Both the position numbers and the translations under genes were made by a program. This document shows positions 1 through 64,000 of a DNA stretch of 64,000 nucleotides, in pieces. Under the pieces are notes generated by a model. The model was not told the DNA's origin. It was given only the letters and a program-made list of their open reading frames with translations, and did no database searches. Each line of letters starts with the position of its first letter. Position 1 is the first letter of the stretch. Where the stretch lies: positions 32,001-96,000 of the forward strand of contig CBEUCH010000010.1 in the NCBI GenBank assembly GCA_965541585.1, read 5' to 3'. This stretch comes from an uncultured bacterium. GTDB taxonomy: Bacteria > Zixibacteria > MSB-5A5 > UBA10806.

Positions 1-263
1 TCGATATTACATGTGAGAGGAAGAAAACCGAGGTCGTTGATCTCGGCGGTTACCATAGGCGAGACACATATGAGATCAATTTGAAAAACCACAAAGACGA
101 AGATGTATTGGTAACCGTGATAGAATCCACACCGGGCTGGTATGAATGGCATATTCTAAGATCCAGCGTAGAATACAAGAAGGTTAGCGCTTATAAGGTG
201 GAGTTTCCGGTCAGCGTGGAAGCAAACGGAGAAAATACGATGACATACACAATTGAGTATTGA
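1..263 (+). CDS. DUF4139-domain protein, 3' end (runs off window start)
   Basis: Frame is open from base 3: DITCERKK...TYEINLKNHKDEDVLVTVIE...EFPVSVEANGENTMTYTIEY*, resembling the DUF4139 C-terminus. Confidence 0.7.
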   Translation, partial: DITCERKKTEVVDLGGYHRRDTYEINLKNHKDEDVLVTVIESTPGWYEWHILRSSVEYKKVSAYKVEFPVSVEANGENTMTYTIEY

Positions 264-276
264 TTCCGGAGGGAAT

Positions 277-1458
277 ATGAGGAGAAGTTGGCTTGTTTAC
301 GGGCTATTGTTGGCGGTTGCGGTACTATTTATCGCAGGATGTGCCAATAAGTGGAAAACGTCGGTCAAAATCGCCATGGGCCAGAAGAGATGGGATAAGG
401 CTATAAGCGATGGTCAAAAGGCGCTTGAACTGGATCCCGACGACGGTGAGGTGCATTTTCTGATGGCCAAATCCTATAAGGAAATGGGCGAATTTGAATC
501 GATGATTCCTCATCTCGATGCGGCCGAGGGCTCATGGCCTAAAGGAGAAAAGGAGATAGGAGAACTCAGGGCCGATACCTGGGAAGAAATCTTCAATGCC
601 AGTCTTAAGAATGCCAATAGCGAGGAATATGACCAGGCCCGGAGCGGTTTCCAGTTGGCAATCGCTATCCTTCCCACGAGATATGAGGCATATACCAACC
701 TGGGTTTTGTCTGGCAACATCTGGAGAACAATGATTCGGCTTACTATTATTATTCGCAGGGATACGAAATCGATCCTGATAATATAAAGATTCTCGAGAA
801 CTTCGCCAGCCTCTGTTTCAATATGGGAATGTATCCGAAAGCTGAGAGTCTCTATAAGAAGATCTTAGCTCAGGACCCGAAAAACGCCGAAGCTATGATG
901 AGGCTGGCAATCATTGCCGGTGAAAACGGAGATTATACGACGGCGGTGGATTATTATAAGCGCGCACTTGAGTTTGAGCCGGATAATTGCCAACTGCGCA
1001 TGAGTGTCGGGAACATCTATTTTGAAAACGCTATCAGGCTGGCTGACTCTTTAGAGCTTGAATCTGAGGCAAAGAGTCTATGTCAGTTATTGGATGACGA
1101 GGCAGCGGCTTTCGCCGCGTTGGAGAAGTTATATCCATCCGCTGAAGATAGGGCTAGGGAAGCACTTACTGCCGTTAAGGATTATTGTGGCAATCTCATG
1201 CAAGCCGAGTCAATTTTCGTCCGCGTTGTGGACATTTGCCCCGATGAACCCGATCCCCATATCAATCTAAACGTCGTTTTGATGACCTTGGAGCGTTTCG
1301 ACGAAGTGATCGCGAACCTGGAGACGTTTACACTGGACTTTCCCGATGAATGTGTCGGCTGGGATCTTTACTTCCGGGCCCTATTGCGCAAGGGATATAG
1401 GAATCGGGCTCTTGAGGCCAACAACAAATACGAAGAATGTAAAGGCACAAAACAGTAG
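277..1458 (+). CDS. TPR-repeat lipoprotein
   Basis: ATG 277 follows GGAGG; MRRSW + hydrophobic stretch + lipobox IAGC; repeated TPR motifs (ALELDPDD, EIDPDN, ILAQDPKN, ALEFEPDN). Confidence 0.85.
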   Translation: MRRSWLVYGLLLAVAVLFIAGCANKWKTSVKIAMGQKRWDKAISDGQKALELDPDDGEVHFLMAKSYKEMGEFESMIPHLDAAEGSWPKGEKEIGELRADTWEEIFNASLKNANSEEYDQARSGFQLAIAILPTRYEAYTNLGFVWQHLENNDSAYYYYSQGYEIDPDNIKILENFASLCFNMGMYPKAESLYKKILAQDPKNAEAMMRLAIIAGENGDYTTAVDYYKRALEFEPDNCQLRMSVGNIYFENAIRLADSLELESEAKSLCQLLDDEAAAFAALEKLYPSAEDRAREALTAVKDYCGNLMQAESIFVRVVDICPDEPDPHINLNVVLMTLERFDEVIANLETFTLDFPDECVGWDLYFRALLRKGYRNRALEANNKYEECKGTKQ

Positions 1459-1482
1459 ATTTATTGACCGACTGATCAAACG

Positions 1483-1531
1483 GGCAGTCCGCTGGCTTTG
1501 TGTCGGGTAGGTGGGCTGCCTTTAATCTTTT
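1483..1531 (+). terminator. Possible intrinsic terminator
   Basis: GGCAGTCCGC/GTGGGCTGCC stem with GU pairs and a large loop, followed by TTTAATCTTTT. Confidence 0.45.
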
Positions 1532-1548
1532 AGGGCTGCGTATTCAGG

Positions 1549-3996
1549 ATGTTTGCCAGAATCGCTTTTCCCGTGCCGTATATTGACTATTTCACTTATG
1601 CGATACCGGATCGTTTGAAACAGCGTATTCGCCCCGGCATGATAGTCAATGCCCCTTTTGGCAATCAATCGGCTGCCGGAGTGGTTATAGAGATTGTCGA
1701 AGAATCTGATATTCCTTCAGCCGATATCAGGGAAATAACAGGTTTGAGAGATCCGGATCTCTCGATCCCCGCTGAGTTGCTGAGCCTGGTTTTGTATACC
1801 TCCGGATATTATGGCACTACTCCCGGGATGGTTTTAAAATCGGCTCTTCCTCCCGGAGCATTGCAGAGGAGAAAGGTATTCTTCTATCCCGGTCTCGATC
1901 GGGGATCGGAAGTAAATGAAGAAGCGCTTTTGAAATTGATAAAAAAGATCTCGGACAAGCCGGGCAAGTGGTCTTTCGGCGATCTGAGACAGTTCGATGG
2001 TGTTACCCGCAGAGCCGTCGATTCATTGATAAGTAAGGGTATCATATCGGTATCTCCCTTTAGAACCATGAGAGAAGAAAGACCCATAGGGAAGGAAAGA
2101 TGGCTGAAGGCTGCGATCAACTCGATTCCTGAAAAGACCGGGCTGGGGCCGAAAAGCCGAAAGCTTTTTGAATTATTGATTGAATCGAAAAATGGAATTA
2201 AGATGTCGATGTTAAAGGACATCGGCATCTCGTCATCGTCAGCCGCAGCGCTGCACCGTCGTGGCCTGATCGAATACGAATATAAAGATAGAGAAATAGC
2301 GGATATAGGCGGTCTGAAATCACTGGTTAAAGAGGAAGTTTTTGAGCTCACCCTGTGGCAAAGATCGGCCCTGGAGAAGATCGAAGCCGCCGTCAGGGCA
2401 GGATCTCATACGGGATTCTTGCTTTACGGGGTGACTTCATCCGGCAAGACGCAGGTTTATCTGGAGGCGGCGAAATTCGCAATAGAAAACGGGAAATCGG
2501 TGCTGGTGCTTGTCCCCGAAATAACCCTGACTCCCCAGATTATCGCCAGATTCGAGAGATTCTTGAAGATCGCTCCCCTCGTCTGGCATTCACATTTGAG
2601 CCCGGCGGATAGAGTCGCGATGTTTAAAGCCGCTCGCTCGGGCAGAGGCCGGCTGATCGTTGGTGCCAGGTCGGCTATTTTCAGTCCTCTGGAGAATCTG
2701 GGACTGATAATCGTGGATGAGGAGCAGGATCATTCTTATAAGCAGGACGATCCCGCACCGAGATATAATGCCAGAGATCTGGCTTTAAAAAGAGGGCAGA
2801 TCACGGGAGCTGCAGTGGTTCTTGGATCTGCTACGCCATCGGTAGAATCCTATCATGCCGCTGTTTGCGGCCGATTGGATCTTCTAACGTTGCCGCAACG
2901 AGTGGCGGGAAGCGGCGATCCCCGAATAAAGATAATATCGACGGTCGCATCGACGGAACCTGCGCGGGATTCCCGACCGATTTTCCCCGAGGGATTCTGG
3001 CCTGTCTCCGAGGCTCTGCATACGGAGCTATCCATCAGGATGAAAAGAAACGAGCAGATCATCATATTGCTGAACAGGCGCGGGTATTCATCGTCGGTAG
3101 TCTGTTTCGAATGCGGCTGGCTCGGGAAGTGCCCCGATTGCGATATCGGCTGGACCTATTATAAGAATAGAAATAAGGTGATCTGCCATTACTGCGGGAT
3201 GGAGAAAAAGGGCCCGACTGTCTGCCCCACCTGTGGCTCGGCAAGATTGAGTTTTCGGGGTGCCGGCACGGAGCGACTGGAGGAAACCCTGCGGCATCTC
3301 TTCCCCGAGGCGCCAATTAAGAGGCTTGATTCCGATGCGGCGTCGAGAAAATGGGAATCGCGTAATATCCTCGAGGAGTTCGGGCGCGGAGGATTTAGAA
3401 TCCTGATAGGAACCCAGATGGTCGCCAAAGGTCATCATTTCCCGGCAGTGGGTTTCGTAGCCATAATAGGAGCAGATATAGGGCTGTCGCTTCCTGATTT
3501 TCGCGCCGCAGAGAGGGTTCTCCAGCTTTTGATTCAGGCTTCGGGAAGGGCCGGAAGATCGAGCAGAAAATCAGCCCCCGGTACTGTGATGGTGCAGACC
3601 TTCACGCCCGGGGCGAATGTTTTCGATTTTTTGAAGGCGCATGACTATACGGGCTTTCTGGAGTGCGAGAAGGAGATCCGGAAAACAATGGGATACCCTC
3701 CCTATAGAAGACTGATACAGGTCATTGTTTCATCGGATAATTCATCGAAGGCATCCCGGGCAGCAAAAAGCTTGAAGGAGGATATAAACGATATTTCTGT
3801 CGATAAGCATATAGAGGTTCTGGGCCCGGCACGATCTCCTATTTTCAAAAGGGGGAAACATTACCGGTACCAACTTCTGTTAAAGATTCCACTGGAGGAA
3901 GAATCGGAGGACCTTCTGCGAGTTCTTAACGGGACTGCCAGGAGGGCACGCGGTTTCTCGGTCAGGATCGACGTCGATCCGGTGACCTTCATATAG
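1549..3996 (+). CDS. priA: Primosomal protein N' (replication restart helicase)
   Basis: GVTSSGKT Walker A, IIVDEEQD, LGSATPS, LNRRGY, four CxxC motifs, GTQMVAKGHHFP, C-terminal IDVDP. Confidence 0.97.
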   Translation: MFARIAFPVPYIDYFTYAIPDRLKQRIRPGMIVNAPFGNQSAAGVVIEIVEESDIPSADIREITGLRDPDLSIPAELLSLVLYTSGYYGTTPGMVLKSALPPGALQRRKVFFYPGLDRGSEVNEEALLKLIKKISDKPGKWSFGDLRQFDGVTRRAVDSLISKGIISVSPFRTMREERPIGKERWLKAAINSIPEKTGLGPKSRKLFELLIESKNGIKMSMLKDIGISSSSAAALHRRGLIEYEYKDREIADIGGLKSLVKEEVFELTLWQRSALEKIEAAVRAGSHTGFLLYGVTSSGKTQVYLEAAKFAIENGKSVLVLVPEITLTPQIIARFERFLKIAPLVWHSHLSPADRVAMFKAARSGRGRLIVGARSAIFSPLENLGLIIVDEEQDHSYKQDDPAPRYNARDLALKRGQITGAAVVLGSATPSVESYHAAVCGRLDLLTLPQRVAGSGDPRIKIISTVASTEPARDSRPIFPEGFWPVSEALHTELSIRMKRNEQIIILLNRRGYSSSVVCFECGWLGKCPDCDIGWTYYKNRNKVICHYCGMEKKGPTVCPTCGSARLSFRGAGTERLEETLRHLFPEAPIKRLDSDAASRKWESRNILEEFGRGGFRILIGTQMVAKGHHFPAVGFVAIIGADIGLSLPDFRAAERVLQLLIQASGRAGRSSRKSAPGTVMVQTFTPGANVFDFLKAHDYTGFLECEKEIRKTMGYPPYRRLIQVIVSSDNSSKASRAAKSLKEDINDISVDKHIEVLGPARSPIFKRGKHYRYQLLLKIPLEEESEDLLRVLNGTARRARGFSVRIDVDPVTFI

Positions 3997-4000
3997 AAAC

Positions 4001-4029
4001 TTGACCTGCCGGTTGCTTTAGGCTAACTT
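4001..4029 (+). promoter_or_regulatory. sigma70-type promoter of the HD-purM operon
   Basis: TTGACC-N17-TAACTT in the priA/HD intergenic region. Confidence 0.55.
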
Positions 4030-4060
4030 CGGCTCTCTGTTTTGACGACTACTGACAACA

Positions 4061-4732
4061 ATGGAGCAGCAGATGATAACCATCGATGACGTTAAAGAAA
4101 ACGAAACCGTTGTGAAGCTGATCGCGAAGGCCGATGAGGTGCTGGGAGTCATGGGCTATACCGAACATGGCCAGAGGCACTCATCCCTGGCGGCGAATAT
4201 CGCTTATAACATCATGATGCGTCTCGGCAAGGGTGAAAAGCGCGCCCAGCTCGCTGCCATCGCAGGCTACATGCATGATATCGGAAATCTGATCAATCGC
4301 GATTTTCATGCCCAGACGGCCTCCGTCATGGCATTTCACATTCTCAGCGAGATGGGAATGGATACCGCTGATATCGCCGAGGTTGTCGCCGCTATCGGCA
4401 ACCACGACGAGCGCGACGGCTATCCCATATCGGATGTTTCGGCGGCCGTGATTCTGGCCGATAAGTCTGACGTCCATAGATCGAGAGTCCGCAATACGGA
4501 GATGCTCAAAGTCGATATCCACGACAGGGTCAATTACGCCGCCGAAGAATCCTTTTTGCGCATCGACGATGAGAAGAAAATCGCATCCCTTGAGATCAGG
4601 ATCGATACCTCCATCTCCCAGGTTATGGAGTATTTCGAAATATTTCTTTCCAGGATGCTGGTCTGCAAACGTGCCGCCGAGTTTCTGGGTTTGAAATTCG
4701 CTCTTGTTATTAACGATAATAAACTGCTATAA
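4061..4732 (+). CDS. HD-superfamily metal-dependent phosphohydrolase (start may be ATG 4073)
   Basis: EHGQRH...MHDIGN...GNHDE...LADKSD motifs; GGAG precedes ATG 4073. Confidence 0.85.
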   Translation: MEQQMITIDDVKENETVVKLIAKADEVLGVMGYTEHGQRHSSLAANIAYNIMMRLGKGEKRAQLAAIAGYMHDIGNLINRDFHAQTASVMAFHILSEMGMDTADIAEVVAAIGNHDERDGYPISDVSAAVILADKSDVHRSRVRNTEMLKVDIHDRVNYAAEESFLRIDDEKKIASLEIRIDTSISQVMEYFEIFLSRMLVCKRAAEFLGLKFALVINDNKLL

Positions 4733-4740
4733 TTTCGGTA

Positions 4741-5775
4741 ATGAAGAAAGCCGACAGATATGCAAAGGCCGGCGTCGATATTGATTCCGCCGAGAGGGCT
4801 AAATCGCGTCTTGCCGAACTGGTGCGGGGAACATTTTCAGGAAACGTCGCAGGTGATTTCGGTGATTTCGGAGCGGCTTTTTCGCTTAAAGGGATAGGCG
4901 CGGACAATTATCTGGTGTCATCGGCTGATGGAGTCGGCACCAAACTCAAGGTGGCCGTTATGGCCTCGCGGCATGATACAGTCGGCCACGATCTCGTAAA
5001 CCACCTCGTCAACGATATCCTCTGCCTGGGCGCCAGGCCGTTATTCTTCATGGACTATATAGGTCTGGGGAAGATGGATGAGGATATTGTCTACGCTCTG
5101 GTAAAAGGCTTTTCCAACGGTTGTAAGGAAAACGGCTGTGCTCTTCTGGGTGGAGAGACCGCCGAGATGCCGGGCCTTTATTCGGAAGATGAGTACGACC
5201 TCGCAGGGTTCGTTGTTGGGGTAACGAGAGAATCGATGCTGGTTGATAAAAACATTATCAAGCCGGGCGATATCCTGGTCGGTTTTTCCTCCAGCGGGCT
5301 CCATACCAACGGATATTCTCTGGCGCGGAAGGCATTCTTTGAGATTGGCAAAATGACTCTGGACGATGCCATACCCGGAACCGATACCAGGCTCGGGGAT
5401 GAGTTGTTAACTATCCATCGTTCTTACCTTTCGACCATTTTTCCTCTCATGAAAAAGAAACTGATCAAAGCCGTGGCGCATATAACAGGAGGGGGATTCG
5501 AAGGCAACATCTCGCGGATTCTTCCATCGAACGTGGATGCAGTTGTCGACACGACGTATTGGAAGCCGCCCGGTGTATTCAAGGCTATAGAGAAGCTTGC
5601 AGGCGTGGAGCGAGAAGAGATGTATCGTGTATTTAATATGGGCATAGGATTAGTTGCTATCTTAGAGGAGAAGAACAGACCGGCGTTAAGAAGGATGTTG
5701 AAAGCTCCGGATTGTGAAGTCGTACCCGCAGGATTCATCACCGAGGGTACAGGCAAAGTAAAATTGAAGCTATGA
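4741..5775 (+). CDS. purM: Phosphoribosylformylglycinamidine cyclo-ligase (AIR synthetase)
   Basis: YAKAGVDI, DGVGTK, GGETAEMPG, SSGLHTNGYSL, AHITGGG, FNMGIG. Confidence 0.97.
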   Translation: MKKADRYAKAGVDIDSAERAKSRLAELVRGTFSGNVAGDFGDFGAAFSLKGIGADNYLVSSADGVGTKLKVAVMASRHDTVGHDLVNHLVNDILCLGARPLFFMDYIGLGKMDEDIVYALVKGFSNGCKENGCALLGGETAEMPGLYSEDEYDLAGFVVGVTRESMLVDKNIIKPGDILVGFSSSGLHTNGYSLARKAFFEIGKMTLDDAIPGTDTRLGDELLTIHRSYLSTIFPLMKKKLIKAVAHITGGGFEGNISRILPSNVDAVVDTTYWKPPGVFKAIEKLAGVEREEMYRVFNMGIGLVAILEEKNRPALRRMLKAPDCEVVPAGFITEGTGKVKLKL

Positions 5776-7304
5776 CCAGCATTCCTCGTCCCTTGACATT
5801 GATTATAATGGATGGCTTCGGCCTGAATCCCGAAACGGATGGGAACGCTGTGGCCGCCGCTTCCACGCCGAACTATGATTGTCTGATATCAAAATATCCG
5901 CATACCACTCTGGAAGCCTCCGGTCTGGTTGTCGGTCTGCCCGAGGGGCAAATGGGTAACTCCGAAGTCGGCCATCTCAATTTCGGCGCCGGGCGAGTAG
6001 TTTATCAGGAGGTTACCAGGATAGATAAGGCTATCGCCGATCATTCGTTTTTCAAAAACGATGTATTGTTGGAGCAAATAGAGAGAATTAAGAGTCAATC
6101 GGGGAGGCTTCATCTGATGGGACTGGCTTCCGATGGCCTTGTGCATTCGTCTCTGGAACATCTATACGCTCTTCTGAAATTGTGCAAGCAAATGGAGATG
6201 AAAAATATCGTCATACACGCCTTCCTGGATGGCCGCGATACTTCTCCAACGTCAGGCGCAGGCTATATCGAGGAAATCATGGCGAAATGCGCGGAAATAG
6301 GGATCGGCAGTCTCAGTACCGTAATAGGCCGCTATTATGCCATGGACCGCGATAACCGCTGGCAGAGAGTAAAAAAGGCTTACGATCTTATCGTGGCGGG
6401 AGTGGGTTTGAGAACGTCCCACCCGGTGCGGGCTATAAAAGAATACTATTCCAGAAACACGACCGACGAGTTCATGGAGCCGATCTCGGTCGACGGTTTC
6501 GAGCATGGTCTGGCCGAAAACGACGGCGTGATATTCTACAATTTCAGAGCCGATAGAGCCAGGCAATTGAGTTATGCCCTGACCGATATCGGCTTCGACG
6601 GTTTCGATCGGAACTGCGGGACGGTTGTGCCGCTGGTCAGTTTGACGCTGTATGATGTCAAATTGAATGCCAGGGTGGCGTTCAAACAGATTATGCACAA
6701 AAATATTTTCGCCGAGGTCATAAGCGCTGGCGGCTTAACTCAGCTCAGAACCGCCGAGACGGAGAAGTATCCCCACGTTACATTCTTCTTTAACGGTGGG
6801 GTCGAAAAACCTTTTGAAGGCGAGGACAGGGTTTTGATACATTCGCCAAAAGTGGCGACCTACGATCTCAAGCCGGAGATGTCGGCTCATGAAGTAGTCA
6901 GTTCTACGCTTGGCAAAATCGAGGAGGATAAGTACGATGTTATCATCCTGAATTTTGCCAATTGCGACATGGTCGGCCATTCGGGAATTTTCGATGCCGC
7001 CGTAAAGGCGGTGGAAACAGTCGATGGTTGCGTGGGCCGTGTGGTGGATTCGGTTTTGAAGGCTGGCGGAGTTGCTATGGTTACTGCCGATCACGGTAAT
7101 TCCGAAAAGATGTTCGACGATAATGGCGGTCCGCATACCGCTCATACGACTTTTCCGGTGCCATTTATCCTTGTAGATGACAAATTCGACGGGCAGCTTC
7201 GGCAGGGGGCAATTCTGGCGGACGTGGCGCCGACCATGCTGGAATATCTTGAAATTCCCAAACCCGATGAGATGACGGGAGAAAGTCTTATGGTAAAAGT
7301 CTGA
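5772..7304 (+). CDS. gpmI: 2,3-bisphosphoglycerate-independent phosphoglycerate mutase
   Basis: GQMGNSEVGH, DGRD, GRYYAMDRD, AETEKYPHVTFFFNGG, DMVGH, TADHGN. Confidence 0.97.
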   Translation: MTSIPRPLTLIIMDGFGLNPETDGNAVAAASTPNYDCLISKYPHTTLEASGLVVGLPEGQMGNSEVGHLNFGAGRVVYQEVTRIDKAIADHSFFKNDVLLEQIERIKSQSGRLHLMGLASDGLVHSSLEHLYALLKLCKQMEMKNIVIHAFLDGRDTSPTSGAGYIEEIMAKCAEIGIGSLSTVIGRYYAMDRDNRWQRVKKAYDLIVAGVGLRTSHPVRAIKEYYSRNTTDEFMEPISVDGFEHGLAENDGVIFYNFRADRARQLSYALTDIGFDGFDRNCGTVVPLVSLTLYDVKLNARVAFKQIMHKNIFAEVISAGGLTQLRTAETEKYPHVTFFFNGGVEKPFEGEDRVLIHSPKVATYDLKPEMSAHEVVSSTLGKIEEDKYDVIILNFANCDMVGHSGIFDAAVKAVETVDGCVGRVVDSVLKAGGVAMVTADHGNSEKMFDDNGGPHTAHTTFPVPFILVDDKFDGQLRQGAILADVAPTMLEYLEIPKPDEMTGESLMVKV

Positions 7305-7347
7305 TGATTTGCCGCCGCAACAATCGGGGATTTTGAAAGGGCATGGG

Positions 7348-8859
7348 ATGAAAGAGATCAGGCCGTATTTAGTAATAACATCAGCCATAGTCTCGTTTCT
7401 ATGTTTTCCGCCTTTTCCTTTTGGCCCGCTGATTTTTCTGTCTCTAGTGCCTTTACTTCTGGCAATTGAGGATATGCCTCCGTACAGGGCCCTTAAGCTG
7501 GGGTTCCTGTGGGGGATAATATTTTTTCTGGGGCTGATTTACTATATAGCCTGGGTCACTCCTCCCGGAATGTTGGCCGCCGTGCTGATTCTTTCATTTA
7601 TTCCGGCAACCGCCTGCTGGTTTTTCGCCAGGCTTATGGATAGAAACCGGGGGGCGGCCCTGATATTCTTTCCTTCGTATTTTATCATGTGGAATTGGCT
7701 TTTTACCATGTCCGATCTGAATTATCCCTGGGCCGACTTCGGTTATGCGCTGGCTTATTACCTGCCGTTCGTTCAGGCGGCGGAGTTAGGAGCTGTATAT
7801 CTAATATCCCTTATCATCCTGGCTGTTAATGCGGCTATCTACGCCTCGGTGTCGCAGAAGCTCAATCTCTCACAGTATGTGCGAAGAAATTTGCGATATG
7901 GTTCGGTTTTTGTAATTGTTTTGCTTTATGGCTACGGTGTTGTGCGTCTTAATAGTCCTGACAGCGGCGCAGATTCTAAGAAGCTGGCGGTGGGTATTTT
8001 GCAGGGGAACATGACCCGCGGCCAAAAATGGAATCCTAAGAATCTACAGATGAATTTTGAGCGTTATTTCGATCTGTCGCGGAAGGCGGCTTCCGAAGGG
8101 GCGGAGTTTCTTATCTGGCCTGAAACCGCTACGCCCACTTATCTGATGCAGGAAAGAAGATATTTAGGAAATGTTCAGTCTCTGGTTGATTCCCTGGGTG
8201 CGCCGCTTCTGACCGGCACCCCTTACTACAGGGTAGTAGGTCCCCAGGAATATGTTTATTTCAATTCGGCGGTATTGATAACACCGGGCCGGGACGATTA
8301 TCAAGTATATTCCAAAATTCGCCTGGTGCCGGTGAGCGAACATATACCGTTTTCAGGCAGGTTCAAGAAGTTGAAGGAAATCCGTCTCGGACAGGCCGAT
8401 TTTTCAGCGGGTGAGGAGCAAACCATATTCGATCTTAAAGGCTTCAAATTTGCGGCGGTAATCTGTTTCGAGTCGGCTTTTCCCGGTTATTGCCGCGAGT
8501 TCGCTCAGAGAGGAGCTCAATTTCTGGTAGTGATAACAAACGATATGTGGTTCGGCAGGACGTCTCTTCTGGAACAACATGCTATGATGTCGGTGTTCAG
8601 AGCAGTAGAGAACAGAATTCCCGTGGTTCGGTCGGCCAATACCGGGGTATCGATGGCGGTCGATAAATGGGGTAGGATATCAACAAAATCGGATATTTTT
8701 GTACAGGACCACCTGTTGGCTAAAATCGCACCGGAGAATTCAGAGAGCATTTATGGTCGTATCGGAGATATTATTCCGAAGGGAGCGATGATATTGAGCA
8801 TAATATCCTTGGTCGTTGCCTTTCGACGGCGACGGCAGTATAATGGAGAAGTAAGATGA
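7348..8859 (+). CDS. lnt: Apolipoprotein N-acyltransferase
   Basis: Multi-TM N-terminus plus nitrilase domain with the E/K/C triad (WPETA, YSKIRLVP, ICFES), TNDMWFG, RAVENR; ATG 7348 preferred over the TTG at 7309. Confidence 0.95.
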   Translation: MKEIRPYLVITSAIVSFLCFPPFPFGPLIFLSLVPLLLAIEDMPPYRALKLGFLWGIIFFLGLIYYIAWVTPPGMLAAVLILSFIPATACWFFARLMDRNRGAALIFFPSYFIMWNWLFTMSDLNYPWADFGYALAYYLPFVQAAELGAVYLISLIILAVNAAIYASVSQKLNLSQYVRRNLRYGSVFVIVLLYGYGVVRLNSPDSGADSKKLAVGILQGNMTRGQKWNPKNLQMNFERYFDLSRKAASEGAEFLIWPETATPTYLMQERRYLGNVQSLVDSLGAPLLTGTPYYRVVGPQEYVYFNSAVLITPGRDDYQVYSKIRLVPVSEHIPFSGRFKKLKEIRLGQADFSAGEEQTIFDLKGFKFAAVICFESAFPGYCREFAQRGAQFLVVITNDMWFGRTSLLEQHAMMSVFRAVENRIPVVRSANTGVSMAVDKWGRISTKSDIFVQDHLLAKIAPENSESIYGRIGDIIPKGAMILSIISLVVAFRRRRQYNGEVR

Positions 8860-11072
8860 AAACTGTCTGTTTCTTATTAGTGATATTGCCATTGTCTGGT
8901 ACGTATCTGCATTCGCAGACCTGGATGAGCTTCACCAATACCGATAATGTTCGACAGATTGCCATAGAATCGGATCGGGTCTGGGGCGCCACCTCCGGGG
9001 GAGTTGTCGCATTGACCCCGTCCACGGGCGATATACTCAAATTGACGAATACCGACGGCCTGGGAGGCATTGACTTCAATTGTGTGGAGTCCGACACTGC
9101 AGGCAATATCTGGCTTGGCGCCGCTGATGGCTGGCTTAGCCGATATTCGCCTTCCGGAGAGATCACCAACTATCCTGTTACGGAGAGCCAGGAGTTTTTC
9201 GAGAGGGCTATCACAGTATATGATCTTTTCGTTGATGGCGATCGTGTCTGGATGGCCAGCGATCTGGGGGTGAGCAAATTCCTGATGTACTCGAATGACG
9301 GCGAAATCAAGGACACCGCCCGACGACTCGGTGATATCCCGGATGAGGAGGATGTTGTTTGCCTTTCAGTCATAGGAGACTATCTCTGGGCCGGTACCGC
9401 CCGGGGAATTGCCTTCATAGACAAAGATAATGAGAACATTCAGTATTTTGGGTTCTGGCGGTCGTTTCAACAGGGGGAAGATGGTCTGGGAAGCGGAGAT
9501 ATAAGATCGATTGCCGTGTATCACGATACAGTGATTGCGGGGACCCAGGTCGGCGCATATAAATTACAGGTCTCTCCCGATACAAGCTGGTTAGCGTTCG
9601 GTCTTGCCGGCCGCACGATTAACAGTCTGTTGATGACCGATTCTGTGCTCCTGGCCGCGACAGATGGCGGTGTCTTCCAGTACGACGGTTCAAACTGGGT
9701 AGGACTTTCCACCAGTGGTTTGCCTCAATTAAACGTATCGGATATAGAGGTTAACGCATCCGGAGACCTATGGGCAGGCACTCCCTCATCGGGGCTCGCC
9801 AGATTGATAGATACGCTATGGAATGTCTATACTATTCCGGGGCCGGCGTCGAATTTTATAAGGAATATTGCTATAGATTCCAGCGGCGCAATATGGATGA
9901 CCCACGACGGCAGGGGGATCAGCCGGTTCGAGAATAGCTCATGGACAACCTATAATTCTGCGAATTCAGATCCCGATGATTCGGGGCCCCTCGGCGGATT
10001 GGATGATAATGCCTTGCATAGCATCACTGTGGACACAAATAACGATATATGGGCAGGGAGCTGGGGCAGGGGATTGTATCGGTATAGCCGTCAATCTCAA
10101 TCCTGGTTTCACTGGGAAAATTACAATAGCCCCATGGTTGGAGTGCCACGGAATAATGATTATTGGGCGGCGACAGCGATACAGACAGGACAGGATAATA
10201 TTGTCTGGGTATCCTCTATGGGGGCCGACTCCGGCGTGGTGGTGGGAGCCTTCCGACCGGCCGATTCTTTATGGCATGTTTATCACACAGGCCCTAACAC
10301 CGTTCTGGATAACGACGTTACTTCTCTTCAGATACAGGGCAACTCAATCTGGATCGGAATGGTCAATGGTATTCACAGATTGAATTTCAATGGCACATTT
10401 ACCGATGAATCTGATGATAGCTGGCAGAATTATGTTAGCCGGGAATTCATAGTCGATACAGGTCTTGATCCTTTCGGTAATTTATGGTTTGGAGCTTTAA
10501 CGGGTCTTTATAATTCCTCGCCTTCAACAGGAATCACCCGCCGGGTGGATCTTCCTTTGGAAATTTCGGGTGGCGTCAATGCTGTGGCATCGGATGGCGT
10601 CGGCAATATCTGGGTGGGAACCACTTCGGGACTGGGGGTTTACAGACCCAACGCCTCTATCTGGAAGGCGGTTTATAACACATCCAACAGTCCGCTTCTC
10701 AACAACCAGGTTACGGATATCGCCATAGATGTTCAAACCGGCCTGATATATATCGGAACCTCCGGGGGCCTCTCGATCATGGAATCCGGCGTAGAAGCGC
10801 CATCGGAAGATCTCTCTGATGTAGAAGCATATCCCAACCCGGTCGTTGTTGCCGCAGGAGATAACGCGCTCTATTTCAAAAGGGTCCCTGCCGACGCTAC
10901 CATTTCTATATTCAGCGTAGCCGGGGATCTCGTTTATGAACTCGAGCTTTCATTGCAGGACCACTGGGACTTGAAAAACTCAAAGGGCGGATCCGTTGCC
11001 GGAGGTATCTATATTTTCCATGTGAGATCGAAAAATGCCTCGGGCACTGGAAAATTTGCGATCATCAAGTAA
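8856..11072 (+). CDS. PorZ-like double beta-propeller protein with T9SS-type C-terminal domain
   Basis: Signal peptide; many propeller-blade repeats (GNIWLG, GDLWAGT, GAIWMT, GNLWFG, GNIWVGT, LIYIGTSGGL); CTD YPNP...WDLKN...GIYIF...KFAIIK; 738 aa, PorZ-like in size and N-terminus. Confidence 0.75.
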   Translation: MKTVCFLLVILPLSGTYLHSQTWMSFTNTDNVRQIAIESDRVWGATSGGVVALTPSTGDILKLTNTDGLGGIDFNCVESDTAGNIWLGAADGWLSRYSPSGEITNYPVTESQEFFERAITVYDLFVDGDRVWMASDLGVSKFLMYSNDGEIKDTARRLGDIPDEEDVVCLSVIGDYLWAGTARGIAFIDKDNENIQYFGFWRSFQQGEDGLGSGDIRSIAVYHDTVIAGTQVGAYKLQVSPDTSWLAFGLAGRTINSLLMTDSVLLAATDGGVFQYDGSNWVGLSTSGLPQLNVSDIEVNASGDLWAGTPSSGLARLIDTLWNVYTIPGPASNFIRNIAIDSSGAIWMTHDGRGISRFENSSWTTYNSANSDPDDSGPLGGLDDNALHSITVDTNNDIWAGSWGRGLYRYSRQSQSWFHWENYNSPMVGVPRNNDYWAATAIQTGQDNIVWVSSMGADSGVVVGAFRPADSLWHVYHTGPNTVLDNDVTSLQIQGNSIWIGMVNGIHRLNFNGTFTDESDDSWQNYVSREFIVDTGLDPFGNLWFGALTGLYNSSPSTGITRRVDLPLEISGGVNAVASDGVGNIWVGTTSGLGVYRPNASIWKAVYNTSNSPLLNNQVTDIAIDVQTGLIYIGTSGGLSIMESGVEAPSEDLSDVEAYPNPVVVAAGDNALYFKRVPADATISIFSVAGDLVYELELSLQDHWDLKNSKGGSVAGGIYIFHVRSKNASGTGKFAIIK

Positions 11073-12006
11073 AAGAGAAATCACAAAAATCCCGGCGGAT
11101 ATTTCCCAGATCGAAAGTCTCTGGGGAGGTATCTTTTACCACCCTCAATTCGTCGGCATGGCCGCCGAAAATCTAAATTTACGAGGAGAGTCCTGTTTTC
11201 TCCTGTCGGCGGGAAACTCTATCTGTGCACTGAATCTGCTATTACAAAATAGAGATTTGGTGAGGGCGGCCACTATTCCGCTGATGTTTCAATATTTCGG
11301 GCCGCTTTTCTTAGAAGGGGATTCTGAAGCGCGATCGATGGCTGAGGTCGATAGATATCTCTCAGGGGAATGCGATTTCGTCTATTTTAGCTTTTCACCC
11401 GAATTTCAGCCCGCGGCCGGATTCCCGTCGGGTTGGCATGCAAAAAAGGCGGTTACTCTGGCGCTCACCGTCGATGAACTCAGCACCTGGGGCGGTTGTT
11501 TTCGGGATGATGTTAAAAACAAAATCAGAAAAGCAAAAAGGGAGTCGGTTAGGATTGAACAGGCAGAATCTCTTCCCGAAAAATTATGGTCGCTGGCCTA
11601 TACCCGTAGGGGGCTGAAACCTCCACTGGAACCTCGGGCACTGGCGCGATGGTGCGAGAGTCTTATGACGAATTCCATGCTGAGAATTTACATTGCGAAA
11701 ATAGACGGTAACCCTGTCGCTTTCAGAGGACAGCTCTTGCAGGGCGAATTCGCTTATGATTGGATCGCCGGGTCCGATCCGGAATTTCATGCCACAGGAG
11801 CTAATCAACTGCTGATGGCGGAGATCGGGCATGAACTCGCAGGAGGTGGTCTAAAAATATGGGATCTGGTAGGCGGCCAGATCAAAAGTATTGCCGATTT
11901 CAAGAGATCATTCGGGGCGAGAGAGTTTTATCATTATCAGGCTTATAAGAGCTTCAATATAAAAGGCAAAATATTCGGCGTGATGCGGAAGTTGAAAAAT
12001 GCGTAG
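11035..12006 (+). CDS. FemAB-like/GNAT aminoacyl- or acetyltransferase (VimA-like); start uncertain (ATG 11035 or TTG 11056)
   Basis: KNKIRKAKR, GANQLLM, WDLVGG, IADFKRSFGA motifs typical of the Fem/Acetyltransf_6 fold. Confidence 0.75.
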   Translation: MPRALENLRSSSKREITKIPADISQIESLWGGIFYHPQFVGMAAENLNLRGESCFLLSAGNSICALNLLLQNRDLVRAATIPLMFQYFGPLFLEGDSEARSMAEVDRYLSGECDFVYFSFSPEFQPAAGFPSGWHAKKAVTLALTVDELSTWGGCFRDDVKNKIRKAKRESVRIEQAESLPEKLWSLAYTRRGLKPPLEPRALARWCESLMTNSMLRIYIAKIDGNPVAFRGQLLQGEFAYDWIAGSDPEFHATGANQLLMAEIGHELAGGGLKIWDLVGGQIKSIADFKRSFGAREFYHYQAYKSFNIKGKIFGVMRKLKNA

Positions 12007-13318
12007 TGATTTTGAAACAGTCAGATATGGATACGTCAACCATCGATTCAGTGCTTCCGCTATAAAACACACCTTCGCATATCTTTCCGCTGTAACCGGG
12101 ATCAGGTTCAGGCCATCGTTATCGGATGCTGATCTCTGGCGATCCGATGAGAGCCCGGTTCCCGATAGGGCCAGAGTTCTCATAGGTCAACATACAACTC
12201 AACAACAAAGAGAATCTGCCGGCCATTCGGATACTGTATCTTCGCGACTGATATTGAAGGATGATCCGGTCGAGAAGATTATTGAAAAGCTATCACCGGC
12301 GGCCCAAATGGGTCCCTTCTCCGGTATCGAATCGAGGAATCGAAAGCCGGGCGAGCCGAGACTGACCCGTTTGATTTCAGATCTGGTTAAAGCGCTAACC
12401 AGTACGGGCGTAATCTCACGGAAATCCCGTGAAATTGATCTATGGCCTGATGGCAAGCGATTCGCTCTGGCGGTGACGCATGACGTCGATATTGCGTGCC
12501 GGTCTGTGAAGGGGAGCATTCGGCTATTAATGAAACGGATACCGCCGGGTCGGTTCAGAGGATTGTATGATTCGGTTCGATCTTCGATCGGAGACCGGCA
12601 TAACCCTTACGATAGAGTTTCCGAATGGATAAAGATCGAGAACGACCTGGGAATCAAATCCACTTTTTTCATATTCGCCGGCCCGGATCGGCACCAAGAT
12701 GATCCGAAATACAGGCTTGATGAACTCTCGCATTCAATAGAGGATATTCGGCTAAACGGTTTCGAGCTGGCTTTGCATTCCGGGATAAAATGCAATGAAG
12801 GTGATAGCCTGGCCAACTCCAGATCTGAACTTGGAAATCATGCCGGATTAAATATAGCGGGGTTGAGACCGCATTATCTCTCGGCGCATGTCCCGGAGTA
12901 CTGGAGATCGGCCGCCGAATCCGGCTTTTCCCATTCCTCCTGCCTGGGGTTCGATAATGGTATCGGACATTTCGATGGCATCGACCTGCCATTTATTTCC
13001 TTCGACAGGGAAAATGACAGGGCAATTGACATAGTCGAGATCCCTTTTGCCATAATGGACTGCGGTTTAATCCGAGATGAAGCGGCCGATTCCGAGGGAG
13101 TCATTTCACGCGGCGAAGATCTGATCGATAAGACTGCAGAGTCGGGTGGGATGATAGTCCTGGACTGGCATCAAAGAACGCTCTATGATCCGGACTATCC
13201 CGGGTGGGGAAAGTTATTTCGCAAGATAACGGATTATGCTCTGGGGAAGGGAGCCTATTCTGCTACGATGGAGCAGATATCCTCCTTATTGAAAAATCGA
13301 ACAGGGATGGAAGATTGA
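11999..13318 (+). CDS. Polysaccharide/carbohydrate deacetylase (VimE-like)
   Basis: WPDGKRFALAVTHDVD, STFFIF, FELALH, LRPHYL, IPFAIMD, LDWHQ motifs of a NodB-like fold with an N-terminal extension. Confidence 0.75.
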   Translation: MRSDFETVRYGYVNHRFSASAIKHTFAYLSAVTGIRFRPSLSDADLWRSDESPVPDRARVLIGQHTTQQQRESAGHSDTVSSRLILKDDPVEKIIEKLSPAAQMGPFSGIESRNRKPGEPRLTRLISDLVKALTSTGVISRKSREIDLWPDGKRFALAVTHDVDIACRSVKGSIRLLMKRIPPGRFRGLYDSVRSSIGDRHNPYDRVSEWIKIENDLGIKSTFFIFAGPDRHQDDPKYRLDELSHSIEDIRLNGFELALHSGIKCNEGDSLANSRSELGNHAGLNIAGLRPHYLSAHVPEYWRSAAESGFSHSSCLGFDNGIGHFDGIDLPFISFDRENDRAIDIVEIPFAIMDCGLIRDEAADSEGVISRGEDLIDKTAESGGMIVLDWHQRTLYDPDYPGWGKLFRKITDYALGKGAYSATMEQISSLLKNRTGMED

Positions 13319-14436
13319 GGGTAGCGTACTTCATATTAAATCCATTCGATATCGACACGCGGGCCAGGCTGGAGGTCGAAACTATCGGGCGGATGGGGCA
13401 CCAGGTGGATATCATAGTAACCGTGGGAGCCGAGACTAAAGAATTTCTCGGGTATCCGATTCATCGCATAGCTCAATTGACATGGCCGTCTCGAAAGATC
13501 CGTTTCATCCAGTACAATCTCAAGGCGGCGTTGATCGGGATGAGACTGAAAGCCGATATTTATCATGCAGTCGACGTGGATACGCTGGCTGCCGCCTTCT
13601 GGGCGGCCAATAAAACGGGGGGGAAAGTAATCTACGAGGCCAGGGAATTGTATACGGAACTCGAGCCTCTAAGAGGTCGCAATTTAGTTCGATCGTTCTG
13701 GGGCTATCTGGAGAAGCGGTTGATCGGAAAAGCGGCAAGAGTTGTAACAATTAATGATTCCATCGCCGACGAACTTTGCAGAAGATACCGAATCAGGAGG
13801 CCTGATGTCATCAGGAATGTGGCGAAATCTCCAGTCAGTATAATGCCCGTAGATTTGAGGAGGAAATTCGGCATTCCGGATGACCATAAAATAATCGTCT
13901 ACCAGGGCGTTCTCAGGCGCGGTCAGGGGCTCTTATACCAGCTTGATATCCTGCAACATCTGGAAAAAGTGGTGATGCTGTTTATTGGTACAGGACCGAT
14001 TGAAGCCGAATTGAAAGAGAAATCGTCCAGTTTGAACGTTGAGGATAAAGTCATATTCGCCGGCAGGGTCCCTCCCGACGAGCTCTTGAATTATACCGCC
14101 TCTGCCGATGCCGGTATCTTATTGATGGAGGATATCGCCTTGAACAACAGACTGGCTCTTCCTCAAAAGCTGTTTCAGTATTTGAGCTCCGGCATTCCGC
14201 AGGTTGTCTCTCCGATGCCGGAGATATCGCGTTTTGTCGAAGATGAAAATACCGGCGTGGTGGTTTCATTAAGCGATCCGCAGGAAGCAGCCGATATTAT
14301 TGGAGGATTTATTTTTGATGAAGGCTTATATTCTGCGGTCAGGGAGAATTGCCGGAGATCGTCTTTGAAAAACAACTGGGAAACCGAATCGGTAAAGTGG
14401 ATTGAAATATATGAAAACCTGGAATCGTTAGCATGA
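13315..14436 (+). CDS. GT4 (GT-B) glycosyltransferase (VimF-like)
   Basis: TTG 13315 overlaps the upstream TGA; DTRARLE, DIYHAVD, IYEARELY, VYQG, PQKLFQYLSSGIP. Confidence 0.85.
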   Translation: MRVAYFILNPFDIDTRARLEVETIGRMGHQVDIIVTVGAETKEFLGYPIHRIAQLTWPSRKIRFIQYNLKAALIGMRLKADIYHAVDVDTLAAAFWAANKTGGKVIYEARELYTELEPLRGRNLVRSFWGYLEKRLIGKAARVVTINDSIADELCRRYRIRRPDVIRNVAKSPVSIMPVDLRRKFGIPDDHKIIVYQGVLRRGQGLLYQLDILQHLEKVVMLFIGTGPIEAELKEKSSSLNVEDKVIFAGRVPPDELLNYTASADAGILLMEDIALNNRLALPQKLFQYLSSGIPQVVSPMPEISRFVEDENTGVVVSLSDPQEAADIIGGFIFDEGLYSAVRENCRRSSLKNNWETESVKWIEIYENLESLA

Positions 14437-15380
14437 TCAGTTATTCAATTCTGATTGTTACATATAATCAAAAAGAAACGCTCGGGATGTTATTGGACAG
14501 CCTGGCGAAGCAGATTAAGAATCCGAAGATGTTCGAGATTGTCGTTGCCGATGATTGTTCCGACGACGGCACCGAGAGTTTTATTAAACGGTTGCGTTTG
14601 CCGATTTTTTTGAAGTACACACGCGCCGCCAATAATGTCGGCCGATCAATTATCCGCAATATGGGATTTCAAAAAACGGCCGGTCAAAAAGTGATTTTTC
14701 TCGATGGCGATATGGTGCCCGGTTCCGGCTTTATCGATTCCTTTCTCGGTTCCTGGGTCAAGCATCCTTCCGCGGTTATCGTCGCGTCATGGCGCAACCC
14801 ACCTCAATGGGAAAATGACCGTCTGTATAATTATCTTTCATCGCGCGGCAGGCTGGCCGCAAAGTCGGAAGTTCAAATCCCGGGCAAGTATTTTACCAGC
14901 GGCAATTTCTCCATCGATAGAAATGTTTTCGAAAGACTATCGGGTTTCGAGCTTTCATTCGAAGGCTGGAAAGGTGAGGATACGGATTTTGGGCTGCGGC
15001 TGGAAAAGGAGTCGATCCCGATATGGCATAACCCCGATGCTGTATGTTATCATTACCACAGGAAGTCTCTCGAAGGTATGCTGTCAGAATATGAGAGATT
15101 TGGGCGATCCAGCTTTCGAGTGCTGCTCGAAAAGCATCCCGATAGGCTCATTTTTGAAAAAGGCTGGATTCTGGGATTGCCCGATCCGAGAGCCGGGATG
15201 TTGAAGAAAACTGTTTCAAGAGTGCTGTCTCCCTTGCGATCCGATTCCGCCATTTCAATGCTTAAAGCGCTCGAGAGATTTGCCGGCGGCGCCCTATTCT
15301 TTAATATCTGTTACGATTGGCTGTTCTACAGTTGTCTTGCCCGTGGATATCGAGAAGGACGAAATAAACCGCGAAAGTAA
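14433..15380 (+). CDS. GT2 (GT-A) glycosyltransferase
   Basis: SILIVTYN, VVADDCSDDGT, FLDGD (DxD), GFELSFEGWKGEDTDFGLRL. Confidence 0.9.
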   Translation: MISYSILIVTYNQKETLGMLLDSLAKQIKNPKMFEIVVADDCSDDGTESFIKRLRLPIFLKYTRAANNVGRSIIRNMGFQKTAGQKVIFLDGDMVPGSGFIDSFLGSWVKHPSAVIVASWRNPPQWENDRLYNYLSSRGRLAAKSEVQIPGKYFTSGNFSIDRNVFERLSGFELSFEGWKGEDTDFGLRLEKESIPIWHNPDAVCYHYHRKSLEGMLSEYERFGRSSFRVLLEKHPDRLIFEKGWILGLPDPRAGMLKKTVSRVLSPLRSDSAISMLKALERFAGGALFFNICYDWLFYSCLARGYREGRNKPRK

Positions 15381-15404
15381 TCTCTATTTGCTAAAGGATC
15401 TCTG

Positions 15405-16589
15405 ATGAAGCTTCTGGTTGTATCAAGCAGTTTTCCCATGAAAGTGGGCGATGGCTTATCGCCTTTCATCTGGGAATATTGTGTGCATCTAAAGAAGCGC
15501 GGTTGGGATATCACAGCTGTCGTGCCGCATCATAGAGATCTTGAGAGAGAGGAAATCTGGAACGACATAAAAATCATTAGATTTAAGTATCTTCCCCAGG
15601 GGCTCGAAGATATGGCATACTCGGGTGGAATAATACCCGGTATAAGAAAGAAACCGTGGAAAATCATCAAAGTCCCATTTTTCATATATTCGATGTATAA
15701 AGAGACGCTCAGGTTACTGAACAGAAATGATTTTGATCTGATCAATTTTCACTGGCTGTTCCCGGTCTGTTTCTGGCTCGGACGGTTCAGCCGGAAATCA
15801 AACGTGCCCATCGTCCTGACGGCGCATGGAACGGACGTTCGTCTGGCTTTAAAAAAACCGTTCGGCCTGTTTGCAAATAATGGATTGAGAAAATCGGCGG
15901 CTTTGACTTTGAACAGCAGATATATGAAAGGTCTTTTGAAAGAATTTGACCTGCCTGCAAGAACAGAGATAATACCGATGGGAGTTGACACCGAGATATT
16001 TCATCCCGGTTCGCATAAACCGTCCCGATCCAGAAAGATCATTTTCCTGGGGAGATTGATCAAACAAAAGGGGATCGATGTACTACTCGATGCTTTCAGC
16101 AGCGTGTTGGAAGAGATTCCGGAGGCCGAACTCGAGATTATCGGCTATGGCCCTGAAAAAGATAGTCTCGAAAAAAAGGTCAAAGAACTCAGAATGGAGA
16201 ACTCTGCAAGGTTTTGCGGCCGAGTACGTTATGATGAGCTGCCTGAAAGATACCGTAGCGCCAGGGCGCTGGCTTTTCCGTCCGTGACACCCGAAGGATT
16301 GGGGATCAGTGCGGTTGAGGCTGGCGCGTGTGGGGTTCCGACAGTTACATTCGGCCTGGGCGGTACTAAGGAGCTGGTGGTGCACGAGGATACCGGGCTG
16401 GTCGTAGAAAAAAGTAGAGATGCACTTGCCGAAGGCCTCATTAGAATCCTAACCGACGATGATCTCGCCGATCGGCTGGGTGAAAATGCACGCAAAAAAG
16501 TTGCAGAGCAGTATAGCTGGGATGTTATATCAAAGAAATTCAATAGTCTATTCAGAGAGATAATTGGGGAGCCCGTAAAAGGGAAATAG
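15405..16589 (+). CDS. GT4 glycosyltransferase
   Basis: TAHGTDV, IPMGVD, FLGRLIKQKG, EGLGISAVEA (EX7E), YSWD. Confidence 0.92.
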   Translation: MKLLVVSSSFPMKVGDGLSPFIWEYCVHLKKRGWDITAVVPHHRDLEREEIWNDIKIIRFKYLPQGLEDMAYSGGIIPGIRKKPWKIIKVPFFIYSMYKETLRLLNRNDFDLINFHWLFPVCFWLGRFSRKSNVPIVLTAHGTDVRLALKKPFGLFANNGLRKSAALTLNSRYMKGLLKEFDLPARTEIIPMGVDTEIFHPGSHKPSRSRKIIFLGRLIKQKGIDVLLDAFSSVLEEIPEAELEIIGYGPEKDSLEKKVKELRMENSARFCGRVRYDELPERYRSARALAFPSVTPEGLGISAVEAGACGVPTVTFGLGGTKELVVHEDTGLVVEKSRDALAEGLIRILTDDDLADRLGENARKKVAEQYSWDVISKKFNSLFREIIGEPVKGK

Positions 16590-16593
16590 CATT

Positions 16594-16671
16594 TCTCAGG
16601 ATCCCGCCGGATGCCCGAGACATATAAGTACAGATCCTGCCTCCGGCCGTTTGACCTGGTGAGGCAGGATC
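16594..16671. repeat. Two adjacent hairpins between convergent genes (REP-like or terminator)
   Basis: Imperfect TCTCAGGATCC-CGCC-GGATGCCCGAGA hairpin, and a perfect 11-bp stem GATCCTGCCTC (16633-43)/GAGGCAGGATC (16661-71); no poly-T tail. Confidence 0.55.
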
Positions 16672-16691
16672 CGCATGGGAGAGATAAATGA

Positions 16692-19106
16692 CTATTTTAT
16701 AATAGTCATCTGTCTGATAGAGACCGTTGGTCCGGAGGTAAACTTGTAGAAATAAATGCCGCTTGTGATATTCCTTCCGGCATCGTTTTTTCCATCCCAT
16801 AAAAGCTGATTTAGACCAGCAGGAAATTCCTTAGAAGCCAGGTTCTTAACCAGCCGACCCCTGATATCGTAAATCTTAAGATCAACCCTACTCCGTTCGG
16901 AAAGATCAAACTCTATTGTGGTAGAGGAGTTGAAGGGATTGGGGAAGTTCTGATATACGATCGGGCTTTCAGGCAATATCTCCTCATCGTCGACGTCCGC
17001 TGGAGATCCTATTATGGCTGTTACCTGGGCCGGAATATACCTCTGTTTGGTCGCTGTGACGGTCATAAATCCTTCAGCCAGCGGTTCGATATCGAAACGG
17101 ACGCGGCCGGCGTTATCGGTGATGTCAACCTCGAATAATTCACCCGGCATATACAGACAGACCCTTGCCCCGGACAGATGATCGTTGCCGTCGAATACCC
17201 GGTATTGCAGTTGCTGCGGCCCGCCGAACTCGATCTCGGTCGGACCCTCCACCCGGAGGTTGCCATCCACAGAAAGCCATAACGCCATCTCCGGATCACC
17301 AAAGAGATTGTGCCCGTATCCGATGTCCCGGTAGTTGGGGTAATCGATTTTCGATAGAGCCTCGGCCACCGAGAGCCTGCTGGTGGAATCGTTGAGGACA
17401 TGGGTTATAAATCTCCTTTCCAGATTGTATGAGGATGAAACCCATCCCCAGCGGGTATTGCCGAGGAAAGCCACCCCTGCGCCTGGCTCGATCATATACG
17501 ACTCTGCAAAACAGTAGGGGCTGATATACGGTGGCGGTCGAAATATACCTGTATCGAAATCCAGAGAGGCGAGAGCGCAACTTATGGAGTAATGGACAGC
17601 CGGCTGGTCATAGGTCGTCAGGTGGCTCAATGCTCCACAGCCATTCCAGGCAACCGTGTCTCCCCAGACTCCCGAATAGCCGTAGTTATTATATTGAGTA
17701 CTTTTCGCTGTGTACCACGAGTAATCGCCATGGTTGAGATTCGAAATGAATCCCCATCCTTCCTGCATGACTTCAATCACGTATTCCCCGGTCGGGCTGG
17801 TCGGTGCAGGATCGTTTCCACTGGGTTCCTCGATCAGGCGGCTGGCATCGGTGATGAAGTTATCGGGCATCATATCTGCCAGGACATTGTGTTGACCCAG
17901 ATCACGCATCTGATCGGCACAAATAAACAGCGCCTTGGTCAGATACGATGGATCGCCATTTCCCGGATTCTTCTCATATATGATTGCCTTGTTGCCCCAG
18001 ATGGATGCATGTTCAGCGGTCCAGGCAGGTACTCTGCCAACATATAATTCCGGATAGATGTCAGGCTGATCCTGATACGATTCGCCCCAGACACCATCGC
18101 CGTCAGCGTCCCAATCACCGGTGAGATCAGCGAAATAGAGATCGGATATATGTTGCACATCCAGCTCAGGATGATTGTTGCTGACATTACCAGGATACAG
18201 ATAACGAATGGGGACAACATCATCGCTACCGCCCAGGAGAACATACTGGACACCCTCGCTGTAAGCCTGAATAAGGTAATTCCTTAGTTGTTCGGCGGGA
18301 TCGATCCCGGCGGTGCTGGCCAGGATGTCCTCGATCAAAACCATATCCGTGGGTAATCCCTTCTGATTCTTCCAGACAAGGAATGGATAAAATCCCGGGG
18401 CTATTTCGCCCGATGTGATTATCAGATATTGCGGTGCGGGGATGTTGCCCAATACTATCGGCGGGCCATCCGCTGGCGGCGAGGCCATCAACGGAAAATC
18501 AATCTGGTTGCTCACCATTCCCATTAACGCTCCATATGCATTTGGATCGCTTTTGATTATTAAAGCACTCCTATTGGATCTGGACCGGAGGCTGAGATGA
18601 ACGGTAATTTCCGGATAAAACAGGATCCTCCCCGAAAGCGGCTTATAACCTATCGGGTAAACCGCCAGATCCGCGACATGGATATCACCCCAGTTGCCGG
18701 AGCCCAATAGCCTCACACGCTCTGCCGGAAAAACCTGGTCGGACTCATAGATTAATGGATCGGGGAAGGATGCCGTGTCAGCGGGATAGTTGCCAGGTCT
18801 GAGATCGCCCCTGATGAAATCGACCTCGGCTGTTCCGATTATCAGGGAGTCGGGAATTTCATAGCTTAAATCGGCTACCTCGGTATTGGGAGGCAGGGCC
18901 AGCTTTATAATCCGATATTCCAGAGCCGGCGCGCCCGGAGAAGCAATCATTTCGCCGCCGTCAATTGATACCTTCCCGTCTACCAGGTCGACAGTGCTTC
19001 GGTCTGTAACCACCGTATAGATGTATTCGTCGCTGGCCACGGCTAAACTGCCCATGCTATAGGCAGTTAGCAACATTATCAGTATTCTATCTGAGATCAT
19101 TTTCAT
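16692..19106 (-). CDS. Gingipain-like C25 cysteine peptidase with propeptide and T9SS/FlgD-type CTD
   Basis: Signal peptide and propeptide; YLIIT, YVLLGG, SDLYFADL, ELYVGRVP; His (NLNHG) and Cys (SISCA) dyad; NLFGDPEM; CTD NFPNPFN...WDG...SGIYFY...MTIIK; ATG 19106 follows GGAGGGG. Confidence 0.9.
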   Translation of the reverse strand: MKMISDRILIMLLTAYSMGSLAVASDEYIYTVVTDRSTVDLVDGKVSIDGGEMIASPGAPALEYRIIKLALPPNTEVADLSYEIPDSLIIGTAEVDFIRGDLRPGNYPADTASFPDPLIYESDQVFPAERVRLLGSGNWGDIHVADLAVYPIGYKPLSGRILFYPEITVHLSLRSRSNRSALIIKSDPNAYGALMGMVSNQIDFPLMASPPADGPPIVLGNIPAPQYLIITSGEIAPGFYPFLVWKNQKGLPTDMVLIEDILASTAGIDPAEQLRNYLIQAYSEGVQYVLLGGSDDVVPIRYLYPGNVSNNHPELDVQHISDLYFADLTGDWDADGDGVWGESYQDQPDIYPELYVGRVPAWTAEHASIWGNKAIIYEKNPGNGDPSYLTKALFICADQMRDLGQHNVLADMMPDNFITDASRLIEEPSGNDPAPTSPTGEYVIEVMQEGWGFISNLNHGDYSWYTAKSTQYNNYGYSGVWGDTVAWNGCGALSHLTTYDQPAVHYSISCALASLDFDTGIFRPPPYISPYCFAESYMIEPGAGVAFLGNTRWGWVSSSYNLERRFITHVLNDSTSRLSVAEALSKIDYPNYRDIGYGHNLFGDPEMALWLSVDGNLRVEGPTEIEFGGPQQLQYRVFDGNDHLSGARVCLYMPGELFEVDITDNAGRVRFDIEPLAEGFMTVTATKQRYIPAQVTAIIGSPADVDDEEILPESPIVYQNFPNPFNSSTTIEFDLSERSRVDLKIYDIRGRLVKNLASKEFPAGLNQLLWDGKNDAGRNITSGIYFYKFTSGPTVSIRQMTIIK

Positions 19107-19361
19107 TATTTCCCCTCCGGAAATAGTGATCATTTCAAAAACTCGTAAAGGTGTTCAGCAACGCTGATGCCATGGCCGTTTTAAGGTGATCCGGATTGGA
19201 ACGGCGTTATAACGTATTCATTCATAAAAGGATACACAGAGCGTTAAGGTGCTCCCCACCATATAATGAGACCTCTGATAGGCCGATCTATGGGATTGCC
19301 TCCATACTTGTCGTTGTATCGCTATATCTTCTAACAAAATACGGATTGAGAGTTTTTTTGC

Positions 19362-19406
19362 TTGACTCTGGTGGGAAGAAATACCAAGATTGTGGGTGAA
19401 AGTGGG
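19362..19406 (+). promoter_or_regulatory. dcw (mraZ) promoter with MraZ-binding GTGGG repeats
   Basis: TTGACT-N17-CAAGAT; GTGGG at 19371, 19392 and 19402, roughly helical spacing. Confidence 0.8.
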
Positions 19407-19420
19407 AGAGATAATCTGAG

Positions 19421-19864
19421 ATGACAGCACTAAAAGGCACATTCAAATATTCTATCGATCACAAGGGGAGAGTAAACATCCCGGCCAGATTCAGGGACAA
19501 ACCGGATACCCCTGGAAGCGACCATTATGTGGTAATTCGCGGTTTTGAGGGTTGTCTATTCGTATATACCCACGAGGCGTGGCTTAGAATCGAAGAGAAG
19601 TTATCGGAGTTGAAAACGTTTTCTAACGCGAAGGCTCGCCGCTTTGTTCGAGCCCTGCTTTCGAATGCCGCAGATACCAAACTCGACAAGCAGGGCCGGA
19701 TCGCTATTCCCCAGAATCTTCTGGACCTGGCAGGCATAGGAAAAGAGGTCGTGGTACGCGGCATTTTAGATAAGATTGAACTCTGGGCCCCTGAAACATT
19801 GAAAAAGTATCAGGAAGACCAGCCTGAGTCCTATGAGGATATGGCTGGAGAGCTACTAATCTAA
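19421..19864 (+). CDS. mraZ: Division/cell wall cluster transcriptional repressor MraZ
   Basis: IDHKGRVNIP and LDKQGRIAIP duplicated SpoVT/AbrB motifs; first gene of dcw. Confidence 0.97.
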   Translation: MTALKGTFKYSIDHKGRVNIPARFRDKPDTPGSDHYVVIRGFEGCLFVYTHEAWLRIEEKLSELKTFSNAKARRFVRALLSNAADTKLDKQGRIAIPQNLLDLAGIGKEVVVRGILDKIELWAPETLKKYQEDQPESYEDMAGELLI

Positions 19865-19866
19865 CG

Positions 19867-20766
19867 ATGGATCACAAGCCGGTCATGACCGGTGAGATCG
19901 TATCGATTTTCGCTGATGTACCCGACGGCGTATTCATAGACGCCACTTACGGACTGGGCGGCCATACCAGGGCGCTGCTGAGCAGTTTTAGGGAAAAATT
20001 CGAATTCATCGGGGTCGACCGTGACGGCGAAATCCTGGAAAAAGCCGAGCGGAGTCGGCCGCAAGCGGTGACCTTGCGCCAGATGAAATTTTCCGAAATA
20101 CCTGGAATGCTGCGGAGGGAAAAGATCGGGCCTTTAACAGGGATATTATTTGATCCGGGATTGAATTCCGTCCAGCTCGATGATCCATCGAGAGGCTTTT
20201 CATATTTGAAGCCTGCATCCCTCGATATGAGGTTTGACAGGGAATCCGGCAGGTCTGCGGCCGAATTGATACGGACCTTAGAGGAAGACGAATTGATAAA
20301 GATTTTAAAAGAATACGGTCAGGAGAAAAACGCCAGGGCTATTGCGAGGGCAATTATTGCGGAAAGACCGGCGACGACCGAATCTCTGGCATCCTTGATA
20401 AGAAATATAGTGGGCTCGCGGCGGTTTATCAAATCAGCGGCAAGGGTGTTTCAAGCGTTGAGGATAATCATAAACGATGAACTCGAAGAGATAAGAACGG
20501 CCGTTTCGGAGGTTATCCCGATGCTGGCAGCGGGCGGGCGTCTGGCGGTGATTTCCTATCACTCGCTGGAGGATAGGATCGTCAAAAGGCTCTTTCTGCT
20601 TAATTCAGGAAAGTGCTTTTGCGGACCGGAGGTGGCCGAATGTGCCTGCGGTAAGCGCAGCCTGCTGGAGGTTAAGACGAAAAAGCCTCTCAGACCATCT
20701 GAAAAAGAAGTAAAGGCCAATTCGCGTGCCCGTCCAGCGAGGCTCAGATATGCGGAAAAGTTATAG
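19867..20766 (+). CDS. rsmH: 16S rRNA m4C1402 methyltransferase
   Basis: HKPVM, DATYGLGGH, LDMRFD, FQALRI, ISYHSLEDRIVK. Confidence 0.96.
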   Translation: MDHKPVMTGEIVSIFADVPDGVFIDATYGLGGHTRALLSSFREKFEFIGVDRDGEILEKAERSRPQAVTLRQMKFSEIPGMLRREKIGPLTGILFDPGLNSVQLDDPSRGFSYLKPASLDMRFDRESGRSAAELIRTLEEDELIKILKEYGQEKNARAIARAIIAERPATTESLASLIRNIVGSRRFIKSAARVFQALRIIINDELEEIRTAVSEVIPMLAAGGRLAVISYHSLEDRIVKRLFLLNSGKCFCGPEVAECACGKRSLLEVKTKKPLRPSEKEVKANSRARPARLRYAEKL

Positions 20767-21184
20767 GAGAAGGCGTCCGGAGAAGAGGCGAGGAGGGCTT
20801 CTGGGTATCATCCCGATCATGGTCTTGTTATTGTCTCTGGCCTGGATATGGAAGGCGGACAAAGTCAAAGAGCATTATTCCACGATGAAGAATCTCGAGG
20901 TGAGGAAGAAGGCCTTGACGACTGATAACTCCCGCCTTAAAGGCGAACTCACAGAGTTGAAATCGCTTACTAACGTGAATAATATAGTAACGAAACGATA
21001 TGGCCTGACGCAGAACGTATCAAGCAGGGTTTTCCTGCGGGACCCGGTTAAGCCGGCGGGCCGCATGAGCAAATTTCATCTGGTGGACATGCAGGAGATT
21101 ACGGACTGGCTGGAACGGGCGGTATTCAAATCGGGCCATATTACGGCAGAGGAGCAGAAAAATATGAAAGCAGGGCGAAAATAA
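20750..21184 (+). CDS. ftsL: Cell division protein FtsL-like
   Basis: Basic N-terminus, single TM helix, leucine-zipper heptads; located between rsmH and ftsI. Confidence 0.7.
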   Translation: MRKSYRRRRPEKRRGGLLGIIPIMVLLLSLAWIWKADKVKEHYSTMKNLEVRKKALTTDNSRLKGELTELKSLTNVNNIVTKRYGLTQNVSSRVFLRDPVKPAGRMSKFHLVDMQEITDWLERAVFKSGHITAEEQKNMKAGRK

Positions 21185-21186
21185 AG

Positions 21187-23154
21187 ATGGCAGAGCTAAG
21201 AACCATACGCAACAGGGGCAGAGGAATCATATTTCTAATGGCGTTCATTGGCGCCATTTTCATTGCCAGAGCTGTGCAGATTCAGATAATCCAGCATCGG
21301 GAATTTGCCGCTTATGCCGATTCCCAACAGCAATCGGCGATGCCGCTGAAGGCTAAAAGAGGCGCCATATACGATTGCGAGGGCAGAACTCTGGCATACG
21401 ATGTTGAAGCCAGAACTTATACCGTAAACCCCGGCTATATGAATTCCCCCCAGATGGCCGCCCGTAAACTTGCAAAACTCACCGGGAGGTCGGTCTCCCA
21501 CTGGAAACAGCAGTTTAAGAAGTATCCCGGGTATCTGGTGGCAGCGCGTCGAGTCCCTCAGAGTAAAGAGCCTGAATTCGAAAATGCGGGAATAGAGACA
21601 TTGAGATACAGGATCGAATCGGTGCGAATCTATCCTTATCGCGATCTGGCTTCCGAGGTTATCGGCCGAACGGACACCGATAATATCGGGGTATCAGGGC
21701 TGGAGATGCACTATCAGGATATCTTAACTGGCATCGATGGCAGCAGCGTATACCTTCGGGATGCCAGAGGCAGAGAGGTGGCGGCCTGGGAGCATACTAT
21801 CGTTCAACCTCAGGATGGTGCGGATATTTATCTGACTCTCGATGTCGATCTTCAGCAGATAGTTGAAGAGGAACTCAACAGGATGCTCGATTCCAGCGGA
21901 TCGATCTATGGCTCGGCGATATTCCTTGATGTCATTACCGGTGGCATTCTTGCTTGCGCCACCGTCGAAAGTACCAAACCTCAATTTGCCAGATGCAGGA
22001 GTATCGTCGACATGAACGAGCCGGGCTCCACGGCTAAGATCGTACCTCTGGCCACTGTCTTCCAGGCGGGTTTATTTGAACCTGATGATATCATAAACGT
22101 AGAAGGAGGCAGGTTCAAGATCGGTCGGCGCGTCATCAGGGATGATCATCCATACGATTCGCTTCGCTGTGACGAGATAGGCATTTATTCGTCGAATATC
22201 GGAGTATCAAAACTTGGTATAACTGCGGGAGCGGAACGAATCTATAAGACTCTTGTGCAAATGGGCTTCGGGGCCAAAACCGGCGTTGATTTCCCGGGAG
22301 AATCTGCCGGTACGGTTCGAAAGCCCGACAGCTGGACTGACCATCTTCTGGCCAACATCTGTTTTGGATATGGCATTGCGGCCACAGGCATCCAGATTGT
22401 GTCCGCGTACGGAGCCATTGCTTCCGGAGGCGAGCTATATAAGCCCTATTTCGCCGCAAAGAAGGTTCTACCGGACGGGACCGAAAGAATTTTGAATTCA
22501 AAGAAGCTTGTCAGAAAGATCTCGGACAGTCGCACGGCCGGAATTCTCGATCAGATTTTGCAGGGGGCTGTGCAGAGGGGAACGGCCAGAAAAGCCAAGG
22601 ACAGTCGCTGTCAGATCGCGGGCAAGACGGGAACGGCTCTTAGAACGAGATTGGAGGGCAGAGGTTATGATCCTGAAAGGTCGCTGGCATCATTCGTGGG
22701 GTATTTCCCGGTTGGGAATCCTCGAGTAGTCGGCCTGGTGATGTTCGACGAACCACAGACCAGCATTTACGGTGGCGAGGTCTCGGCGCCGGTGTTCAAA
22801 AATATGGCCAGAAGATACAGCAGCCTTCCTCGCAAAAGTATGCTGGCTGTTGCCGGGAGCGAAGAACGTTCATCCGAATCCCGTTTTAACATTGCAAGCT
22901 GGGAAGGTGCACAGATGATGACTCTCGCCGCAATCCGCCCGTTGGGAAGAGAGGATTTTCCCTACGATGAGGTTGATCGTATCATCCTGCCGGATTTTCG
23001 CGGTAAAACTATCAGGGATGCCATGCGGTTGGCCAGATCGCTGGGTTTAGACTATTCGATTGCCGGAAGCGGAGTGGTAATATCTCAAAATCCTTCTCCT
23101 GGCGTTGCCCTCTCAGGAGCCGGAACTCTCGAGCTAATCGGCGGACTGAGATGA
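21187..23154 (+). CDS. ftsI: Septal penicillin-binding protein (PBP3) with PASTA domain
   Basis: KRGAIYD, GVSGLE, EPGSTAK (SxxK), SSN, KTGT; C-terminal PASTA. Confidence 0.95.
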   Translation: MAELRTIRNRGRGIIFLMAFIGAIFIARAVQIQIIQHREFAAYADSQQQSAMPLKAKRGAIYDCEGRTLAYDVEARTYTVNPGYMNSPQMAARKLAKLTGRSVSHWKQQFKKYPGYLVAARRVPQSKEPEFENAGIETLRYRIESVRIYPYRDLASEVIGRTDTDNIGVSGLEMHYQDILTGIDGSSVYLRDARGREVAAWEHTIVQPQDGADIYLTLDVDLQQIVEEELNRMLDSSGSIYGSAIFLDVITGGILACATVESTKPQFARCRSIVDMNEPGSTAKIVPLATVFQAGLFEPDDIINVEGGRFKIGRRVIRDDHPYDSLRCDEIGIYSSNIGVSKLGITAGAERIYKTLVQMGFGAKTGVDFPGESAGTVRKPDSWTDHLLANICFGYGIAATGIQIVSAYGAIASGGELYKPYFAAKKVLPDGTERILNSKKLVRKISDSRTAGILDQILQGAVQRGTARKAKDSRCQIAGKTGTALRTRLEGRGYDPERSLASFVGYFPVGNPRVVGLVMFDEPQTSIYGGEVSAPVFKNMARRYSSLPRKSMLAVAGSEERSSESRFNIASWEGAQMMTLAAIRPLGREDFPYDEVDRIILPDFRGKTIRDAMRLARSLGLDYSIAGSGVVISQNPSPGVALSGAGTLELIGGLR

Positions 23155-24656
23155 TTCTTGCGGTTATGAATGAAATAACCAGACAAAGTCGGCGGATAAC
23201 TCTGCGTGAGCTTTTTGAAGGATTCGATGTAGCCTTCCCGGAGGATTCTTACGATATAGAGATTTCCGGGCTGGCCGATGATTCACGCCAGGTAAAACCA
23301 GGAGATCTATTCGCCGCGGTTCCCGGGCATGATACCGATGGGCGGAAATATATTGCAGAAGCCTCAACCCTGGGGGCGGCAGCGATACTGACATCGCCGG
23401 GAATGGATTTGCATGCTAATATTCCTGTAGTTCTGACCAACAACATAAGATCCGACTTGGGTGCAATGGCCGACCGCTTCTACGATCACCCATCGTCGAA
23501 GATGGCGGTGGCCGGAATCACCGGCACCAACGGCAAGACTACAACAGCATTCTTACTGGCAACTATCTTCGAAACATCCGGAATAAAATGGGGTAAGATC
23601 GGAACTATCGGCTGCGACATAGCCGGTCGGCATATCCCCTGCGGGAATACCACTCCCGGCAGCATCGATCTGCACAGGATTCTGGCCTCCATGGTCGAGA
23701 AGAATCTTGCCGGCTGTGCCATGGAGGTATCATCTCATGCACTTGATCAAGACCGTATCAAGAATATAAAATTTTCCTCGGCTACCTTCACCAACCTGAG
23801 CCAGGATCATCTCGATTATCACCGTGATATGGAGAGCTACTTTGCTGCCAAAGCAATACTTTTCGCGGACGTCCCCGTTTCGGTTATCAATATCGATGAT
23901 GAATACGGGCGAAAGCTGATCGATCGAATTAACGGAAAGGTTGTTACATTTTCATCCGCGACGGATGCCGATCTCGAAGTTAGCTGTATAGATTCGGATA
24001 TGCAGGGTTCGGTTTTGAGGTTTCGTCACGGCGGCGAGGATAGAAGTTTTAGATTTCCATTGCCGGGATGGTTTAACCACCAGAATGCGGCTGCGGCCGC
24101 GGCAACGGCCATCGGTCTGGGGTTAACGCTCGACCAGGCGGTGGAGGGATTGACACAATCAACCGCCATTCCCGGAAGGCTGGAACCGGTCGATCTTGGC
24201 CAGCCGTTCGCAGTTTATATAGACTATGCACATACGCCCAATGCTCTTGAAAGGCTGCTTACAAGTCTTCGCCGTTTTAACCCGAATAGATTACACGTGG
24301 TTTTCGGATGCGGCGGCGATAGGGATAAGAAAAAACGTCCGCTTATGGGAGAGATAACATCGAATCTGGCCGATCATATCTATTTGACATCGGATAATCC
24401 CCGTACCGAAGATCCTAAAGCCATAATTGATGATACGCTTAAAGGTATTGCCGATCGCAAGAAATGTGTTGTGATTGAGGATAGGCCGCAGGCTATTCAA
24501 TCCGCAATCTCCGGAGCGTCGGAGGGCGACATCGTAGCCATTGCCGGTAAAGGGCATGAAGAATACCAGGTGATTGGCACGGTGAAGAAATATTTTTCCG
24601 ATATCGAAGTGGTTAAATCAGTGTTGCGGAAGTTGGGTTATGGGAATAATGGTTGA
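23151..24656 (+). CDS. murE: UDP-MurNAc-tripeptide synthetase (meso-DAP type)
   Basis: GITGTNGKTT, MEVSSHAL, DYAHTP, GCGGDRD, DNPR motif, AGKGHE. Confidence 0.97.
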   Translation: MILAVMNEITRQSRRITLRELFEGFDVAFPEDSYDIEISGLADDSRQVKPGDLFAAVPGHDTDGRKYIAEASTLGAAAILTSPGMDLHANIPVVLTNNIRSDLGAMADRFYDHPSSKMAVAGITGTNGKTTTAFLLATIFETSGIKWGKIGTIGCDIAGRHIPCGNTTPGSIDLHRILASMVEKNLAGCAMEVSSHALDQDRIKNIKFSSATFTNLSQDHLDYHRDMESYFAAKAILFADVPVSVINIDDEYGRKLIDRINGKVVTFSSATDADLEVSCIDSDMQGSVLRFRHGGEDRSFRFPLPGWFNHQNAAAAAATAIGLGLTLDQAVEGLTQSTAIPGRLEPVDLGQPFAVYIDYAHTPNALERLLTSLRRFNPNRLHVVFGCGGDRDKKKRPLMGEITSNLADHIYLTSDNPRTEDPKAIIDDTLKGIADRKKCVVIEDRPQAIQSAISGASEGDIVAIAGKGHEEYQVIGTVKKYFSDIEVVKSVLRKLGYGNNG

Positions 24657-26028
24657 AAGAAAAAGTATGCTGTTTACGATAGGAGAGGTAGGTGAAATCC
24701 TGGGGTCGAAGTTGGAGGGGGATCCCGGATTTCACCTGACCTCCGTCAGGGGAATCAAGATCGACAGCCGGAAAATCGACCAGGACGATTTATTTATTGC
24801 TATCAAGGGCCCGAGATATGACGGTCACGATTTCATCGAGGCGGCAATGTCAAATGGTGCGGTAGCCGCAATCGTCTCCGGGCAAGAGGCGGAACGCCGG
24901 AAGCTTTATGGCGAAAGATATATCACCGTAGATGATACGATCTACGCTCTTGGAGAACTCGCAAAGCATCATCGCAAGAAGCTAACCCTGACCGTGGTAG
25001 CCGTAACCGGCTCCAATGGCAAGACCACTGTTAAAAATCTCATCTATGAAATTCTATCCCGGAATGGCCCGACGCTTAAATCGCCGGCGAATTTCAATAA
25101 CTTCTTCGGCCTGCCACTCTCGATATTTCAGATCAACGATCGCCACAAATCGGCCGTTCTGGAGTTGGGAATGAGCGCCAGGGGAGAGATTTCCCGGCTG
25201 GGGGAGATAGCCTCGCCAGACGTCGCCGTCATAACCAACGTGGGGCCGGTGCATCTTGAATTTTTCAACAATGTCGATGAAATCGCGGAGGCGAAGCTTG
25301 AAATTCTGGAGAGGATCGAACCGGGTGGAACCCTGATTGTAAACGGTGACGATGAAATTCTAAATGGCAAGATTAGTCAGGGAGATTATGAAATCGTTCG
25401 CTTCGGCCTATCAGGAGAAAACGATATCAATCCCCAGAACCTGACTTTCGACGAGAACCAGTTGCCCTCCTTTAAGATCACTGGGACGCCTATAAGATCG
25501 AATCTGCCGGGTGTCCATAATGTTTATAACATACTGACTGCATTTGCGGTTTCGAAGGTTTCGGGAGTCTCGCCGGAGCTTGCCGCGGCTGCCATAGATC
25601 GCTATCGGCCCGATGAAATGCGATCGGAAATCATAAAGAAGAAGGGGATAACGTTCATAATTGACTGCTACAACGCCAATCCGGTTTCCATGAAGTATGC
25701 GCTGGATACCATGGCCAAAATGGAGTGCAAGGGTCGTCGAATTGCGGTTATGGGAGATATGCTGGAGCTGGGCGAGCTCTCAGAGATGTATCATCGGCAA
25801 ATCGGCATTTACGCTTCTGAACAGGGAATCGACACCGTTTTTTGCTACGGGCCTTTAGCCGGGCTCATAGCCGAATCATCCGGCGAGAAAGCTTATCATT
25901 TCGACGAGCAGGAAGAATTAGCGGAACGCCTGTTAAGGGAGATAGCCAGGGGCGATATGGTCTTGTTTAAGGGCTCTCGAGGTATGGCTCTGGAAAATAT
26001 CGCAAACCGGGTTATGGGATCGCTATAA
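24640..26028 (+). CDS. murF: UDP-MurNAc-pentapeptide synthetase
   Basis: IDSR, GSNGKTT, NFNNFFGLP, DCYNANPVSM, GDMLELG, KGSRG. Confidence 0.97.
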   Translation: MGIMVERKSMLFTIGEVGEILGSKLEGDPGFHLTSVRGIKIDSRKIDQDDLFIAIKGPRYDGHDFIEAAMSNGAVAAIVSGQEAERRKLYGERYITVDDTIYALGELAKHHRKKLTLTVVAVTGSNGKTTVKNLIYEILSRNGPTLKSPANFNNFFGLPLSIFQINDRHKSAVLELGMSARGEISRLGEIASPDVAVITNVGPVHLEFFNNVDEIAEAKLEILERIEPGGTLIVNGDDEILNGKISQGDYEIVRFGLSGENDINPQNLTFDENQLPSFKITGTPIRSNLPGVHNVYNILTAFAVSKVSGVSPELAAAAIDRYRPDEMRSEIIKKKGITFIIDCYNANPVSMKYALDTMAKMECKGRRIAVMGDMLELGELSEMYHRQIGIYASEQGIDTVFCYGPLAGLIAESSGEKAYHFDEQEELAERLLREIARGDMVLFKGSRGMALENIANRVMGSL

Positions 26029-26029
26029 T

Positions 26030-27115
26030 ATGTTATATCATTTGCTTTATCCGCTCAGCAAGTATATTTCCGGTTTCAATCTCTTCAAATATATAACGTT
26101 CAGGGCGGCCTATGCCACTGTTACGGCAATGCTCATCAGCTTTCTTTTCGGAAGTCTCTTTATCGGTTTTCTGCGCAGACGTCGCGTAAAGGAGAGCATC
26201 AGATCCGATGGCCCGGAGACGCACCTGACAAAAGAAGGCACGCCGACCATGGGAGGCCTTCTCATACTGCTATCCATCGTCGTGCCAACGCTTCTGTGGG
26301 CTGATTTAACCAACCGGTACGTGCACCTGATCCTGTTTGTCACGGTCTGGATGGGTGCCCTGGGATTTATGGACGATTATCTAAAGGTGAAGCTCAAGCA
26401 AAGGAAAGGGCTGGTGGCCAGGAAGAAATTCGTGGGGCAGGTGGCGCTGGGCCTGATTTTCGGGGCCATACTCTATTTTTTCCCTCCCGATCCCGCTTTT
26501 GGCACCACAACCGAGCTTCCCTTTGTTAAAAGCTACTATCTTGATTTTGGATTCTTTTATATTCCGTTTGTCATTCTTGTTATAACCGGTTCATCCAATG
26601 CCGTAAATTTAACCGACGGGCTGGATGGTCTTGCGATTGGGCTGGTGGGGATCAGTGCCATTGCCTTCGCGGGATTGTGTTACATTACCGGCAGAGTAGA
26701 CTTTTCCGATTATCTTGATATCACGTATCTTAAAGGCGCGGGAGAACTCACGATATATTGCGGGGCCCTGATAGGGGCCTGCCTGGGTTTTTTATGGTTC
26801 AATACCAATCCGGCAAAGGTCTTCATGGGAGATACCGGAGCCCTTGCGCTCGGGGGCGCTCTGGGCGGATTAGCGCTTTTAGTGAAGAAGGAAATCCTCC
26901 TGGTGATCATCGGAGGCGTTTTTGTGCTGGAGGCGGCATCGGTAATAATCCAGGTTCTATATTTCAAAGCAACCGGGAAAAGAGTTTTCAAGATGGCCCC
27001 GTTACATCACCATTTTGAGCTTTCCGGTTGGAAGGAACAACAGGTTGTCGTCAGGTTCTGGATAGTCGGGATCATATTTGCATTGATTACGCTGAGTACA
27101 TTGAAAATAAGATAA
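26030..27115 (+). CDS. mraY: Phospho-MurNAc-pentapeptide transferase
   Basis: KEGTPTMGG, DDY, NAVNLTDGLDGL, FMGDTG, APLHHHFE. Confidence 0.98.
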   Translation: MLYHLLYPLSKYISGFNLFKYITFRAAYATVTAMLISFLFGSLFIGFLRRRRVKESIRSDGPETHLTKEGTPTMGGLLILLSIVVPTLLWADLTNRYVHLILFVTVWMGALGFMDDYLKVKLKQRKGLVARKKFVGQVALGLIFGAILYFFPPDPAFGTTTELPFVKSYYLDFGFFYIPFVILVITGSSNAVNLTDGLDGLAIGLVGISAIAFAGLCYITGRVDFSDYLDITYLKGAGELTIYCGALIGACLGFLWFNTNPAKVFMGDTGALALGGALGGLALLVKKEILLVIIGGVFVLEAASVIIQVLYFKATGKRVFKMAPLHHHFELSGWKEQQVVVRFWIVGIIFALITLSTLKIR

Positions 27116-28485
27116 TGAATATCAATCTGCGAAATAAGAGAGTCTCTGTCATGGGAGCCGGACGTTCCGGGATGGCCGTAGCGGAGGTTGTTAAATCGCT
27201 CGGGGGCATTCCATTCGTCAGCGATAGCAATGCGGTTATGCGCAGCAAGGCGGATCAGAGGTTATCTGAATTGAATATTGAATCCGAGTTCGGAGCGCAT
27301 TCGGATAAAATGCTTGACAGTGAGCTAATTATAATAAGCCCGGGCGTGCCGGCCGATTCCATAATGGTAAGCCAGGCAAAATCCAGGGGAATACCGGTCT
27401 GGCCTGAGATTGAGCTTGCTTACAGAATCTGTAAAGGAAAGATAATCGGGGTGACCGGGTCGAACGGAAAGACCACGACAACCACCCTATTAGGAGAGAT
27501 TCTGAAAAAAGGGAAGCGGTCGACATTTGTATGCGGCAATATAGGACACCCTTTTATCTCAATCGCGGCAACGGTTCCTGTTGATGGTTTTGCAGTAGTC
27601 GAGCTTTCGAGCTTTCAACTGGAGATGATCGAAGAATTCCGGCCCGATATTGCAATATTCCTGAATATAAGCCCCGACCATCTGGACCGGCACGGTGACA
27701 TGGAGGCTTATTTCGCGGCAAAGATGCGCATATTTGAGAACCAAAAGTCAAGCGATAAAGCTGTCATCAACTATGATGATGTAACATTAAGAGAACGTTG
27801 TAACAATCTTGAGGCAAAGATATCGTGGTATTCGGTCCATAAACCCATGGAAAGCGGGGTCCGGGCTGAGCCGGACGGCGATCTTATGGCTGGCACGATG
27901 AAGATAATTAACTCTCACCAGTTGAAAATCAAGGGAGTCCATAATCTGTCCAATGCTTGTGCTGCCGCTCTGGCGGCGCTTGATGTCGGAGTAGAAACAG
28001 ATGATATAGCGAATGTATTAAAATCGTTCCCCGGGGTGGAGCACCGTCTTGAACCTGTGCGGCTCATCGGAGGGGTGAGCTTTATAAACGATTCCAAGGG
28101 CACCAATGTCGACTCGGTCCATTGGGCGTTACAGGCGGTCTCCGCCCCGGTCATATTAATTGCAGGGGGAAAGGATAAGGGTTCGGATTTTTCCTCTATC
28201 AACGATTCAATAAAACAAAAGGTCAAATGCGCCGTTCTGATCGGCCAGGCGGCATCCAAAATTATGGCGACATGGGAAAAGAGCACGAAATGCAGGACTG
28301 CAGCCGATATGGAAGAAGCGGTGGAAGCGGCTTTCGAGGAGGCGGTCGAGGGCGATACGGTTCTCCTTTCCCCGGGTTGTGCCTCATTCGACATGTTCGA
28401 GGATTTCGAACATCGCGGCAAAGTTTTCAAACAGGCCGTAGAGAAACTTGCTTCCGGAAAGGTTCCCGATGAATGCAATAATTGA
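27115..28485 (+). CDS. murD: UDP-MurNAc-L-Ala:D-Glu ligase
   Basis: ATG 27115 overlaps the mraY stop; SPGVP, GSNGKTT, ELSSFQL, NDSKGTN, LSPGCASFD. Confidence 0.97.
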   Translation: MNINLRNKRVSVMGAGRSGMAVAEVVKSLGGIPFVSDSNAVMRSKADQRLSELNIESEFGAHSDKMLDSELIIISPGVPADSIMVSQAKSRGIPVWPEIELAYRICKGKIIGVTGSNGKTTTTTLLGEILKKGKRSTFVCGNIGHPFISIAATVPVDGFAVVELSSFQLEMIEEFRPDIAIFLNISPDHLDRHGDMEAYFAAKMRIFENQKSSDKAVINYDDVTLRERCNNLEAKISWYSVHKPMESGVRAEPDGDLMAGTMKIINSHQLKIKGVHNLSNACAAALAALDVGVETDDIANVLKSFPGVEHRLEPVRLIGGVSFINDSKGTNVDSVHWALQAVSAPVILIAGGKDKGSDFSSINDSIKQKVKCAVLIGQAASKIMATWEKSTKCRTAADMEEAVEAAFEEAVEGDTVLLSPGCASFDMFEDFEHRGKVFKQAVEKLASGKVPDECNN

Positions 28486-29599
28486 AAGACATCAGGATAA
28501 AATCTTAATGTTCTCCTCCATCGCGCTTATCATGCTGGGGATAATATTTATTTATTCCGCCTCGGGACCTTTTTCCAGGTTCATGAATCCCCCCAAACCA
28601 ACCTGGCATTTTCTCATGAAACAGAGCCTCTGGGCTGTTTTCGCTTTGACGACGATGTATATAGCTTATCGAATCGATTATGAGCTGCTGGTGAAGATCT
28701 CTCCTTATATGATGATCGCGGGAATCCTCCTGTTGATCGCAGTATTTCCTCTCTCCAGCGGAAATGTCAAACGCTGGATCAACATCGGTGGACTTACCGT
28801 ACAGCCATCGGAGCTATTTAAGATTGCGGCTATCATATTTATGGCCAGGGTTATAGCTAAACTGACCGGGAGAAAAAAAATATATAAACGGTTCATTCCT
28901 GCCCTTGGTCTTGTATTGCTGGGAATAGTATTGATTCTCGTGGAACCTGATCTGGGAACGACCGCCTTGATGCTGGCGGTCACGATTTCGCTTCTCTATA
29001 TCTCGGGATTTCCCAGGCGGTATCTGATACTGCTATTATTGGCAGGGATAATGATGGCCTCGGTTTTTGTTTTTGGTTTTAAATATGAAAAGGATAGGGT
29101 GGATTCCTATCTTGTAACACTGAAGGATCCGTTTGCGGCCGAGGCCAGTTATCAAACGCGCCAGTCTCTCGTCAGCCTCGGCTCGGGGGGCCTGGTCGGC
29201 AAGGGTCTGGCTAACGGCGGTCAAAAGCATCTATTTCTTCCGGCACGGCATACCGATTTTATCCTCTCTGCCGCCGCCGAGGAAGGCGGATTCCTGATTG
29301 TTGTTGTAATTCTAAGCCTATTCGGACTTATCGCCTGGTCAGGGGGTAGGATCGCCGCCTCCGCGGTAGATATCGAGGGATCGTTGCTAGCGTGGGGTAT
29401 GGTGCTTTTCCTGATTCTACAGGGTACTTTAAATATAGGTGTAGCCCTGGGACTTTTCCCGATTACGGGAATAACGCTGCCCTTTCTAAGTTATGGTGGA
29501 TCATCCCTGGTCGTCTGTTCTGCGGCAATTGGCATAACGGCGTCGGTATGGCGCCAGGGGAAATCGCCGCGGAGATATTTTAAGCGGTTCAAAACATGA
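28469..29599 (+). CDS. ftsW: SEDS peptidoglycan glycosyltransferase FtsW
   Basis: KRWI, QPSELFK, EPDLGT, LPARHTDFI, GITLPFLSYGGSS. Confidence 0.95.
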   Translation: MNAIIERHQDKILMFSSIALIMLGIIFIYSASGPFSRFMNPPKPTWHFLMKQSLWAVFALTTMYIAYRIDYELLVKISPYMMIAGILLLIAVFPLSSGNVKRWINIGGLTVQPSELFKIAAIIFMARVIAKLTGRKKIYKRFIPALGLVLLGIVLILVEPDLGTTALMLAVTISLLYISGFPRRYLILLLLAGIMMASVFVFGFKYEKDRVDSYLVTLKDPFAAEASYQTRQSLVSLGSGGLVGKGLANGGQKHLFLPARHTDFILSAAAEEGGFLIVVVILSLFGLIAWSGGRIAASAVDIEGSLLAWGMVLFLILQGTLNIGVALGLFPITGITLPFLSYGGSSLVVCSAAIGITASVWRQGKSPRRYFKRFKT

Positions 29600-30700
29600 A
29601 TGGACAGATCCGGTCAAAAGAGAATAATGTTTGCGGGAGGAGGCACCGCCGGACATCTGGTACCGGGCATAAATATCGCCCTGGCAATGAGGAGCATTGA
29701 TGATGCGGCAACTCCTCTTTTTTTAGGAAAGCGAAACGGAATCGAGCGGCAGATGGTGGAAAGATTCGGATTTGATATACGGGAAATCGACGTGGTCGGC
29801 ATGCGAAGGACACCGGTTGGCTTTCTGAGATACGTGTTAAATTGGAGAAAGGGTTACAGGCAGACGATCAGGATAATGGAGGAATTCGAGCCGATGGCCG
29901 TTGTCGGTACGGGAGGCTACGTCTCCGCTCCGGCGATCAGGGCGGCACATAAATTAAAGATCCCCATCTACATTCAGGAACAAAACAGCCTGCCGGGACT
30001 GACGACGAGGATGGGCAGCCGGTACTCCAATATTGTTTTTACATCCTATGAAGCGGCATCTAAATACCTTGATGCTGATAAGTGTCAACTTGCGGGCAAC
30101 CCGATTCGGCAGGATCTTCTTAGTGGAAACAGGGAATCGGCATATATGCAATTCGATCTTGATCCTAAAAAAAATACGCTGCTTGTCCTGGGAGGCAGTT
30201 CCGGTGCCGAAAGCATAAACGAAATTGTCGGTGCCATGGTATTGGAGAGATTTTTCCCGGAGAATTGGCAGCTACTATGGCAAACCGGGCGCAAGAATTA
30301 TCCCGATATATCCCGTTCTATACCAACTGACAGTTTAAGCGGAGCAGTCGTTCCGTTTATCGAGGACATGCCGGCCGCCTACGCAATTACCGATCTGGCG
30401 TTGTCGAGGGCCGGGGCAATGGCGTTATCCGAAATATCTGCAATCGGGCTTCCGGCTATATTGATACCATATCCTTATGCCACCGGTGATCATCAGACCC
30501 TGAACGCAAAAAAGTTTGAGGATGCCGGGGCTGCGATAATCGTACCGGAAAACCAGATGAATAAAAGATTGCGTAATACTCTGAAATATCTTATTGCAGA
30601 TGATGATTTGAGGAAAAGAATGTCCGATGCCGCACGAAAGATGGGCAGGCCGGATGCGGCGGAAGTTATCGCCCGGACAATCCTCGATGAGATAAAATGA
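29600..30700 (+). CDS. murG: Lipid II GlcNAc transferase
   Basis: GGGTAGH, GTGGYVS, EQNSLPG, GNPIR, SRAGA, HQTLNA. Confidence 0.97.
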   Translation: MDRSGQKRIMFAGGGTAGHLVPGINIALAMRSIDDAATPLFLGKRNGIERQMVERFGFDIREIDVVGMRRTPVGFLRYVLNWRKGYRQTIRIMEEFEPMAVVGTGGYVSAPAIRAAHKLKIPIYIQEQNSLPGLTTRMGSRYSNIVFTSYEAASKYLDADKCQLAGNPIRQDLLSGNRESAYMQFDLDPKKNTLLVLGGSSGAESINEIVGAMVLERFFPENWQLLWQTGRKNYPDISRSIPTDSLSGAVVPFIEDMPAAYAITDLALSRAGAMALSEISAIGLPAILIPYPYATGDHQTLNAKKFEDAGAAIIVPENQMNKRLRNTLKYLIADDDLRKRMSDAARKMGRPDAAEVIARTILDEIK

Positions 30701-32070
30701 AATTTAAAAGAATAAAAAAGCTTCACTTCGTAGGAATCGGTGGTGTGGGTATGTGCGGGATCGCCGAGATCCTCCATAACACAGGTTATCAACTGACGGG
30801 TTCTGATCTGAAGAAAACGGAGACGACAACTCATCTCCAGGCGATCGGTATCGAGGTCAAGTATTCGCATGAGCCGGCGAATGTCATTGGCTCAGACGTG
30901 GTTGTTATATCATCTGCGGTAGGGGATGATAACCCGGAGGTGATGGAGGCCAGGAAACTAAAGATTCCGGTCATCAGACGGGCGGAGATGCTGGCCGAGC
31001 TGATGAGGATGAAGATTTCTGTTGCGGTCGCCGGCACTCACGGAAAAACCACCACGACATCGTTGACCGGACATCTGCTCAAAGCCGGCGGCCTCGATCC
31101 CACGGTGATTGTCGGAGGCAGGGTTTTGGGTGTTGGCTCCAATGCTTATCTTGGAAAGGGTGATTATCTTATAGCCGAGGCGGACGAGTTCGACCGATCG
31201 ATCTCCAAATTCTTCCCCACGGTGGCCGTTATAACAAGCCTCGAACCGGAGCATATGGAGTGTTACGCAGATCTGGAGGATCTGGAGAACACTTTCGTTG
31301 AATTCGCCAACAGGGTGCCGTTTTTCGGAAGCGTTATAATCTGCATGGATGATCCCGGAGTACGGCGTATCGAGCCCAGGATCACGCGGCCTATGATAAC
31401 ATACGGTATTGATTCGGATGCGGAATTCAGCGCTTCGGATATCGCCTTCAGCGACGAAGGAACGACGTTCACGCTATATCATAACGGTTCCCGGGTCGCG
31501 CCGGTTCGTTCGCCGCTGCAGGGTTATCACAATTTGAGAAATCTACTGGCCGCCATCGCCGTGGCTTACGACCTGGAGGTTCCCCTGGAAACAGCCATCC
31601 CGGCATCCCGAACTTTCACGGGTGTCAGCCGACGGCTGGAACTTGCAGGCGAAGCCGGCGGCGTGAAGCTTTATGATGACTATGCTCACCACCCCACGGA
31701 AATCAAGGTGACACTCGAAGGTATGAGAAGAGTATTCGATGGTCGGCTGGTGGCGGTTTTTCAACCGCATCTATATAGCCGGACCAAGCGGTTCTATAAG
31801 GAATTCAGCGGATCGTTTTCCGATGCCGATATTGTGGTTATACTGGACGTCTATCCTGCTCGCGAAAAGTCCATAAACGGTGTCTCAGGGAAAATGATAG
31901 CTGATGCCGCGAAAGAATCCGGCCATACGGGCGTGGATTATATCGAAGATAAAAAAGATCTCCCGAATTTCTTAAAGCCGAAACTCCAGAGCGGCGATCG
32001 AGTGATCCTGTTCGGCGCCGGTGATATTTATAAATACACGAATAAAATTCTGGAATTGCTGAAGGAATAA
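30697..32070 (+). CDS. murC: UDP-MurNAc:L-Ala ligase
   Basis: GIGGVGM, GTHGKTTT, EADEFD, DDYAHHPTEI, FQPHLYSRT. Confidence 0.98.
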   Translation: MKFKRIKKLHFVGIGGVGMCGIAEILHNTGYQLTGSDLKKTETTTHLQAIGIEVKYSHEPANVIGSDVVVISSAVGDDNPEVMEARKLKIPVIRRAEMLAELMRMKISVAVAGTHGKTTTTSLTGHLLKAGGLDPTVIVGGRVLGVGSNAYLGKGDYLIAEADEFDRSISKFFPTVAVITSLEPEHMECYADLEDLENTFVEFANRVPFFGSVIICMDDPGVRRIEPRITRPMITYGIDSDAEFSASDIAFSDEGTTFTLYHNGSRVAPVRSPLQGYHNLRNLLAAIAVAYDLEVPLETAIPASRTFTGVSRRLELAGEAGGVKLYDDYAHHPTEIKVTLEGMRRVFDGRLVAVFQPHLYSRTKRFYKEFSGSFSDADIVVILDVYPAREKSINGVSGKMIADAAKESGHTGVDYIEDKKDLPNFLKPKLQSGDRVILFGAGDIYKYTNKILELLKE

Positions 32071-32795
32071 TGTTGAAATTTTTGGTGAAGCTGATAGTAT
32101 TAATAATGGCGATGGCGGTGGGCCGATTCGCCTATGAAAAGGCTATTGCTCTACCGCTTTTTGCACTGGATAAGATCGAACTGGAGGGCAACTGGGAGAT
32201 TGATCCGGATTCGGTCCGGGCTGTGAGCGGCCTTGAAGAGGGAAAATCGATTTATGATCAAAACCTCAAATACGCAGCATCGAGATTTTCGCAGCAACCA
32301 GGGGTAATAGAGTGCCGTGTGGAAAGAGGCTATTTTTCAACGATCTATGTGGAGATCAGCGTGGCTGAACCGGCGTTGTTAATAAATGGCGATGAACTTT
32401 ATGGTCTCTCGCGAGAGGGAATCGTCCTGCCTTTTGATACGCAGCTACCCGTTCTTCCGCTGGTTACCGGTCGTAGATTTTCCAGTGCAGGCTGTTTCGA
32501 CCGCCTGAAAGACCCGGATATCGCTTACGCCATAGAACTGTATGACGCGTTGATGGCGGTTTCCCCGGAACTGTGCGGTAGACTTTCCGAGATTAATTTT
32601 ACATCAGAAGATATTATGTATCTATTTTTCTCACCCGGGGGTACGAAGGTCGTTGTTGACAAACGTGATTTTCAGGATGCCGTTAAGAGGGTTGCGGCAT
32701 TGAATGAAAACGGTACTCTGAAAGGAGATAAAATCTACGATTTTCGGTTCGGTCCTGTTGCAGTGGAATCATCGTCCCATAAGGGGATTTTGTAA
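32070..32795 (+). CDS. ftsQ: Cell division protein FtsQ/DivIB
   Basis: N-terminal TM, POTRA-like region, LPLVTG, C-terminal YDFRF; immediately before ftsA. Confidence 0.8.
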   Translation: MLKFLVKLIVLIMAMAVGRFAYEKAIALPLFALDKIELEGNWEIDPDSVRAVSGLEEGKSIYDQNLKYAASRFSQQPGVIECRVERGYFSTIYVEISVAEPALLINGDELYGLSREGIVLPFDTQLPVLPLVTGRRFSSAGCFDRLKDPDIAYAIELYDALMAVSPELCGRLSEINFTSEDIMYLFFSPGGTKVVVDKRDFQDAVKRVAALNENGTLKGDKIYDFRFGPVAVESSSHKGIL

Positions 32796-32796
32796 A

Positions 32797-34026
32797 GTGG
32801 CCAAGAACGGGATAATAACGGGGCTGGATATCGGCACGACGAAAATCGGCGTGGTGGTGGCGGAGCCGACCGAGAACGATTCGTTCAGGATACTGGGCGT
32901 CGGTAACGCCCCCAGCGAAGGTTTGAAAAAAGGCGTGGTTGTCAATATCGAATCCGCTGTAGAATCTGTGAGGAAGGCGCTTGACGATGCCGAACTTATC
33001 ACAGGTATGAAGATCGATTCAGCATGTGTGAGCATAGCCGGAGATCATATTAAGAGCATAAACAGCCGGGGAGTTGTGGCCATTGGAAAAAACAGTACGG
33101 AGATCGTGCCTAGCGACGTCGAAAGGGCTATAGAGGCTGCAAAGACGGTGGCTATTCCATCGGACAGGGAAATCATTCATGTCCTGCCTCAAGAATATAA
33201 TGTTGATGATCAAGGCGGCATCAAAGACCCCGTCGGATTTTCGGGTGTTCGTCTGGAGGTGGATATTCATATCGTCACCGGATCGGTTTCGGCGGCCCAG
33301 AACATCTTGAAATGTGTCGAGAGGTCGGGGATCCTGGTCGATGAGCTTGTTCTCGAACCTCTGGCGTCAAGCTATGCTGTTCTCACAAAGGACGAAATGG
33401 AGCTCGGCTGCGTCGTTATAGATATGGGAGGCGGCACGACCGATCTCGCCGTATTCCATGAAGGAGCGGTTAAACATACCGCGGTGGTCGGTATAGGAGG
33501 TAAGAACGTTACCAGCGATCTGGCCATCGGATTGAGGACACCGCTCGATCAGGCTGAGCGATTAAAATGCAACTATGGCTCGGCTCTGGCGTCGCTGGTG
33601 GATGCAACCGAGATGGTTGTCGTCCCCGGGGTAGCAGGCCGTGAGTCGAAGGAAGTGTCGCGGTCGGTGCTGGCATCTATCATTGAGCCGCGGACGGAGG
33701 AGATCTTCTCTCTGGTCGCACGTGAATTGAAGAGAGGGCACTTCACGGAGATGTTGGCTGCGGGAGTGGTATTGACCGGCGGAGCTGCCCAGCTCGAGGG
33801 GGCGCTGGAGCTGGCAGAGCAAATTTTCGATCTGCCCGCCAAGCTGGGCACACCCCTTCAGTTCGAGAACAATGCCGAGATCACCCCGGGGCCCGCCTTC
33901 TCTACCGGGGTCGGTTTGATACATTACGCCACGTCCTGCCCTGATGGCGCCAGCCGCCGTTCCAGGCCACGCCGGACGATCAGGGCTGTTGACAAAATTA
34001 AGAGATGGTTAAATGAATATTTTTAG
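32797..34026 (+). CDS. ftsA: Cell division protein FtsA
   Basis: GTG start; GLDIGTTK, IDMGGGTTD, AERLK, GVVLTGG. Confidence 0.97.
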   Translation: MAKNGIITGLDIGTTKIGVVVAEPTENDSFRILGVGNAPSEGLKKGVVVNIESAVESVRKALDDAELITGMKIDSACVSIAGDHIKSINSRGVVAIGKNSTEIVPSDVERAIEAAKTVAIPSDREIIHVLPQEYNVDDQGGIKDPVGFSGVRLEVDIHIVTGSVSAAQNILKCVERSGILVDELVLEPLASSYAVLTKDEMELGCVVIDMGGGTTDLAVFHEGAVKHTAVVGIGGKNVTSDLAIGLRTPLDQAERLKCNYGSALASLVDATEMVVVPGVAGRESKEVSRSVLASIIEPRTEEIFSLVARELKRGHFTEMLAAGVVLTGGAAQLEGALELAEQIFDLPAKLGTPLQFENNAEITPGPAFSTGVGLIHYATSCPDGASRRSRPRRTIRAVDKIKRWLNEYF

Positions 34027-34069
34027 ATAACACCTATGTCTCCTTGGAGGGGAAGCAGGAAGGAGAATT

Positions 34070-35218
34070 ATGGTCTTTGAGTATGATTTCAGCGAAAGCA
34101 ATGGATCCAAGATAAAGGTCGTCGGGGTCGGCGGCGCGGGCGGTAACGCCATCAACCGGATGATACGATCCGGTTTCAACGGGGTTGAGTTTATCGCCAT
34201 CAACACCGATGTACAAGCGCTGGAGACATCGAGAGCCGATCTCAAGATCCAGATCGGGAGGAAGCTAACCAGGGGATTGGGCGCCGGAGCGGATCCGGAG
34301 ATAGGAAGGAAAGCATTCGAGGAAGACCCTGAATCGACCAGGAATGTGCTGGAAAGCGCAAACATTGTCTTTATCACATGCGGCATGGGGGGCGGTACCG
34401 GCACCGGCGCTGCGCCACTGGTAGCAAGAGAGGCGAGGGACCAGGGGGCGCTGACCATCGGAATGGTTACGAAACCGTTTGCATTCGAGGGGCAACTGAG
34501 AAACTCGCGTGCCAATTCAGGAATTCATCAAATGAGGGGTTTCGTAGATACCCTTATTGTCATCCCCAACGATAAGTTACTTGGCCTGGTCGATAGAAGT
34601 ACACCTCTCAACGATGCTTTCATGACTGCTGACGAAGTATTGCTCTCGGCAACCAGGGGAATCTCGGATTTGATTCTTATACCCGGTCTGGTCAATCTTG
34701 ATTTTGCCGATATCAGGACGATCATGCTCGATGCCGGGGAAGCGCTTATGGGCACCGGTGTGGCCTCGGGCGATAACCGAGGCGAAATCGCCGCCAGGAT
34801 AGCGTTGCAATCTCCACTCTTAGAGGAGATATCGATCGAGGGCGCCAGGGGCGTTCTGGTAAACGTCACCGGTGGTTCGGGTATGACCTTATTCGATGTC
34901 AGCATGGCTACGGAAACCGTCTGTGAAGCGGCGGGAAGTGGGGCAAATATCATATTCGGCGCCGTCATCGATGATTCCCTGGATGACAGGCTGTTTGTAA
35001 CCGTTATCGCCACCGGATTCGGCAAAAGTAAGAAAACAGACGAGCCGGGCGAGGAGATCGATCTTTTCGGATTCAAGACGCAGGGCGGCAAACGAATCAG
35101 GACACGCAGGGTCCGTCCGAAACGGGAGATTCTGGACAGGGTAACATCGCCAAATTACGTGGAGGAGGATCTCCGGGTACCGACTTTTATACGAAACGTA
35201 TCGGAGAGCGATAATTAG
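34070..35218 (+). CDS. ftsZ: Cell division protein FtsZ
   Basis: [23 protein letters not shown]-terminal DLRVPTFIR. Confidence 0.99.
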
Positions 35219-35396
35219 GCTTATATAATACTCAGAGTGGAAATAGAGTCGTTTCCTGTGCTGTCGACTCTCCGCCCATAGGGGCGTCCGTAGGGACGTA
35301 GTCGACAGATCCTCAGCAAACGACGGTGTCGACCGCAGAGGGTCGACACCACAATAATCGGAGAGCGATAATTAGGCTTATATAATATTCAGAGTG
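35200..35396. repeat. 40-bp direct repeat (1 mismatch) flanking a 117-bp palindromic REP/REPIN-like insert
   Basis: ATCGGAGAGCGATAATTAGGCTTATATAATA(C/T)TCAGAGTG at 35200-35239 and 35357-35396; the insert contains nested inverted repeats and four GTCGAC. Confidence 0.9.
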
Positions 35397-35425
35397 AAGA
35401 TGGCTTTATTGGGGGCCGCAAGCTG

Positions 35426-36436
35426 TTATCCGTTCCGCCTTATTTTCTTAACGCGGTTTGTGGCGTTTATATGATCACGAAGAGTATATGAAAAAATATG
35501 TGCGCCGTCACCCTTAGCCACAAAATATAGATATTTCTCAGCCGTCGGGTTTACCGCCGCCTCCAGCGATTTTACGCCGGGATTGGATATCGGTCCGGGG
35601 GGCAGGCCGAAGTTTCTGTATGTATTGTACGGTGATTTATAAGTGAGATCCTTTCTCCTGAGCGGACGATCCAATCCTCCCATGGCGTAGATCACTGTGG
35701 GGTCGCATTCGAGACGCATCCTCTTTCTAAGACGGTTTAAAAATACCGAGGCGATAGTCGGGCGCTCTGAATCTATCATGGCTTCTTCCTCTATCAAGGA
35801 TGCCAGCGTAACGGCCTCGTGAAACGTCAGGCCAAGCCTGTTGGCTTTTGCTTCGAAGAAATCCGGCAGATTGTTGAAGAAGTTATCCACCATTTTCGAA
35901 ACCACCCTGGCGGCATCCTCCTCGTAAAAGAAATTATATGTGCTCGGAGAGAGATAACCCTCGAGGTCTTCGGCCTCGATTCCCAGCGAATCCAGAAGAT
36001 CGGGATCGGTGACTATCTTTTTGAACCTTTCAACGTCCATTCCGATAATATTTTCCAATAGCCTGGCTGTTTCCGCCAGGGTATATCCCTCGCGGATAGT
36101 GATATTGAAGGGAGCGGCCTCTCCGCGGGTGATATCTCTCATGATGCGGGCTATTGAATATGACGGTTTGACGGCGTAGCGTCCCGCTTTCATTTTTGTG
36201 CCGTGTCCAAAGAGCTTGCCGAGGAATATGAAATTCGATTTCGATGATATGGCGCCCTGCTCTTCGAGATGCTTCGCGATATCGCTCAACGTCTCGCCTC
36301 TTTTAACAATGATATACCTGGTTTCATCCTTGAATTCGCTCCTGGGATGAGGGATGTGATAGGCGTATATATAGAATGACCCCGCTGCGAAAAGGCAGAT
36401 TATTGCGGCAATGAGAAACGCTCGATACGATGACAT
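35426..36436 (-). CDS. mltG: Endolytic murein transglycosylase
   Basis: LEGYLSPSTY, TLASLIEEEA, VFLNRL, LECDPTVIY, SPYNTY, GLPPGPI, YLYFVA. Confidence 0.96.
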   Translation of the reverse strand: MSSYRAFLIAAIICLFAAGSFYIYAYHIPHPRSEFKDETRYIIVKRGETLSDIAKHLEEQGAISSKSNFIFLGKLFGHGTKMKAGRYAVKPSYSIARIMRDITRGEAAPFNITIREGYTLAETARLLENIIGMDVERFKKIVTDPDLLDSLGIEAEDLEGYLSPSTYNFFYEEDAARVVSKMVDNFFNNLPDFFEAKANRLGLTFHEAVTLASLIEEEAMIDSERPTIASVFLNRLRKRMRLECDPTVIYAMGGLDRPLRRKDLTYKSPYNTYRNFGLPPGPISNPGVKSLEAAVNPTAEKYLYFVAKGDGAHIFSYTLRDHINATNRVKKIRRNG

Positions 36437-36443
36437 AACAATT

Positions 36444-36878
36444 CTACCTTTTGCTCGCCCTGCCGTCCAGATAGCTTTGCAATATTACAATTGCCGAGAG
36501 CATGTCTATCCTTCCCTTATCAGATCCTGTTTTTCCACCGGCCTCGTGCAAGTGCCTTATCGCCTGATGAGTCGTCAAGCGTTCGTCAACCAACTCAACC
36601 TCGATATTCAGCTTCTCTTTAATACTTTCGGCCAGGCGCCTTGATTTTTTAGCCGCTTCCCCTTCGGAACCGTTCATGTTCCTGGGAAGCCCCATTATGA
36701 TCAGCGAGATATCCTCCTCGCCGGTAATCGATCCGAGCTTTTCAATGAATTTTTCCCTGCTGCCATATTCAATCACACCGAACCCGGTGGCTATTCCCAG
36801 GCCGCTATCGGCTATGGCAAGTCCGACCCGTCTGTCGCCGGGATCGATCCCCAGTATCCTGATAGGGTTGTCAGTCAT
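36444..36878 (-). CDS. ruvX: YqgF/RuvX RNase H-like nuclease
   Basis: ILGIDPGDRRVGLA, GLP, VDERLTT, ILQSYL; ATG 36878 overlaps the NUDIX 3' end. Confidence 0.93.
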   Translation of the reverse strand: MTDNPIRILGIDPGDRRVGLAIADSGLGIATGFGVIEYGSREKFIEKLGSITGEEDISLIIMGLPRNMNGSEGEAAKKSRRLAESIKEKLNIEVELVDERLTTHQAIRHLHEAGGKTGSDKGRIDMLSAIVILQSYLDGRASKR

Positions 36879-37431
36879 CTGTTTTCGGGAGATCACCGCT
36901 TGACAGGAATACTCTGTAATCTGCTATGGCTCTCCGGTGGGCGCTGAAGGCGATATTGGCAGGCAGATCATCCATCCCGAAGAATTCAACCTCAACAGCA
37001 TCATCACCCGGTTTTAGCTTCCCGCCTGTAATATTTGCCAGGTAGAGAATCAGAACCACCATCGACCGTGGATCGTCACCGCCTTTATAATTCCAGAAGA
37101 GACGGGTGATCTCGATATCGAGCCCGGTCTCCTCCCTAATCTCCCGAATGCAGCATTCGACCGGCGATTCATCGTACTCCATGAAGCCTGCAGGCAGGGA
37201 CCAGTCCCCCACTTTTGGAGCATATTTCCTTTTTACGAGCAGCAGCCTGCCGCTATCCGATATTATCGCTCCCGCCGCCGGAATTGGATTTTTATACCAG
37301 ATGAAGTCGCAATCGGGGCATTTGCGACGCGTTCGCCCATCGAGCTTCTTTTCGACCAAAATCGCTCCGCACCAGGGGCAAAATTTGAAGTCGCGTGCCT
37401 CTACAAGTTTATGTTCCGCAGGGAGACTCAA
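36871..37431 (-). CDS. NUDIX hydrolase with N-terminal zinc ribbon
   Basis: FCPWCG...CPDC...KNP; NUDIX box GFMEYDESPVECCIREIREETG. Confidence 0.92.
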   Translation of the reverse strand: MSLPAEHKLVEARDFKFCPWCGAILVEKKLDGRTRRKCPDCDFIWYKNPIPAAGAIISDSGRLLLVKRKYAPKVGDWSLPAGFMEYDESPVECCIREIREETGLDIEITRLFWNYKGGDDPRSMVVLILYLANITGGKLKPGDDAVEVEFFGMDDLPANIAFSAHRRAIADYRVFLSSGDLPKTDD

Positions 37432-38882
37432 TCTGTTTTCGGCTCTTCCAATTTGAGATATGTTACATCACCGAAATCCGACAGAGAACCGACGATTGCA
37501 GATGTATCGGCCAGAACCATTATGCTCATCGACTCCGGCTTTAAGTATTTTTCCGCAACCTTCTTAATATCGTCGAGAGTGACGGACCGAACGTTATTGA
37601 GATATTCCTGATAATAATCACGGGGGTAATCATCGAACTCCAGCGACATCAATCGGTTGACCACCTCTCCCGGTGAATCAAACTGAAAAACGAAGTTGTT
37701 GATGTAAGAATCACGAGCCGTCTCGAACTCGGCCTCCGATGGCAACTCCTTCCGGATCCTATCGAATTCCTCCGTAAAAATTTCCAGCACCCGGTGTGCG
37801 GACGGTGTCTTTGTCTGCGAATACGCATAGAACAGGCCGAAATCACGGCTGCCGGTGGAGAACCTGGATCTTACGGAATAGGCAAGCCCCTCATCCGACC
37901 GAACCCTGGTGGTCAGCCGCGATGTAAAGCTGCCGGCGCCGAGGATGAAATTCATCAAAGAGACCGCGTATTTATCCGGGTTATCCCGTTTGATACCCAG
38001 ATGTCCGACCCTGATATTCGCCTGGGTGATGTCTTTGTCGATAACGAAGACTCCCGGTTTGAAGGAGTAATCGACATCCGGAATCGGGGGGAAATCGGTT
38101 TCGCTCATCTGCCACTCACCGAATATATTTTTTATTTTTTTGACAAGCTTTTTGGTTTTAAAATCGCCGGCGATAGCAATCATGATATTATCAGGATGGA
38201 AATATCTCTCGTGATAGGCGTCCAGATTCTCTTTGTCAATGTCTTTGACGTCATCCCACTCCAGAATGCGTCCATAAGGATGATCGCCATAGATCAGGTG
38301 AGAGAACTCACGAGAGATAATCGACCCGGGACGGTCGTTGCGTCTTCTGATCGATTCTTTAATTTGCGATTTCTCAAGATCTATCTTATCAGTGTCAAAG
38401 GCCGGATAACGGAGGACCTCGTAGAGAATCCTCAGGCCCGTGTCGAGATCTTTCGCCATAATCGACATGGAGACAGAACCGGATTCGGTCCCGATACCAC
38501 TCTCTACGGAACCGGCGATAAACTCTAATAGCGCGTTCAAAGAATCGGGGCTGAAAGATCTGGTGCCGCCGGTCCGCATGACGGTGCCGGTGATGCCCGC
38601 TATGGCCATATCTTTTTTCGAATCGTAGATTGACCCGGCTCTGACGAGAGCATGGGCCGAAATCAACGGGAGTTCATGATCTTCCATCAGGTATAATATC
38701 ATGCCGTTATCAAGGACTGTTCTGGTAACCTCCTTACCGACCTCAGGCACATCCCATTTTAGTTCGGGGTATTTTAGGTCGGCGATGACTTTTGAACCGG
38801 GGGAGGTTTTCTCCTGCGCATATACATGGCCGATGGCAAATACCATGGAGATAATTATTGTTGTAACAATTAATCTTTTCAT
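37428..38882 (-). CDS. M16B peptidase, non-catalytic subunit (signal peptide)
   Basis: LDNGM...EDHELP, SRLTTRVRSDEGLAYSV; no HxxEH motif. Confidence 0.9.
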   Translation of the reverse strand: MKRLIVTTIIISMVFAIGHVYAQEKTSPGSKVIADLKYPELKWDVPEVGKEVTRTVLDNGMILYLMEDHELPLISAHALVRAGSIYDSKKDMAIAGITGTVMRTGGTRSFSPDSLNALLEFIAGSVESGIGTESGSVSMSIMAKDLDTGLRILYEVLRYPAFDTDKIDLEKSQIKESIRRRNDRPGSIISREFSHLIYGDHPYGRILEWDDVKDIDKENLDAYHERYFHPDNIMIAIAGDFKTKKLVKKIKNIFGEWQMSETDFPPIPDVDYSFKPGVFVIDKDITQANIRVGHLGIKRDNPDKYAVSLMNFILGAGSFTSRLTTRVRSDEGLAYSVRSRFSTGSRDFGLFYAYSQTKTPSAHRVLEIFTEEFDRIRKELPSEAEFETARDSYINNFVFQFDSPGEVVNRLMSLEFDDYPRDYYQEYLNNVRSVTLDDIKKVAEKYLKPESMSIMVLADTSAIVGSLSDFGDVTYLKLEEPKTD

Positions 38883-40435
38883 TTCGCCTTCACCTCAATA
38901 GATTTGACCTTCTTTAGCTTAGCAGGTTCAGCCTGGGCTACCTCTTTCCCCGGCTTAACCAGGAATGCCACGGTGCGATTATCCTCGGTGAAGAATTCGG
39001 TGAGAACCCGCTTTATATCATCTGGAGTAACGGCCTGCCTTTTATCTTTAAGCTTCAGCAGGTAGCTCCAATCGCCGACTTTTGCCTGCATATCGACTAT
39101 ACGGCGGGAGAGGCTGACATTGGATCGCAAACCCCGGACGAAATCAGCATCGAGCTGATTTCTGACTCTCTGAAGCTCCCATTCGCTGGGGCCTTCCGTG
39201 CGGAGTCTCTCGATTTCCTCATAAATAGCCGCTTCAACCTCCTCGATAGTATGGGGAGCTTTGGGAGTAGCCCTGATTTCAAATATATCGGGGAACCTCG
39301 TAAAACTCGAATAAGCTCTTGCGGATGTTACAAGCTGTTTTTCCTCGACCAGGCTTTTGTATAGCCTGCTTGTTCGTCCCCGTGAGAGCAGGCTGGCGAT
39401 AATGTCAAACACCTCCTGATCGCGGCCCCCACCTGCAACCATATGCCAACCAATAGCAAGTCGAGGCTCGGAATCGTATTCGACGCATATGCGACGTTCT
39501 CCGGTCTGCGGCGGTTCCATAGTGGTGACCGGCGGCACCGGTTTCTCCGACGGCGGGATGGAGCCGAAATATCTATCGATTAGTTTGACAACCTTATCGA
39601 ATTTAACATCGCCTACAATACCGATGACAATATTGTTGGGAGAGTAATACTGATGGAAAAACTCCTCCACGTCCTCACGTAAAACGGTTTCCAGATCGGA
39701 GGCCCAGCCGACTACCGGCCAGTTATAAGAATGGGCGGTGAAAGCTGCGGCGTAAAGCTGCTCCCCGAGTTTACGGCGGGGCTCGTTGTCGATTCTGAGC
39801 CGCCTTTCCTCGTAGACGACATCACGCTCAGAGTAGAATTCCCTGAGGATGGGATTCGACAACCGGTCCGACTCCAGGTATGACCAGAGTTCGAGGCGAT
39901 TCGATGGCAGAGATACATAATATTGAGTGCCGTCATTGCCGGTGGAGGCGTTCAAGAACGATGCTCCGTTTTTCAGGTAAGTTTCCCAGAGTTCATCCTT
40001 TACAATATACTGCTTTTGCTCATCCTGTATTGAGGCGATCAATGCTCGCAGCGAATCCACCTTTTCGTTACCGCCGCGGTATAAGGGGCTTTTGGTTTCG
40101 ATGATGGCGTCGGTTAGCTCATGCGCCAGCTCATCGATACGCCTCATGAGGTTCACCTCGGCGTCATAATTGGTGGTGCCGATATTTTTGGTGCCTTTAA
40201 ACAGCATATGCTCCAGCAGATGAGCCGTGCCGGTAATTCCCGGGCGTTCATCGGCGGAACCGACCTTGAAACGGACTCTGGTCGACAGGGTTGGGGATAA
40301 GTGCCTTTCCACCACCAGAAGCTCGAGCCCGTTGGGGAAAGTATGCGTTTTTACATCGAGCTGGATATCGCCCTTTTTCGCCTGCACGGAATAGGGTAGA
40401 GTGACCAGCACCATCGCTAAAAGGAGATTTTTCAT
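38879..40435 (-). CDS. M16B zinc peptidase, catalytic subunit (signal peptide)
   Basis: AHLLEHMLFKGT (HxxEH), LNAST, YSPNN, SRLYKSLVEE; AGGAGGA before ATG 40435. Confidence 0.93.
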   Translation of the reverse strand: MKNLLLAMVLVTLPYSVQAKKGDIQLDVKTHTFPNGLELLVVERHLSPTLSTRVRFKVGSADERPGITGTAHLLEHMLFKGTKNIGTTNYDAEVNLMRRIDELAHELTDAIIETKSPLYRGGNEKVDSLRALIASIQDEQKQYIVKDELWETYLKNGASFLNASTGNDGTQYYVSLPSNRLELWSYLESDRLSNPILREFYSERDVVYEERRLRIDNEPRRKLGEQLYAAAFTAHSYNWPVVGWASDLETVLREDVEEFFHQYYSPNNIVIGIVGDVKFDKVVKLIDRYFGSIPPSEKPVPPVTTMEPPQTGERRICVEYDSEPRLAIGWHMVAGGGRDQEVFDIIASLLSRGRTSRLYKSLVEEKQLVTSARAYSSFTRFPDIFEIRATPKAPHTIEEVEAAIYEEIERLRTEGPSEWELQRVRNQLDADFVRGLRSNVSLSRRIVDMQAKVGDWSYLLKLKDKRQAVTPDDIKRVLTEFFTEDNRTVAFLVKPGKEVAQAEPAKLKKVKSIEVKAK

Positions 40436-40480
40436 CAAGTTCCTCCTTTAAAGAAAAAAAGCTATCATCTGCAACGGCAA

Positions 40481-40509
40481 ATTATAACCATTCAGGTTGA
40501 GAAGTTCAA
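40481..40509 (-). promoter_or_regulatory. sigma70 promoter of the M16-M16-NUDIX-ruvX-mltG operon
   Basis: TTGAAC-N17-TATAAT on the minus strand. Confidence 0.7.
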
Positions 40510-40604
40510 CTTATTCTTGTAAGATGATACTGCCTCCATCCGGCAGGGATTCTTTATTACCTGTCATGACAAAACCGGCCGGATGAATTCTTGCAGGCTT
40601 ATTT

Positions 40605-41942
40605 ATGAGTATCCCGCTTCACGATGATCTTTCAGCGAAACAGATGCGACGCGTCATATATGCGCTGGCCTTTCCCATAGTCGGCACCAACCTGCTTCTG
40701 CGCGGTGTCGGCATAGTGGATACCGCCATGGTGGGGCATATCTCCGCCCAGGCTCAGGCGGCGGTGGGTATGTCGCAATGGATCATAGGTTTTATGATGG
40801 CCATGGTGCAGGGCGTGAACGTCGGCGGCGTGGTTTCGGTAGCCCGGCATACCGGGGCTGGTGATGACGAGGGGAGAATAGCGGCCGCCGATACCGCTTT
40901 CTGGATGGGTATCGGGGCAGCGCTTTTGATGGCTGTCGCCAGTCTTTTATTCGTCGGCCCGCTTTCGACTGCCATGGCCGCCGACCAGGTCTTATCGGCT
41001 CGAGTCCGCTCGTATATGTTGATAATCAGCCTGTTTTTCGTAAGTAAAGCTGTCATTCAGGTAACGAGCGGCATATTCCAGGGCTTCGGCGATACGAAAA
41101 CACCGTTCCGGGTAATAGTCGGGGTGAACATTATACATCTTTTGATCGCATTCCCTCTGGCCTTTGGTATGTTCGGCTTTCCTCGCCTGGAGATCAAGGG
41201 CGTGGCATTGGCCACAGGATTGTCCGAGACCGTGGGTGCGGCATTTCTGGTATATTTGGCTTATAGAAAGAAGCTCCTCTGTTTCAAGTGTCTGTCGCTG
41301 ACGAGGTTCAAAGAGATCGTCAAACTGGGATTGCCTGTCTACGGCGAACGTCTCATAACGACCACGATGCAGATGACGTATACCAGGCTTTTGCTTCTGA
41401 CATCGGTGAGCGCTTACGCGGCCCATACGGTAGGGTTGATGATCGCAGCGGTGTCGTTTCTGCCGGGGTTCGGAATTGCCCAGGCGGCCACAACACTTGT
41501 CGGGCAGAACCTGGGGGCCAGACTTCCGCGTCGCGCAAAAGAATATGGAAACCAGGCCCTCATAATCGGGCTTTCCCTCATGATCGTTCTGGGCTTGACT
41601 TATCTGTTTTTCCCGGAATTCTGGATGAGGATTTTCTCCAACGATCCGGAGGTCATCGATTACGGGATTGTGCTGTGCCGGATTATGGCGGCCATGCAGA
41701 TTCCCCTGGCTTTGACTATTATGCTGGCCGGGTCGCTTCGCGGCGCGGAGCAAACCCGCTGGGTCATGTATTCCACCCTGGCAGGAGCCTGGGGGGCCAG
41801 AATAACAACCGCTTATATTTTCTCCGCGGTATTCGGAATGAATGCCTTTTATATCTGGCTGGCCATGCCGATCGACTGGACGGTGCGCGCCGTCATGCTC
41901 TATCTGAAATATTCCAGCCGCAAATGGAGCCAGGGACAATGA
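40605..41942 (+). CDS. MATE family efflux transporter
   Basis: About 12 TM segments; LAFP...VDTAMVGH, GFGDTKTP, VGQNLGA, LRGAEQT. Confidence 0.93.
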   Translation: MSIPLHDDLSAKQMRRVIYALAFPIVGTNLLLRGVGIVDTAMVGHISAQAQAAVGMSQWIIGFMMAMVQGVNVGGVVSVARHTGAGDDEGRIAAADTAFWMGIGAALLMAVASLLFVGPLSTAMAADQVLSARVRSYMLIISLFFVSKAVIQVTSGIFQGFGDTKTPFRVIVGVNIIHLLIAFPLAFGMFGFPRLEIKGVALATGLSETVGAAFLVYLAYRKKLLCFKCLSLTRFKEIVKLGLPVYGERLITTTMQMTYTRLLLLTSVSAYAAHTVGLMIAAVSFLPGFGIAQAATTLVGQNLGARLPRRAKEYGNQALIIGLSLMIVLGLTYLFFPEFWMRIFSNDPEVIDYGIVLCRIMAAMQIPLALTIMLAGSLRGAEQTRWVMYSTLAGAWGARITTAYIFSAVFGMNAFYIWLAMPIDWTVRAVMLYLKYSSRKWSQGQ

Positions 41943-42005
41943 CGACGTCCCTTCTAACGTCCGGCAAACAAAGCCGTTATGCGATCCCCGCCTTCCTGAT
42001 TTGGC

Positions 42006-42034
42006 CTAAACAGTTAAGCGAAACCTGCCGATAA
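42006..42034 (+). promoter_or_regulatory. sigma28 (FliA/SigD/WhiG)-like promoter
   Basis: CTAAA-N16-GCCGATAA, ending 18 bp upstream of the CheY-like ATG. Confidence 0.55.
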
Positions 42035-42052
42035 GTATGATGGAGAATTTAT

Positions 42053-42424
42053 ATGAGTACCAGGAAGATTTTGATAGTCGATGATAACCCCAATATGTCG
42101 ACGCTACTTTCCGACATCCTCGAGATATTCGATTTCGAGGGCTTCCACGCTGAAGACGGCAAGGAGGCTCTGGACAGGCTCAAAGAGGGAAGTTACGATA
42201 TGGTTTTCACCGACCTGCGGATGCCGGTTATGGATGGCTATGATCTTTTAGACAAGATCAAGACGGAGCACCCGGCCATGCCGGTGGTGGTGGTGACAGG
42301 TTACGCTGTCGGCAAGGGCCAGGACACGGCGCTTTCGCAGAAGGCCGACGGTTTCCTCTACAAGCCGTTCAAGGTGAACGAAATCGAATCGCTCCTCTCG
42401 AAGCTCCTCGGTCTTTCGGGGTGA
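42053..42424 (+). CDS. Single-domain (CheY-like) response regulator
   Basis: ILIVDD, FTDLRMPVMDG (phospho-Asp), VVTG, FLYKPF. Confidence 0.93.
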   Translation: MSTRKILIVDDNPNMSTLLSDILEIFDFEGFHAEDGKEALDRLKEGSYDMVFTDLRMPVMDGYDLLDKIKTEHPAMPVVVVTGYAVGKGQDTALSQKADGFLYKPFKVNEIESLLSKLLGLSG

Positions 42425-42466
42425 ACGCTTAGACTGTATACCCAAAAATCAAAACTGCATAATTAA

Positions 42467-42526
42467 GTAGGTCGGGTTTTAGGAATTTTTTAATCCCTCA
42501 GGATGGAGGCGAAGCGACATCCTGAC
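42467..42526 (+). repeat. GTAG-type REP-like palindrome
   Basis: GTAGGTCGGG... followed by the hairpin TCAGGATG (42498-505)/CATCCTGA (42518-525). Confidence 0.45.
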
Positions 42527-42536
42527 GCATATATGA

Positions 42537-42564
42537 TTGACAATCGGGAGTTTTATGTTATTTT
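42537..42564 (+). promoter_or_regulatory. sigma70 promoter of the secreted T9SS-type protein
   Basis: TTGACA-N16-TATTTT with TGn extended -10. Confidence 0.5.
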
Positions 42565-42585
42565 ATTGTTATAAAGGGGACGTGC

Positions 42586-44877
42586 ATGAAACGGGCGCTG
42601 ATATTTATCATTGGGTTGTTGTTTTTTTCGCTTCTGCCGCTGTTTACTGCGGCGTCAGATAATGATCCATATTTTGAGGACATCTCCGATATTCAGTATT
42701 TCTGGCCGGATACCAACTTCACATTCTTAAGCCACGGCTTTCCCACTACGCCCAGAACCCAGGTGCTGGCAAACGGTCATCTGTATGTGGCCTTCGGTGC
42801 CTATCTGGTCATTTATGAGATACAGGATGACGGTACCCTTTTGGAAACCTGCTCCAAAATGCTGCCGTATGTCATCACTTCAATGGATCATGATGGCAAT
42901 TTTCTCTACCTTACCGGTGTAGATGGTTTAAAAATCTATGACGGTGTGAATTACGACGGTCCTATTCTAATTGGTTCAAATCCAATGCGTTATTTACAGG
43001 TCATATCGAAGATATCCGTATTTGGAGACAGTCTCTACTATTGGTGGGATGACAGCAACTGGGGCGAGGCTGCGCTCGGGATAATCAATCTCCAGGATCG
43101 CTCAAATCCAACAGTTGTTTTTGAATCGGAAATAGATGTATATACTGTTTCTCATCCCCCTCAGAAATATGAGAGATACCTAATAATTACAAGACACAAT
43201 CAATATTACCCCCTAATCATCCTTGATCTTGAAGATCCATCAGGCGTTCCTGTAATTGTGGATTCGCTGAACACATCAGGCCGGTTCATAAAAGTCTATG
43301 ATAATCGTCTATACATCAGCAGAGAACATGGTTTCAGAATTTATGAATTCAATAACGGCCCCCATCCCGAATTTTTGAGCTTTCTTGAGGCAGGCGATGA
43401 TCTCTGGGATATATCGGAGGCTGAAATAGATGGAACCCGATATGGCTTCGTGTGCTCTTGGGGCGGCTTCTTGCTAAAGATCGATCTTAGTGATTTATAC
43501 AATCCTGTGATTGTCGATTCTATCATGTTTCCCGAGGAAATGAGCCATGATTTTAGAGAGATAGAGCAATACGGCGAATATTCTTACGCTATGACGTCAA
43601 GACTGAATTACTATGTCGAACATCCGGGTGTTCATGTAATTGACTGGGATGGGCCGAATGGGCCGGAATTGATTCAATCGGCACAGAAATATTCTTACTG
43701 CAATTCCGTTGTTGTCAATGGGGATGCCATGTATGCAGGTTTGGAATATGAGAAATTTATTGTTATTGACGTGGCCGATAAAAATAGCCCCCAGGTTATA
43801 GATGAAATGAATGACATTATGACGGGTTGGAATCCCAAATTAGGTTCTGGGTATCTATATACTCTTTCAAGAAATACCGTTCAGTTTTATAATGTCGAGG
43901 ATCCCTTTTATCCTGTTCTGGATTGGACATACACATTTCCTTTGCCCGAGGATTATTATATTAATGACTATATAGTCTATGATTCGCTGCTTATAGCAAA
44001 TTATTGTGTTTTCGGCCTTAGCGGGCCGGGCGGCCTTGTCATCGCTAACATTGCCGACCGTTCAGATCCCGAGGTTTTATATGAAAGTTTAGTGGAGTGG
44101 AGAGTTAAACCTCTTCATCTTGATTATCCACTCTTGTATTTTCCTGAGAACATGCATTGGAGCGTGATAGTCTTCGACATTTCAAACCCGAGTAATCCCG
44201 AGCAAGTCAATAGGATTTACAGCAATAACTCTTCGGTAAGTGGAGCTTATACATACGAGGATTATTTATACGTCTTAGCCGGTATTGACAAACTGTATCG
44301 GCGCATAAATCATGGTTTTCAGTTCCTCGGTGAGTATTACCATGGAGCTCAGCATTGCATTTATGTTGATGGCAAGTTGTTTTATTTTGGCGCCCGCGGT
44401 ATCGGCACAGAACCCGGTCTTCAAGTATGGGATATAGAGGCAGATCCGATCAATCCTGTCTATTCCGGTTTTTTATATCATTCTAGCGGATCTCATTACA
44501 ATGATTTCGATATTGACTGGCCCTATGTTTTTATTCCGGCCGGAGTATATGGAGTGATTATTGCTCAATACGACGACCCTACTGATGTGGTTGAGGAAAT
44601 CCCCGAGGTCCCAATTCATGAATCTATCCTATCTTCATACCCGAATCCTTTTAATGAGACGGCGATTTTGAGTTATACGCTTTTGGAGGCAGGCGCGGTT
44701 GATTTATCCATCTACGACATACTCGGGCGACGAGTCTTCCTTCTTACCAATGACTTGCAGCAAGCGGGTGAATATGAGATTACCTGGAACGCTTCAGATC
44801 TCCCCTCCGGCGTCTACTTCGCGCGATTGGAAACGCAAGACGTTTCGAAAACCATCAAGATGGTGCTGCTGAAATAA
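42586..44877 (+). CDS. Secreted LVIVD-like repeat (beta-propeller) protein with T9SS-type CTD
   Basis: Signal peptide; repeats LIILDLEDP, FIVIDVADKNSP, LVIANIADRSDP, VIVFDISNPSNP; CTD YPNPFN...IYDILGR...SGVYF...KMVLLK. Confidence 0.85.
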   Translation: MKRALIFIIGLLFFSLLPLFTAASDNDPYFEDISDIQYFWPDTNFTFLSHGFPTTPRTQVLANGHLYVAFGAYLVIYEIQDDGTLLETCSKMLPYVITSMDHDGNFLYLTGVDGLKIYDGVNYDGPILIGSNPMRYLQVISKISVFGDSLYYWWDDSNWGEAALGIINLQDRSNPTVVFESEIDVYTVSHPPQKYERYLIITRHNQYYPLIILDLEDPSGVPVIVDSLNTSGRFIKVYDNRLYISREHGFRIYEFNNGPHPEFLSFLEAGDDLWDISEAEIDGTRYGFVCSWGGFLLKIDLSDLYNPVIVDSIMFPEEMSHDFREIEQYGEYSYAMTSRLNYYVEHPGVHVIDWDGPNGPELIQSAQKYSYCNSVVVNGDAMYAGLEYEKFIVIDVADKNSPQVIDEMNDIMTGWNPKLGSGYLYTLSRNTVQFYNVEDPFYPVLDWTYTFPLPEDYYINDYIVYDSLLIANYCVFGLSGPGGLVIANIADRSDPEVLYESLVEWRVKPLHLDYPLLYFPENMHWSVIVFDISNPSNPEQVNRIYSNNSSVSGAYTYEDYLYVLAGIDKLYRRINHGFQFLGEYYHGAQHCIYVDGKLFYFGARGIGTEPGLQVWDIEADPINPVYSGFLYHSSGSHYNDFDIDWPYVFIPAGVYGVIIAQYDDPTDVVEEIPEVPIHESILSSYPNPFNETAILSYTLLEAGAVDLSIYDILGRRVFLLTNDLQQAGEYEITWNASDLPSGVYFARLETQDVSKTIKMVLLK

Positions 44878-44920
44878 CTCACCATTTCAAGTTGGCAACC
44901 TCCCAGCAATCCCCAATAAA

Positions 44921-44949
44921 TTGACTTTACCTACATCTGTAATTATCTT
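44921..44949 (+). promoter_or_regulatory. sigma70 promoter of the tilS operon (probably leaderless)
   Basis: TTGACT-N17-TATCTT; 6 nt separate the -10 box from ATG 44956; no SD. Confidence 0.65.
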
Positions 44950-44955
44950 GCCATT

Positions 44956-46332
44956 ATGGACAACGTCGTTGACCGTATTGCAAAAACAATCGATGAGAAC
45001 CGGCTTCTAAAACGAGGCGATTCGGTATTGGTGGCTCTATCCGGCGGGCCGGATTCGGTCGCCCTGCTGCATCTCCTGAATCGCCTTAAGAGTAAATATC
45101 GCATAAAGTTAGCTACAGCCCACCTGGATCACGGCATCCGCCCCGAAGCAACCGAGGAAAGAGTATCCTGCAGAAATCTCTGCCGCAAGCTGAGAATCAA
45201 GTTTCATTCGAAGAAAATGAATATTCCAAAGTTGGCAGAAAAGGAGAAACTGACGTTGGAGGAGGCCGGCCGGACGGCTCGGTATGAATATTTCCAATAT
45301 CTATGCGGCCTCTTCGGCTATGATAAAATAGCCACCGGTCACCATTCGGATGACAGCGCCGAGACCATACTCTTCAATATCGTTAGGGGATCGGGACTGA
45401 GAGGCCTTTCCGGAATCGCGCCCCGGCGCGGCAACATAATCCGGCCCTTGATAGAAATCGGGAAAAACGAGATTCTGAAATGGCTCGAGGATCAAGAGAT
45501 CACCTATGTTCTGGACAGCTCCAACCTTTCGATGAAATATGCCCGCAACAGGATCAGGCGGAAGATCCTGCCGGAGCTCGAGAAACTGAACCCGTCGGCA
45601 AGGCAAAATATCCTGCGCCTGGCGAAAAATGCCGCCGAGGAGATTGAATTTATCGATTCGACAGTGGCATCAGTCTACGAGAAAGCCGTGGTGAGTGCCG
45701 GTAAGAGTAAAATAGTCCTTGATTTAGGCAGACTGAAGGATTATGATTGGAACGTAAAGAAAAAGGTGGTGAGCGAGGCCTATGGCAGGCTGGGCGGACG
45801 CTTTTATAGCCCGCCATCTAAGACGATATCCCGGGCTCGTGAGATCTTTGGCGGCAGAAATGGAGCTAAAGCGCCCCTCGGCCTTGATATCTGGATCGAA
45901 AAATCGCAAAACCGGATCTGCGTTTTCAAAAAAGGTATCAGGCGGAAGAAATTCAAGCTCGCCATACCGGGAATAACAAAAATCCCGTATTCGGATTTGT
46001 ATTTCGACACGAAAATCTTGGGAAGATCAAAGGTGAAAAGACTCGAAACCGCCAGAGATGTTGCCTTGTTCGATAATGCGATGATGAAAGATGTGACGGT
46101 CAGATATTGGAAAAATGGTGACCAGATCCGGCCCTTTGGAATGCGCGGCAGAAAGCTTCTTTCGGATATCTTTACCGATCGTAAGATATCATCATTCGAA
46201 AGAAAAGAGATTCCGCTTGTCACAACCGGCGGTAGGATCGCATGGGTTGCGGGCGTTATGATCTCCGACGATTTTAAAGTCGGAGGGGGGACAAAGGAAG
46301 TCTTAAAAATAACGTTATGCGAGTTATCATAG
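44956..46332 (+). CDS. tilS: tRNA(Ile)-lysidine synthetase
   Basis: VALSGGPDS PP-loop, HLDHGIR, ARY, ATGHHSDDSAET, RPL, RNRIR. Confidence 0.96.
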   Translation: MDNVVDRIAKTIDENRLLKRGDSVLVALSGGPDSVALLHLLNRLKSKYRIKLATAHLDHGIRPEATEERVSCRNLCRKLRIKFHSKKMNIPKLAEKEKLTLEEAGRTARYEYFQYLCGLFGYDKIATGHHSDDSAETILFNIVRGSGLRGLSGIAPRRGNIIRPLIEIGKNEILKWLEDQEITYVLDSSNLSMKYARNRIRRKILPELEKLNPSARQNILRLAKNAAEEIEFIDSTVASVYEKAVVSAGKSKIVLDLGRLKDYDWNVKKKVVSEAYGRLGGRFYSPPSKTISRAREIFGGRNGAKAPLGLDIWIEKSQNRICVFKKGIRRKKFKLAIPGITKIPYSDLYFDTKILGRSKVKRLETARDVALFDNAMMKDVTVRYWKNGDQIRPFGMRGRKLLSDIFTDRKISSFERKEIPLVTTGGRIAWVAGVMISDDFKVGGGTKEVLKITLCELS

Positions 46333-46826
46333 CCAGCAAGAGGCTTCAGGCCAGGGTCAGGTCTCTGGGAAGGAAGATTGCCGGAGATTATAAGACGAAA
46401 AAACCGGTCTTCATCGGTATCTTAAAAGGAAGTTTCATTTTCATGTCCGATTTAATCAGGACGGCGAATATCGATTGCGAACTTGATTTCATGAGTGTGG
46501 CCTCTTATGGTAATTCCAGGAAAGGCGCCGGGGTCGTTCGGTTGCTGAAGGATATAAGCGTCAATATCAGGGGTCGGCACGTGTTGATCGTGGAGGACAT
46601 TATCGATAGCGGCTTGACAGCTAATTATATCAGGAAATATCTTGAGCTCAGGCAACCCAGAACTATAGAATTTGTAACGTTGCTCGATAAAAAGAAGGCA
46701 CGAAAGGTCGACATAGACATAAAATATGTCGGGTTTGAAATACCGGACGTATTCGTTATCGGATACGGGCTTGATTATGGTGAAAGGCACAGGCAGCTGC
46801 CGTATATTGCGAAAGGTCGAGGATGA
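46317..46826 (+). CDS. hpt: Hypoxanthine phosphoribosyltransferase
   Basis: [28 protein letters not shown]. Confidence 0.97.
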
Positions 46827-48829
46827 CGAAAGATACTTTTGAGAATAACCAGATAGATAACAAACTAAAGCGGCAGGGCAAGGGGTCGCGTAAGCAGCCC
46901 CCCAAGGAAACTCCTCCCGATGGAGGAGGGCCTGGTCTCAACTGGCAGAAAACCGCCAAGACGATGGCGTTCTGGGCAGTTGTGATTCTGCTTTCATTCT
47001 GGGCGTTCAACTATTATTTCGGGCCCGGCAGGGACACTGTTGAGATATCCTATACTGAGCTTCTGGCCCAGATCAAAAACGGCAACGTGATGAATGTCAC
47101 CTTTGAGGATCGAAAGGTTTCGGGGGAGTTCAAAGCGGAATTCACAAAGGTCGTCAACGATCAGGAGGTCACCGGCAGCAAGTTTACCAGCATGATACCG
47201 TTCACCGGCGATGATAAGCTTCTGGAGTTGATGGAGGAGAACGACGTATTGATCGAGGCCAAGGCCAGCTCCAGCTGGGGAAGCCTGCTGACTTATTCGT
47301 TACCCTGGCTTTTCCTGATATTTTTCTGGCTATTTATGATGAGGCAGATGCAGGGCGGCCCGAAGGGGATTTTCTCGTTCGGGAAATCCAAGGCCCGCCT
47401 TTTAACCGGTTCCCGACCGAAGGTGACATTCGACGATGTAGCCGGTTGCGACGAGGCAAAGCAGGAATTAGAGGAGATCATAGATTTTTTAAAGGATCCG
47501 GCCAAGTTTCAGAAGTTGGGCGGTAAGATTCCCAAAGGGGCCTTAGTGCTTGGAGCGCCCGGCACCGGAAAAACACTTCTGGCCCGGGCAATCGCCGGAG
47601 AGGCACAGGTGCCGTTTTTCTCGATGTCCGGATCCGATTTCGTTGAGATGTTTGTGGGTGTGGGGGCCTCGAGAGTGCGCGATCTATTCGAACAGGGCAA
47701 GCGAAACGCACCCTGCATCATCTTTATCGATGAGATTGACGCCGTGGGAAGGCATCGTGGCGCCGGATTGGGCGGCGGACACGACGAACGTGAGCAGACG
47801 TTAAACCAGCTTTTAGTCGAGATGGATGGATTCGAGTCAAATGAAGGTGTCATACTGATAGCGGCTACCAATCGCCCCGACGTCTTGGATCCGGCGCTTT
47901 TGCGCCCGGGCCGGTTCGACCGTCAAATAGTCGTGGACCAACCGGACGTTAAGGGCCGTGAGGGGATACTGAAAGTCCACGCCAAGAAGATAAAAGTAGG
48001 CGACGATGTCGATCTCAAGATCTTGGCGCGTGGTACGCCTGGGATGTCGGGCGCCGACCTGGCCAATCTCGTCAACGAAGCGGCGCTGCTAGGGGCGCGG
48101 AAGAACCGTTCAGCTGTAACCATGGCGGATTTCGAGGAAGCCAAGGATAAAGTCATGATGGGAACCGAGAGGAGATCTTTGGTGATCTCACCCGAAGAGA
48201 AAAAAACCACCGCTTTTCACGAGGCGGGACACGCTCTGGTTGCCAAGCTGATACCGGGGTCGGATCCTGTTCATAAGGTAACGATTATCCCGCGTGGATT
48301 GGCTCTTGGTTTAACCCATTACCTGCCGATAGACGAGCGGCATACTATGTCCAGGGAATATCTCGAAACAAGATTGGTCCATTTGATGGGAGGTCGGGTT
48401 GCGGAGAAAATAAAATTCGATCACCTGACTACCGGCGCGGGCAACGATCTTAAGCAGGCAACAAATCTGGCCCGAAAGATGGTTTGCGACTGGGGGATGT
48501 CGGAGAAGATAGGGCCTTTGTCTTTCGGCAGTAAAGACGATGAGATTTTTCTGGGTCGCGACTTTGCCAGGAAACGGGATTATTCAGAGGCTACCGCGGA
48601 GGAGATCGATACCGAGGTCAGACGTATCGTACTTGAGGCTGAGAAGAAAGCCAGCGATCTTCTGACCAAAAATACCGCCAAACTTGAAAAGCTGGCTGAG
48701 GTTCTGCTTGAAAAAGAAATTCTGGACGGGAGTGAAATTGATGAGATCCTGAAAAAAATGGGTACTAAGAAGACGCCCGAGGCTGCCGGCGATACCGGCC
48801 GTTCCGGCAGGAAAAACGCAGGTGGATAA
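46823..48829 (+). CDS. ftsH: ATP-dependent zinc metalloprotease FtsH
   Basis: Two TM segments, [27 protein letters not shown]. Confidence 0.98.
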
Positions 48830-49385
48830 ATCTGCGATCGCAAAAGGAGTGGAGCTCATTCTGGACGGCCTGGAGCTCGATAGGAATTCCGAGGGATTGA
48901 AAGACACCGCAACTCGCGTGGCCGACTTTTATTCGGAATTTTTCGCCCGCGTTAAGGAAGATCCAAAAGCATCCCTGAAGTTATATCATGCCGAGAACCG
49001 CGATGAGCTCATAATAGCCCGTGATATATCATTTTTTTCCATGTGTGAGCATCATCTGTTGCCGTTTTTCGGTAAGGTGCACCTTGCATATATACCGGAA
49101 AATAATACCATCACCGGCTTCGCTCGCCTGATCAGGGTGGTGGAGCTTATCTCCCGCCGCCTCCAGATACAGGAGAGGATGACCACCCAGATTGCTGATA
49201 CGATTACAGAGGTTCTACATCCCAAAGGGCTGCTGGTCGTCGTTGAGGCTGAACAGTTGTGTCTAACCATGCGAGGTCTGCGCCAGCCGGGTATCAAGAC
49301 CGTAAGCTCGGCCGTAAGAGGCGCCCTGAGGAACGAAGCGACCCGCCAGGAAGCGCTGATACTCATAAAATCAACTCGAGATTAG
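48822..49385 (+). CDS. folE: GTP cyclohydrolase I (divergent motifs)
   Basis: [30 protein letters not shown] start; between ftsH and folP. Confidence 0.9.
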
Positions 49386-49397
49386 AGCGGAGGGATC

Positions 49398-50228
49398 TTG
49401 TCTGCGACAGTCAACGGGATCGGCGAACGACCCTTGATTATGGGAATACTCAATGTGACGCCCGATTCTTTTTCTGAAAAAGGCAAGTTCTTCGATTCGC
49501 AGAAAGCAATCGACCATGCTGTTCTTATGGTCGAATCCGGCGCCGATATCATCGATATAGGCGGTGAATCAACCCGGCCCGGCTCGAGCGGCATAAGTGC
49601 CAGAGAGGAACTGAAAAGAGTAATTCCCATAATCGAAGAAATCGCCGATAAAGTGAAGATCCCGATTTCGATAGACACCGTTAAATCTGAAGTTGCCAGG
49701 CGTGCCCTTGACTCCGGTGCCAGTATCATAAATGACATCTCCGCTCTCAGAATCGACAAAAAAATGGGGAATGTAGCAGCCAAGTATGGTTCTTACCTTA
49801 TCCTTATGCATATGCGGGGCACACCCAAAGACATGCAGAATAACACCGAATATGATGATATCATAGGCGAGATCTCTCGATTCCTCGATGATGCCGCGCA
49901 AAAAGCGATCAAGGCGGGCGTGTCGGAGGATAAAATAATAATCGATCCCGGGATCGGTTTCGGTAAATCCGTGGATGGTAATTTCGTTATAATGAAAAAT
50001 CTGGATCGTTTTCTTAAGCTTGGTTATCGTCTGCTCGTTGGCGCTTCCAGAAAATCGTTCATCGGAAAGACACTCGATCTCGATGTTGACCAGCGGCTGG
50101 AGGGTTCCCTGGCCGCCGCCTGCTATGCAGTTCTAAACGGCGCGGATATAATCAGAGTACACGATGTTGCCGAGACAAAAAGGGCGGTAACCATTATGGA
50201 AAAAATCGCTACCGCACAGATGGCATGA
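49398..50228 (+). CDS. folP: Dihydropteroate synthase
   Basis: MGILNVTPDSFS, DIGGESTRPG, IDPGIGFGK, GASRKSF, IRVHDV. Confidence 0.97.
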   Translation: MSATVNGIGERPLIMGILNVTPDSFSEKGKFFDSQKAIDHAVLMVESGADIIDIGGESTRPGSSGISAREELKRVIPIIEEIADKVKIPISIDTVKSEVARRALDSGASIINDISALRIDKKMGNVAAKYGSYLILMHMRGTPKDMQNNTEYDDIIGEISRFLDDAAQKAIKAGVSEDKIIIDPGIGFGKSVDGNFVIMKNLDRFLKLGYRLLVGASRKSFIGKTLDLDVDQRLEGSLAAACYAVLNGADIIRVHDVAETKRAVTIMEKIATAQMA

Positions 50229-50989
50229 TTTTATTGAGAATCGGCTTTCTGAATTTTACCCTTATCGATCTCATCGATATCGTAATCGTGTCGTTTTTCT
50301 TTTACCGGGCCCTCTTGTTTCTCAAGGAAGCCAGGTCGATTCAATTAATCGTCGGGCTGTTCATGGTGCTGGCCGTAAGCTTCCTGGCGTTCTGGTTCGA
50401 ACTCGACATGGTCAAGTGGCTTTTTTCGAATATCCTGATAGCCGGTGTAATAATCCTGGCGGTAATATTTCAACCGGAGTTGAGGCGGGCGCTTACCAGG
50501 CTTGGACAAAGCCGTCTGGTTCGTTTGATCATCAATCCTGAGTTGAAGGGTAAAACGGATGCAATTGTCGCCGCCACACAGAAGCTCGCAGAAATGCATT
50601 ACGGGGCATTGGTAGTCCTTGAGCGAAACGTCAAACTGAAAAACATAATAGAATCCGGTAAACCGTTAAACTCCGACATCTCAAGCGAACTTCTGCAGTC
50701 GATTTTCACTCCCTATACACCTCTGCATGACGGCGCTGTAGTCGTAAGGGGAAATCAGCTCATGGCCGCCAATTGCACTTTGCCCTTATCGCAGAATCCC
50801 GCATATCATCGTCTTCATGGTATGCGCCACAAGGCCGGAGTCGGGGCCACAGAGGATTCCGATGCAGTCGTTGTTATCGTCTCCGAGGAGACCGGCCAGA
50901 TATCGTACGCGCACGATGGTCGCCTATACAGAGATATTGATCCGCATGAATTAGAGGATATCCTCTCGAAGTTTTTCGATAAGGGATAA
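50225..50989 (+). CDS. cdaA: Membrane diadenylate cyclase CdaA/DacA
   Basis: Three TM segments, FQPELRRAL, PLHDGAV, GMRHKA, VSEETG. Confidence 0.93.
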   Translation: MILLRIGFLNFTLIDLIDIVIVSFFFYRALLFLKEARSIQLIVGLFMVLAVSFLAFWFELDMVKWLFSNILIAGVIILAVIFQPELRRALTRLGQSRLVRLIINPELKGKTDAIVAATQKLAEMHYGALVVLERNVKLKNIIESGKPLNSDISSELLQSIFTPYTPLHDGAVVVRGNQLMAANCTLPLSQNPAYHRLHGMRHKAGVGATEDSDAVVVIVSEETGQISYAHDGRLYRDIDPHELEDILSKFFDKG

Positions 50990-50996
50990 CACCAGC

Positions 50997-51977
50997 TTGT
51001 TCGTTGACTGTGCCGAAATAGAACTGGCCGCCGGCGACGGCGGCAGGGGAGCCGTTAGTTTCCATCGAGAAAAATACGTACCCAGAGGAGGTCCGGATGG
51101 CGGCAATGGGGGAAAGGGAGGCGATATTTATGGCCGCGCTAACACCAATCTCTCCACGCTTCTGGATTTCCGATACAAAAAGAAATATCAAGCGCCTAAT
51201 GGACAGTCCGGAGGCAAGAACAATCGCACCGGTGAGAGCGGTCAACCACTGTATATCGATCTTCCCGTAGGGACTGTGGTTACCGACCTCGAAACAGGTA
51301 AGATCAAAGCTGATTTGAATGAAAACGGCAAGGTGGTCCTTCTCGTAAAGGGGGGCAAGGGCGGCCGGGGTAACGATAGCTTCAAATCGTCTACCAACCG
51401 GACTCCGAGATATGCAGAAGATGGAAAGCCCGGAGAGCGTTTGAAAGTATCATTGGAATTGAAAAGCATTGCCGATGTAGGTCTGGTCGGATTGCCGAAT
51501 GTCGGTAAGTCAACCCTCCTGTCGCGACTTTCTGCGGCCCGACCCCGAATAGCCGATTATCCGTTCACGACGAAAGTGCCTAACCTGGGGATCGTGCCGT
51601 TGCCGGGATACAGAAGTTTCGTCATGGCCGATATACCGGGTTTGATAGAGGGAGCCCATGCCGGCAAAGGGATGGGTATCCAGTTTTTACGTCATATTCA
51701 GAGGACGAGAATCTTAGTCTACCTGCTGGATATCTCATCGGATAATCCGGCAGGTGATCTGAAAACATTGCGGGCGGAAATGTCATCATTTGATCCAGGC
51801 CTTATCAAGAAGTCATCCGCCGTGGCCTTCAATAAGATCGACCTTGTAGGCGAGCGACCTCTGAGAAAGGATGAATATCAGATCGAGGACGATGAGGTAT
51901 TCTTTATCTCCGCTGCCACGGGGGAAAATGTTGACGATCTGTTGAATTATCTCGGTGAGAAGATTTTAGAAAAATGA
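50997..51977 (+). CDS. obgE: GTPase ObgE/CgtA
   Basis: Gly-rich Obg fold, GLPNVGKST, ADYPFTT, DIPGLIEGA, NKID. Confidence 0.97.
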   Translation: MFVDCAEIELAAGDGGRGAVSFHREKYVPRGGPDGGNGGKGGDIYGRANTNLSTLLDFRYKKKYQAPNGQSGGKNNRTGESGQPLYIDLPVGTVVTDLETGKIKADLNENGKVVLLVKGGKGGRGNDSFKSSTNRTPRYAEDGKPGERLKVSLELKSIADVGLVGLPNVGKSTLLSRLSAARPRIADYPFTTKVPNLGIVPLPGYRSFVMADIPGLIEGAHAGKGMGIQFLRHIQRTRILVYLLDISSDNPAGDLKTLRAEMSSFDPGLIKKSSAVAFNKIDLVGERPLRKDEYQIEDDEVFFISAATGENVDDLLNYLGEKILEK

Positions 51978-53065
51978 TGGACGAAAAAATTGCGATCTGG
52001 GCTCTGGCCGGATTAGATGGTCTGGGGCCGACGGGTATTAAAAGAATTATAGAGCATTTCGGATCGGCTGCCAGGGTTTTCGATGCCGGCAGGGATCAAC
52101 TCATTGCTTCGAAACTTCTCACGAAATCCATGGTTGGACAGTTAAGTAAAAAGAAAGGGGATTTGGAAACCATAGGGGATCTACTGGAGAAATCAACGCC
52201 ATCCGGTGCCCGATTTGTCTCGGTATCGGAACCGGAATATCCTGAGAAGTTGAAGAATATCAGCGACCCTCCACCATTTCTATATTTCAAGGGCAGCCTC
52301 GATATTTTTGATGGGCCTTCGCTGGCGATTGTCGGTTCGCGTCGTCCTACGGATTACGGTCGCAGAATGGCATCCAGGCTTGCAGGTGAGTTGGCATCAA
52401 CGGGAGTGTTGATCGTATCCGGCCTGGCGTTCGGGATCGACGCCATTGCTCATCAAGCGGCGCTCGAGGCGGGAGCCAAGACCGCCGCAGTCTTCGGCTG
52501 TGGTCTGGATTATATTTACCCTCCTGCACACTCTACTCTGGCTTCGAGGATAATCGAATCAGGCTGTCTGCTCTCTGAGTTTCCGAAAGGTACGCGGCCG
52601 GAGCGCTTTAATTTTCCGGTGCGGAACAGGATCATATCCGGCCTGACCGATGGTGTTCTGGTGGTGGAGGCGGCGGAGAGGTCGGGCGCCCTCGTCACGG
52701 CTAATCTGGCCCTGGAGCAAGGCCGGGAGGTGATGGCGATTCCGGGTAGCATCGAGAGTAAATCCAGTTTCGGGCCCAACGATCTTATAAAGCAAGGCGC
52801 CGTGCCTATAACCTCGATAGAGGATATAATGGCAAATTTCGGATGGCATAAATCGGAGGTTCTCTCAAGACCCGATCGCGACTTATCGGTTCTCAATACA
52901 AATGAGCGGGCGATATTTAGCCATATTTCTGTTCAACCTGTTCATGTAGACGAACTTGGCAGGAAATCGGGTCTAAGCCCGCCCAGAATGTCCGAACTTC
53001 TCTTGAATTTGGAGATTAAAGGTTTTATCATGCGGAAACCCGGGAATTACGTGATAAAAGCCTGA
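51974..53065 (+). CDS. dprA: DNA-processing protein DprA
   Basis: DPPPFLY, AIVGSR, VSGLAFGID, FPVRNRIISGL, VVEAAERSGAL. Confidence 0.96.
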   Translation: MMDEKIAIWALAGLDGLGPTGIKRIIEHFGSAARVFDAGRDQLIASKLLTKSMVGQLSKKKGDLETIGDLLEKSTPSGARFVSVSEPEYPEKLKNISDPPPFLYFKGSLDIFDGPSLAIVGSRRPTDYGRRMASRLAGELASTGVLIVSGLAFGIDAIAHQAALEAGAKTAAVFGCGLDYIYPPAHSTLASRIIESGCLLSEFPKGTRPERFNFPVRNRIISGLTDGVLVVEAAERSGALVTANLALEQGREVMAIPGSIESKSSFGPNDLIKQGAVPITSIEDIMANFGWHKSEVLSRPDRDLSVLNTNERAIFSHISVQPVHVDELGRKSGLSPPRMSELLLNLEIKGFIMRKPGNYVIKA

Positions 53066-53331
53066 TGGTCGAACTTGAGATAACAATATTGAATAAGCTG
53101 GGATTACATGCGCGACCGGCTGCACAACTCGTTCAAAGAGCATCAGGTTTTAAATCCGAGATCAAGTTGAAGAGGCACAATCTTGAGGTTAATGCGAAGA
53201 GTATAATGGGTGTGATGATGCTGGCGGCGGAGCTGGGATCGAAGATAACGATCATAGCGGAAGGCCCGGATGAGAAGGAAGCTGCAGAAGCCGTAGCGCA
53301 GGTAATTCAATCTAAATTCGGTGAGGAATAG
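53065..53331 (+). CDS. ptsH: Phosphocarrier protein HPr
   Basis: GLHARPA (His15), NAKSIMGV (Ser46). Confidence 0.96.
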   Translation: MVELEITILNKLGLHARPAAQLVQRASGFKSEIKLKRHNLEVNAKSIMGVMMLAAELGSKITIIAEGPDEKEAAEAVAQVIQSKFGEE

Positions 53332-53334
53332 AAC

Positions 53335-55119
53335 TTGGCGGCTGGTGGAGAAGTAATATATCGAGCGGTTCCGGCGTCGCCCGGGATAATCATAGGTTCG
53401 ACGAGATCTCTTTCCAGAGACCTTGAGAACGTCTCTGCGGATAAGATAGCCGATCCCGAGATCGAGAAGGAGACTTTTCGAAATGCCATCTCTCAGGTCA
53501 AAAAGAGACTGGAGAAGACGGCGGCTAAGGTTTTCCAGAGGCTCGGTCCGGAGTATGCCAGAATCTTCGAGGCGCAGGTGATGATCGCCGGGGATGAGGT
53601 CTGGAACAAGAATGTCGAGAAACGAATTGAGAAAGAGAAAATCTGCGCGGAATATATATATCATAACGAATCGAAAAAGGTGATCAGACAACTGGGTAAT
53701 TCCAATGACGCCTATCTGAGGGAGAGGATCCAGGATATAGAAGCTGTCACGGGCCGGTTGGTAGGCAGGATGAGAGGCGAGAAACGGGTAATCCTGAAGG
53801 ATTTCAGGGGAGCGACGGTTCTTGTCGCCAGATATCTTACGCCCGGCGACATACTGGCATTATCAGTCAGGCGCAATCTGGGCTTTGCCACCGGCATAGG
53901 CGGGCCGACATCGCATACGGCGCTGATCGCAAAATCTCTCTCCGTGCCGGCGGTAGTGGGATTGGGGCGAATCGCCGAAGAAATCTCATCGGGACAAAAA
54001 GTAATTATAGATGGTTATAAGGGGCTGTTCATTGTAAATCCTTCGGGAAGCACAATCAAAAAATATCGTCGGCTTAAGGAATCCGAGAGTCAACTCAAGC
54101 GTCAGCTGGCTCAGCTAAAAGACAAAGCCGCAATAACCAAAGACGGTTTCAAGGTCGATATTCTGGCCAATATCGAGCTTCCGAACGAGGTCCCCAAGGT
54201 TATATCTGCCGGGGCGTCGGGTATCGGTCTCTACCGCACCGAGTATCTGTTTTTAACCCGGACGGAATTCCCTACCTTTGATGAACAATACAGGACTTAT
54301 TCCTCGATACTCAGGAGGATGGGGAAGAAGCCCGTTGTCATCAGAACCTTTGATCTCGGGGGTGATAAATTCCCGGGAGCTACGGGGAAATCGTATGAAC
54401 TAAATCCTTTTCTGGGGTGGCGGGCCATCAGGGTGTGCCTGGATCGTCCCGATATCTTCAAGATTCAACTTAAGGCTCTGTTGAAGGCATCGCGATGGGG
54501 CAACCTTTCAATTATGATACCCATGATCTCGAACTATGAGGAACTGGTAGCCACCAAAGAAATAATCGAAGAGTGTAAGCAGGAGCTTCGAAGCAAGCGA
54601 GTGAAGTTTAGTGAGAATATTCCCCTGGGGGTGATGCTGGAGGTACCATCGGCCGTGATGATAGCGGAGTACCTGGCAGACGAAGTCGATTTCTTCTCCA
54701 TTGGCACGAACGACTTAATCCAGTATACTATGGCGGTGGATCGCGGTAACGAGCTTCTCTCAAAACTTTATCAGACCTTCCACCCATCGATATTGTCCCT
54801 GATCAAATCCGCAGTCTCCGCCGCTCACGGACGTCGATTGAAGGTGAGCGTTTGCGGCGAGATGGCCGCCGACCCCATGGGCGCAGTTCTTCTGGCAGGT
54901 CTGGGAGTTGACGAGCTATCCGTGAGTTTTCAGTCGGTGGGGATCATAAAGAAGATAATCAAATCTATCAGTTATACCGGCGCCCGGCAGATTGCCGAGA
55001 ATGCGCTGAAGATGAGAAGTCAGCCGGAGATCGAGGACTATGTCAAAAGCGAGTTTGAGCTGCAATTCCCCGGGCTCAAACCCGTTTTCCAGTTTACAGG
55101 GCGGAACTCCGATGGATGA
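53335..55119 (+). CDS. ptsI: PEP-protein phosphotransferase (PTS enzyme I)
   Basis: TSHTA phospho-His, GIGLYRTE, RTFDLGGDK, NPFLGWRAIR, SIGTNDL, CGEMA. Confidence 0.96.
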   Translation: MAAGGEVIYRAVPASPGIIIGSTRSLSRDLENVSADKIADPEIEKETFRNAISQVKKRLEKTAAKVFQRLGPEYARIFEAQVMIAGDEVWNKNVEKRIEKEKICAEYIYHNESKKVIRQLGNSNDAYLRERIQDIEAVTGRLVGRMRGEKRVILKDFRGATVLVARYLTPGDILALSVRRNLGFATGIGGPTSHTALIAKSLSVPAVVGLGRIAEEISSGQKVIIDGYKGLFIVNPSGSTIKKYRRLKESESQLKRQLAQLKDKAAITKDGFKVDILANIELPNEVPKVISAGASGIGLYRTEYLFLTRTEFPTFDEQYRTYSSILRRMGKKPVVIRTFDLGGDKFPGATGKSYELNPFLGWRAIRVCLDRPDIFKIQLKALLKASRWGNLSIMIPMISNYEELVATKEIIEECKQELRSKRVKFSENIPLGVMLEVPSAVMIAEYLADEVDFFSIGTNDLIQYTMAVDRGNELLSKLYQTFHPSILSLIKSAVSAAHGRRLKVSVCGEMAADPMGAVLLAGLGVDELSVSFQSVGIIKKIIKSISYTGARQIAENALKMRSQPEIEDYVKSEFELQFPGLKPVFQFTGRNSDG

Positions 55120-56170
55120 AATTGCAGATTTGAAAAAACGCCTCGATACTCAAAATATGTTCGGCCACATAAACAGCATGGCGGATCACCTGGAGGAAGG
55201 AATATCAATCGGGCAGAATGTGGATATGCGGAATATCGAGTCTGAGACTTTTAATGCCCTGGTTCTTTCGGGGATGGGGGGTTCGGCCATTGCGGGTGAT
55301 ATAGCGCGAAGCTATTTATCCGACAAGATTCAGATTCCATTTCTTGTACAACGTCATTATCGCCTACCGGAATTCGTAGGTAGAAAAACCCTGGTTATCT
55401 GCTCTTCCTATTCGGGCAACACCGAGGAGATTTTATCGGCTTATAACGACGCCGTATCGAAAGGGGCGAAGCTGATTGTCATGACTACGGGCGGTGAGCT
55501 CGGCGCAAAAGCCGGGACGGATAGAGTACCGGTAGTAAAGATCCCCGACGGTTTGCCACCTCGAGCGGCGTTAGGATATTCTTTCGCTCCGCTTTTAACG
55601 CTTATCTCCCGGCTGGGCCTGTGCGAATCTCCCGCACAGGAAATACGTCAGGCCGCTGCGGCTATGAGAGACCGTCTTAATCGTTATATGCCTGAGAGCA
55701 AGGGCAACACATCCCTGGCTCTGGCAAGAGAGATTCATGGTACGATTCCGGTGATCTATGCGGGTCAGGATCATCTGGATGCGGTAGCCTGGCGCTTCAA
55801 GGGACAAATAAGCGAGAATGCCGGCTGTCTTGCCTTTGTCAATGTTTTCCCGGAGTTCAATCACAATGAACTGGTTGGCTGGGATGAATTGTATGGCCTC
55901 GATAAGAAACTCACCGTCATAATGCTACGGGATGACGGAGATCATCGCCGCATAAAGGCGCGCATGGATATTGTCTCGCAATACCTGGAGACCAGGGGAA
56001 ATAAGGTGGTCAATCCTCAGGTTGAAAACGGAGAAGGACTGGCCAGGATATTTCTCTGGATTCAATATGTTGATTTTGTGAGCTACTATCTGGCTTTGCT
56101 CAACGGTCTGGACCCTACTCCAGTAAAGGCCATAGATTACCTGAAGGAAAAATTATCGGAGATAGATTGA
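55112..56170 (+). CDS. Bifunctional phosphoglucose/phosphomannose isomerase
   Basis: GMGGSAI, SYSGNTEE, PRAAL, WRFKGQISENA, PEFNHNE, C-terminal DPTPVKAIDYLK. Confidence 0.92.
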   Translation: MDEIADLKKRLDTQNMFGHINSMADHLEEGISIGQNVDMRNIESETFNALVLSGMGGSAIAGDIARSYLSDKIQIPFLVQRHYRLPEFVGRKTLVICSSYSGNTEEILSAYNDAVSKGAKLIVMTTGGELGAKAGTDRVPVVKIPDGLPPRAALGYSFAPLLTLISRLGLCESPAQEIRQAAAAMRDRLNRYMPESKGNTSLALAREIHGTIPVIYAGQDHLDAVAWRFKGQISENAGCLAFVNVFPEFNHNELVGWDELYGLDKKLTVIMLRDDGDHRRIKARMDIVSQYLETRGNKVVNPQVENGEGLARIFLWIQYVDFVSYYLALLNGLDPTPVKAIDYLKEKLSEID

Positions 56171-56177
56171 GGTTATC

Positions 56178-57149
56178 ATGAAAGCCATAATTCCAGCCGC
56201 CGGCATCGGAAGCCGGCTCAGGCCCCATACCCATACCGCGCCCAAGGCGCTTCTGCATGTAGCGGGAAAACCGATCTTAGGGCATATCCTCGACGAGCTT
56301 CTCGCTTTCGGCATTGATGAAATAGTAGTTGTGGTCGGGTTTCTGGGGGATAAGATAGTCGAGTATGTTAAGAAAAATTATGACATCCGCGCCAGCTTCA
56401 TAACTCAAAAAGAGCTGAATGGCCTGGGGTGGGCGATCTATATTACCAAGGAGCACATAGCCGAGGAGCCTATCCTCATAATTCTCGGCGATACCATATT
56501 CGAAACCGATTTAGGGGACGTGTTGGCTGGACAATTCGACTCCATCGGGACAAAGATTGTTGACGACCCCAGACGCTTCGGGATCGCGGAGACCGACGGT
56601 CAATTCATAACCGCGTTGGTTGAGAAACCCGAAAAGCCCAAATCGAACCAGGCGTTGGTGGGGATATATTATATAAAATCGACCGACCTGTTTTCCCGAT
56701 GTCTGGAGGAGATGGTAGCAAAAAAAATTACTACCCGCGGCGAATACCAGCTTACCGATGCATTGGGATTGATGATCAAGCACGGGTGCAATATAACCAC
56801 CTTCAATGTCGATGGTTGGTTTGATTGCGGTAAACCTGACACTCTGTTGTCCACGAATAGATACCTTTTATCGCAGATAGAGTCTGTCGATAAACGTCCG
56901 GGCAGTATTCTCCTGCCGCCTGTATTCATCTCGCCGTCGGCGATTCTGGAGAATTCCGTGGTTGGCCCTAATGTCTCGGTTGGGGACGAGGCCAGAATCG
57001 TCCGGTCGATAGTCAAGGATTCGATTATATCAGAATGCGCCGAGGTGACCGATTGTCTCCTGGAGCAATCCCTCATAGGTAATAACTCCGTCATATCCGG
57101 ACAATTCAGGAGGGCCAATCTCGGTGATTCCTCTGAGATAAAGTATTAG
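56178..57149 (+). CDS. Sugar-phosphate nucleotidyltransferase with C-terminal beta-helix
   Basis: PAAGIGSRLRPHT...PK, VEKP, GEYQLTDAL, WFDCGKP; hexapeptide-like tail. Confidence 0.9.
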   Translation: MKAIIPAAGIGSRLRPHTHTAPKALLHVAGKPILGHILDELLAFGIDEIVVVVGFLGDKIVEYVKKNYDIRASFITQKELNGLGWAIYITKEHIAEEPILIILGDTIFETDLGDVLAGQFDSIGTKIVDDPRRFGIAETDGQFITALVEKPEKPKSNQALVGIYYIKSTDLFSRCLEEMVAKKITTRGEYQLTDALGLMIKHGCNITTFNVDGWFDCGKPDTLLSTNRYLLSQIESVDKRPGSILLPPVFISPSAILENSVVGPNVSVGDEARIVRSIVKDSIISECAEVTDCLLEQSLIGNNSVISGQFRRANLGDSSEIKY

Positions 57150-57224
57150 ATTTCATGCTTCCCCCCGGATATAGCGAAGCGTTCTCATAAATAGAATATA
57201 GCCCGCATTAAGCATGCAAATAGC

Positions 57225-57253
57225 TTGCAATATGAATCTGCTTTTAATAGATT
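57225..57253 (+). promoter_or_regulatory. sigma70-type promoter of metK-ahcY
   Basis: TTGCAA-N17-TAGATT. Confidence 0.5.
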
Positions 57254-57296
57254 GCCCGTCACCGCCAGGGTGCGGATGAGTATATTTGGAGGAGAA

Positions 57297-58460
57297 ATGA
57301 ATAAAGATAAATACCTGTTCACGTCGGAATCTGTTACTGAGGGGCATCCCGATAAGGTATGCGACCAGATATCCGATGCTGTTTTGGACGATGTGATAAG
57401 GCAGGACTCCGCAGGCAGAGTTGCCTGTGAAACCTTCATTACTGTCGGACTCGTAATAGTGGGCGGCGAGATAACCACGAATGCCTATGTGGATATCAAC
57501 AAGCTAACGCGGGATGTTCTAAAGAATATAGGATATACGGAATCCAAGTATGGCTTCAATTATAAAACCTGCGCCGTCCTGAACGCCATAGGCCCCCAGT
57601 CTCCTGATATTGCCCAGGGTGTTGATGTCGGCGGGGCCGGGGATCAGGGTTTGATGATTGGCTATGCTGTCAATCATACTCCGGAGCTGATGCCGCTTCC
57701 GCTAAGCCTTGCGCATAAACTCTCCATGCGGCTGGCCGAGGTTCGAAAGAAAGGGATATTGCCCTATCTCGGCCCCGATGGTAAGACACAGGTGACGGTC
57801 GAATTCGAGGAGGGCAAACCGGCTCGGATCGATACAGTGTTGATATCCTCTCAACATACCGAGGATATACTTGACGATACCAGAGACAGGATCGCGGGGA
57901 ATGCCGTTGATGAAATCATCAGCGAGGTTGCTCTTCAGGTGATCCCCGCAGAAATGCTGGATGACAAGACAAAGTATCTTGTAAATCCAACAGGCAAATT
58001 CGTAATCGGCGGTCCGCAGTCGGATACCGGCATGACCGGCCGAAAGATAATTGTCGATACCTACGGCGGATCGGCCTCGCATGGAGGAGGCGCGTTCTCC
58101 GGAAAAGACCCGACCAAGGTCGATAGATCGGCCACTTACATGGCGCGTTACATTGCCAAAAATATCGTGGCCGCCGGGCTTTGCGACGAGTGCACCGTCC
58201 AGCTCGCCTACGCCATCGGGGTGGCAGAGCCGATATCAATTATGGTTTTCACAAATGGTACCGGACTTGTGCCGAACGCCCGTCTAACTGAACTGGTGAA
58301 AAAACATTTCAATCTGACTCCCCGTGGCATAATAGAAAGCCTCAACCTGATGAATCCGATTTACCTGAGGACCGCCGCGTATGGTCATTTCGGGCGCGAA
58401 GTTCCCGAATTCACATGGGAAAAAACTGATAAGGCGGATATTCTCAAGAAAGATGCATAA
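57297..58460 (+). CDS. metK: S-adenosylmethionine synthetase
   Basis: [38 protein letters not shown] 57297 follows GGAGGAG. Confidence 0.98.
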
Positions 58461-58473
58461 CTGAGGTGCGATA

Positions 58474-59730
58474 ATGAACTACGATATCAAGAACATCAAA
58501 CTCTCGTCGGGCGGTAAGAAGAAAATAGAATGGGCGGAGAAATTCATGCCCGTACTGAGATCCATAAAAAAGCGATTTGCCAGGGAAAAGCCTCTAAGAG
58601 GGGTGAGGATGGCCTGCTGTCTTCATGTTACAACTGAAACCGCTAATCTGATGATCACCCTTAAAGCCGGTGGCGCCGAGCCTTATCTGTGCGCCTCCAA
58701 CCCGCTTTCCACCCAGGATGATGTAGCCGCATCTCTGGTCAAAGATTACAGGATACCGGTGTATGCCGTCCGGGCGGAATCAAACAGGGTCTACTACGAT
58801 CATATCAACGCCTGTCTGGATGCTCATCCGCAGTTCACCATGGATGACGGCGCCGACCTCGTCAGCATCCTTCATACCAAGAGAAAAAGACAGGCGAATG
58901 AAATAACGGGCGGCTCCGAGGAGACGACCACGGGCGTGATCAGGTTGAAGGCCATGGAGAAAAAGGGGGTTTTGCTTTTTCCGGTACTGGCGGTGAACGA
59001 TTCGAAGACCAAGCATCTTTTCGATAACCGCTATGGCACAGGCCAATCGACGGTGGACGGTATACTTCGTGCGACCAACGTTCTCCTGGCAGGCTCCACC
59101 GTGGTGGTGGCCGGTTACGGCTGGTGCGGGCGAGGATTCGCCAGGCGGGTCATGGGGATGGGGGCCAATATCATCGTCACCGAAATAGATCCGCTGAGAG
59201 CGTTGGAGGCGATCATGGACGGCTATCGGGTAATGCCGATATCTAAGGCTGCCAGGCTGGGAGATATATTCGTCACCTTGACCGGCGATATTAACGTTAT
59301 CCGCGATGAGCATTTCAAGGCTATGAAAGACGGGGCAATCGTGGCCAATTCCGGACATTTCGATGTTGAGATCGCCTTGAAATCGCTCCGAAAGATGTCT
59401 ACAAAGAAACGCGAGATCCGTCCGGAGGTGATGGAATACACGCTCAAGGGAGGCAAGAGAATCCTGGTTCTGGCCGAGGGTCGCCTGGTGAACCTGGCCG
59501 CTGCCGAGGGGCATCCGGCATCGGTTATGGATATGAGTTTCGCAAACCAGTCCCTGGGCGCGGAATGGATGCTGAAGAACGGCTCCGGGCTGGGACGAAA
59601 GGTTTATGCAATACCCGAAAGAATCGATAAGGATATTGCCCGATTGAAGCTGGCGTCCCTGGGTATTTCGATTGACAGGTTGACAGCGGAGCAGAGGCAG
59701 TATCTGACATCATGGGAACTCGGCACCTGA
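58474..59730 (+). CDS. ahcY: Adenosylhomocysteinase
   Basis: [47 protein letters not shown]. Confidence 0.98.
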
Positions 59731-59800
59731 AGAAGGAAATCCCGGGCGGCGGATAGAGACAGGCTCATTGAAACACCTGCGCCAGAGGATTGCTTTTTAT

Positions 59801-59827
59801 TCAATTTTACTTAGCGTCTGCCGAAAT
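59801..59827 (+). promoter_or_regulatory. sigma28-like promoter upstream of csp
   Basis: TCAATTTT-N11-GCCGAAAT. Confidence 0.4.
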
Positions 59828-59866
59828 TAATAATAGATAACGGTCAATTATTATGAGGAGGTATTA

Positions 59867-60070
59867 ATGCCCACCGGAGTAGTCAAATGGTTCAATGACA
59901 AAAAGGGGTTTGGATTCATCAAGCCACCGGATGAAGGTAACGATATCTTCGTCCATTATTCGGCTATTAAGGACGATGGATTCAAGACTTTGATGGCAGG
60001 GCAGGCTGTTGAATACGATTTTACGGATGGCCCGCGAGGGCGGCAGGCCACGGAGGTCATAAAATTATAG
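59867..60070 (+). CDS. Cold-shock domain protein
   Basis: GVVKWFN, KGFGFI (RNP1), DIFVHYS (RNP2); GAGGAGG RBS. Confidence 0.97.
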
Positions 60071-60094
60071 TCAAAACATTTAATCCGAAAATCT

Positions 60095-60124
60095 AAATCC
60101 CGGTTTTCGGCCGGGATTTTTTTT
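60095..60124 (+). terminator. Intrinsic terminator after csp (possibly bidirectional)
   Basis: AAATCCCGG/CCGGGATTT stem followed by a T8 run. Confidence 0.85.
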
Positions 60125-60219
60125 GACAGAAGTGTCCATTCGGGCTTCTGTTAAAACTCATCTGAAATATGCAGGCTTAATCTGAATAGTTCCTTTCGAG
60201 AATCACGGATTATGATTGT

Positions 60220-61311
60220 TTACTTTTTTGCCTTTATCATCATCCCGATCCCGATTGCCAGGAATACGAGATCGCCGAGGGATGCCGCAAGAAGCGGCGG
60301 CAGCTTGCCGTTGTTGCCGAGGCTCTGGCCGGTACGGATCAAAACGAAGAATATAAACGATGTTATAATCGATATGCCGAACCCGACAGATGGTCCTGAG
60401 CGCCTGGGGTTGGCCGCCAGCGGCAGGCCTATCAAAGCCAGTATGAAATTGGCGAAAGGAAAGGTTATCTTGAGATAAAGCTCCACCTCGTCCTTTTTCG
60501 TCGGTTCGCCGATCGTCTTTTTCTGATCGATCCTCCTTTTCAAGCTGAAGAAATCTACCTGGCGCGGAGGAACCGGCAGCTCCGCCAGCATCTCCGGTGT
60601 CTGGGTCAAGAAGGGCACCCATCGTGTATCAAATTCGTCATAGCGATCAGACATACCGGTTGTATCATCGTAGAACTCCTGGACGTTTCCATTTATAAGT
60701 ATCCACCCGGAATCAGAGGAGATTATCTTCTCTGCGATATATGTTTTAACAATCTTGTTACCTGTTATCTTGTGGACTTTGACGTCTTTCCCCTCTTCTG
60801 TGCTGATATTGTATGTTTTGCTCAGCAGGATCCAGCCGTCGCTGCCGGGAACCTTGACGTCGCTACGGGTCAATCGCGAAGGCCTCGCTCTCTTTTCTAT
60901 CAGGGTCGATTTGATTTCGGCCTTACGCCTTTCGCAGCCGGGAAGGACAAACTCGCCGGATAACATCACACCTATCGATATTACGAAGGCTGCGGTCAGG
61001 ATAGGCGCTGAAATCCTATAGAGGCTCAATCCCGAGGCCTTCATCACGTCGAGTTCGTGGTTTTTTGCGAGCGAGCCCATAGAGAACAAGGTCGACACCA
61101 GCATGGCGACGGGGAAGGCGAGTATTATGTAAAACGGCATATAGTTGACATAATACCAGCCCATGATATCAAAACCGACATCATATCTCTGGATCATACG
61201 CCAGCCGCGTTCGACGAAATCCACGACGAAGACAATAACGCTGAATGCGATAATAGTCCCTATAAGGCCGCTTGAGAATTTTTTTAAGATATATCTATCG
61301 AGAGTCTTCAT
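60220..61311 (-). CDS. lptG: LPS export ABC permease LptG-like
   Basis: LDRYI, NHELDVMKASGLS, KITFPF, LPPLLAA; follows an lptF-like gene. Confidence 0.85.
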   Translation of the reverse strand: MKTLDRYILKKFSSGLIGTIIAFSVIVFVVDFVERGWRMIQRYDVGFDIMGWYYVNYMPFYIILAFPVAMLVSTLFSMGSLAKNHELDVMKASGLSLYRISAPILTAAFVISIGVMLSGEFVLPGCERRKAEIKSTLIEKRARPSRLTRSDVKVPGSDGWILLSKTYNISTEEGKDVKVHKITGNKIVKTYIAEKIISSDSGWILINGNVQEFYDDTTGMSDRYDEFDTRWVPFLTQTPEMLAELPVPPRQVDFFSLKRRIDQKKTIGEPTKKDEVELYLKITFPFANFILALIGLPLAANPRRSGPSVGFGISIITSFIFFVLIRTGQSLGNNGKLPPLLAASLGDLVFLAIGIGMMIKAKK

Positions 61312-62672
61312 GTTCGAGGCCGCATGAACTGGCGCCTTGATGGCACAAATATCGATTGGATTCTATCCATAATGGATACCACGGTCGACTGCCTGATATA
61401 CATAATATTCAACATAATTCCAGCTCCCCCGACAACAAAATTCGGGAGCCACATGGCCCAGAAGGCGGGCAGGGTGTTTGAATCGGCAAGTTGTTCCCCT
61501 CCGATTAGAAAAGCCCAGTAGACGATGAAGAAGAAAAGCGATAATGCAATCCCGGTTGCAAATCCGCCTCGTTTTGCAAGCGCGCCAAGCGGGGCGCCGA
61601 TCAGTACGAATGATATACAGGCCGCCGGGATCGAAAACTTCTTATGTATCTCGACCTCCATGGAGTTAATTTCACGTCTGTAGTTGTCAGCGCTCTTCTG
61701 GAAAAAAGCGAGTCTGGCCCTTACATTTTTGTTTTTGGCATAGGCCTTCTTGGCGGCTCCTTTTGTGAGTCCGAATTTGATTACCTTATCTTGAAGATAG
61801 ATGTTTAGAATTTCTGAAACTGCGAAATTGGCCAGGCTATCGGACTGGCTGTTCACCTCGGACAGTTTTTGGCGCCTCTCCCGATTGCGCTCCAGCATCA
61901 TGGCCACGGTCATCTCACGGTCGCCGCGATTACTCTGCGTTGTCCGCTCCAGACTCGATGAGGCCCCCGGTATCGCTATGGTCTGACGTGCAAAATCTGT
62001 CCTGGTGATACCGGCATGGTCTTTGGGATCAACCTCTAATATTTCACCGTCCTCCAATTCCATCATGAGTGTGGAGCCATCGGCACTAAAATACATCTTG
62101 CCTCGTTTGGCGGTTATGATCCTCTCGCTGTTTTTCGTTTGAATTATTATTATATCGGATATTTCGGACGTTTTTCTGGCAATGGTCTTGACCCTGATAC
62201 TGTAGCCCTCGAAATAGTCGAGGAAGATATTTTCCTCCAACGACCAGGTCGGCTTTTTACGCGTGATATCGGTAAGCAGCATTCTAGCCTTATGGTTGGA
62301 TTCGGGAAGGACTCTATCGTTAAACCATATCATTACAAAGGTCAATAAGAGCGCGCTTCCCAATACCGGCAGGAGCAGACGGTAGAACGGTATACCGCAG
62401 GATTTGCAGGCGGTGATTTCGTTGTCGGCCGCCATCCTTCCGAAAACCATTAGTACCGCCACCAGAACCGCCATGGGAACCGACAGAGCAAGCATCCATG
62501 CCAGGTTTAAAGCGAATAGTTCAACGACCAGAGGCGCATTGATACCCCTGTCTATTATGAGATTCATGATATCAACCAGAAAATCCATTATCAGAACCAG
62601 TGTTATTATTGCCAGGCCGAAAAAAAACGGCCCCACCGATTCTCTCACCAGGTATCTGGACAAGGTTCTCAT
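61308..62672 (-). CDS. lptF: LPS export ABC permease LptF-like
   Basis: LSRYL, DNEITACKSCGI, EIHKKFSIP, GAPLG, AMWLPN. Confidence 0.85.
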   Translation of the reverse strand: MRTLSRYLVRESVGPFFFGLAIITLVLIMDFLVDIMNLIIDRGINAPLVVELFALNLAWMLALSVPMAVLVAVLMVFGRMAADNEITACKSCGIPFYRLLLPVLGSALLLTFVMIWFNDRVLPESNHKARMLLTDITRKKPTWSLEENIFLDYFEGYSIRVKTIARKTSEISDIIIIQTKNSERIITAKRGKMYFSADGSTLMMELEDGEILEVDPKDHAGITRTDFARQTIAIPGASSSLERTTQSNRGDREMTVAMMLERNRERRQKLSEVNSQSDSLANFAVSEILNIYLQDKVIKFGLTKGAAKKAYAKNKNVRARLAFFQKSADNYRREINSMEVEIHKKFSIPAACISFVLIGAPLGALAKRGGFATGIALSLFFFIVYWAFLIGGEQLADSNTLPAFWAMWLPNFVVGGAGIMLNIMYIRQSTVVSIMDRIQSIFVPSRRQFMRPRT

Positions 62673-62681
62673 GATTAGTTG

Positions 62682-62710
62682 ATTATATTGGCGTTAAGCG
62701 GCTTCCACAA
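62682..62710 (-). promoter_or_regulatory. sigma70 promoter of lptF-lptG
   Basis: TTGTGG-N17-TATAAT on the minus strand, 9 nt before the ATG. Confidence 0.55.
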
Positions 62711-62758
62711 GCAAATTCTGCTTGACACAAAAGCCCGATGTTCGGTTATTGAAATCCT

Positions 62759-63712
62759 ATGAAACCTTCATTCATAGCCGAGCTTTCGCCGGGTGACGAT
62801 GTCGATGATCTATTTGCCATCCGCAAAGTGGATCTGAGAGAGTATTCCGGTGGCAAAATGATAATCCTCGAGCTGGTCGACCGATCAGGCCGTTTGAGCG
62901 GTGTGATCTGGAATGGATCATCGGAGATAATGAAAAATCTTCGCCCGGGGGAGGTTCACCGAGTAAGAGGCGCGGTTTCAACATATAAAGGCGAAAGCCA
63001 GGTTACTGTTGAAAGGGTCGAGCCTATTACCGATTATGATCCGGAAGATTTTTTACCGCGCGGGCCCTTCACATTTGATGAGCTCAACACGAGGTTAACA
63101 GATGCAATCAGCAGGATATCCGATAGCAATTACAGGGAGCTTCTGAAAAGTATACTCTCGGAGGAGAAGTTTCGCCGGGAATTTCTTCAGGGAGTAGGCG
63201 GCAAGCTCTGGCATCATAATTATGTCGGAGGGCTGGCGGAACATTCATTGTCAGTCTTCGATCTTTGCTCGAATTTTGCATCGCAATACAAAGAACTCGA
63301 TAAAGATATTCTTCTCACGGGCGCGCTTCTGCACGATATCGGCAAGGTGGAAAGCTATTCGTTAAACAGCGCCATCGATTATACGGATTCGGGAAGGCTT
63401 CTCGGGCACATCGTGATCGGCGACCAGATGGTTAAGGATGCTATTGCGGGCATACCGGATTTTCCCCGCGAGAAGACTATGAAGATCCGGCATTTAATTT
63501 TGTCTCACCAGGGCTCACCCGAACAGGCGTCGCCGGTTCCACCCATGATTCCGGAGGGGATGGCTCTTTATTTAGCAGATCTCCTGGATTCCAAGCTGGC
63601 AGCATTGCGTCGAATAAAAGATAAAGAACATCGATCGGGGGTTAAATGGTCAAACTACGTCAAGTTGTTGGACAGGTTTATTTATTTTGGCGACGGTGAA
63701 GAGGATGAGTAA
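62759..63712 (+). CDS. YhaM-like 3'-5' exoribonuclease (OB fold + HD domain)
   Basis: N-terminal OB fold (LVDRSGRL), HHNYVGGLAEHS, LHDIGK, GRLLGHI, ILSHQG, DLLDSK. Confidence 0.9.
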   Translation: MKPSFIAELSPGDDVDDLFAIRKVDLREYSGGKMIILELVDRSGRLSGVIWNGSSEIMKNLRPGEVHRVRGAVSTYKGESQVTVERVEPITDYDPEDFLPRGPFTFDELNTRLTDAISRISDSNYRELLKSILSEEKFRREFLQGVGGKLWHHNYVGGLAEHSLSVFDLCSNFASQYKELDKDILLTGALLHDIGKVESYSLNSAIDYTDSGRLLGHIVIGDQMVKDAIAGIPDFPREKTMKIRHLILSHQGSPEQASPVPPMIPEGMALYLADLLDSKLAALRRIKDKEHRSGVKWSNYVKLLDRFIYFGDGEEDE

Positions 63713-64000
63713 AAAAGTATATGATCCCATAACGGCCCTTATTCCTCTTCCCGCAGTTATGGTAACGTGTCAGAAGCCCCGGGAGAAGGCCAATATCATA
63801 ACGGTATCCTGGACCGGAATAGTCTGCAGCGAGCCTCCCATGATATCGATAAGCATTAGAAAAAACAGGTATTCTCACGATATCATAAAAAGCACCGGGG
63901 AATTTGTCGTTAATATAACCAATCATAAGCTGGCGGCCGCCACGGACATCTGCGGCGTGGTATCGGGACGCGACCATGATAAATTCAAACTTGCGGGTTT
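63705..64000 (+). CDS. Flavin reductase/flavoredoxin family protein (runs off window end)
   Basis: Manual translation: MSKKVYDPITALIPLPAVMVTC...ANIITVSWTGIVCSEPPMISISIRKNRYSHDIIKSTGEFVVNI...CGVVSGRDHDKF. Confidence 0.88.
   Translation, partial: MSKKVYDPITALIPLPAVMVTCQKPREKANIITVSWTGIVCSEPPMISISIRKNRYSHDIIKSTGEFVVNITNHKLAAATDICGVVSGRDHDKFKLAG

What the first reader, a model, noticed from the sequence alone, without database searches (positions are those of the whole stretch)
8856..16589. Candidate T9SS cargo-anchoring module: PorZ-like plus VimA/VimE/VimF-like plus GT2 and GT4
Seen: six co-oriented genes with overlapping or near-abutting ends. They encode a double-propeller protein with a T9SS-type CTD, a Fem-like GNAT transferase, a NodB-like deacetylase, GT4, GT2 and GT4. 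Known: in Porphyromonas gingivalis, PorZ delivers A-LPS to the sortase PorU. The vimA-vimE-vimF genes (Fem/GNAT transferase, deacetylase, glycosyltransferase, in that order) of the Wbp/Vim pathway build the aminoacylated linking sugar to which T9SS cargo is transpeptidated, and porZ is not part of that operon. Inference: the same three activities in the same order, directly behind a PorZ-like gene, suggest a compact locus that makes and presents the linker for covalent surface anchoring of CTD proteins. The host appears not to be Bacteroidota, given its TTGACA/TATAAT-type promoters and SD sequences. Two further CTD proteins and lptFG in the window are consistent with this. Orthology is inferred from motifs and gene order only.
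Basis: partly seen in the sequence, partly recalled or inferred. Interest (0 to 1): 0.85.

Follow-up and report, generated by a model that had tools for sequence, protein, structure and literature searches.

The report
Sugar-linker genes for secreted-protein anchoring
In an uncultured Zixibacteria bacterium, the gene for a surface protein that presents a sugar anchor to secreted proteins sits beside genes that probably build an amino-acid-tipped sugar, a pairing kept across the phylum that suggests a protein-tethering chemistry so far shown only in oral bacteria is much more widespread.

Summary
The six genes are real and tightly packed. The host is a Zixibacteria bacterium with PorU, SprA, PorV-family genes, lipid A genes and about 49 CTD proteins. 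The propeller protein behaves as the PorZ orthologue. The GNAT folds like aminoacyl-tRNA-dependent amino-sugar amide synthases. GNAT and deacetylase are the genome's only matches to VimA and VimE profiles, but weak ones that fall outside both clades. The 'VimF-like' label fails: GT4a belongs to another GT4 subfamily, and the VimF-clade gene lies on another contig. The stronger result is phylum-wide. A Fem-like GNAT lies directly behind porZ in 75 of 80 related loci, while the sugar genes after it come in exchanged sets (deacetylase in 12 of 80, VimF-clade GT4 in 66 of 80). Best reading (0.68): a porZ-linked cassette makes an aminoacyl-sugar cap that PorU joins to cargo; it works like the Vim pathway but is not a vimAEF orthologue set. 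No chemistry is shown, gene order here is generally conserved, and PorM/PorN were not detected. The scan noted this idea before on another genome (e1-923532). Five literature searches found no report.

The parts
7309..8859 (+). lnt, apolipoprotein N-acyltransferase; context gene overlapping the porZ start, probably the housekeeping Lnt (single copy)
   Evidence: TIGR00546 310.9 bits, cut-off 132.9; no paralogue in the genome; upstream of porZ in 76 of 80 related loci
8856..11072 (+). PorZ orthologue: two-propeller protein with T9SS type A CTD (738 aa)
   Evidence: NF052228 176.8 bits over 3-736 (cut-off 260), PF21544 29.5/27, TIGR04183 26.1/23; profile's top PDB hit is PorZ 5m11 in one full-length stretch; best hit in this genome for 5 of 5 over-cut-off Bacteroidota PorZ
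11035..12006 (+). Fem-type double-GNAT transferase, predicted aminoacyl-tRNA-dependent amino-sugar amide synthase (VimA-related); true start may lie a little downstream
   Evidence: PF13480; AF2 model pLDDT 90 matches FemX and Sba18/Sbb17; profile's best PDB hits are 9wqy/9wqw with the FK motif aligned; only hit of a VimA profile in the genome, 25.7 bits; K290 invariant in 70 of 70 Zixibacteria porZ-linked GNATs
11999..13318 (+). CE4-type sugar N-deacetylase, VimE-related
   Evidence: only NCBIfam hit is NF053580 VimE, 61.9 bits, cut-off 440; D162, D164, H260, R290, H292, H391 invariant in 21 aligned homologues; only real hit of a VimE profile in the genome; outside the VimE clade
13315..14436 (+). 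GT4a glycosyltransferase; not VimF; same subfamily as the GT4 found behind vimE in some other Bacteroidales
   Evidence: Pfam GT4; no hit by the VimF profile at E<1; separate clade from VimF; this subfamily lies behind vimE in 9 of 20 loci of another Bacteroidales family
14433..15380 (+). GT2 glycosyltransferase
   Evidence: PF00535; this subfamily follows GT4a in 10 of 80 loci; related GT2 follows vimE-GT4 in several Bacteroidales loci at 81-92 bits
15405..16589 (+). GT4b glycosyltransferase, accessory
   Evidence: Pfam GT4; absent from the 5 loci of the sister family f2
16692..19133 (-). convergent gingipain-family (C25) peptidase with propeptide and CTD; context gene, itself T9SS cargo
   Evidence: PF01364, PF08126, PF18962; H468 and C519 invariant in 29 aligned sequences, full-length homologue in 68 fetched loci

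Best explanation
The locus makes and presents the acceptor for T9SS sortase anchoring in Zixibacteria. In the cytoplasm the CE4 deacetylase frees an amine on an N-acetylated nucleotide sugar, probably a di-N-acetyl sugar from the wbp-like cluster on contig C9 (inferred). The Fem-type GNAT amide-links an amino acid from aminoacyl-tRNA to that amine (fold and motif shown, activity inferred). GT4a, GT2 and GT4b assemble this cap on a lipid-linked oligosaccharide that ends up on LPS or another outer-membrane glycolipid (inferred). PorZ, exported by its own CTD, binds the capped glycan and hands it to PorU, which cuts the CTD of cargo and joins the new C-terminus to the amino acid's free amine (known in P. 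gingivalis; inferred here from orthology). It works like the Wbp/Vim pathway but is a lineage-specific version: the invariant is porZ followed by a Fem-type GNAT, and the sugar-modifying and transferring genes are exchangeable.
For: The attachment machinery is present: PorU 687 bits (cut-off 420) with a His838/Cys873 pair and a PorV-family gene next to it, SprA over cut-off, 49 of 51 PorU-model matches to the CTD region only; PorU over cut-off in 147 of 151 phylum genomes. PorZ orthology. A Fem-like GNAT lies within 1.8 kb behind porZ in 75 of 80 fetched relatives and matches the profile in 147 of 151 genomes. The GNATs of the two cassette types fall on opposite sides of a tree split, so the slot was refilled with a different GNAT and still holds one. 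The majority cassette carries a VimF-clade GT4 (66 of 80) and the minority a VimE-related deacetylase (12 of 80), so both are drawn from Vim-type parts. In family f16, where no GNAT follows porZ, a Fem GNAT sits in a nucleotide-sugar cluster with a DegT aminotransferase in 3 of 3 regions fetched, directly behind it in 2. VimA and VimE profiles pick the window genes and not the exosortase-locus enzymes. Fold match to aminoacyl-tRNA amino-sugar amide synthases.
Against: No biochemical, proteomic or expression data. gpmI, lnt, the C25 peptidase and mraZ are about as conserved in position as the cassette, so slow rearrangement alone could hold genes beside porZ. vimA/vimE-like pairs occur in polysaccharide clusters of bacteria without T9SS (PMC7468200, discussion). 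Scores to VimA (25.7 bits) and VimE (62-67 bits) are weak, and many other Bacteroidota deacetylases score higher (76 of 301 genomes above about 107 bits). GT4a is not VimF. The C9 dehydrogenase is not a WbpB orthologue; its close homologues also occur in many genomes without the deacetylase cassette, and none was found at E<=1e-45 in one genome that has it (G118). The GNAT tree split had support 55 with all 80 rows and 99/96 only after 10 rows were dropped, and the group was defined after seeing the first tree. PorM and PorN were not detected, so the secretion system differs from the studied one. The 80 loci were picked by me from 150 related genomes, which are not independent.
Confidence: 0.68

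Rival explanations
1. The genes make a general surface glycan (O-antigen, capsule or protein glycan) bearing an aminoacylated sugar, unrelated to cargo anchoring. They sit behind porZ only because this stretch between gpmI-lnt and the dcw cluster rarely rearranges.
For: Housekeeping neighbours are as stable as the cassette (lnt upstream in 76 of 80; C25 in 68 loci). GT-C (PMT_2) genes accompany 14 of 80 cassettes. vimA/vimE-like pairs occur in non-T9SS bacteria (PMC7468200). GT4a-type enzymes also occur in phyla without T9SS, such as Chloroflexota.
Against: The cassette content was exchanged, yet a Fem GNAT is kept first (75 of 80; two tree sides). Variable polysaccharide genes of this genome lie elsewhere. 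The cassette is near-universal in the phylum, like PorU.
Confidence: 0.18
2. The locus is a true vimA-vimE-vimF orthologue set and makes the same 2-N-seryl/glycyl-3-N-acetyl-uronic linker as P. gingivalis or T. forsythia.
For: Same order GNAT-deacetylase-GT4. VimA and VimE profiles hit only these genes. hhalign 99.7% and 99.8%. A dehydrogenase-acetyltransferase-aminotransferase-2-epimerase cluster and two NDP-sugar dehydrogenases exist in the genome. A split between Zixibacteria and Bacteroidota sequences is also what old orthologues would show.
Against: GT4a is outside the VimF clade. VimA has Phe in 19 of 19 sequences where these GNATs have Lys290 in 70 of 70. VimE score 62 against a cut-off of 440. 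No WbpB orthologue.
Confidence: 0.09
3. GNAT and deacetylase serve the genome's exosortase (PEP-CTERM-type) system or peptidoglycan, not the T9SS.
For: The genome has an exosortase over cut-off. One type-B GNAT matches TIGR03019 at 84 bits, below cut-off. The fold is shared with FemX.
Against: The exosortase locus on C2 has its own two Fem-like GNATs, a deacetylase and two Asn-synthase-type genes. The window GNAT has no NCBIfam hit at E<=0.01, TIGR03019 included. It is tied to porZ and glycosyltransferases.
Confidence: 0.05

Closest known systems
Wbp/Vim linking-sugar pathway and vimA-vimE-vimF operon of Porphyromonas gingivalis and Tannerella forsythia (PMC7468200, PMC13086638)
   Same: Fem-like GNAT plus CE4 deacetylase plus GT4 in that order; VimA and VimE profiles hit only these genes in the genome; PorU, PorZ, PorV-family, SprA and lipid A genes are present.
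   Different: [quoted passage not shown] GT4a is not VimF. The GNAT keeps the Fem lysine that VimA lacks. No WbpB orthologue. The deacetylase is missing from most Zixibacteria cassettes.
PorZ / T9SS attachment complex PorU-PorV-PorQ-PorZ (PMC8545088; PDB 5m11)
   Same: Full-length two-propeller plus CTD match, single copy, best hit for 5 of 5 Bacteroidota PorZ; PorU over cut-off with PorV-family gene adjacent.
   Different: Below the NCBIfam PorZ cut-off (176.8 of 260); glycan binding untested; PorM and PorN not detected; no PorV or PorQ equivalog assigned among the PorV-family genes.
N-alanyl-deoxyhexose linker of Prevotella intermedia (PMC11969387)
   Same: Shows that PorU anchoring can use an aminoacyl sugar made without VimA/VimE/WbpB/WbpD, as the majority Zixibacteria cassette without deacetylase would.
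   Different: Its genes are unknown; P. intermedia itself was not examined here.
Aminoacyl-tRNA-dependent amino-sugar amide synthases Sba18/Sbb17/Orf11 and FemX (PDB 9wqy, 9wqw, 1ne9; PMC12945691)
   Same: Best structural and profile matches of the GNAT; double-GNAT fold, basic helix and FK motif aligned.
   Different: These make streptothricin-type antibiotics or peptidoglycan bridges; identity is about 16%.
PEP-CTERM/exosortase EPS loci with FemAB-like proteins (TIGR03019)
   Same: Fem-like GNAT, deacetylase and glycosyltransferases clustered with a sorting enzyme.
   Different: This genome has such a locus separately on C2 with other GNATs; the window genes do not match TIGR03019.

Membership tests
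PorZ | two beta-propellers plus type A CTD, matching PorZ over the full length | tested here: met
   NF052228 over 3-736, PF21544, TIGR04183; 5m11 top hit in one stretch 28-735
PorZ | NCBIfam equivalog cut-off 260 bits | tested here: not met
   176.8 bits
PorZ | best-hit orthology, single copy, co-occurrence with PorU | tested here: met
   best hit in this genome for 5 of 5 over-cut-off PorZ; no full-length paralogue; PorU over cut-off in 147 of 151 genomes
PorZ | binds the anchor glycan and PorU | not testable with these tools
   needs binding assays as in PMC8545088
VimA | Fem-like GNAT directly upstream of a VimE-type deacetylase | tested here: met
VimA | falls inside the VimA clade and shares its residues | tested here: not met
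   on the VimA side of a split but outside the clade; 25.7 bits to the VimA profile; Lys290 against Phe in 19 of 19 VimA
VimA | adds Ser or Gly to the linker sugar | not testable with these tools
   needs an enzyme assay or cargo mass spectrometry
VimE | CE4 deacetylase of the VimE-like family with intact metal and catalytic motifs | tested here: met
   only NCBIfam hit is NF053580; invariant Asp, His and Arg columns; calling them CE4 motifs rests on recalled knowledge
VimE | cut-off 440 bits or position inside the VimE clade | tested here: not met
   61.9 bits; 0 of 151 phylum genomes over cut-off; outside the clade
VimF | GT4 of the subfamily encoded behind vimE in Porphyromonas-type operons | tested here: not met
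   that subfamily follows vimE in 19 of 28 loci and GT4a in 0 of 28; VimF profile does not hit GT4a at E<1, best hit is C4:77017; hhalign 91% against 99.9% for the type-B GT4; tree
Wbp pathway (WbpA/B/E/D, WbpI or WbpS) | enzymes for a 2,3-di-N-acetyl hexuronic acid in the genome | tested here: inconclusive
   C9 cluster with WbpE-like aminotransferase (348 bits to PDB WbpE), acetyltransferase and 2-epimerase over cut-off; two NDP-sugar dehydrogenases; dehydrogenase is not a WbpB orthologue
T9SS | SprA translocon, PorV family, PorU sortase, CTD cargo | tested here: met
T9SS | PorL/M motor and PorK/N ring | tested here: not met
   GldM model 0 of 15 Zixibacteria, 3 of 7 other genomes; GldN model none in this genome, with no positive control; 13 ORFs from three gldM loci gave no BLAST hit at E<0.05; GldK not searched; remote homologues could be missed
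T9SS | PorP, PorT, PorW, PorE, PorF, PorG, Plug | not tested
Exosortase-associated FemAB-like (TIGR03019) | match to TIGR03019 and location in the exosortase EPS locus | tested here: not met
   no NCBIfam hit at E<=0.01; the exosortase locus is on C2 with other GNATs

The most novel reading that the evidence does not exclude
Zixibacteria carry a phylum-wide, porZ-coupled 'linker cassette' whose fixed part is an aminoacyl-tRNA-dependent transferase and whose sugar part is exchangeable: either a deacetylase frees the amine (this order) or an aminotransferase supplies it (most others). Aminoacyl-sugar capping would then be an old, general rule of PorU anchoring in the FCB group. The deacetylase-free GNAT type would be the missing enzyme class for linkers such as the N-alanyl sugar of P. 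intermedia. The system would run without a recognisable PorL/M/N motor and ring.
Probability: 0.4. Interest if true: 0.82.

Novelty: new variant of a known kind. Interest (0 to 1): 0.62.

Why it matters
Covalent anchoring of T9SS cargo has been worked out chemically in three oral Bacteroidota, and in one of them the linker pathway is unknown (PMC11969387). A cassette physically tied to porZ across a whole uncultured phylum gives a guilt-by-association handle on linker biosynthesis. It names a testable donor (aminoacyl-tRNA), predicts two routes to the acceptor amine, and offers candidate genes for non-Vim linkers. It also extends the PorU/PorZ attachment system to Zixibacteria, apparently without detectable PorM/PorN, which bears on how the T9SS evolved and how these sediment bacteria display their many secreted enzymes.

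Tried and rejected
A single-sequence AlphaFold model of the PorZ-like protein was useless (pLDDT 34.6) and was not used. The sigma-70 promoter scan was at chance level. My first 'VimF' profile, built from genes behind vimE in one Bacteroidales family, picked GT4a at 148 bits; I rejected it as a VimF test after Porphyromonas-type operons showed a different GT4 subfamily of the published 47 kDa size. The genes upstream of vimE in that family were not GNATs, so the 'vimA' profile was discarded. The order of G151 proved small and held no VimE over cut-off. The deacetylase alignment was too diverse for a locus scan. The C9 dehydrogenase as WbpB was not supported. The C7 Gfo gene lies between lpxA and lpxB and probably serves lipid A. 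Motif searches for waaA and kdsA found nothing and are uninformative. No RNA holder was listed for the locus. A look-up of earlier findings by GNAT sequence gave nothing. No complex prediction was run. Supplementary Fig. S7 of PMC7468200 (gene maps of vimA/vimE homologues) was not seen and may bear on how unusual the arrangement is.
Full report
Observation. The six ORFs are present, co-oriented and overlapping or nearly abutting. GT4a most likely starts at TTG 13315, where its homologues start. The run continues upstream: lnt overlaps the porZ start codon. Pfam and NCBIfam confirm the domain labels, the two further CTD proteins and lptF/lptG-like genes. The promoter argument is at chance level, 29 sites against 25.2 +/- 4.8. 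GC content of the cassette genes (0.47-0.50) is close to the window's 0.50.

Host and secretion system. The closest homologues that carry names are Zixibacteria; NCBI places the phylum in the FCB group. The genome is 98% complete. It holds PorU over cut-off (687 of 420 bits) with a His838/Cys873 pair, a PorV-family gene directly behind it, SprA over cut-off, 8 PorV-family matches over cut-off, and 49 of 51 PorU-model matches confined to the CTD region. Reading His838/Cys873 as the catalytic pair rests on recalled C25 motifs. lpxA and lpxB are present. PorU is over cut-off in 147 of 151 phylum genomes. GldM was found in 0 of 15 Zixibacteria and 3 of 7 other genomes. GldN was not found in this genome, though no control rang, and 13 ORFs from three gldM loci gave no BLAST hit. 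GldK, PorP, PorT and PorW were not searched.

PorZ. The protein matches NF052228 from residue 3 to 736 but below cut-off. As a single sequence it scores two hybrid-sensor propellers above PorZ in the PDB, on short stretches. As a 16-sequence profile its top hit is PorZ 5m11 in one full-length stretch. It is the best hit in this genome for 5 of 5 over-cut-off PorZ proteins from Bacteroidota-side genomes. All 151 phylum genomes have some match (a CTD alone can match), and all 80 regions that I fetched hold a strong one. I treat it as the PorZ orthologue.

GNAT. The AF2 model (pLDDT 90) matches FemX and the aminoacyl-tRNA-dependent synthases Sba18/Sbb17, solved with the amino sugar streptothrisamine. 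A profile search ranks the same enzymes first and aligns the FK motif. A review describes this lysine in FemX and DhpH (PMC12945691, passages); equating it with K290 is my inference. K290 is invariant in 70 of 70 Zixibacteria porZ-linked GNATs, while 19 of 19 VimA-type sequences have Phe there. I call them Porphyromonas-type from gene order and from a 47.4 kDa GT4 that fits the published VimF size. Their VimA profile hits only the window GNAT in this genome, at 25.7 bits. The genome's two other long Fem-like GNATs lie in an exosortase locus on C2. In trees the window GNAT is outside the VimA clade but on its side of a split from the type-B GNATs. Support was 55 with all 80 rows and 99/96 after dropping 5 long-branch or odd rows and 5 near-duplicates, with the group defined after the first tree.

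Deacetylase. Its only NCBIfam hit is VimE, at 62 of 440 bits, and it is the only real hit of my VimE profile in the genome. Asp, His and Arg columns typical of CE4 enzymes are invariant in 21 homologues. It groups with other Zixibacteria enzymes outside the VimE clade, which fits either an old orthologue or a paralogue. VimE-like matches occur in 46 of 151 phylum genomes, none over cut-off, and in 76 of 301 sampled Bacteroidota at higher scores than the window's.

Glycosyltransferases. In Porphyromonas-type loci the gene behind vimE belongs to a subfamily that I call GT4y (19 of 28 loci; GT4a 0 of 28). Its profile does not hit GT4a at E<1; the best hit is C4:77017 behind a Wzx flippase. The tree puts GT4a in another clade. 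GT4a is still a plausible occupant of the slot: in another Bacteroidales family it follows vimE in 9 of 20 loci and GT4y does so in 8 of 20, often with a GT2 next. GT4b is missing in the 5 loci of the sister family.

Synteny. I fetched 80 porZ regions, chosen from 150 relatives to cover families and long contigs. A Fem-like GNAT lies within 1.8 kb behind porZ in 75 of 80; the 5 misses are all family f16. Two main cassettes follow. Type A, as in the window, is GNAT-deacetylase-GT4a-GT2, often with a GT-C gene (deacetylase in 12 of 80). Type B is GNAT-GT4x-GT4y, mostly with a different GT2 (GT4y in 66 of 80); 2 loci are hybrids. Part of the first 20 loci trained the profiles; 60 did not. The GNAT profile matches 147 of 151 genomes, and 2 of the 4 misses do have the gene behind porZ. 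In f16 a Fem GNAT sits instead in a nucleotide-sugar cluster with a DegT aminotransferase in 3 of 3 regions fetched, directly behind it in 2. In 0 of 5 Bacteroidota-side porZ loci was such a neighbour seen within 1.5 kb. Against over-reading this: lnt lies upstream in 76 of 80 and the C25 peptidase and mraZ follow in most loci, so the region rearranges slowly.

Sugar supply. Contig C9 has a cluster of Gfo dehydrogenase, hexapeptide acetyltransferase, DegT aminotransferase, non-hydrolysing 2-epimerase and GT4. The aminotransferase scores 348 bits to PDB WbpE, second to 7b0d. Two NDP-sugar dehydrogenases are over cut-off. The dehydrogenase is not a WbpB orthologue by the tests run. Close homologues of it (52% identity or more) occur in 64 of 151 genomes by my count of the table, including many type-B genomes, and none was found in type-A genome G118. 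A diamino sugar is therefore plausible, not shown.

Mechanism. Known from papers: cargo C-termini are amide-bonded to a seryl or glycyl di-amino uronic sugar, with VimE proposed to remove an acetyl group and VimA to add the amino acid (PMC7468200: abstract, parts 1 and 6 of 9, passages). The sugar caps a pentasaccharide on O-LPS, with VimF proposed as its transferase (PMC13086638: abstract and first part of the discussion). PorZ binds A-LPS and PorU (PMC8545088, passages). P. intermedia uses N-alanyl-deoxyhexose without VimA/VimE, by an unknown route (PMC11969387, discussion). Shown here: the machinery, the folds and motifs, and the linkage. Inferred: deacetylation frees an amine, the GNAT adds an amino acid from tRNA, the transferases build the cap on a lipid-linked glycan, PorZ presents it and PorU joins cargo to it. 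Type-B lineages would take the amine from an aminotransferase instead. I give this 0.68, a general surface glycan held by gene-order inertia 0.18, strict vimAEF orthology 0.09 and service to the exosortase or cell wall 0.05.

Novelty. 'Type IX secretion' with 'Zixibacteria' gave 0 papers. Four broader searches listed nothing on a T9SS or linker cassette in this phylum (listings only). A review places the T9SS in the Fibrobacteres-Bacteroidetes-Chlorobi group without naming other phyla in the passages seen (PMC11205867). The operon order of the vim genes comes from passages of PMC8003790 and PMC3663753. The library lacks most subscription papers, and NCBI's own models already label PorU and SprA in these genomes. 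The scan reached a similar reading earlier on another genome (e1-923532); I had stated my reading before that look-up, and it is not independent evidence. Verdict: real, a new variant of a known kind, right in outline and wrong on VimF. Interest 0.62.

Noticed in passing
window 16692-19133 (minus): A gingipain-family C25 peptidase with CTD faces the cassette; a full-length homologue is present in 68 fetched loci with invariant His468/Cys519. Its fixed place suggests a role in cargo processing, perhaps as a second transpeptidase.
   Followed up: partly
whole genome G000 and 14 relatives: SprA, PorU, PorZ and PorV-family genes are present, but GldM/PorM was found in 0 of 15 Zixibacteria and also in 0 of 4 other non-Bacteroidales FCB genomes; GldN was not found in G000.
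   Followed up: partly
G000, several contigs: The PorV/PorQ family is expanded: 8 matches over cut-off among 20 rows. The one next to porU is 863 aa, with a long insert after its first residues.
   Followed up: no
L093:9471-12418 (G000:C4): The genome's VimF-clade GT4 sits behind a Wzx-type flippase and beside a GT-C gene, away from porZ; it may complete the same pathway.
   Followed up: partly
L101:1558-14279 (G000:C9): Wza-like, chain-length, Gfo dehydrogenase, acetyltransferase, aminotransferase, 2-epimerase, GT4, an XrtA-type deacetylase over cut-off and a WecA-like gene form one cluster; the second deacetylase could compete for the VimE role.
   Followed up: partly
L094-L095 (G000:C2): An exosortase/EpsI locus with two Fem-like GNATs, two Asn-synthase-type genes, a deacetylase, a flippase and a Wzy_C protein; a simple pattern found only one PEP-CTERM-like ORF.
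   Followed up: partly
L412 (G000:C7): lpxC-like, lpxA, a Gfo dehydrogenase and lpxB in a row; the dehydrogenase may be GnnA, which would mean a diamino lipid A (label recalled).
   Followed up: no
L244, L254: In Bacteroidales, GNATs on the type-B side of the tree lie next to DegT aminotransferases and GT4 genes: candidates for non-Vim linker synthesis.
   Followed up: partly
L362, L363: Two genomes of one genus have a hybrid cassette GNAT-GT4a-VimF-clade GT4-GT2 without deacetylase, and one has a 1380-aa PorZ.
   Followed up: no
L049, L140, L385: In families f14 and f17 a 237-251 aa gene lies between porZ and the GNAT; the one scanned is a methyltransferase. The P. intermedia linker is partly methylated.
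   Followed up: no
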